NCBI GenBank assembly: GCA_000004695.1
Contig: CM000151.3
Coordinates: 5,760,001-5,824,000 of the forward strand
Direction of reading: 5' to 3'
DNA length: 64,000 bases
From: Dictyostelium discoideum
Lineage: Eukaryota
A program made the position numbers and the translations under genes. The notes beneath the pieces were generated by a model. The model saw nothing but the letters and a program-made list of their open reading frames with translations, searched no databases and had not been told where the DNA came from. Positions 1-64,000 of the stretch are shown piece by piece (within the stretch, counting starts at the first letter, position 1; each line of letters starts with the position of its first letter).

Positions 1-403
1 TTTATTTGATTATTCTTGGTAGTAATCCCACACTAATTATAGATAAATATTCATGTTTCAAATACATTGTTTGATAATAACGAGTACAAGACAACATTAT
101 TATCTCATTATTATTACCATAAAGATTAAAAACTTGAAAAACTAACACCATTGTTGGATTAAAATAGTAATTATCATTTAATAAAAATAAAAAAAAACAC
201 CACAAATACATAATACCCCATACAAATATAAAAACAACCACACCTGGGATAATTACATACATACACACACACCCTACACCACTTTTAAAAATAATGACAA
301 CACACAAACCACCAATAAATCCCTTCTTTTTTTATTTTTTTTATCTTTAAAAAAAACAAATATAAAATTTTAACAAATATAAAATTTTAAAAAATAAATA
401 ACT

Positions 404-436
<33 letters not shown>

Positions 437-589
437 TGATTATCAGATTTGAAACAAAATTATTTATAATGAGATAATATTAAACACACAATAAAAAAGA
501 TTTTTTAATTTTTTTAATTTTTTATTTTATTATTTTTTTTTTTTTTAAAAAAATTTTTCGTACATATATATATATTTATAAATAATTGT

Positions 590-3500
590 TTATTTAGTTT
601 GATGTCTAATAAATTTCAAAGCTATAAAAATACAAATGAAGAAAAAGACTGAATAACCAAAAATAACAGCCAAGAATTTATATTTATCTTCAGGTTTCAT
701 TTCATAACGTTGTAAAATTTGATTACCATTTGTAATTGGACAAATTGGGCCAACATCAATATAAGTACCATTAACTGTAAGAACATTAGGTATAGTGACT
801 GATTCACTACTTGTACAATGGAATTCTAAATCTTGGAATTCATTAATCATAACGATTGCCAATGGATAAGTAGTTGGATCCAATTGGTAGAACCAATGCC
901 ATCCTTTAGCGATTGAAGCTGGTGGGATCATAAAACCAGCGAACAAAGAACTGATTGAAAGTGCTACACCACCCAAGGCATGAGCAATTTCATCGGTTGG
1001 AAGTACAGTTGCGAAAACCATTGCCAACATTGAGAAATTGAAATAAGTTGTGAATGAGATGAAGGAGTGGTAAAAGAATGGAGCACCATTTGGATCTAAT
1101 CTAAGACCAGAGATAAAGTACATTGGAACTGTATAAATAATAGCAGAGAGGAAAACCCATGGTAAATCGGTAACGATAAAAGTGAAGAGATAAATTGGAA
1201 TTGAATACATGCCAGATGCTTGCTCACGATAGAAAACACCACGTTCCATATTAACGATTGGAATTGAAGACATACCAGACATACCACCAAACATAAGACT
1301 GAAGAAAAGAATTGAGACACGATTATAAATATTCTCTTGAGTTTCTTCCATTCTAACGAAAAGTGTACCTAAAACTACACCCAAGAAAAGTGAACGCATT
1401 AAACGAGTACGAATATTTTGAACTCTACGTACTTGTGCTAACCAAGAACGTTTACCCAATTCAACGAATTGAGTTTGATAGGATGAGGAATAAACACCAT
1501 GGAATTCTGGTACTGGTGTACCAACTGGCATAACACCAGCATCAATTTTGGCCAAAAGATCACTATTCAATTGTGATTCTTTGTATTGTTGAACTGGATG
1601 GAATTGATGTGGTTTACCATCGAGTGTGGTTTCAATGACATCATCGGTTACATCTAAAATGAAATCGGCTGGATTCTTTAATGGATCACAAATTAAACCA
1701 TGATTTTCAAAATAACCAAGTAAATCAGCACTCTTATCACCAGTTGGACCAAAGTAAACAGTTTCACCACCTCTCTTTAAGAGTAAAAGATGATCAAATT
1801 GTTTGAAAATTGAAGTTGATGGTTGATGAATTGTACAAATAATTGAACGACCACTTGATGCAATCTTTTTAATTAAATTCATTACCTTCAAGGCAGCAGA
1901 TGAATCTAAACCAGAGGTTGGTTCATCAAGGAAGAGCAATTGTGGATCTGATGCTAATTCAACACCAATGTTAACACGTTTACGTTGTGATAATGAAAGA
2001 CCTTCTTCACCATGACCAATTTGTTTATTTTGAATCTTTAATAAATTTAAAGTTTCAATAATGTTTTCAACAAATTTAATTTTCTCTTCATTTGGCATAT
2101 CACTTGGTAATCTAGTTTTAGCAGAGAATAAAATTGCTTCTTTAACAGTTTGAGTTGGTGGAAGAACATCAAATTGTTCAACGTATGCAGAGAGACGAGT
2201 AAAATATTTAGTTCTTTCTTGACCATTGATTAAAATTTGACCTTTAGTATGACCACCTGTTTTTCTATTAGCTAAAACATCTAATAATGTTGATTTACCA
2301 GCACCTGATGGACCCATTAAAGCAAGTAACATACCCGGTTTAACATAACCATTAATTTCATTCAATAATCTTAAACGTTGATTTTTACCATCTTTCTTTA
2401 CATCAACTTCATAAACCAAATCTTTCCATTGCATATAACAACCAATTGGAATTTCTTTTTGAGCTTTTACCATACGATTTTCTTTGATATCAACTTTGGA
2501 ATCCTTGATTTTCTTTGATCTCTTTGAGGCTTTTTTAGAACGTTTATCATTCTTTGGATCAGATGCTCTATGATCGACATGAACATTCTTGAGGAAGAAG
2601 TACATACCAAAAGAGAAAAGTGCACCAAATGCAAAAACAATTAACAAATCGATCCATTTGAACCAATTATTTTGTGGCATACCTAATTGATCAAGGAATT
2701 GATCACCTCTAGTAATTTGACAAATTGAAGAATTTCCAGAACCTCTTGGATATGGTAATTCAAAGTTTGGAGTATTACGTGGTGGGATTGTTTCACTATC
2801 ATCACAGCTATAAATTAAACCATGATGTTCATTTGACATGAGACCTTCAAAAGCATATTTAATTGGTGAGATCCAATAAATCCAAATCCACCAACCACCA
2901 ATACTTCTTTTTGGTGCCATAAAACCAGAGAACAAAATGAATGGAGCCAATGCAGCTGGTGCAATAACTGAAGCCAAGGTTGCATTTGGAGCAAAAGCTG
3001 AAACCATTTTAAAGAAAGATTGGAAAGCCAAATCACCAACGAAATTCATTAATAAAAAGTAAATGAATTTCTCTGCATTCGCTTGTAGACCACACATCCA
3101 ATAAACCAAAACACAAAATACCACAGTCTCTAAGAGTGCAATTGGAATTTCAGAAAAGATTAATGATAAAAAGAATGCAAATGTCTTGTAGTATTTACCA
3201 TCTTTTTGTATGTAAAACACCTCTCTTTGTTCGAAAAGAATTGCAATGGCACCCATACCCGAGAAAACAATAAACAACAATGAAAAGAAAATCAAACCCG
3301 ATCTATTATTACCATCGGTCTGATTCAAATCTAAACCATAAAAGAGTGAACCCAAAATTAAACCCATTACAATCGATTTTATAATTCTCATTCTAACGGC
3401 AACTTGACTTGAAATTAACATTTTAAATGCTCTAATACTTGCTAAACGAATTTGATAGGATAAAGGTGTTGGATATTTTGGAAGATGTGAACTATCTTTA

Positions 3501-3944
3501 CAAAATGTTAAATCTGGTTGAGTGTTATCTAAATCATTTACAATACTTTGGAACATTGCGCTATTCTTGTATGCATTTGCAAATTCTTCGGCACCTCTAA
3601 GTGGTGGTTCACCTTCACCTTCAAAATATAATTCTGGTTCATCAACAATCTCTTGGAAAAATTCTGCTGGATTATGATGTTTTGGTAATTTAAATCCTAA
3701 TCCTTCAAAATATGAAATTGCATCTGACATTGGTCCAAAATAAACCATATGACCAGCATTCATAATCATTAAGAAATCAAATAATTTTGTAACTTCAACA
3801 CCTGGTTGTAATAATGCTACCAAACTTGAAACTTGATTTACATTTGATAATTCTCTAAAATGTTTCATTAACTTTTTTTTTAATAAAAAAAAAAAAATAA
3901 AAATAAAATAAAAAAATATTAATACTAAATTTTAAAAACTATTA

Positions 3945-3975
<31 letters not shown>

Positions 3976-4773
3976 ACTTCTAAAGTAGTAGTTGAATCTA
4001 AACCAGTTGATGGTTCATCCATTAAAAATAAACCAGCATCTTTAACCATTTCAACACCAATTGTAACTCTTTTCTTTTGACCACCCGATACACCTCTTAA
4101 AAATTCATTACCAACAACTGTATCTTGTTGTCTAGTAAGATCCAAAGTCTTTAAAATATAATCAACTCTTGCGTTCTTTTCTTCTTCAGATGTACCTTCA
4201 CTCATTTGAAGATCGGCTGAAAATTTAAATGTTTCTCTAACTGTGAATGGAGCTATTATAATAAAAAAAAAATAAAAAAAAAATTAGAATTTTTAATTTA
4301 TTTTTATTATTATTATTATTATTATAATTATTATTTTACTTACCCATATGATGATCACCTTGTACAACATATGCAACATCTCTATGATGAGTACTTTTAT
4401 TAGCAGCTTTACCATTAAATAATAAACTACCAGATACAGTTTCAGAATGTAATTGATTGGCCAATGCTTTCATAACTGAGGTTTTACCACAACCTGGAGA
4501 ACCCAAAATTAAAACCATTGAACCTGGTTTAAGGAAAAAATTTAAATCTGATAAAATATTTCTTTTATCACCTTTCTTTTCAGTACCAATAGACATACTT
4601 AAATTTCTAGCGGTGACATACATTCCTTTCTTTTCTTTATATAAACCCATTGGAGCACCCGAATTATCATATGAAATACTTTGCATTCCGCCAATTGTAT
4701 TATCAGCTGCAAATGATTTTTGTCCAAATTCTTGTAATGGGATTTCATCATTACCAATTTCTGGTGGAGCCAT
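590..4773 (-). CDS. Full-size ABC transporter, G (PDR/White) subfamily, arranged NBD-TMD-NBD-TMD. It has three exons, join(4344..4773, 3978..4216, 590..3871), about 1316 aa.
   Basis: Exon 1 starts at ATG 4773 in an AAAATGG context and carries the Walker A motif [11 protein letters not shown]. Exon 2 carries the ABC signature [15 protein letters not shown] and Walker [13 protein letters not shown]. Exon 3 encodes a 6-TM domain, a second NBD ([33 protein letters not shown]) and a second 6-TM domain. The introns have GTAAGT donors, seen as 'acttac' on the plus strand at 4338-4343 and 3972-3977, and T-rich/AG acceptors. Phases are consistent (1, then 0), and the junctions read ...[11 protein letters not shown]... 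and ...[13 protein letters not shown].... Confidence 0.9.
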
Positions 4774-6657
4774 TTTTTAAATTATATATATGTTTATATT
4801 TTTTTTTTTTTTTTTAAAAAAATTTTCTTTGGTTGTTTTTTTTTTTTTTTTTTTACAATATTATTATTATAATTGTGATTTTATATATTCGTAATGTTAT
4901 AAATAAATAAATGAATAATTAATTTTTTATGTGTATTTAAAAACTTTAAAAAATTAAATTATTGCTTTTTTTTTTTTTTTTGTTGAATTCTATTTTAATT
5001 TATATAAAAAAAATATATTAAAGTGAAATAAATAAATAAAAAAAATAAAAATAAATAAAATTAGTATTTAAGTTATATTTGCATTATTCTAAAAATAAAT
5101 TTTTTTTTTTATTTTATTTTATTTTATTTTATTTTTTTTTATTTTTTTTTTTTTTTTTTTAATGAAACTGCTAAAATGACGAATTATAATTATTTTATGA
5201 TGAAAGTGTTGTGGTGGGACGTTGATTCTATCATATTATTGTTTAACAAGATTAAAAAGGAAGGTTTTTTTATTTTACAATAAAAAAAAATTTAAGTGGG
5301 AGTGGGTGAGTGGGAAAAAAAAAAAATAAAAATGATAATAATAAATTAAAAAATATGAATAATTTAATATCGTATGAATGGCATCAAATGTTTTTTAATT
5401 ACAATTTTTTGGGTTAGTGTGAATAAAAATAATAAACATGATTCATCACCATTTAAATCTATTTTTTTTTTTTTTTTTTTTTTCTCTCATAGAATTAAAT
5501 AATTGAATATATCGGTGTGTGCGTGTGTGTTTTAAAAAAAGAATGTGTTTGAACAAGTAATTTTTTTTATTTTTATATTAAATTACATTTTTTTTTTTTT
5601 TTTTGTAGTGTGGTCTGAAATTGGGTGATTAAGGTTGAACATAATTGTTTTATTATTATTAATCATTAAAAAAAAAAAAAAAGATAACACTAAAACAAAA
5701 AAAGAAAAAAAAAAAAAAAAAAATATTTTGGAATATTGGGTTTTTTTTTTTTTTGGTAAAATTACTGGGAAACAAACCTTTTAAGATATTTTTTTTTTTT
5801 TTTTTTTTAAAATTATTAAAATAAAATAATTATAAAAAATTTTAAATAAATATAATAATAAATAAATAAATATTATTATTAATATTAATGTTAAATGTTA
5901 CAATGATTATTTGTTTTTTGTTTAAAGAACAAATTTTGAAATGATTAGAAAAAAAAAAAAAAATTGTCTTTATAAATTTTTCACTTGGGTCGTCAAAAAA
6001 AAAAAAATAAAAAAAAATAAAAATAAAAAAAAAAAACTTTTATTCAATTATAATTATAAATAAATAATAATAATCAATTATTTTTGGAATTCGCAATAAT
6101 TTACTTTTTAATGTTGTCATTTTCACAAACAACATAAACTGAATTGTTGTCGTTTTCATATCGTTATTGGTCTTAAAATAAATTATTTTTTTTTAAATTT
6201 TTTTTTTTAAAAATTTTTGCGCGACCTTTTTCCAAAAAAAAAAAATTTGGTTGATAAGTTTTTTTTTTTTTTTCAATTTTGGGAAATCTACTGTTTTCAA
6301 CCCTTTATAACGATATTTATTTTATTTTAGTACACACCCTTTTATTCCTTTTTTTTTTTATTTTTTTTTTTTTTTTATTTTTGTTTTAAAATTATTTTTA
6401 AACCAAACGCTACGGTGGTGAAAAATCATCATAAAAAAGCTCAATGAGAACATATAGATTTTTAAAAATAGATTAAGATAGTGTGTAAAAACCAACTTAT
6501 GATGATTTTTTTTGTTGTTCAAAATCTGTAACTTTTACACATAATATTACATTATATTTTTTTTTTTTTTTTATTTTTTTTTTTAAACACCATAAAATAA
6601 TTCATTTTAAATCATATACTTCTCCATATGGAAACCAATTTTTTTTGGTTTTAATTT

Positions 6658-6694
<37 letters not shown>

Positions 6695-6803
6695 ACCAAA
6701 ACATGATCAAACTTTTTAACAACAAATTATTCGTTTTTTTTTTTTTTTTTTTTTTTTTGAGAGAAATCAAAACATTATCAAATTTTTTAACAACAAATTA
6801 TTT

Positions 6804-6805
<2 letters not shown>

Positions 6806-6873
<68 letters not shown>

Positions 6874-6880
6874 CTTTTTT
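6806..6880. repeat. Poly(dT) homopolymer tract of about 70 nt, with shorter T-runs flanking a tandemly duplicated ~45-bp unit.
   Basis: The unit 'aaaccaaaacatgatcaaactttttaacaacaaattattcg' at 6691-6733 recurs as 'gaaatcaaaacattatcaaattttttaacaacaaattatttgg' at 6763-6805. Each copy is followed by a T-run. Confidence 0.85.
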
Positions 6881-7350
6881 TCAAAAAAAAAAAAAAAATT
6901 ATCGGACCTTCTTTTTTTTTTTTATTTTAAAACATTATTATTTTAAATTTATAAGGTGGCATAAAACCTTTTCAGAAAATATGGAACTATGTAAAATGGC
7001 AATCTATAAGGCGATATTATACCTTTTTAGAAAAAAAAAAAATTTAAAAAAAAAAAAAATAAAAATAAAAAATAAGAAAATAATTTATTAATAAAAAAAA
7101 AAATAAGAAAAACAAATTAATTAAGGGTATTTCAGTTTTATTTTTGGTTTAAAAAAATTTTTATTTTTGTTTTTAATTAAATATTGTGTATAAAAATTAA
7201 AAAAATAAAAGAAAATGAATTTTTTTTTTTTTTTTGGGAACAATTGGCACTTTTTATTATAATTTTTTTTTTTTTTTTTTTTTTTTTTTGAGAACAATCA
7301 ACACTTTTTGTTATAATTTTTTTTTTTTTTTTTTTTTTTTAGTTAATTGT

Positions 7351-8015
7351 TTATTGTTTAAAGTAAATATTATTTAAAAAAGCTTTATTTTCTTCTTTTT
7401 CTAAAGAAGATTTTGCGTAATCTATATCATCATTAATTGCTTTAACCAATTCTTCTAAAGATTTAAAATCGCACATTGGTCTAATGAAACCTAAACCAAT
7501 TGCACGTAATTCAGCACCATAAAAATCACGTTCAAATTTATTTATTAAATGAATTTCTATTGTCTTCTTTGTATTTTTATAAAATGGGTTCCAACCAATG
7601 CTCATTGCCATTGGAAAAACTTTATTTCCTTCTAATCCTATAACATTAGCCCATCCATAATAAACACCAATCGGTATATCTTTTAATTCTTCTTCTAATT
7701 CTTCAACTGGTAAATTTGCTATTATAATTATAATTATAATTATAATTATAATTATAATTATTATTATTTTTTATTTTTTTTTAATATTAAATATAAAATT
7801 AATTTTATTTTAGTTAATAATTATAATTATAATTATTTTTATTTTTATTATTATAAATATTATTTTTTATTTTTATTTTTTAAAGTACACATACCAGTCG
7901 GTATACCAAGTTGTTTACTTCCTCTCCCAAACCCTGTAATGACAGAACCTTTAAAAAATAATGGTAATTTATCTAAAACTTGACCAGAGTTTCCTCTTTC
8001 TATTTCTGCTGTCAT
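7351..8015 (-). CDS. rfk: Riboflavin kinase (flavokinase). It has two exons, join(7895..8015, 7351..7718), 162 aa.
   Basis: Exon 1 reads MTAEIERGNSGQVLDKLPLFFKGSVITGFGRGSKQLGIPT. It is followed by a GTATGT donor and a 176-nt AT-rich intron. The phase-1 junction rebuilds the diagnostic PTAN motif (GIPT-ANLPVEE). Exon 2 reads ...VYYGWANVIGLEGNKVFPMAMSIGWNPFYKNTKKTIEIHLINKFERDFYGAELR..., which is the riboflavin-kinase beta-barrel signature. Confidence 0.82.
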
Positions 8016-8032
8016 TTTTATTATTTGCTTTT

Positions 8033-8064
<32 letters not shown>

Positions 8065-8394
8065 TTTTGCTATATTATTATTGTTATTATTATTATTACT
8101 ATTATTATTATTATTATACTATACAACACTGAACGAGAATAATTAATTATTCAAGAATAAATATTCACGAAAATGAAAAAAATAAAATAAAAAAAATTAA
8201 AAAAAATAAAATTAAAAAAAATAAAATAAAAAAAATTAAAAAAAATAAAATAAAAAAGAAAAAAGATTAATAGGTCGATTTTTATTATTTGTAATAAATT
8301 TCTTTTTTTTTTTTTTTTTTTTTTTAAAAAAAATAAAAAAAAATACAAAAAACGGAATGGTCAGTTTTAATTATTAAAATAATTAATGGGGTTG

Positions 8395-8429
<35 letters not shown>

Positions 8430-8613
8430 TAGATCTTTTAGTGTGCAACCTTTTAGTTTGGTAATTTTAAAAAAACCAAAATAATCTTTAATTTTTTTTT
8501 TTTTTTTTCAAATTTTTTTTTTTTTTTTTTTTTTCATTTTTTTTATTTTTATTATTTTTTTATTTTTTTATTTAATAATTTGTAGTAGTAATAATAATAA
8601 TAATAATAGAAAA

Positions 8614-8916
8614 ATGGCTGATGATAAAAAGAAACAATTAGAAGAATCAAAAAGATTAGTAGAATTATTTAAAGCAAGTTCATTAGCATCAAAAAAACCA
8701 AAGGGACATGAATTTTGGGATACTCAACCAGTTCCAAAGATTGACGATAAAATTATTGAATCTGGTCCAATTGAAAATAAAACTTTAGATGATGTTAGAA
8801 AAGATCCATTAACTTTACCACCAGCTTTTGAATGGATTGAATTAGATTGTAATAAACCAGAAGAAGTAAGTTTTTTTTTAATTTTAATTTTATTTTTTAT
8901 ATAAACATATTTTAAT

Positions 8917-8975
<59 letters not shown>

Positions 8976-9966
8976 GTTAAAAGAAATTTATACATTACTT
9001 TATGAAAATTATGTTGAAGATGATGATAATATGTTTAGATTTGATTATTCACCAGAGTTTTTAAAGTGGGCATTACAACCACCAGGATTTTTAAAGGAAT
9101 GGCATATTGGTGTTAGAGTTGTTGAATCAAAGAAATTGGTAGGATTTATTTCAGGTATTCCAGCAACTATTAGGGTAGAGGGTAAACCAATTACAATGGT
9201 AGAGATCAACTTTTTATGTGTTCACAAAAAGTTAAGAGAGAAACGTTTAGCACCAGTACTTATCAAAGAGGTGACAAGAAGAGTTAATCTTAGAAACATT
9301 TGGCAAGCCGCCTATACAGCTGGTGTAGTGTTACCAAAACCAGTTGCAATTTGTAAATATTGGCATAGATCAATTAAGCAACAGAAACTCGTTGAGGTTG
9401 GGTTCAGTGCGATACCACCAAAGATGACTATGGCATCCATGGTGAAATTGTATCGTATCAATGATGAAATGAAACATCCATTACGTCCATTGACCAAAGA
9501 GGACGTACCATCATTCAAGGTGTTATTGGACGACTACTTGTCGAAATATAAAATCGCACCAGAGTTCACCACTGATGAAGACGTTTGGCATTGGTTTGAG
9601 ACTAGAAAGGACGTTATCACTTGCTATGTAAAGGTTGACGAGTCCACTAAAAAAGTCACTGATGCTTTCTCATTCTACAATTTACCATCAACCATCATTG
9701 GTAATGCAAAACATAATACCCTCAAAGCAGCATTCTCCTTCTATAATGTAGCCACAACTATGTCAATCACTGATTTGGTTGGTGACGCACTTGTCACTGC
9801 AAAGAAAATGGATTATGATGTCTTCAATTGTTTAGATGTTTTCGAAAATTCAACTTTCTTTAAAGATTTGAAATTTGCGGTTGGTGATGGTGATCTTCAA
9901 TATTATTTATACAATTATTCAACTCCAACTAAAAAATCATCTGAAATTGGTTTAGTTTTGTTATAA
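8614..9966 (+). CDS. nmt: Glycylpeptide N-tetradecanoyltransferase (N-myristoyltransferase). It has two exons, join(8614..8865, 8977..9966), 413 aa.
   Basis: The KGHEFWDTQPV motif is present. The junction reads ...ELDCNKPEE (donor GTAAGT at 8866), then a T-run intron ending AATAG at 8976, then LKEIYTLLYENYVEDDDNMFRFDYSPEFLKWAL, which matches the conserved NMT region. The C-terminal half covers the whole NMT fold and ends ...GLVLL. Confidence 0.9.
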
Positions 9967-10032
9967 GAAAAAAAAAAAAAAATAAAAAATAAAAAATAAA
10001 AATAAAAATATAAATAGAAATAAAAAATTAAT

Positions 10033-10074
<42 letters not shown>

Positions 10075-10894
10075 TATCTTTATTTTTTCTTTTGGTTTTG
10101 GTTTAAATTCAAATAATTCATTGACATCTGTTGTTCAAATTATTTTTAATTTCTTTTATTTTTTTATTTTTTTTCATTTTTTTTTTTTTTCATTTTTTTT
10201 TTTTTTTCATTGAAAAAACAAAACACCACCAGATGGCACAAGCCCAATTACATTGAGAAGATTTTTTTTTTTTTAAGAATTTGGATTCTTTTTTTAACTC
10301 CAACAGTTTATTTTTAAATATTTTTTTTTTTAAATATTTTTTTTTTATAATTTTTTTCTTTTTTTTTTTTATTTTTTTTTATATAAATAAATAATTTAAA
10401 ATAATATTCAAGTAGTTATAGTATTTATAATAAACAAAAAGATAATTTAAAAAAAAAAAATAAATAAATAAATTCTGTAAAATTCAAAAAATTCTATTTT
10501 CTCTCACCACACTTTATAACTAACCACATCTTGTATTACTTAGTTAAAAATATATTTTGTAAATAAAAAAAATAAAAAATATAAAAAAAAATAAAAAAAA
10601 AAAAAATAAAAAAAAAAAAAATATAAAAAATAATTTTCCAAATAATCAAATAAAAGTAAGTTAGTTTATTTTTATCTTTATTTTAATATTTCAAATAAAT
10701 TTGTTTATTAATAATTAATTGTTATTATTATTATTATTATTATTTTTTATTTCTTTATTTTTTAATTTTAATTTTAATTTTTTTTTTTTTTTTCATTTTT
10801 AAATTATGTTTGTAAAGTTTAAATATAATAAATAAAGAATTAAAAAAACTATAAAATAAAATAAAATAAAATAAAATAAAATAAAATAAAATAA

Positions 10895-11648
10895 ATGGAT
10901 AGAAATTTTTTAAATGAAAGTAATAATAGTACAAATAATAGAAATAAATATGTAATATATGATGAAGAAGAAAGTAAACCATTATTTTATAATTATGATT
11001 TTAGAAAAAAGAATAAAATGGTGATGTATTTATTTGATTGGATGATGGTTGTTATACTTTTAATAGTTGGCGGTATATTATTTTTAAAAGTTACAGTTAG
11101 AGGTCGTTTATTTACATTGGATGACGAGTCAATATCATATCCAAAATTACCAGAATTAGTGCCAATGCATGTTTTAATACCTGTTATTATAGCATTACCA
11201 CTTGCAATTATAATTGTTGTTAGTTTAATTGTTAAACGTGATTGTCACGATTTCCATCACGCAATTCTTGGTTTAGCACAATCATTAGCATTAACATTAC
11301 TTTTAACTGGTTCTTTCAAATGTTTTATTGGTGGATTACGTCCAAATTTCTTGGAAGTTTGCGACCCAACACCTGCATCAATAGCAGCAGGAAATCCACC
11401 AGTTGGTTTTAGTAAAATTTATTATGACCGTTCAATTTGTTCTGCCGATGATTCAATTGTAAATGATGCATTAAGTGCATATCCATCAGGTCATAGTTCA
11501 ATAACAGCAGCATCATTTGGCTTCTTGGCATTATTTATTCACGCAAAGTTTAAAATATTCGATAATAGAGGTCATATTTTCCTTTATGTCATTGTTAGTG
11601 GTTGTATAATTGGTGCAGGTTTAATTGGTATTAGTAGAGTTGCTGTAG

Positions 11649-11714
<66 letters not shown>

Positions 11715-12029
11715 ACATATTAAATTATTACTAACTAAAATTTTTATTATTAAACCATTATTTTAATATAGGATTATCGTCATACATTTTTAAATGTATT
11801 AGCTGGTTGGTCAATTGGTTTAATTATTGCTTTATCATGTTATCGTTTAAATTATAGTTCATTATTTGGTCGTGATAATCATGTTTCAATTCATTCCCAT
11901 TGGTTAACTTATTGGAATCATCATGATAATTTAAATAATAATAATAATAATATTAAAAATAATTTTGATTTAGAAAAAAATTGTAATCAATCACCAAATA
12001 ATATTGCATTGGATGAATTAAATAAATAA
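10895..12029 (+). CDS. PAP2-superfamily lipid phosphate phosphatase (LPP-like). It has two exons, join(10895..11644, 11772..12029), 335 aa.
   Basis: Six TM segments are present. Motif C1 is KCFIGGLRPNF and C2 is YPSGHSS. C3 is split by the intron as ISRVA|DYRHTFLNV, across a GTAGGT donor at 11645 and a TATAG acceptor at 11771. The C3 Asp is replaced by Asn. Exon 2 is open through ...ALDELNK*. Confidence 0.8.
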
Positions 12030-12183
12030 ATTTTTAATAATAAAAATAAATAATAAAACATGTAAAATTAGTTATAAAGTAAATTTTTTTTAAAAAAAAA
12101 AAAAAAAAAATAATAATTTCTTTTTTTAATATTTTTATCTTTAAATTTCCCCAAAATATTATTTTTACCTTTTTAAGCCTTTC

Positions 12184-12217
<34 letters not shown>

Positions 12218-12567
12218 CTAATAAATTAATTTTTATTTGGAATAAATAAAACTAAATGTTTAATAATAAGAAATAAAAAACATCTTAAATCTAAAAATAT
12301 AATATTATTTTTATTTTTATTTTTTCAACCCTAATAAATAATATCCAAAACACTGTCTAATTTATTTATGAATTATTTTTTTTGGAATTTTTTTTCAAAT
12401 TATCTCTATTAATAATAATAATAAAAGGAAAATTAAAAATTATTTTGGTTTTATAAAAAAATTGAAATTTCAAATAATATTGTATTAGGTTCAGATTATC
12501 TGTTTGTTTGATTTCAAAAAAAAAAAAAAAAAAAAAAATGAAATTGAAAAAAAAAAAATATCTTTTG

Positions 12568-12599
<32 letters not shown>

Positions 12600-12750
12600 G
12601 GAAAACTCAAAAATTTGAGAAAAAGGTTTGAGAAAGGAATAAATAAAATTTTTTTTATTGTTATGAAAATTTGTAATATTATATTATTATTATTATTATT
12701 TTGAGAAAAATTATTGATCCAAAAAAAAAGGATTGAAAAAATATAATAAT

Positions 12751-14334
<1,584 letters not shown>

Positions 14335-14774
14335 TTTTTTTTCTATTTTTTTGTATTTTTTTTTTCTACTTTTTTCTTTTTTTTTTTTTTTTAAATAAAA
14401 TATTTATATTTTAAAATCAAATTCAAAAAACAAATAATAAAATAAAATAAAATTAAAAAAACAAAAATTTTTTTTTTTGAGAATAAAAATAGGTGGCTGG
14501 ATCTTTTTTTTTTGTGTTTTTTTTTTTTTTATTTTTTTTTATTTTTTTTGAATTTTTAATTTTTTTTTTTTCAAATTTTTTTTTTTTTTTTCAAAAACGA
14601 ATTACTTTGTTTTTTTTTTTTTTTAATACAAATAACAATCCTTTTTATCAATAATTATTATTATTAATCCTTTTTTTTTTTATTAAAAAAAATTTAGTTT
14701 TAATTATTTTTTTAGAAAAAATTTAAATTATTATATATATATTTTTTTATACCAAAATTTAATTTAATATTATT

Positions 14775-14826
<52 letters not shown>

Positions 14827-15594
14827 TTATATTTTATTTTTATAATAATAATTTAATTAATATTTAATTTATTTATTATTATTTTAATTATTATTTATTT
14901 TAATTATTTAATTTTTTAAAATTTATTTATTTATTTTTTTTCAATAATAATTGTTCAATTTAATTTATTTATCTTGAATCAATTATTATTATTATTATTA
15001 TTATTATTTTTTTTTTAATTCATATATTTAAATATTTAATTTTTTCAAAAAAATATTTTGAATTTAAACTTCAAAAATATTAAATAAAAAATATATTTAA
15101 AAATAATTTAAATTATTACATAATAATAATAATATTAATAAATTTACTCAATATAAAATTATACCTTTTTTTTTTTTTTTTTTTTTTTTTTTATTGTGGA
15201 AAAAATAAAATTTTTTTTTTTATTTTTTTTTTTTTTTTTATTTTTATTTTTTTATTTTTTTTTTTTTTTTTGTTTTTGTTTTTGGTTTTATTTTCAGTGT
15301 TGATGACAATAAAGAAAGATTTTGTAATTAATTAAATTAATATTACCTCAATTTTTCTTATTATTGGCTTAAATAATTTTTTTCTAAAGGTATTATATTT
15401 TTTTTTATAATTATAGTCACATAATAATCATAATTCATGAATAAATATAAAAAAAATAAAAAATAAAAAATAAAAATAAAAACAAAAACAAAAATAAAAA
15501 ATAAAAGAAAAAAATATACACAAAAAAAAAAAAAAAAATTATCAATAATAAAAATAACAGAAAATATATTTATACTTCAATAAATAATTTACAC

Positions 15595-15626
<32 letters not shown>

Positions 15627-16447
15627 AAAGAAATATTTTGTATGTTGTTTTTTTAATTTTAATTTTAATAGAATAAAAAAAAAAAAATAATAATAATAAT
15701 TAAAATTATAATTATATTAATTATTTATAATATTATTTAAGTAAATAATTAAAAAATAAAGTTGTTCACAAAGTATATTAAAACTAAATTTATATATAAA
15801 ACATCTTTTTTTTTATTAAATTATTTTTTTTATTTTTTATCGAAATACTTTGAACTTTTTTTTTTTTTTTTTCCTTTTTTTTTTTCTTTTTTCTTTTTTT
15901 TTTTTTTTTTCATATTTTTTAAATATTTTAATATATAACTCATATTGACTATATTTCTTCATTCCTCTTTTACAAATATTTTTAGAAAATAAATAATTAA
16001 ATAATTAAATAATTTTTTTTTTAATAAAATAAATTATATTTATAATAATATAAATATTAAAATAAATAAAAAAAAAAAAAAAAAAAAAAAAAATAGAACA
16101 TAAATAATTTTAAAAAAATAAATAATAATTAAATTTTAAAATTTAAAATATAATAATTAAGTTTAAAAAATAAAATATTTAAAATAATAATAAAAATAAA
16201 AAAATAAATAAATAAATAATAATAAATAATAAATAATAAAATAAATAATAATAAAATAAATAATAATAAAATAATAATAATATCATAAAGTTTTAAAATT
16301 AATAATATTTATTTATATTTTAAAATTTTACAATTTTATTAAAATTGTTCTTAAATTTTATTTAGACAAAAAATAAAAAAAAAAAAAAAAAAAAATAAAA
16401 TAATAAAATAAAATAATAAAAAAAATAATAAAAAAAATAAAAATACA
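14335..16447. promoter_or_regulatory. 2.1-kb extremely AT-rich divergent intergenic/promoter region between the PTEN-like gene (minus) and the AT-hook gene (plus).
   Basis: It lies between two divergently oriented start codons. It is more than 90% A+T, rich in homopolymers, and has no ORFs. Dictyostelium promoters lie within such tracts. No specific element could be assigned. Confidence 0.4.
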
Positions 16448-17618
16448 ATGAAAATTAAATTCCATTCATATAAAACTAGTTTAAGTTTTTCAGAATATAA
16501 GGATGAATTTGAAAAACAAAGATTAACAATTGAACCATATAGATGTGTTCAAAATTGTGGTATTACACAAAATGGACAAGATAAATTAGTTTATCCAAAC
16601 CCTAAAGAAACCTCAAGATATGGCGATGCAAATCATTTCTTTAATCCAAACAATGGAGAGAATGAAAATTATTATGAAAATGTAAATTATGATAGAATAT
16701 TTCAAAGTGATGATACTCCATCTATTAACACAAATACTCAATCAAATAATAATAGTAATAATAATAGTAATAATAATAATATTAATAATAATAATATTAA
16801 TAATAATAATAATAATAATACAACAATAACTAGACAACCAAATTATGTAAGTAGTAGTGGTAGACAAGTATTTCAGCAATATAATGGTGTATTAAATAAT
16901 ACAAAAGAACCTTATCAAAAATCAGATAAATCTTTAGAAAAAGAAAGATCATTAGAAAAGGAAAAATCTGAAAAATCATTAGATAAGTTTTTTGAAAAAG
17001 AAAAGGAAAAAGAAAAGGAAAAAGATAAAGATATTGGTTCAAATACTCCAAATATTAATTCAACAACAAATGGTGTTGTTTGTTCACCACCCGCTTTGAA
17101 TTTAGGTGATTCAGTTGGTGTGGGTGGTAAAAAGAGAAAGAAGGATGTGGGCATTGATGGAAAAAGAAAACCTGGTAGACCAAAGAAATATAGACCAGAG
17201 GAAAATATTACAGGTGGTGGTGGTGGTGCTTCAACTGGTGGTGGTGTTGGTGGTAAAGGTGTAAAAGGTAATCCTAAATTCATTAAAAATCAATCTTCCT
17301 CTTCTTCAACTCCAAATACACCAGTGTCCTCAAATACTTCATTAGTGGATGCTAATGCTAATAATAGTTTATCAAATACACCACAACAAAATCCATCATC
17401 ACTCTATTCAACTCTTGATGAGTCTGAGCATTCATATGATGATAGTGATAGTGAATTAATGTCAGAATCTGAAGAGAGTGAAGAGGTTGAATCTGATATT
17501 GAATTGGTCGTAAAAAGAGGTCCTGGTAGACCACCAAAATATTCAAAATCTACAACTCCTCTATCTCAATCTACAAATTCTACACCAGTTGTAAGTGGTA
17601 AAAAACCACAACCACCTC

Positions 17619-17679
<61 letters not shown>

Positions 17680-18322
17680 CCAACAACAACAACAACAACA
17701 CCAACAACAACAACAACAACAACAACAACAGCAGCAACAATCACAACTTCAACAACAACAACAACTACAACAAATACCAAACTCAAATTCACCATTATTT
17801 TCATTATTAACTCCAAATTCAACACCAATTCAACCATCAAAGAAACAATCACCATCACAAAACTCTCAACAATCACCAACATCACTACATCATAGTCAAT
17901 CACAAGAACAAGAAGCAGAACAAGAAGCAGACCAAGAATCAAAAGAAGAAGCTCAAGGTAGAAGAAGAACAGTAATTCCTAATCAACAACTGTTAGCCAC
18001 ACTCTTACCAAAAAGAAAATATACAAAGAGAAGTTCATTAAATGCTTCAGGAAATGATATTCAAACCAATACAAATGGTACTACTAACTCCTCAAATAAT
18101 AATAATAATAATATTAATAACACAAATTCAACTCAAATAAATACAAAAGAAACTGACAGTGAGGATGAATATCATAAATCTGGTTCTGATAATTCAGAAT
18201 ATGAGTCAAACTTTAATTCAAACAATAATGAAAATAATAGCATTAATAACTCTAATGAGCCAACTGATAATACTATTGGAAATGTTAATAATAGTATTGA
18301 AAACACGAATAATAATAATATA

Positions 18323-18356
<34 letters not shown>

Positions 18357-18556
18357 GTAACAATATTAATAACAACAATAATAGTAATAACAATATAAAT
18401 AATAATATAAATAACAACCAAGTCAAACAAGATGATAGTGTTTTGGGACATTTAAATCGTCATATACAGTCCATTCAAATTAATAGACCCAAAGAAAAAA
18501 ATGAAGGCAATAGACCTAAACTTACACCTTTCAACCTTTTTAAATCTTTACCCGAA

Positions 18557-18625
<69 letters not shown>

Positions 18626-19105
18626 CAAAATAATAATCAAAATAATAGTAATAATAACAATAATAATAACAATCATAATAATAGTAATAATAATAATAAT
18701 AATAACAATCATAATAATAGTAATAATAATAATAATAATAATCAAAATAATAATCAAAATAATAATCAAAATATTAATAATCAAAATAATAATCAAAATA
18801 ATAATCAAAATAATCAAAACAATAATAATAATATTGAAAAAGAGATGGAAATTGAAAATTCACAACCTGTACAATCTCAAATTACAATCTCCAAAAATAT
18901 AAACGAGGAAGCCCCTTTAAAAAGAGGTCCTGGTAGACCAAGAAAATCAAAGTTATCATCTGCATTGGTTGAAAAAACAGCCAATATAAACTCAAATAAC
19001 ATCGTCACAAACGATAACGAATTGAACAATGTCGATAAAAATTCATCAACGAATCCAGTTGAAGATGGCCCAAAGGAAAAACCAGTCGAGCAAATAACAA
19101 CTTAA
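16448..19105 (+). CDS. AT-hook-containing low-complexity protein, 885 aa, N/Q/S-rich and probably nuclear.
   Basis: This is a single long ORF starting at ATG 16448. It carries three AT-hook cores, GKRKPGRPKKYRPEE, KRGPGRPPKYSKS and KRGPGRPRKSKLS, embedded in poly-N, poly-Q and acidic-Ser tracts. The coding microsatellites include (AAT)n and (CAA)n. Confidence 0.6.
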
Positions 19106-20631
19106 AATAAATTGGCCTCTCAAAAAATACAACAAACTTCTTTTTTATTTTTTTTTTTTTATTTTTTTTTTATTAACCCAAAATAAACATTCCTTTACCA
19201 AGTTTTTTTTCAATTTCTCTAGTTTTTTTTTTTCTTTTTCAATTTTTTTTAAAATTTTTTTTTTTATTTCAACAAAAATGGAAACCTATCAAAGTATACC
19301 CTTGGTATGTCGTCAACTTAAATTCTTTATCTTTAAAAATTGTTTTTTTTTTTTTTTTTTTTTTTTTTTGTTTTTTAAAAAAATAAAAATAGAAGATGTT
19401 CAATAATTTTTAAAAATAAAAGTTTAAACACAATAAAATTCATTTAAAAATAAAAAAAGAAATAAAAATAAAAAAATAAAAAAAAAATAAAAAAAAACAA
19501 TAATAAAAAAAAAAAATATATTTGTATTAAAAAAAAAAAAAAAAAAAAAAGATTATTCATATATTTAAAATACTTTAATTAATGTTTTAATATATTAAAA
19601 AAAAAGGGAAAAGAACTTAATGCATGAATAAAATTTTTTTTTTTTCTAAACACTTTTTTTTTTTAATTTTATTTTCTTTTTATATTTTATATTTATTTTT
19701 TACTTTAATTTTATTATTAATATTTTAATTATTTTTTTAAAAAATTAATTATAAATTAATTTAGTTTCAAAATATTCAATTTATACCTATTATTTATTTT
19801 TAATAGTTATATTGGATTATTAATATTAATATTATTTTTAATGGTAAAATCAAGAAAATTAAATAAAAGATTAATGGAGGAGGAAAAATGTAATATAATT
19901 TGTGAAAATACAATTAGAGAAAAGAATGGAACTATCAATTATTTAAAGAAAATGAATCAAAATTAGTATGTAGAGTTTATTGATTACAAAATGAAAATCA
20001 ATATTTGGATAGGATTTCAATAAAACTTTAAATGAAAAAGTAGAAACATTTGAAAAGGAAACAATTAGGATAAAAAATGAATTAGAAATTTATAAATCAG
20101 CATTTGAAAATAGAGAATTTGAAAATATAAATAAAAATAATATTAAATGGAGAGAAGAAGCGTTTTATCATATTTCAAATTTAAATGAATCTGGAATAAA
20201 ATTACTTTCCCAAAAAGATTAGCTTATTAATGAATTAAAATCTAAAATAAATATTATAACTTTAACTCATTGTATCGATTGTAATCCACCTGATCAAATT
20301 ATTGACAGTTTTAATTCCAAATTTTAATAATAATAATAATAATAAAAATAATAATAATAAAAATAAATAAAAAGATTTTACTATTTTTTTTTTTTTTGAA
20401 AATGGGTTAAAATTGAAATTGATAATATCCAAAACTTAAACTCAATATTTATTTGAACAATCCATAAAATTAAATAAATTTTAAAAAATTATAATATTTA
20501 TTGGTTTTTATTAATTATTTTAAATAAAAAAAAAAAAAATTAGGAAAAATAAAATAAAGATAATTGAAAATAAAATATTTTAATTAGTAGAATAAATTTT
20601 TAATTATTATTTATTGTTATTATTATTATTA

Positions 20632-20676
<45 letters not shown>

Positions 20677-20688
20677 TAATAAATAAAA

Positions 20689-23600
20689 TTAAAATACAGA
20701 ATACTTTCCAGTACTTTGATGAGTTGATTGAACTTCGTCGAGAATCTTTTTAATATCAGATTTTGCATTTTTGACAGATGCATCAGATGGACCTTCAATA
20801 TATAAATATAATTTTCTTTCACCTGGAGCTGGTATTTTATTTGGTGGAAAGAATGTACCTTTTGTTGTAATTGTAGTATTTGTAAAATTGGTAATTTCAA
20901 GTAAAGCATCCTATAAATTTATAAAAAAAAAAAAAAAAAAAAAAAAATTTAATATTACTGTATTCAAAATAATAAAAATTGCTAAAATAAATTTTAAAAA
21001 AAAAAGTACTTACTTTATGAGTAACTTTCCAACGAGCTTGTTGAGAATAATCATTAATTTCTAATTCTTCAATGAAATGAGTTTGATTTAATGGAGTTAT
21101 TTGATTATTTAATTTTTGAATATTACCTTTCATACCTAATTGAGCGGCCAATTGAAGTTTTTTAATTGCTTCTTCGGAGGAGGTAACTTGTGAAATACCA
21201 AATATTTGATTGATAGCCTGTTGACCCACAGGAACTGAAGGATCGGTTTGAAGTAATGAAGAAGGTGTAATGATTGTACCATCTACACCAGGTATGACGA
21301 TAGTATTAGTGGTAGCAGGATCCAATTTTTCTTTTTCAGATAATAATTGTTTTTCTTTTTCAGCGGAAGCAGCGGCCAATTTCTCCTTTTCAGCTTTTTC
21401 TTTATCTTCATCCTCTTCTTCTTCTTCCTCTTCGATACCATATGCTTTTCTTTGTTGTTTTCTTTCAATATTCTTTTTATCCTCTTCGGCAGCATCAAAT
21501 TTATGACCTCTACCAGTGAAACCGGTTGGTGCCAATAGTACATCCTTACCTTCTTTTCTCTTTTTCTCGTAGGTATCATTCAATTTTCTAAGTTCATCGG
21601 GTACTTTTGAACCAGATTGTTCCAAAGCTTTAATGATTGACGAAGAGAATCTCTCTTCGTCGGGTGTGATAAATGTATAAGCAGTACCACGATTTCCTGC
21701 TCTACCAGTTCTACCTACCCTATGAACATAATCTTCCAAATGATCAGGGCAATCGAAATTAACCACAAGATTTAAATCTTTGATATCCAAACCACGTGAT
21801 GCCAATGGTGTAGCGATTAAAATGGTTTTAACCTTATTTTTAAAGTCACTAATGGTTTCATCACGATCGGTTTGATCTTTACTACCATGTAATGATAGAC
21901 ATTGATATTGAGAGTTTGAAAGTTGACGATATAGATTGTCGGTGGTCTCTTGACGATTGGTAAAGATTAAAATCTGACCTTTATGATACCAAATCGATAG
22001 CAATTCTATTAAACGTCTAAATCTAGTTTCAGTTGGACGTACCTCTACAAATTGTTCAATATCTGATGAAACTATACTTCTACCACCAGCAATGATTTCC
22101 AATGGTTTGTTTAGGATCTTCTTTGCGACATTCTCAACTTTTGGAGGAAAAGTTGCAGAGAACATAATGGTTTGACGATCGGGTCTAATACTATCGACGA
22201 TACAATTAATTTGTGGACCAAAACCCATATCAAACATACGATCGGCTTCATCCAACACCAAGAATGTTACACGTCTTAGGTTGGTGATACGTCGATTATT
22301 TGCACATAAAATATCGATCATACGACCTGGTGTGCAAACGACAATATCGGCACCTCTTTTCAATTCGGCTATTTGTTCACTTATACTTGCACCACCATAA
22401 ACACAAGCGGTACGTAATCCAAGTACTTTTGAAAACTTTTTACATTCAACATGAATTTGAAGTGCCAATTCTCTAGTTGGTGACATAATCAATGCAATCA
22501 TACCTTCACCAGGTGCAGATTTTGGTTGTGCCAGTATATGACGAAACATTGGTAAAAGGAATGCCAATGTTTTACCGGAACCAGTTCTGGCAATACCAAT
22601 TAAATCACGACCATTCATAATTGCAGGTATAGTTTGTGCTTGAATTGATGTTGGTTTTTCATATTGAAATTTCTTTAATAGTAAATGAACCTTTTCAGTT
22701 AACCCAGCTTGTGCCCATGATTGAATTGGTTTTGGACAATCTTTACCAGTGATTTTCACACCCAATTCTGATCGAAAATCCAATACCTCTGTTTCAGTCA
22801 TATTGGCCAATACTGGCACTTCAATATAAAAATTCTTTTGAAATTCTGCATACTTTATTGAGGTATGATCAGTATGTAACATCTCTTTCTTTCCTTTTTT
22901 AATGGTTTTATCTTTACCATCATCCTCACCCTCTGATTCCTCCTCTAATTTCTCATCATCATCAATCATTTGTGATGTTTTTGATTTCTTTAAATTTAAA
23001 TTTGCTTCTTTATTTAAATTTTCCATATATGCATCTAATGGATCTATATCATCATCTTCTTCAATTGATTGTTTTATTGTAGTTGTATTTATAGTAGCTG
23101 ATGTTGTTGTTGCTGCTGCTGCTGGTATATTTGCAGTTGGTGGTAATTTTATTTCTTTTTGTTCTATATTTGTATTAACTAATGGTTGAGCTGTTTCTTC
23201 CTCTTCTTCTAAACTCCATTTCTTTTTTATTGGTGATGTTGTAGCTGTTTGCTGTTGTTGTGATGGTATTGTCAATGGTGATGTTGTAGCTGTTGTTGTT
23301 GCTGCTGTTGTTTTTGTTGTTGTTGTTGTTGTTGTTGGTGGAGAAGAAGTAGATCCGCTATTACTACTTCCTGAAGCTTTTAATTCTTGTTCCAATTTTT
23401 GTTTTCTCCATTGTTCAACTTTTTCTCTTCTCTTTTTCATCTCCTCTTCTAAATTTGCTTGTTCAATTTTCTTTTCATTCTCTCTTTCTTGTTTTAATCT
23501 CTCTTGTTCAATTGCTAATTGTTGTGGAGTTTGTTGAAATTGAATTGCTTCGGTTGCAACTCTTTGTTGTTGTTGTTGTTGAAAAACTGGTTGTTGTTGT

Positions 23601-24036
23601 TGTTGTTGTTGTTGATAAACTGGTGGTTGTTGATAAATTGGTGGTGGTTGATGATGTTGAAATATTGGTGGTTGTTGTTGTTTTTGTTGTTGTTGAAATA
23701 TTGGTGGTTGTGGTTGTTGTTGTTTTTGTTGATACATTGGTTGTTGATACATTGGTTGCTGTTTAAAAATTGGTTGGTTTGATATCATTGGTGGTTGTTG
23801 TGGTGCTTGAATTGGAATTGTTTCAGGTGCTTGATCAAATCTAGATTTTCTAGGCTTAGCTGGTGGTGGTGCCTGTATATGTGGTTGTTGTTGTGTTTGT
23901 GTTTGTTGTTGTGGTGGTTGTGAAGGTACATATGATGAGTTTTGTTGTTGTTGTTGTTGTTGTGGTGGTGATTGTTGATGGTGATTTTGATATTTATTTT
24001 GGCTGCTATAATTTCTATCATCCCTATAACCATTTC

Positions 24037-24094
<58 letters not shown>

Positions 24095-24247
24095 ATGACT
24101 TCTATCATCTCTATAATATCTATCGTCTTTTCTATCATCTCTATAATTATTACCACTTGACCCATGTGAATTTCTATTATCATTCGAAGATCTACTTCTA
24201 TCTGATCCTCCATGTTCTAATCTCCTTTTTTTATCATATTCATCCAT
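20689..24247 (-). CDS. helB1: ATP-dependent RNA helicase DDX46/Prp5 (DEAD-box). It has two exons, join(21014..24247, 20689..20910), 1151 aa.
   Basis: It has an RS/RD-rich N-terminus, poly-Q and an acidic region. The full DEAD-box core is present: Q-motif, GSGKT, PTRELA, DEAD, SAT, HRVGRTGRAG. The C-terminus reads ...ELEINDYSQQARWKVTHK, followed by a GTAAGT donor at 21013-21008, a 103-nt intron and a TTATAG acceptor. The last exon reads DALLEITNFTNTTITTKGTFFPPNKIPAPGERKLYLYIEG...KYSVF*, which matches the conserved DDX46 C-terminal tail. Confidence 0.9.
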
Positions 24248-24537
24248 TTTAACTATTCTTTATTTGTTTAAACAAAAATATTAAAAAAAATAAAAAAATG
24301 AAAAATGAAAAAAAAAAAAAAAAAAAATAAAAAAATATGTGGAAAATGAAAAAAAAAAAAAAAAAAATAAAAATAAATAAAAATTGTATTTGTAGTTTTT
24401 TCAACAATTAATTTAATTTATTTTTAAAATAAAAATAAAAATAGAAAAATTTATTTTCATTTTTTTATTTTTTATATTTTATTTTTTTATTTTTTTTATT
24501 TTTTTATTTTTTTATTTTTTTATTTTTTTAATATATT

Positions 24538-26400
24538 TTAAAATAATCTTCTTTTAATTTCTTTCTTTAAATAAAATAATTCTTTATCACTATTACTACC
24601 AATGAAACCTTTATTTTCATGCATTCTTCTAATTAAATAAGGTAAAACTTCTTCAACCGGACCAAACGGTACATATTTGAAAATTCTTTGATGTTGATCC
24701 ACCAAATTAAAACTAAGGAAATCGGCCATACCAAATAATTGACCAAATTGTATATTTGGATTAGTTGGATCAATTTTATATTGTTTAATTAATTTTGTAC
24801 CTAAATTGATTGAATCTTCATTATGTGAAGCTATCATGAGACCAATTGAATTTGGATCGGATTTAATTTGATTCAATAAGAAATCCAATGCTGTATTATA
24901 ACTTTTATGTGTATCTTGAATTGTTGGTAAGACTGGATTTTCAGTTGACAATCTTTGAGAACGTTCACTCTCTGTAACCATATAAGCACCACGTACGATT
25001 TTAGCACCCAATTTAAAGTTAAACTTTTGTGATGACGATAGCTCAAAATGTTGTTTCAATACATTCATACCATTAACTAAATACATTTGATAGGTATTGT
25101 AAATTATTGGTTTCTCTTTATTATACTTAATTGAATAGGACATTGTTAAATGGTGAATTGCAACTTGATAATAACTTTGTTCGGCATCCACTAAAATCGG
25201 TACACCACGTTGATGACATAATTGAAAAATCTTGTCCATTCTATTAAAGAATTCTTTAATCTCTTTGATATCTTTACTTGTTAACAATGGTTCACTTCCT
25301 TGTTTCATCAATGATGATGATTGATTTAAATAGAAATCCAATGGTGAATTAAATGATTCAATTGGTAATTCCGATACATTGGTTGTTACATTGGATACTA
25401 AAGTATTCATTTTCTCCAATACTGATGGTGTAACCAATCCTGTGAACTTAACACAACTGAATGAATTGGTTGGATTCTTTGCTGCAACTCTAATGGTTTC
25501 ACAAATATTCTCTGCAACACTATCGAAACCTTCTGAACTACCTGCCAACTCTTCAATTGCATAATCTAAAATTGTACCAATACCTAATTTATTTAATTTC
25601 TCTGTAAATATTTCAGTTTCTCTAATTGTCTCTCCTGCGCAAAATTGTTTAAAAAATGAATATTTAATGAAAAAATTTAATGGTTTTGACAATCCTAATC
25701 TATAAATTTAATTTAAAAAAAAATAAAAAATAAAAAAAAAAGTGGGTTAATTTTTTTTTTTTTTTTTGTTTAAATAATATAAAATAAAAAAAATGAATAG
25801 AAAAAAAAAAATAAAATAAAATAAAATAAAATAAAAAACTTACTTTTCAAATAAATTTAAAAATTTTTGACTATTATCAGAAATAAAATTAATTGAACAA
25901 ACTTTTAAAATCATAAAAGTAAAAAATAATTCACCTGTTGATTTTGAAACATATAATTTTGAAGTATCCAAATCCAATTTATTATTATTTTGGTTATTTG
26001 GAGGACCAAATTTATCATCTTTTTCAAAATTATTATTATTATTATTATAATTTTTATTATTTACATTGTTGGTTTGATTTGAATGATTTTCATTTAATGT
26101 ATCCAAAATTGAATTTGGTGTTGAAATTGTTGAAAATTTAACAACATTTAAATCATTATTAATAATGTTATTACTATTATTGTTATTACTATTATTATTA
26201 TTATTTATGATTGTAGAATTAATTGAAATTGGTGTTTGAATATTACTATTACTGCTATTATGATTTAGTGTTGTATTAAATCTTTTTATTGTACCAAAGC
26301 CACTTTTTAATGAGCTATTAATATTATTATTATTATTATTTCTAATATTAATAAAAGTATTACTATTTTTATTTATTATTCTAACTGTATTTTTTATCAT
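24538..26400 (-). CDS. prodh: Proline dehydrogenase (proline oxidase), mitochondrial. It has two exons, join(25844..26400, 24538..25699), about 572 aa.
   Basis: Exon 1 encodes an N-terminal presequence-like region and an N-rich tract, ending ...KVCSINFISDNSQKFLNLFEK. The phase-2 donor GTAAGT is at 25843-25838. Exon 2 begins LGLSKPLNFFIKYSFFKQFCAGET and continues with VDAEQS, GAKIVRGAYM, ASHNE and FGQLFGMAD, which are the PRODH signature blocks. Confidence 0.85.
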
Positions 26401-26909
26401 TTAAAAATTTGTAATAATTGGATTTATCTGAAAATATATGTATAAAATCTATTATTAAATTATAATTTTAATTATTAATAATTTTTTATTTTTTTTTAGT
26501 TTTTAAGTTTTTAGTTTTTTAAGTTTTTAGTTATTTTTGATATAGGTGACAAAATAAATATTAATTTATTGTTAAAAAATTTTTTGTTTTATTTGTTTTG
26601 TTTTATAATTTATAAATTGAATTAATATAAAAAAGGAAAAAGACTTAAAAAAAATAAAAAAATAAAAAAAAAAATAAAAAAAATAAAAAAATAAAAAAAA
26701 AAATAAAAAACTATTAAATTAAAATAAAATTAATTTAAAATAAAAAGAAAAATAAAAAAAAAGTGTGTGTGTGTGTTTATTTATGAATGGTTTATACCTG
26801 TGTGAAAAAAAAAAATATAAAATAAAATAAAATATAAAAAAAAAAAAAAAAAAAAAATTCGGTTGATTTGTTGGAAATTTTTTTTTTTGATTAGTGCACG
26901 AAGAAATTT

Positions 26910-26961
<52 letters not shown>

Positions 26962-27521
26962 GTTTGGGTGGTGACATTTGGGACCAGGTCTAAAAATCAA
27001 AAAAAACAAAAAAATTGTAAAAAAATCAAAAAAAAAAAAATCAAAAAAAAAAATCAAAAAAAAAAAATAATAATAAAAAATTCCAATTAAATTTAGTTAA
27101 AATCAAAAAAAATTTAATTTGGAGTAATATAAAATAATTTCTTTTTTTTTTTTCCTTTTTCTCTGGAAGAAATTGGTCAGAAAATCATATTGTAATACAT
27201 TTATAGAAATCAAACAAGGTTATATTTATTATAATATTCCAAAATAAATTAATTTTTTCAACATTATATCAATTTTATAAAAAAAAGCCATATAGAAATT
27301 CCACCAATATCTACATTTAAAGAAACTTTTATAATATTATAATTAAAACTATTATTATTATTGTTATAATTTTATTATAATTTATAGTTGGAATAAATTA
27401 ATTTCTTTAAATTTTTTTTTATTTTTTTATTTTTTTATTTTTTTTTTTATTTTTTTATTTTTTTTTATCTTTTATATTTGTTATTTATTAATTTTCCCCA
27501 ATAAACTTAATTAAAAATTAA

Positions 27522-28532
27522 TTAATTTGAAGAAGAATTTAAAAAATCAACAAAAGAATCAGCAATTAAATGAGGTTGTGGTGGGTGTAATTGAGCAAAT
27601 TTATAAAATTGTCTTCTTTGGTTTCTCAATTCCACTAAATTTAATTTACTATGAATTACAACTCTTTTCTCAGTACCTGGTACTTTAATATAATCACCAA
27701 CCATTGATGATTGGAGTGCATCTGAAATAACACTTGTTATCTCTTGTGTTTTCGTTTCTAATTCATGTACAAAATTTGCTGGTGATAATGATTGCTTTTT
27801 TTTTTTTAAAAAAAAAAATAATAAAAATAATAATAATAAGTATTAATAAAACAATAGAATTAATAAAATGTAAATTTAAAATAAAACTTACAGATTGAGT
27901 TGCATAATTTGGTCTTAATTCTTGAACTTCAAATAAAGTTTTAAATAATAATTCATGTGGTAATGTATGTTGTGGTTCTAAAGTGAATAAAGGTGAATCC
28001 CATCTATTCTTTGGATTTGGTACTTCAAATCTATTTGTTAACTCATCTAATAATTTCTCAGAATATGCAACTGATTGATCCCTTTCTTGATTCCATTTTT
28101 TAGCTAAATCTCTTGGTGTATTACAATAAAGCTATATTATTATTATTATTTATTAGTATTAGCGTATTTCTATATATAAATTTTAAAATATATATAGATA
28201 GATAGATAGATAGATATACATACAACTAATAATCTTGTACCGGCAGCTCTTGCAATACAATAAAGTTCATATCTATAACCTTTAATATAATTTAATGAAT
28301 CTGAAATGACTACAGTATCTTTTGAAAGATTTCTATCGGTTGCACCTTTAAGTGAACCTCTTGTCATCTTTTCTGTGAGTGAATCTTTATAACCTTCATT
28401 TTTATTTATTAATAATGATTCTTCATTTATAATTATAACTTTTTTACCGAGATTTGTAAAATGTTCATATAATTCTTTTGCTCTTGTTGTTTTACCACTA
28501 CATGGTGGTCCACTTAATACAATTAATGGCAT
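27522..28532 (-). CDS. kti12: KTI12 homolog (P-loop ATPase, Elongator-associated). It has three exons, join(28224..28532, 27892..28131, 27522..27794), 273 aa.
   Basis: Exon 1 reads MPLIVLSGPPCSGKTTRAKEL...VISDSLNYIKGYRYELYCIARAAGTRLLV, followed by a GTATGT donor. Exon 2 reads LYCNTPRDLAKKWNQERDQ...ELRPNYATQS, followed by a GTAAGT donor at 27891-27886. Exon 3 reads QSLSPANF...VELRNQRRQFYKFAQLHPPQPHLIADSFVDFLNSSSN*. This is collinear with human KTI12, including the C-terminal LSRLRRQFISYTKMHP region. Confidence 0.8.
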
Positions 28533-28734
28533 TATTATTTTTATTATTATTTGGTTATTTATTTATTATTATTTGCTTGTTAATTATATAATCGAAATTA
28601 AAAATTGAAAATTAAAAATAAAAATTGGAAGTGTGTGGGTTTGTTTTTAAATTATTTACTCGGATTTTTCTAAAAATAATAAAAATAATAAAAATAATGT
28701 TTTGTCGTTTTTGTGAAAATAAATTTTTAAAAAA

Positions 28735-28767
<33 letters not shown>

Positions 28768-28882
28768 TTAAAATTACAATCGAATTTATTCTTTTTTTTA
28801 TCCTCACAAAAATCTAAATAAAAAAAAAAGACTATTATATATATCTAATATAATATATATAATATATATCTCTCTTTTTCCG

Positions 28883-28913
<31 letters not shown>

Positions 28914-28918
28914 AAAAA

Positions 28919-29287
28919 ATGACATGTGGTGAAAAGCCAACATTTAAAGAATTATTTGTAGTTGCTGTATTGGATCATCCAATTGTGTTTGGCATTTTAT
29001 TTGGTTTAATGTTTATATCTATAGGGTTTATAGGTAACTTTTTAAAATTATATCTATTTTTTTATTTTACATATCCATATGTATATTTATATAATAAATA
29101 TTAATTTTTTTATTTTTTTTATTTTTTTTATTTTTTTTTTTTATTTTTTTTTTTTTAAAAAAAATTAATCACACACAATAAAGTCCATAACTTTAGAAAA
29201 TTTAAAGAAGAATTAGATTTAGCAGAAAAGGAGAGAGAAATGGAAGAAAAAGAAGAAGAGGAAAAAGAATCTAAAAAAAATAAATAA
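28919..29287 (+). CDS. Hypothetical small single-pass membrane protein with a charged C-tail. It has two exons, join(28919..29033, 29184..29287), 72 aa.
   Basis: It starts at an ATG after a long A-run and reads MTCGEKPTFKELFVVAVLDHPIVFGILFGLMFISIGFIG. A GTAACT donor and an AATAAAG acceptor restore an open frame reading VHNFRKFKEELDLAEKEREMEEKEEEEKESKKNK*. No family was recognised, so this is a speculative model. Confidence 0.3.
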
Positions 29288-29523
29288 TATTTATATAATA
29301 ATAATAAAAAAATAATAAAAATGTACATTAACAATGAATTAAAATTTATTTTATTTTCAAAGATCTTTTTTTAAAATTTTAGTTTATTATTTTATATATA
29401 TAATTATTTTAAAATTTGTAATTTTTTATTTTTTGGTCTATAAATAAACTTATTTTTTTTTATTTTTTTTTTAAATTATTTATTATTTAATTAATTATTT
29501 TAATTATTATTTAAATTATTATT

Positions 29524-46275: not shown

Positions 46276-46626
46276 ACCCTAACTTTTTTTAGAATTTCCA
46301 ATAAATTTCAATTTTTTTATTTTTTTATTTTTTTTATTTTTATTTTATTTTTTTATTTTATTTTTATTTTATTTTTTTTTTCTTTTAAATTTCTTAACAT
46401 AGAATCCTGCAAATGATAAACTATAATCAAAGCAAATAAGTTTTCTTTGTAAAGAATTTTTTTTATCAATATCAATAAATTACAATAATGGATTCAAGTT
46501 ATAATTATAGAAAGCTTATTTGTTTACAAAATAGTAGTGACGACCATAATAATAATAAAATAAAACAACAAAATTTTAAAAGATTATTCTCTGAATTTAA
46601 AAATATATTAGAGTTTAAAACAATAA

Positions 46627-47304
46627 ATGACGATAACAATAACAACAACCAATAATAATAATAATAATTTTGAAGAAACAAATGATGAAATAAATATAAA
46701 TATAATAAAATCATTAACGAATCCAAATGAAGAAAAAGAAATTACAAATAAACAACTATTACAAATCATTACTAATAATTCAATAGAAAAAATCATAAAT
46801 AAATATAAAGATAAAATAATAAACTACCAATTTAATGATTTTATTAATAAAGAAAATAAATCATATCCAATTGTATACTTTTCAGAGATTCAATTATTTT
46901 TAATTCAAAATATTAAAAATTTAAATTGGTATTTCTATAATAATAATAAAAATAATAAAAATAATAATAATAATAATAATAATATTAATAATAATAATAA
47001 TATTAATAATTTAATACCGTCAATAGCAATAACAATTTTAATATCATTAAATAATAATAATAATGAAATTAAAACATTTATAAATTACCAAATTGGTTCA
47101 TTTAAAAATAATAATAATAATTATGATAATGGTTCATTTATAGCAAATGAATTTAAAAAGACATTTAATGAATTATCAGATTATTATTATATAGTAAATA
47201 AATCATTTAATAAATGTTGTTTAGAGTTTATAAAATATATTAGAAATCATGAATATCAAGGTACTTTTGAAATTCATGTTTCAGTTGATTCGAAATCATC
47301 TTTA

Positions 47305-47337
<33 letters not shown>

Positions 47338-48015
47338 GAAGAAAAAGAGGAAGAAGAAAAAGAGCAGCAACTTGACAATAATAATAATAATAAATATATT
47401 GAGGAATTTAAAGAATTTTGTAAAGAAAATAAATTAAAATCAATTTTAATTGAATTATCGAAAGGTGAATTTTCAAATCAAATGATGACATCATCACATC
47501 ATCATTCAGCTGATTTATTTAGTGTTCAATTGAAAGCTTATGAAATTGCTTTCAATTTATTGGTAAAAGGTTATAATGTTTCAAGATTAAAAATTGAAAT
47601 TTTAGCATCATGTACTGGTGTACCTGAATCAATTGAAAAACATTTACAATTATCACCTTCAAATTATTTTGAATTTCATATAAAATTATTATTACCAATT
47701 TTAAATAATAATAATAATGAAAATAATTATAATAATAATGAAATTATTAATGGTAATTTAAATTTATTAAAAGAAATTATGAATAAACATAATGGTCATT
47801 TATCAAGAAACTCGTTCAAAATTTCTTTAGATGAAAAATTTGCTGAAAGATTTGTAACTTTAAGAATGTATTCAATTGGTAGAGATATTGCAACTGATAG
47901 ATTCGAATCTTGTAAAAATGAATTATTATTTAATAATTTTAAAATATCAACTTCACACAGAGAATATTCAATCTATGATTCAAATATTAATTTAGATATT
48001 GGTTGGATTGAATAA
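46627..48015 (+). CDS. Hypothetical protein, 462 aa, with an N-rich N-terminal half and a C-terminal half of normal complexity.
   Basis: The long ORF has good coding texture in its C-terminal 250 aa, for example ...KISLDEKFAERFVTLRMYSIGRDIATDRFESCKNELLF.... An alternative-frame ATG at 46489 overlaps the start, and no GT/AG pair joins it, so the true start is uncertain. Two H-x-[STK]-x tetrads, EIHVSV and EFHIKL, are spaced like a degenerate 2H-phosphoesterase fold. This is speculative. Confidence 0.5.
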
Positions 48016-48251
48016 ATAAATAAATAAATTAAATTAAACAAAAAAAAAAAAAAATGAAAAAAAAAAAAAAATGAAATAAGTGATCACCTATTTCCCTATT
48101 TCATGGAAATGGAAAATATTTTATTTTTTTTATTTTTGTTTTTTATTTTTTTTTTTTTTTTATTTTTATTTTATTTTTATTTTTATTTTTATTTTTTTTT
48201 TTTTTTTTTTTTCACGACTCGGTTTCATAAAAAAAAATTTTTTTATTTTTA

Positions 48252-48282
<31 letters not shown>

Positions 48283-48488
48283 AAACGATTCTCGATTTTT
48301 ATCTATCTCTTTTTTTTTTTTTTTTCTCTCTTTGAAAGTGTTAATTATTTTTATAAAAAAAAAAAAAAGAGGTGGTGATTTTGGTTTGGTGTTTTTATAA
48401 AAAACAAATTTATTCAACCAAAAAAAAAATAAAAAAAAATAATAATAATATAAAAAATCATTTAAATAAATATATAAAAAATTAAAAA

Positions 48489-53651
<5,163 letters not shown>

Positions 53652-54126
53652 ATTTATAATATAAAAAAAAAAAATAAAAAATAAAAAAAATAAAAAATAA
53701 AAAAATTAATATAAAATAAACAAAAGAATTATTTAAATTTAACACAACTACCAATTAATAATAATATTATTGTTGGTGAAGTCAATAATAATAATAAATT
53801 TTTTAGTAATAATAATAATAATATTATAGTAATAATAATACCTTATTAAATTTTAATAATAAATATAATTTAATTTCAAATAAAAATTATTTTAAAAATA
53901 ATAATTTTTTAAATAATAGAAATTATGGTAAAACAACACCATTCGGAAATCCATCTTTTTCGGATATAATTAAAGATAGTAATTTTTTATTATTAAAAAA
54001 AGATTATGATGATTATTTCCATTTAATTAAAACAAATATTGGTTTAAAATTATTTTAAAGAATGTTTATATTACAACTGCAATTGCATTCACTGGTACAA
54101 TTTTATCAGGTTTAATATTTTCCCAA

Positions 54127-54840
54127 TTGATGATCGGTAGTCCACAATCGTTGCCAACTGCACTGGGATTGGGAGTTGGTGGATCAATGTTGTCCTTAAT
54201 ACTTTGCAATATGCAACAACCTACATATACAACTTATGACACCATTTGGGATGGTCCATTGGATAATAGTGTAAAGAAACCAATTTTAAAAAGTGTTGAT
54301 AAAAGTGGTAAAAGTGTAATAGAGTTTGAAGAATTCAGTAAATCGGTTATACCAATTACAGTTGCCAATTATTCAACGTTACATAAAATGGCATTCGTTT
54401 CATTTTGTGTATTCAATGGAATTTCACTATCACCCACTTTCGGATTACTACCAGTATCTACATTTTTGGGGGTCGCAGCTTTAAGTGTATTCGTTACTGG
54501 TGGTAGTGTTTTTGCTGCATTAAAGATGAAACCTGATAGTTTAACCAAATATAAACCAATACTCTATGGTAGCTTGTTTGGTCTTTTCGGATTGGGTTTG
54601 GTTTCAATTGGTACTTCAATAATGATGGGTGAGAATACTTTCACCCGTTTCGCTCAAGAGTTTGATCTCTATTTTGGTCTTGCTTTATTCACTGGTTTAA
54701 CTGCTTTAGATACTCACAATGCTGTCAAAACTTTTCAAGAGGGTAAACCAGATTACATTAGAGTTTCAATTGATCTATTTTTAGATATTTTAAATATTTT
54801 TGTTAGACTTTTAAGAGCTAGAAGTAATAGCAATAAGTAA
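54127..54840 (+). CDS. GHITM/MICS1-like TMBIM (Bax-inhibitor-1 family) membrane protein. The major exon is reported here, and the N-terminus is unresolved. A plausible full model is join(53925..53927, 54061..54840), 260 aa.
   Basis: The C-terminal signature is FTGLTALDTHNAVKTFQEGKPDYIRVSIDLFLDILNIFVRLLRA, which corresponds to GHITM's LTLYDTQ...DPI...IYLDTLNIFMR. The open frame extends upstream of the track ORF as NVYITTAIAFTGTILSGLIFSQL, a TM helix, up to an acceptor TTTTAAAG at 54060. The only upstream ATG that fits is 53925-53927, which is immediately followed by GTAAAA, giving an ATG|GT start-codon intron. Confidence 0.65.
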   Translation: MMIGSPQSLPTALGLGVGGSMLSLILCNMQQPTYTTYDTIWDGPLDNSVKKPILKSVDKSGKSVIEFEEFSKSVIPITVANYSTLHKMAFVSFCVFNGISLSPTFGLLPVSTFLGVAALSVFVTGGSVFAALKMKPDSLTKYKPILYGSLFGLFGLGLVSIGTSIMMGENTFTRFAQEFDLYFGLALFTGLTALDTHNAVKTFQEGKPDYIRVSIDLFLDILNIFVRLLRARSNSNK

Positions 54841-54841
54841 A

Positions 54842-54898
<57 letters not shown>

Positions 54899-55543
54899 GT
54901 GGATAAAAAAAAAAAAAAAAAAAAAAGAAATAAAAAATATGGTATTAAAATTTGTAAATAAATAAATAAAGTTGTTATTAAATTTAATCAAATAACAAAT
55001 TTTATGGAAGAAGATATTTTCCAATTTTTTAGAAAACAAACAAAAAAAAAAAAAATAAAAAAAAAAAAAATATTATTTGAAAATCTGGCAAACGATCGAA
55101 TGTCAAAAATTGTTGGATATTATTTTATAAAAATCTGAAACCTATTTTAAAAATTTTTTATCTTGGTTTAATTTAAATAATGTTTTGAATTGGTTTTATT
55201 AAAAAAAAAATTATTTTTTATTTTCAAAAGTTATATATAATTTTTTTTTTTTTGTTTTAAAATGATTATTTTAAAAAGTTTTGTTTTTTTTTATTTTTTT
55301 ATTTTTTTATAAATATTAAAATTTAAAGAAATTATCATGTGATTATTTTAAAATTCAATCAAAATAAAAGATATTATTTTTTAAAAATATCTTTTTCGCC
55401 AAAAAAAAAAAAAAAACCGTCGTTTGTGTAAAAAATTGAAAACGGACCTTATTTTTTTTAAAAAAAAAAAAAAAAAAAAAAAGCATTTAATACATTTCGA
55501 TAAAATTCAAAATCAAAAAAAAAAGTTACCTTTTTAACAAAAA

Positions 55544-58897
<3,354 letters not shown>

Positions 58898-59252
58898 AAG
58901 AGATTATTTTAAATCAATTCTGTTGTATTATTATTGTTTTTTACTTCCAAAAAAAAAAAAAAAAAAAAAAAATTTGATCAAAATGATTATAATAAAAACC
59001 GCAGGGGTTATTTTTAAAAATAATTTGAAACAATTCAGTGATTTCATTTTATTATTATTTTTTTTTTTTTCTTATTTTTTTTTTGTTGGTTTTTTTTTTT
59101 TTAATAATTTTGTAAAATAAAAATAACTCTTAAAAATTACATGTTCTATTATTATTTTAAAATTTGTAAATAAATAAATAAATAAATAAAAAAAAAAAAA
59201 AAAAATAAATAAATAAATAAAAATAAATAAATAAAAAAAATTATACAATAAC

Positions 59253-59399
<147 letters not shown>

Positions 59400-59465
59400 G
59401 TTATTAAAAGAAGTAATCACATCTTTAAAAATGATTTCCATTCTATTAATAAAGAAATTGATTCA

Positions 59466-59678
59466 ATGAAAGAAAATAATGAAAAAAAAGAGGATAAAAT
59501 TTTTCAAGAAATTAAAAAATTAAAATTAGAAATGGAATTATTAAGAAAGGATAATTTATCATTTAAAACAACAATACAATCTCTATCAGATTCTATAAAT
59601 AGTTTGTCAAGTGTTGAATCAAAATATGATTCTGACATTTATTACAATGACGATGAATATTCAACTATCTACTTGTAA
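59466..59678 (+). CDS. Hypothetical 70-aa coiled-coil ORF.
   Basis: It starts at an ATG directly downstream of an (AAT)n microsatellite and reads MKENNEKKEDKIFQEIKKLKLEMELLRKDNLSF.... It has a heptad-like pattern. The frame is also open upstream through the AAT repeat without an ATG. No recognisable family was found, so it may be non-coding. Confidence 0.25.
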   Translation: MKENNEKKEDKIFQEIKKLKLEMELLRKDNLSFKTTIQSLSDSINSLSSVESKYDSDIYYNDDEYSTIYL

Positions 59679-59999
59679 AAATAAAAATAAAATTGTATAA
59701 ATAAAAATAAAAATATAATTGTATAAATAAATAATGTAAATAAAAATAAAAAAATAAAAAATTTAAACTTTAAATGAAAACTTTAACTTTATTTTATTTA
59801 ATTTTTTGTCTCTAATTTTCTAATCTTGGATACCTTTATTTAAATTATAAAAATTATAAACTATTTAAATTTTGAGAAATTAAAAAAAAAAAAAAAAAGG
59901 GTTAAAATTTTAAGTTACCTTAATTAAATGAAAATAATAAAAAAACATTAATAATGATAGAGATTAATTTTTATTGAAAAATATAATATTGAATTATTA

Positions 60000-61284
60000 T
60001 TTAGTTGGAAGTTGTTGAAATTTTTTTGAGGAGGTAGACTATTAGGGTATGTTAATAAATCATTAAATCCCATATGTGTAATTTATTTTGTAACATACAC
60101 TGCACAATATTATTGAGCATCATTGCAATAATATTCAAAAAAAAGGTTATCCAACGGTAACGGCCTGAGGGTATTCGATAAATATTTCTATTCTTGATGT
60201 CCATAGAATTTCTATAAAGTAAATATACAACAGGAGTTATATGAACTATAAGAGTATATGCAGAAAAAAACCTGGAGCATCATTTTTTCACATTTAAAAT
60301 TGGATTGACCAATGAATCTTTACCATATGAATATACACCCACAATATTTGTGGAACCCTGTCTTTAAGAATTGAGGAATTTCTTTTTAAAATGTTTTAAA
60401 TCGATTTCTGAAATATAGTTGGTAATTTCTTTATCATTTCTCTTTCTAATTCTCTTAAAAAAATTAATAAACTTATAAATATTAATAAAAAGAGATGTTT
60501 AATCTGGGAATATGCTTTCATTTCCCCGAATTCAGATCCTGGTTGATCAACCTTACTAAAAGAAGATACAACAATACTATCAAGTGAAATTCCTGGATCT
60601 TGACTATTTCTTTACGTTGGGCAGTACCTAAAGCTCAACTCGAAATTGAAAGACGATACCAAGGGAACCACTAGAGCAGAGTACTTGGGTAAATTTGGTT
60701 AATTGAACGGTTTCTGTAGCTGTGTTCATTTTATACGAAAAAGAGAAAAAGGGTTTGTAAGATTTAGAATTATAATTGAAATCCAAAGAGAAAAAACTTC
60801 TTTTTGCTGAAATAGTCAGTGGGCATGTTACAATTTTGATAAATTGTCACAGATGGAAACTCTAAGTTTTAATGAAATGTTGTATTACACACTTAACAGT
60901 CATTTCTTTTTTCTCCTTGACTTCGAACCTGTGATCTTATTTTTTTTAAAGACGAAAAGGACAGACCCCTCAGGGAGTTGAACCCTGGACCAACTGCTAA
61001 CTTCTAACGTTTTGGAGACAATTACAATAAACCACTATGCTAAGGAGTCTTTGAAAAATAACGGAATGAAACACTTTGCTAAGCAGCCATTTTATACACA
61101 AGCGGTTATAAAAACATTAAGAATCAAATCAAAGCAACGGCCAGAAGAACAAAATAAATTAGACTCACTAATCTCGCTAAAGCTATTACAATTTAGCAGA
61201 CAATGGAACTCACCTCTTCACGCAATAGAACTTCCTAAACATCTCAAAAAATACAATAATTCACTCAGTACTTTCTATAAATAA

Positions 61285-61358
<74 letters not shown>

Positions 61359-61797
61359 GGAACCAAGTTAATCAGAAAATTTCCAGATTTTTAACTTTTT
61401 AAAGTAAAATAAAAAAATAGAAAGAAAAAAAGATGAAAATTACAAACAACACCACAAATATTAAGCAACACAAATGCCTACAAAAAATAAGTGAAATTGT
61501 GGATAAAACTCAAACAAAAAAAAAACAATTCAAATATGTCATCAACATCAATCATTAAGCTGATGATAAAATAAAAAAAGATTTGGAAAAAAATTTGGAC
61601 AAAAAAGATGTTTTAATCAAAAGTAATAATACAATTCAAAATTCCAAACAAAAAAAAAAAAAAAAAAAAGTAAACTACACAACCCCTCTTTTAGAGACCC
61701 TGTAAAAAAAAAAAACTAAAAATAAAATGAGATTTAGCATCTCAAGCAGAAGCAACTAATAATTGCCTTATCCAATTCAAAAAAAAAAGAGCCATTT

Positions 61798-61841
<44 letters not shown>

Positions 61842-62450
61842 ATACAACCTTAAAAGGCACCTGTAATATTTAATAATAAAATGAGATATCTCAAGAATAA
61901 GCAACTAAAAATTGCGTTATTCCATTCTAAAAAAAACGGAGCCATTTTTTGGAGAAAATTACAAGAAACCACTATGCTAAGTTGTCATCGAAAAATAAGT
62001 GGGTGAAACACTATGCTAAGGAGTCATCGAAAAACCAAATGGGTGAATTTCAAGTGAAAAATGAGATCGAAAAAAACAACCAACAACAATCCTTTTTTTG
62101 ATTTTTTCATTTTTCATATAGAAAGACTTAAAAAAAAACCTGGAATCAAGTTAAAAATCTGGTAATTTTCTGATTAACTTTTTAAAGTAAAATAAAAAAA
62201 ATTAAAAAAAAATAAAATGAAAATTACAAACAACACCAAATATTAAGCAATACAAATGCATACAAAAAATAAGCGCAATTGTGGACAAAACACAAATAAA
62301 AAAACAATTCAAATATGTCATCAACCTGATGTTTTATAACAATCAAAGCCTGTTAAATTAAAAAAAACTATAAATAAAATGAGAACAAGTTACAATTCAT
62401 TTTATAACTAAAATACAACTAAAATACAACTTAAATACAAATAAAATGCA
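60000..62450. mobile_element. Decayed, non-autonomous retroelement-like repeat complex. It is compositionally distinct (GC-richer, no long homopolymers), lacks a long ORF, and is internally repetitive.
   Basis: Three diverged copies of a unit beginning AAAAACCTGGRANCAAG occur at about 60262, 61345 and 62132. The latter two extend more than 200 bp with about 80-85% identity (...tttttaaagtaaaataaaaaaa...gaaaattacaaacaacacc...atattaagcaa.acaaatgc.tacaaaaaataag.g.aattgtgga.aaaac.caaa...caattcaaatatgtcatcaac...). A second family containing 'aaccactatgctaagg' and 'gtgaaacactatgctaaggagtcatcgaaaaa' occurs at 61032, 61966 and 62005. A third family has 'aaaatgagat...atctcaagc/aagaa..agcaactaa.aattgc.ttat.ccattc.aaaaaaaa..gagccattttttt' at 61727 and 61870. 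One segment ends TAA + A(65) at 61285-61353, which is a retro-type poly(A) tail. A tRNA-like 3' half is adjacent. All of this is consistent with fragments of tRNA-gene-targeted non-LTR retrotransposon modules (TRE-like). The identity assignment is tentative. Confidence 0.45.
60950..61000 (-). other. tRNA-like 3' half (T-arm plus acceptor 3' strand) followed by a T4 pol III-type terminator. This is probably a truncated tRNA pseudogene or a retroelement target remnant.
   Basis: The minus strand reads ...GCAGTTGGTC-CAGGG-TTCAACT-CCCTG-AGGGGTC-T-GTCCTTTTCG. That gives a 5-bp T-stem with a 7-nt TTCAACT loop (T-psi-C-R-A-N-Y pattern), a 7-nt acceptor 3' strand, a discriminator base, then TTTT. A possible 5' acceptor strand GACTCCT, which would pair with one G-U, lies 66 nt upstream. 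No acceptable D-arm or anticodon arm can be folded, so this is not a complete tRNA. Confidence 0.3.
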
Positions 62451-62784
62451 AACTACATAAAAAAAAAAAATCCAGCCAAAAACTTTGATTCTAAGGTTTC
62501 GTAACCATTTTTTGAATATATGCCTCTTCCAATTGTCAATAATTTAATAAAATTTTAGAAAAAAAAAAAAAATATTTTTTTATTATATACACCACTGAGA
62601 TTGGTCAAATTTATTTACTATTTATATTATATTTATTTATTAAAATTATTTATACATTAAAAATTAAATAACAATTTTGTTATCTTTTTTTTCTTTTTTC
62701 TTTTTTTTCTTTTTTCTTTTTTTTTTTTTTGATATATACCACCAACACTAGACATCTATTTAATTGATTTAATGTTTTTGTTTT

Positions 62785-62834
<50 letters not shown>

Positions 62835-62885
62835 TATAAAGATTATATTTTGATTTGTTTTGTTTTTTTTTTTTTTTTTTTCCCT

Positions 62886-63974
62886 CTAAATTTTTAATAA
62901 ATTTGGTAAATTACCATATTTATCCAATTTTTTACCCCAATTTTCCAATATTTTAGCGACAGTTCCTTTACCCAATTGATCGAAAGGAGGAACGATGAAA
63001 AGTTTAAGGATTTCAGTGATATTATCCATGATTGAAAGTTCTCTATCATTCTGATCTCCACGATGACCTCTTCCAGGTTTGTTTTTGGCACGAAGATGAC
63101 CCATAAAAAGGAAAGCAGTTTTTGGGTCAACCATTTTCAAGAGACCACTAATTAACAAATGAAGACAAGGAGTACCATCAATGAGTACTCTTTGACCTTG
63201 TTCATTACGTTTACATCTTCTAGAGTTTTCCATAGCATAGACTGGTATATGTTTTGGAGGATAATCATCTTGAGGCAATTGAGCCAAAATTCCAGCGAAA
63301 AATTTTCTAAATTGTAAAGCTCTTGCTTCATAATGTTTTTTCCAAGGACCGACGTCATCCTCCTCATCGAAACCATCATAGCAAGAATCTGGCAAGACAC
63401 TATTGGCATAAGTTAAAACCACGGCAGCATTTCTCCAAAGTTGTGGACCCAATTTCTCGGTGAATTGATTGATCACCAATTGATGAGCACCATCGAATCT
63501 TGTCTCTGTGAATTTCTCAACAAACAATACACAATGAATGGTTTTACCCGAGAGATATCTTTGAATTTTGATCATATTATTTGAATCGACCAACTCACCT
63601 TGTGAATCTAAAAAACCTGGTGTATCAATGATATTCAATTTGAATCCATTCACAACTCTACTATAGGTGAATGGATCTTGTGTGCATGATTCTGAGGAAT
63701 GTACGGGTATGTCAATGCCAAACACCGTATTCAATGTCGATGATTTACCAACACCAGTTCTACCCAATAATAGAACGTTACATTCATTTTGAACACCTTT
63801 TAATACTGCCAACATCTCTTGAAGCTCTTCAGTTGTCTCTTTTTCAATGGTTGCTCCATCGACACCTGGTTCCTCAAGTATTGATAAAAATGGATCATAA
63901 TCTTCTCCAATCTCTGATACATCCTCTGCTGTCATTGATGCATCTGTTGCTGTTTGTGTTTGTGTATTGGTCAT
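62886..63974 (-). CDS. AIG1/Toc34-type (GIMAP/IAN-like, paraseptin) GTPase. It is a single exon, 362 aa.
   Basis: G1 is NVLLLGRTGVGKSSTLNTVFG. G2/switch I has the form ...TQDPF.YSR. G3 is LNIIDTPGF. This is the Toc34/AIG1 pattern, with conserved hydrophobic blocks after G3. ATG 63974 is preceded by non-homopolymer sequence. The gene has visibly higher GC than its neighbours. Confidence 0.8.
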   Translation of the reverse strand: MTNTQTQTATDASMTAEDVSEIGEDYDPFLSILEEPGVDGATIEKETTEELQEMLAVLKGVQNECNVLLLGRTGVGKSSTLNTVFGIDIPVHSSESCTQDPFTYSRVVNGFKLNIIDTPGFLDSQGELVDSNNMIKIQRYLSGKTIHCVLFVEKFTETRFDGAHQLVINQFTEKLGPQLWRNAAVVLTYANSVLPDSCYDGFDEEDDVGPWKKHYEARALQFRKFFAGILAQLPQDDYPPKHIPVYAMENSRRCKRNEQGQRVLIDGTPCLHLLISGLLKMVDPKTAFLFMGHLRAKNKPGRGHRGDQNDRELSIMDNITEILKLFIVPPFDQLGKGTVAKILENWGKKLDKYGNLPNLLKI

Positions 63975-64000
63975 TGATTGTGTTATCTCTGATAATGATG

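Follow-up and report, generated by a model that had tools for sequence, protein, structure and literature searches.

A strongly conserved Dictyostelium discoideum gene for an AIG1-family GTPase nearer to Toc34/Toc159 than to GIMAP/IAN

The window, that is the whole stretch of 64,000 nucleotides analysed here, ends inside a protein-coding gene of Dictyostelium discoideum. The list of open reading frames of the window includes a minus-strand ORF of 362 aa at 62886..63974, which the original prediction treated as the gene. This ORF is real but incomplete: the frame upstream of the ATG at 63974 stays open to base 63998 (SLSEITQS-M...), and since it is open to the window end, the ATG must be internal, corresponding to Met88 of a gene that runs off the window. 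The full D. discoideum protein (P0001) is composed of 449 aa, and the window share, aa 80-449, matches it with 100% identity; the window protein is likewise 100% identical to KAM9965015.1, whose organism is D. discoideum. Past the window end the gene continues with a further 211 nt that belong to exon 2, an intron of 79 nt and an exon 1 of 24 nt (MFNINPYK), the exon/intron structure being taken from the other assembly, L001. The gene may bear the name gtpA, on which no argument here rests. Public annotation already knows an AIG1-family GTPase from Dictyostelium and calls the orthologs 'AIG1-type G domain-containing protein' or 'GTP-binding protein'; D. discoideum AIG1-like genes are also mentioned in PMC12845241. 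The literature offered generic mentions only, and neither functional work nor expression measurements for this gene were found in it. The features of the gene end and of its neighbourhood are the following:

60962..61050, minus strand: tRNA-Trp(CCA) gene (ARAGORN; Rfam RF00005, 44.8 bits)
61053..62558, no strand: A-rich block of non-coding repeats lying between the tRNA gene and the GTPase 3' end (repeat analysis)
61285-61355, no strand given: poly(A) run of 70 nt, beginning ~235 bp upstream of tRNA-Trp
61396-61525 and 62180-62307: repeat pair within the A-rich block
61804-61841, strand not given: poly(A) run of 38 nt in the repeat block
61947-62027: incomplete copy of the 5' half of the tRNA with its flank, 84% identical to 61010-61090
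62886..64000, minus strand: partial CDS of the AIG1-family TOC-like GTPase (3'-most 1115 nt of exon 2, with the codons of aa 80-449)
62886-62888, minus strand: stop codon of the GTPase gene

The region beside the gene had been described as a retroelement graveyard, and the gene as bordering on a transposon-like block. Among the long window ORFs that were scanned against Pfam, none has a domain of the reverse transcriptase, endonuclease, integrase or gag type, the longest ORF of the A-rich block has no Pfam match, and the ORFs between 59.7 and 62.9 kb are all of 90 aa or less. What was called a graveyard consists of a tRNA-Trp gene and of non-coding repeats that end in poly(A). The supposed edge position is simply closeness to this tRNA gene, by which the neighbouring repeat debris, lying 330 bp past the stop codon, is explained. 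Poly(A)-ended fragments and repeated units near a tRNA gene are a TRE5/TRE3-like trait, and the block, largely non-alignable to assembly L001, is possibly the debris of tRNA-targeted non-LTR elements. The 6 kb that the window holds in addition to another assembly were considered as a retrotransposon and rejected, as the ORFs at 54-59 kb are ordinary genes, one for Bax inhibitor-1 and one for an FG-GAP/EGF protein (Pfam). In the Rfam scan of 59-64 kb the tRNA alone passed the threshold; two snoRNA-like matches lying antisense in the CDS (28 and 26 bits, cut-offs 45 and 36) were taken as chance.

The gene had also been noted as GC-richer than its neighbours. With 36.5% GC and 25.6% GC3 it does have the highest GC among the 21 long window ORFs and the third-highest GC3, but this is the upper end of what coding sequences here normally show and no outlier, since other ORFs reach 35.7, 35.2 and 34.2% GC, and 31.4 and 27.0% GC3. 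A foreign origin judged by GC was accordingly rejected.

The assignment to the septin-related AIG1/GIMAP/Toc34 class was borne out by the Pfam AIG1 profile PF04548, which matches with 73.9 bits (cut-off 27, E=1.5e-20) over profile positions 1-137 of 212, much too well for a chance match. All hallmarks of the family are present, namely G1 GxxxxGKS, G3 DTPG and the hydrophobic conserved box bearing an arginine. Among the NCBIfam models the best are TIGR00991 (Toc34) with 121.8 bits and TIGR00993 (Toc159) with 74.9 bits. When solved structures were searched by sequence, pea Toc34 was found with E about 4e-26 over aa 45-292, Arabidopsis Toc33 with ~1e-21 and Chlamydomonas Toc34 with 2e-17, while GIMAP5 and GIMAP7 gave 4e-6 and 1.5e-5. 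The fold tells the same: with the AF2 model of the protein (pLDDT 79.5), the top 15 Foldseek matches in the PDB are all Toc34/Toc33 (E 3e-14 to 2e-11, target TM 0.66-0.71), followed by GIMAPs (E 2e-9 to 8e-8, target TM 0.43-0.60). In 62% of the quartets Dictyostelium is grouped with Toc34 and not with GIMAP-like or bacterial proteins. The AIG1 class proposed originally therefore stands, and the GIMAP/IAN affinity does not: sequence, fold, spacing and quartets put the protein, within the family, on the side of Toc34/Toc159. The elements of the G domain and of the tail are arranged on the minus strand as follows:

63738..63764, minus strand: G1/P-loop LLLGRTGVGKSSTLN (GRTGVGKSS), ORF aa 71-79, full-length aa 158-166
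63672..63689, minus strand: switch I SCTQDP with the conserved Thr (G2); T98 nearly invariant in alignment A3
63612..63626, minus strand: G3 LNIIDTPGFLDS (DTPGF), followed by LDSQGE (sequence and alignment)
63492..63539, minus strand: AIG1 conserved box IHCVLFVEKFTETRFD between G3 and G4 (HMMER alignment to 3bb1_A/1h65_A)
63402..63416, minus strand: degenerate G4 LTYAN, aligned to Toc34 LTHAQ
63231..63401, minus strand: long G4-to-G5 linker (alignment, per-group census)
63138..63230, minus strand: TOC-type segment ENSRRCKRNEQGQRVLIDGTPCLHLLISGLL, a G5-like ENS with extension, aligned to Toc34 ENSGRCNKNDSDEKVLPNG
62889..63119, minus strand: C-terminal tail conserved across Dictyostelia (ortholog alignment, hydrophobicity scan)
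62919-62969, minus strand: the most amphipathic helix of the protein, TVAKILENWGKKLDKYG (net charge +3, hydrophobic moment 0.62)

The G1 GRTGVGKSS and the G3 IIDTPGF pointed out originally are both present in the ORF, and P-loop residues G71, G76 and K77 (ORF numbering) are invariant or nearly so among 150 relatives. The arginine of the conserved box, invariant in alignment A3 (60 sequences), is Arg159 of the ORF, full-length R246 (63498-63500), and aligns with R133 of pea Toc34, the dimerisation/catalytic arginine finger. G4 is degenerate in Dictyostelium as in Toc34/Toc33 (T-H/Y-A-Q/N), so that nucleotide specificity is assumed from Toc34. The ENSxRC...VLxDG segment is long, and outside Dictyostelia this length is limited to Toc34, Toc159, the clade of giant-virus proteins and two relatives from metagenomes that could not be placed. 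Here the EN-to-DG spacing is 17 in the Dictyostelium protein, P0009, Toc34 (ENSxRC...VLxxG), Toc159 and the viral clade, and 16 in P0126; in the bacterial and GIMAP-like sets it is 8, that is 9 shorter than in the Dictyostelium protein. The G4-to-EN spacing differs from that of the plastid receptors: it is 61 residues in Dictyostelium, 15 more than in Toc34 (46), compared with 49 for Toc159 and 43 for the bacterial set, and it is ~59 in the giant-virus clade and in P0126. After G3, Toc34 lacks two residues that the Dictyostelium protein has in common with Toc159 and with most of the giant-virus proteins.

Despite this likeness, the protein is not a Toc34, as it lacks the membrane anchor, scores far below the model cut-off and falls outside the Toc34+Toc159 group. 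Its 121.8 bits on TIGR00991 compare with a cut-off of 421.55 and with 229-328 for algal Toc34s; only profile positions 19-242 of 313 are matched, leaving out the tail-anchor part. Neither the 19-residue hydropathy scan nor the ortholog comparison found a transmembrane segment in the C-terminal tail: past the G domain the maximal 19-mer Kyte-Doolittle hydropathy is 1.16 (orthologs 0.78-1.16), compared with 1.5-2.3 in Toc34s. Instead of the C-terminal anchor, Dictyostelium has its own serine-rich, disordered N-terminus and a distinct conserved tail, in which AF2 draws helices at 305-327 and 336-352; pLDDT is 44-68 over the tail and low, about 44-55, over the second helix. By distance methods, Toc34 and Toc159 pair to the exclusion of Dictyostelium in 70% of quartets (42% after Dayhoff-6 recoding), and in NJ bootstrap Toc34 is the sister in only 9-11% of replicates. 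Toc159/132/120 share with Dictyostelium the TOC-type G domain and the EN(H/S)xxC..N..G..VLPNG segment, but they are proteins of 1100-1460 aa with acidic and membrane-anchoring (A, M) domains, the position of the Arg finger is substituted in them and their hhalign similarity is lower (195). As is well established, dictyostelids have no plastid, which excludes plastid import as a role.

The gene had been compared to fast-evolving accessory or immune genes; the findings show the reverse of a quickly evolving accessory gene. One sequence cluster is present per dictyostelid species, with two in Acytostelium, and by this count the gene is single-copy in most dictyostelids. It is conserved throughout the Dictyostelia sampled: its product is 92, 86, 84 and 84% identical to that of D. 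purpureum, Tieghemostelium, Cavenderia and Acytostelium, respectively (83-92% across Dictyostelia), while the neighbouring RNA polymerase I largest subunit (RPA1) gives 81, 70, 66 and 60% in the same order. For scale, a split of ~400 Myr separates D. discoideum from D. purpureum, whose PKA subunits show identities of 65% and 79% (PMC3188802). Between two D. discoideum-group assemblies the gene carries 23 synonymous and 0 non-synonymous differences. Judged from these comparisons, the gene is under strong purifying selection and evolves very slowly, and an important cellular function is predicted from such extreme conservation. Strong selection together with single copy points to a constitutive cellular role rather than a variable one in defence, though a conserved role in host-microbe interaction may also be compatible with strong conservation.

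Taken together, we consider it probable that the gene encodes a conserved cytosolic TOC-type GTPase of 449 aa, activated by dimerisation, coupled to a membrane or a partner and constitutive in its role. Dimerisation, GTPase activity and membrane binding are proposed from homology at ~30% identity and from the monomer model. By analogy with Toc34/Toc33 and GIMAPs, the protein would be a G protein switched on by nucleotide-dependent dimerisation, in which two GTP-bound G domains would pair across their nucleotide pockets and R246 would reach into the site of the partner. In the paraseptins, as the AIG1/Toc34 family is also called, arginine fingers are general, and Amoebozoa have yielded no septins (bioRxiv 10.1101/2024.03.25.586683). 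The cycle may be linked to a membrane surface or to a partner protein by the amphipathic helix near the C-terminus together with the N-terminal tail; membrane contact would then be peripheral, the serine-rich N-terminus and the basic amphipathic C-terminal helix taking the place of the tail anchor.

The relatives that resemble the protein over its full length raise the question of its origin. Proteins of 420-540 aa form a clade encoded on the IMG/VR GVMAG contigs L004-L006, and the top match in BFVD is 'AIG1 family protein [Pithovirus LCPAC304]' (A0A481ZA37, E=6e-15). Their viral nature is judged from the IMG/VR GVMAG contigs, from BFVD and from gene contexts, that are dense, intronless and ORFan-rich, with RING, Ank, Band_7 and kinase genes. 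Like the Dictyostelium protein they consist of an N-extension, the G domain and a tail of 60-100 aa, clear transmembrane segments being absent from most members, and their APIxFL motif resembles the Dictyostelium TAFLF. Hence the gene might represent a non-plastid TOC-like lineage common with Nucleocytoviricota, acquired by the dictyostelid ancestor from a virus or by a virus from an amoebozoan host, a reading that agrees with the mechanism proposed above and to which we give some, though limited, credit. Placement was approached by NJ bootstrap, quartets, Dayhoff recoding, hhalign and indel signatures. The viral clade is sister of Dictyostelium+P0009 in 61% (Kimura) or 54% (scoredist) of NJ replicates, and quartets favour Dictyostelium+virus with 65-68% vs 25-29% for Dictyostelium+Toc34. 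Both share the long G4-G5 linker (61 vs 59), DS(Q/R)GE, L.DGTP and ENSRR. An exhaustive search among 1.84 billion representatives found outside Dictyostelia a single sequence above 40% identity, a metagenomic one at 52%, while RPA1, which is less conserved, still finds named Amoebozoa at 44-48%.

Other results weaken this connection. The support for Dictyostelium+virus is moderate and comes from distance methods, and Dayhoff-6 recoding narrows the quartets to 47-52% vs 35-43% for Dictyostelium+Toc34; because the margin shrinks with recoding, the AT-rich composition that they have in common may contribute. In pairwise comparison the Toc34 of Mesostigma (31%, E=3e-36) is slightly closer than the GVMAG protein (28%, E=5e-29), and hhalign scores Toc34 and the giant-virus proteins nearly equally, 298 vs 281. 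The viral proteins, about 28-33% identical, have a P-loop of the GPSQVGKT type and have lost the arginine finger, and the Dictyostelium gene shows an intron of the kind usual in this organism and an ordinary GC content. It is conceivable, if rather doubtful, that dictyostelid and giant-virus proteins constitute a non-plastid sister lineage of the TOC receptors, exchanged between amoebae and viruses, whose amoebal member would be soluble and dimerising and, in the septin-less dictyostelids, essential-looking and extremely constrained; on that reading the TOC-type G domain would not be a plastid-specific invention. Less obvious than the AIG1 annotation is that features elsewhere specific to Toc34/Toc159 occur in a plastid-less organism and that the other full-length relatives are giant-virus-encoded. 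If the placement is true, the protein would offer an outgroup for the debated origin of TOC GTPases, a soluble TOC-like GTPase in a tractable model organism and a further case of gene sharing between amoebae and giant viruses.

The original prediction itself, of a fast-evolving, bacteria-induced immune GTPase of GIMAP/IAN type at a transposon edge, we regard as very unlikely. Membership in the AIG1 family and the repeat debris past the stop codon speak for it, and plant IAN, vertebrate GIMAP and Entamoeba AIG1 proteins have been linked to defence or virulence (PMC5884625, PMC12845241); GIMAP/IAN proteins also share the conserved box with its arginine, and their helices at the C-terminus can be amphipathic too. 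They differ, however, by E values of 4e-6 or worse, by the lower target TM over an alignment of ~153 columns and by being multi-copy, whereas the Dictyostelium gene is single-copy and highly constrained; on evolutionary rate this reading is already largely refuted. Sequence, fold and indel signatures lie nearer to TOC, GC is within the coding range, and the repeats, in which no retroelement ORF was seen among the long window ORFs scanned, are explained by the tRNA gene. E. histolytica represents an amoebozoan family of AIG1-domain GTPases (PMC5884625), yet by description its members are multi-copy, strain-variable, linked to adhesion and virulence and absent from Mastigamoeba, a free-living relative (PMC8136499); no Entamoeba protein occurred among the named relatives found here.

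A true algal Toc34, gained by horizontal transfer and still serving as an import receptor of an organelle, e.g., mitochondria, would agree with the fact that the best named relatives are Toc34s, including those of Mesostigma and Pyramimonas, and with the presence of the TOC-specific extension and the Arg finger; other transfers from the green lineage into D. discoideum have been proposed (PMC3716720). With the deficit on TIGR00991 and its unmatched tail anchor, the missing transmembrane segment, the different linker length and the exclusion of Dictyostelium from the Toc34+Toc159 pair, such an origin is hardly credible. An Era/EngA/MnmE-type, ribosome- or RNA-associated GTPase mistaken for AIG1, to which weak secondary matches with MMR_HSR1, RsgA, EngA and Era could point, deserves practically no weight and is refuted by the profile scores, as those matches span only P-loop to G3 with E of 1e-4 to 1e-6, vs 1e-20 to 1e-35 for AIG1/Toc34, the Era, EngA and MnmE NCBIfam models all give 35 bits or less, and the models for EngA, Era and dynamin stay far behind AIG1.

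The TOC-type GTPase, finally, has relatives in bacteria, largely cyanobacteria, that are 32-41% identical over 35-60% of the query. They share the GRTGVGKSS-type P-loop and an ETR arginine box but differ by DN in place of EN, the 8-residue post-G5 segment and the short linker. Quartets pair them with Dictyostelium in 2.5-10% where the viral clade is the alternative and in 17% against Toc34; they reach 70% only where Toc34 and Toc159 pair with each other.

The GTPase encoded on the minus strand at 62886..63974 belongs to a TOC-like subfamily and not to an immune-like one, contrary to the original suggestion of an immune-associated-like gene. Its placement in the AIG1 family itself was borne out by the PF04548 profile (Pfam AIG1, 73.9 bits, E=1.5e-20, well over threshold), and both GTPase motifs that had been claimed, LLLGRTGVGKSSTLN and LNIIDTPGFLDS, lie in the ORF; at the family level the gene is already present in public annotation. 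MMR_HSR1, RsgA, dynamin and septin gave weak partial Pfam matches only, and identity with Era, EngA or MnmE was rejected, the corresponding NCBIfam models scoring ≤35 bits. The top two NCBIfam models were chloroplast Toc34 (TIGR00991, 121.8 bits, profile positions 19-242 of 313) and Toc159 (TIGR00993, 74.9 bits), both scores being far under the curated cut-offs. The PDB sequence search was led by pea Toc34 (E=4e-26 over aa 45-292), together with Arabidopsis Toc33, Chlamydomonas Toc34 and Toc120/90, while GIMAP5 and GIMAP7 reached only 4e-6 and 1.5e-5. When the AlphaFold2 model (pLDDT 79.5) was compared with the PDB by Foldseek, the top 15 matches were all Toc34/Toc33 (E 3e-14 to 2e-11, target TM 0.66-0.71), followed by GIMAP7, 2, 5 and 1.

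The ORF (362 aa in the ORF scan) exists as described but is not complete, since the frame stays open 5' of the ATG: translation of 62886-63998 meets no stop before it (SLSEITQS-MTNTQ...). The window ORF is identical to P0001 (KAM9965015.1), a public D. discoideum protein 449 aa long. In the syntenic locus of another D. discoideum assembly (L001, GCA_054859355.1) the gene covers 1429 nt in total.

Structure of the GTPase gene in L001
exon 1: 24 nt, encodes MFNINPYK
intron: 79 nt, GT..AG
exon 2: 1326 nt

It follows from the protein and this gene structure that the window encodes aa 80-449 and that the first ATG of the ORF is Met88. Exon 1 (within L001 10001-10104, outside the window) holds nothing but the octapeptide, which is N-terminal in every full-length dictyostelid ortholog retrieved, the Ser/Lys-rich region behind it being otherwise variable; the octapeptide is perhaps a motif that acts as a signal or is modified. 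Two C/D-box snoRNA-like Rfam matches antisense within the coding sequence (62983-63061, plus strand; 28.3 and 25.9 bits vs cut-offs of 45 and 36) are most likely due to chance.

The TOC-type character can be followed to single residues. When HMMER aligns the protein with pea Toc34, TETRFD places its R on R133 of DAYRVD, the Toc34 arginine finger; LTYAN pairs with LTHAQ, and MENSRRCKRNEQGQRVLIDG with IENSGRCNKNDSDEKVLPNG. A census of residues and spacings in 239 relatives gave an EN-to-DG spacing of 17 residues in the dictyostelid proteins, the unplaced metagenomic relative P0009, Toc34, Toc159 and a viral clade, of 16 in a second metagenomic relative, P0126, and of 8 in the remaining 110 (mostly bacterial) and 70 (GIMAP-like and other) sequences. 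E opens the EN motif in the four TOC-like groups; elsewhere D mostly stands in its place. The dictyostelid proteins, P0009, P0126, Toc34 and bacteria keep the arginine; Toc159 has another residue there, and the viral clade a deletion. Residue by residue, these features argue that the dictyostelid GTPase would work like a Toc34-type G domain. The likeness is one of the G domain (G4/G5, arginine finger, fold), whereas by model cut-off, tail anchor and clade position the protein falls outside Toc34. A 19-mer hydropathy search for a C-terminal hydrophobic segment found none (maximum 1.16 vs 1.5-2.3 in Toc34s). The most amphipathic stretch is a conserved basic C-terminal helix, TVAKILENWGKKLDKYG (hydrophobic moment 0.62), modelled with low confidence (pLDDT about 44-55).

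Orthologs were retrieved by word-indexed search from D. purpureum (92%), Tieghemostelium (86%), Cavenderia (84%) and Acytostelium (84% and 83%), followed by P0009 and by bacterial, largely cyanobacterial, GTPases (32-41% over part of the length). The two Acytostelium subglobosum genes (P0006 and P0008) are an exception, other sampled dictyostelids having one. P0009 (341 aa; about 50% identity, 48% in the indexed search and 52% in phmmer) is the sole close relative outside dictyostelids, and an exhaustive phmmer search of 1.84 billion representatives returned nothing else above 40% identity. It keeps the arginine finger and has DNSRRC, without the Ser-rich N-terminus; it occupies a metagenome contig (L008, JGI 3300030741; 1095 nt, 36% GC, 61-nt leader) that resembles a transcript of some eukaryote not yet sampled.

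Full-length relatives reaching the ENS motif formed three groups: Toc34-type (taking in Mesostigma and Pyramimonas proteins), long Toc159-type, and a K/N-rich clade of 420-540 aa. The last is viral, given its contigs (dense, intronless and ORFan-rich, with RING, ankyrin, Band_7, kinase and glycosyltransferase genes), the match of its profile to three IMG/VR 'GVMAG' giant-virus MAG contigs, and the top BFVD structural match of the dictyostelid model, 'AIG1 family protein [Pithovirus LCPAC304]' (E=6e-15). On a beach-sand giant-virus-like contig the viral gene adjoins two Band_7 (stomatin/prohibitin-like) genes (L002 6137-9554, L003 1091-1852), which may hint at a membrane-microdomain function of the viral homologs.

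In neighbour-joining bootstraps the viral clade was sister to the dictyostelid proteins plus P0009 in 61% (Kimura distances) or 54% (scoredist) of replicates, and Toc34 in 9-11%. Quartets favoured the virus over Toc34 as partner by 65-68% vs 25-29%, and by 47-52% vs 35-43% after Dayhoff-6 recoding; Toc34 and Toc159 were paired without the dictyostelid protein in 70% (42% after recoding), and it joined Toc34, not GIMAP-like or bacterial proteins, in 62%. The G4-to-EN linker (61 residues in dictyostelids, 59 in virus and P0126, vs 46, 49 and 43 in Toc34, Toc159 and bacteria) and the common motifs DS(Q/R)GE, L.DGTP and ENSRR support the viral grouping. Raw similarity is near-equal, with hhalign scores of 298 for virus, 281 for Toc34, 251 for bacteria, 252 for GIMAP-like proteins (153 columns only) and 195 for Toc159, and BLASTP identities of 31% (Mesostigma Toc34) and 28% (GVMAG protein). 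The topology ((Dicty, virus), (Toc34, Toc159)) is judged the best supported, but it is not robust. What is modestly new is that an amoeba without plastids has a GTPase of TOC type, which is probably akin to giant-virus proteins.

The gene is among the slowest-evolving of the region, which refutes its reading as a fast-evolving accessory or immune gene. Over 370 codons compared with L001, all 23 differing sites are third-position synonymous and none is non-synonymous. For the neighbouring housekeeping gene RPA1 (largest subunit of RNA polymerase I, 49296-53651), identity to the D. purpureum, Tieghemostelium, Cavenderia and Acytostelium orthologs is 81, 70, 66 and 60%, compared with 92, 86, 84 and 84% for the GTPase. 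D. discoideum and D. purpureum split ~400 Myr ago, and their PKA subunits are 65% and 79% identical (Sucgang et al., PMC3188802). The GTPase gene appears to be single-copy in the sampled dictyostelids other than Acytostelium and is highly constrained, under strong purifying selection. The RPA1 search retrieved other Amoebozoa at 44-48%, and the more constrained GTPase retrieved none by name beyond dictyostelids, which may point either to loss in other lineages or to a gain on the dictyostelid stem. As to composition, the ORF (36.5% GC, 25.6% GC3) is at the top of the range among the 21 long window ORFs (16.8-36.5% GC, 6.6-31.4% GC3), but it is no outlier; its higher GC1 is due to the lack of low-complexity N/Q/S tracts in that part of the protein.

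The GTPase has an intact P-loop, switch I Thr and DTPG, Toc34-like G4/G5 and fold, and the arginine finger; it lacks a membrane anchor, its amphipathic tail is conserved, and it is under strong purifying selection. It may be a G protein that, like Toc34/Toc33 and GIMAPs, is activated when it dimerises in a nucleotide-dependent manner; its tails would tether it to a membrane surface or a partner, as a peripheral protein, and it could serve a constitutive cellular function. R-fingers are a trait shared among paraseptins, and septins are absent from Amoebozoa (bioRxiv 10.1101/2024.03.25.586683).

The 'retroelement graveyard' proved an overstatement, and the transposon context of the gene is incidental. 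The long window ORFs scanned with Pfam were ordinary genes or had no match, and none carried a retroelement domain; those named were an ABCG transporter, N-myristoyltransferase, PAP2, PTEN, DEAD-box helicase, proline dehydrogenase, YhhN, inositol monophosphatase, a SIR2_2-domain protein, P4-ATPase, KTI12, RPA1, Bax inhibitor-1 and an FG-GAP/EGF protein.

Landmarks in the window
9031-9966, plus strand: N-myristoyltransferase, ordinary gene
12751-14334, minus strand: PTEN-type phosphatase gene (DSPc plus PTEN_C2), ordinary gene
60962-61050, minus strand: tRNA-Trp(CCA)

Downstream of the GTPase gene there follow a T-rich tract, a 1.5-kb A-rich non-coding block and the tRNA-Trp gene. Within the block lie two poly(A) runs, a partial tRNA copy (5' half with flank) and one further repeat pair; the block is largely non-alignable to L001, where the gene-to-tRNA spacer is about 750 bp shorter. 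The copy (61947-62027 vs 61010-61090, 84%, with the upstream flank) lies 937 bp from the intact gene, with the poly(A) runs between them, which suggests that tRNA-flanking sequence was duplicated or retro-copied. Dictyostelium non-LTR TRE elements habitually insert beside tRNA genes, and the pattern fits such insertion, of which the unclassified fragments may be debris.

About 6 kb of the window (53725-59736) is missing from the syntenic position, L001 13436-13500. This stretch carries the Bax-inhibitor-1 gene (54127-54840), the FG-GAP/EGF-repeat gene (55544-58897, with several exons) and the end of another ORF; in L001 the tRNA-Trp region comes directly after RPA1. Either the genes are polymorphic for presence/absence or the difference is one of assembly. 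The SIR2_2 domain (PF13289, E=1e-12) of the ORF at 34199-35740 (plus strand, 513 aa, 21% GC) is unusual in an amoeba gene, as it is best known from prokaryotic anti-phage systems.
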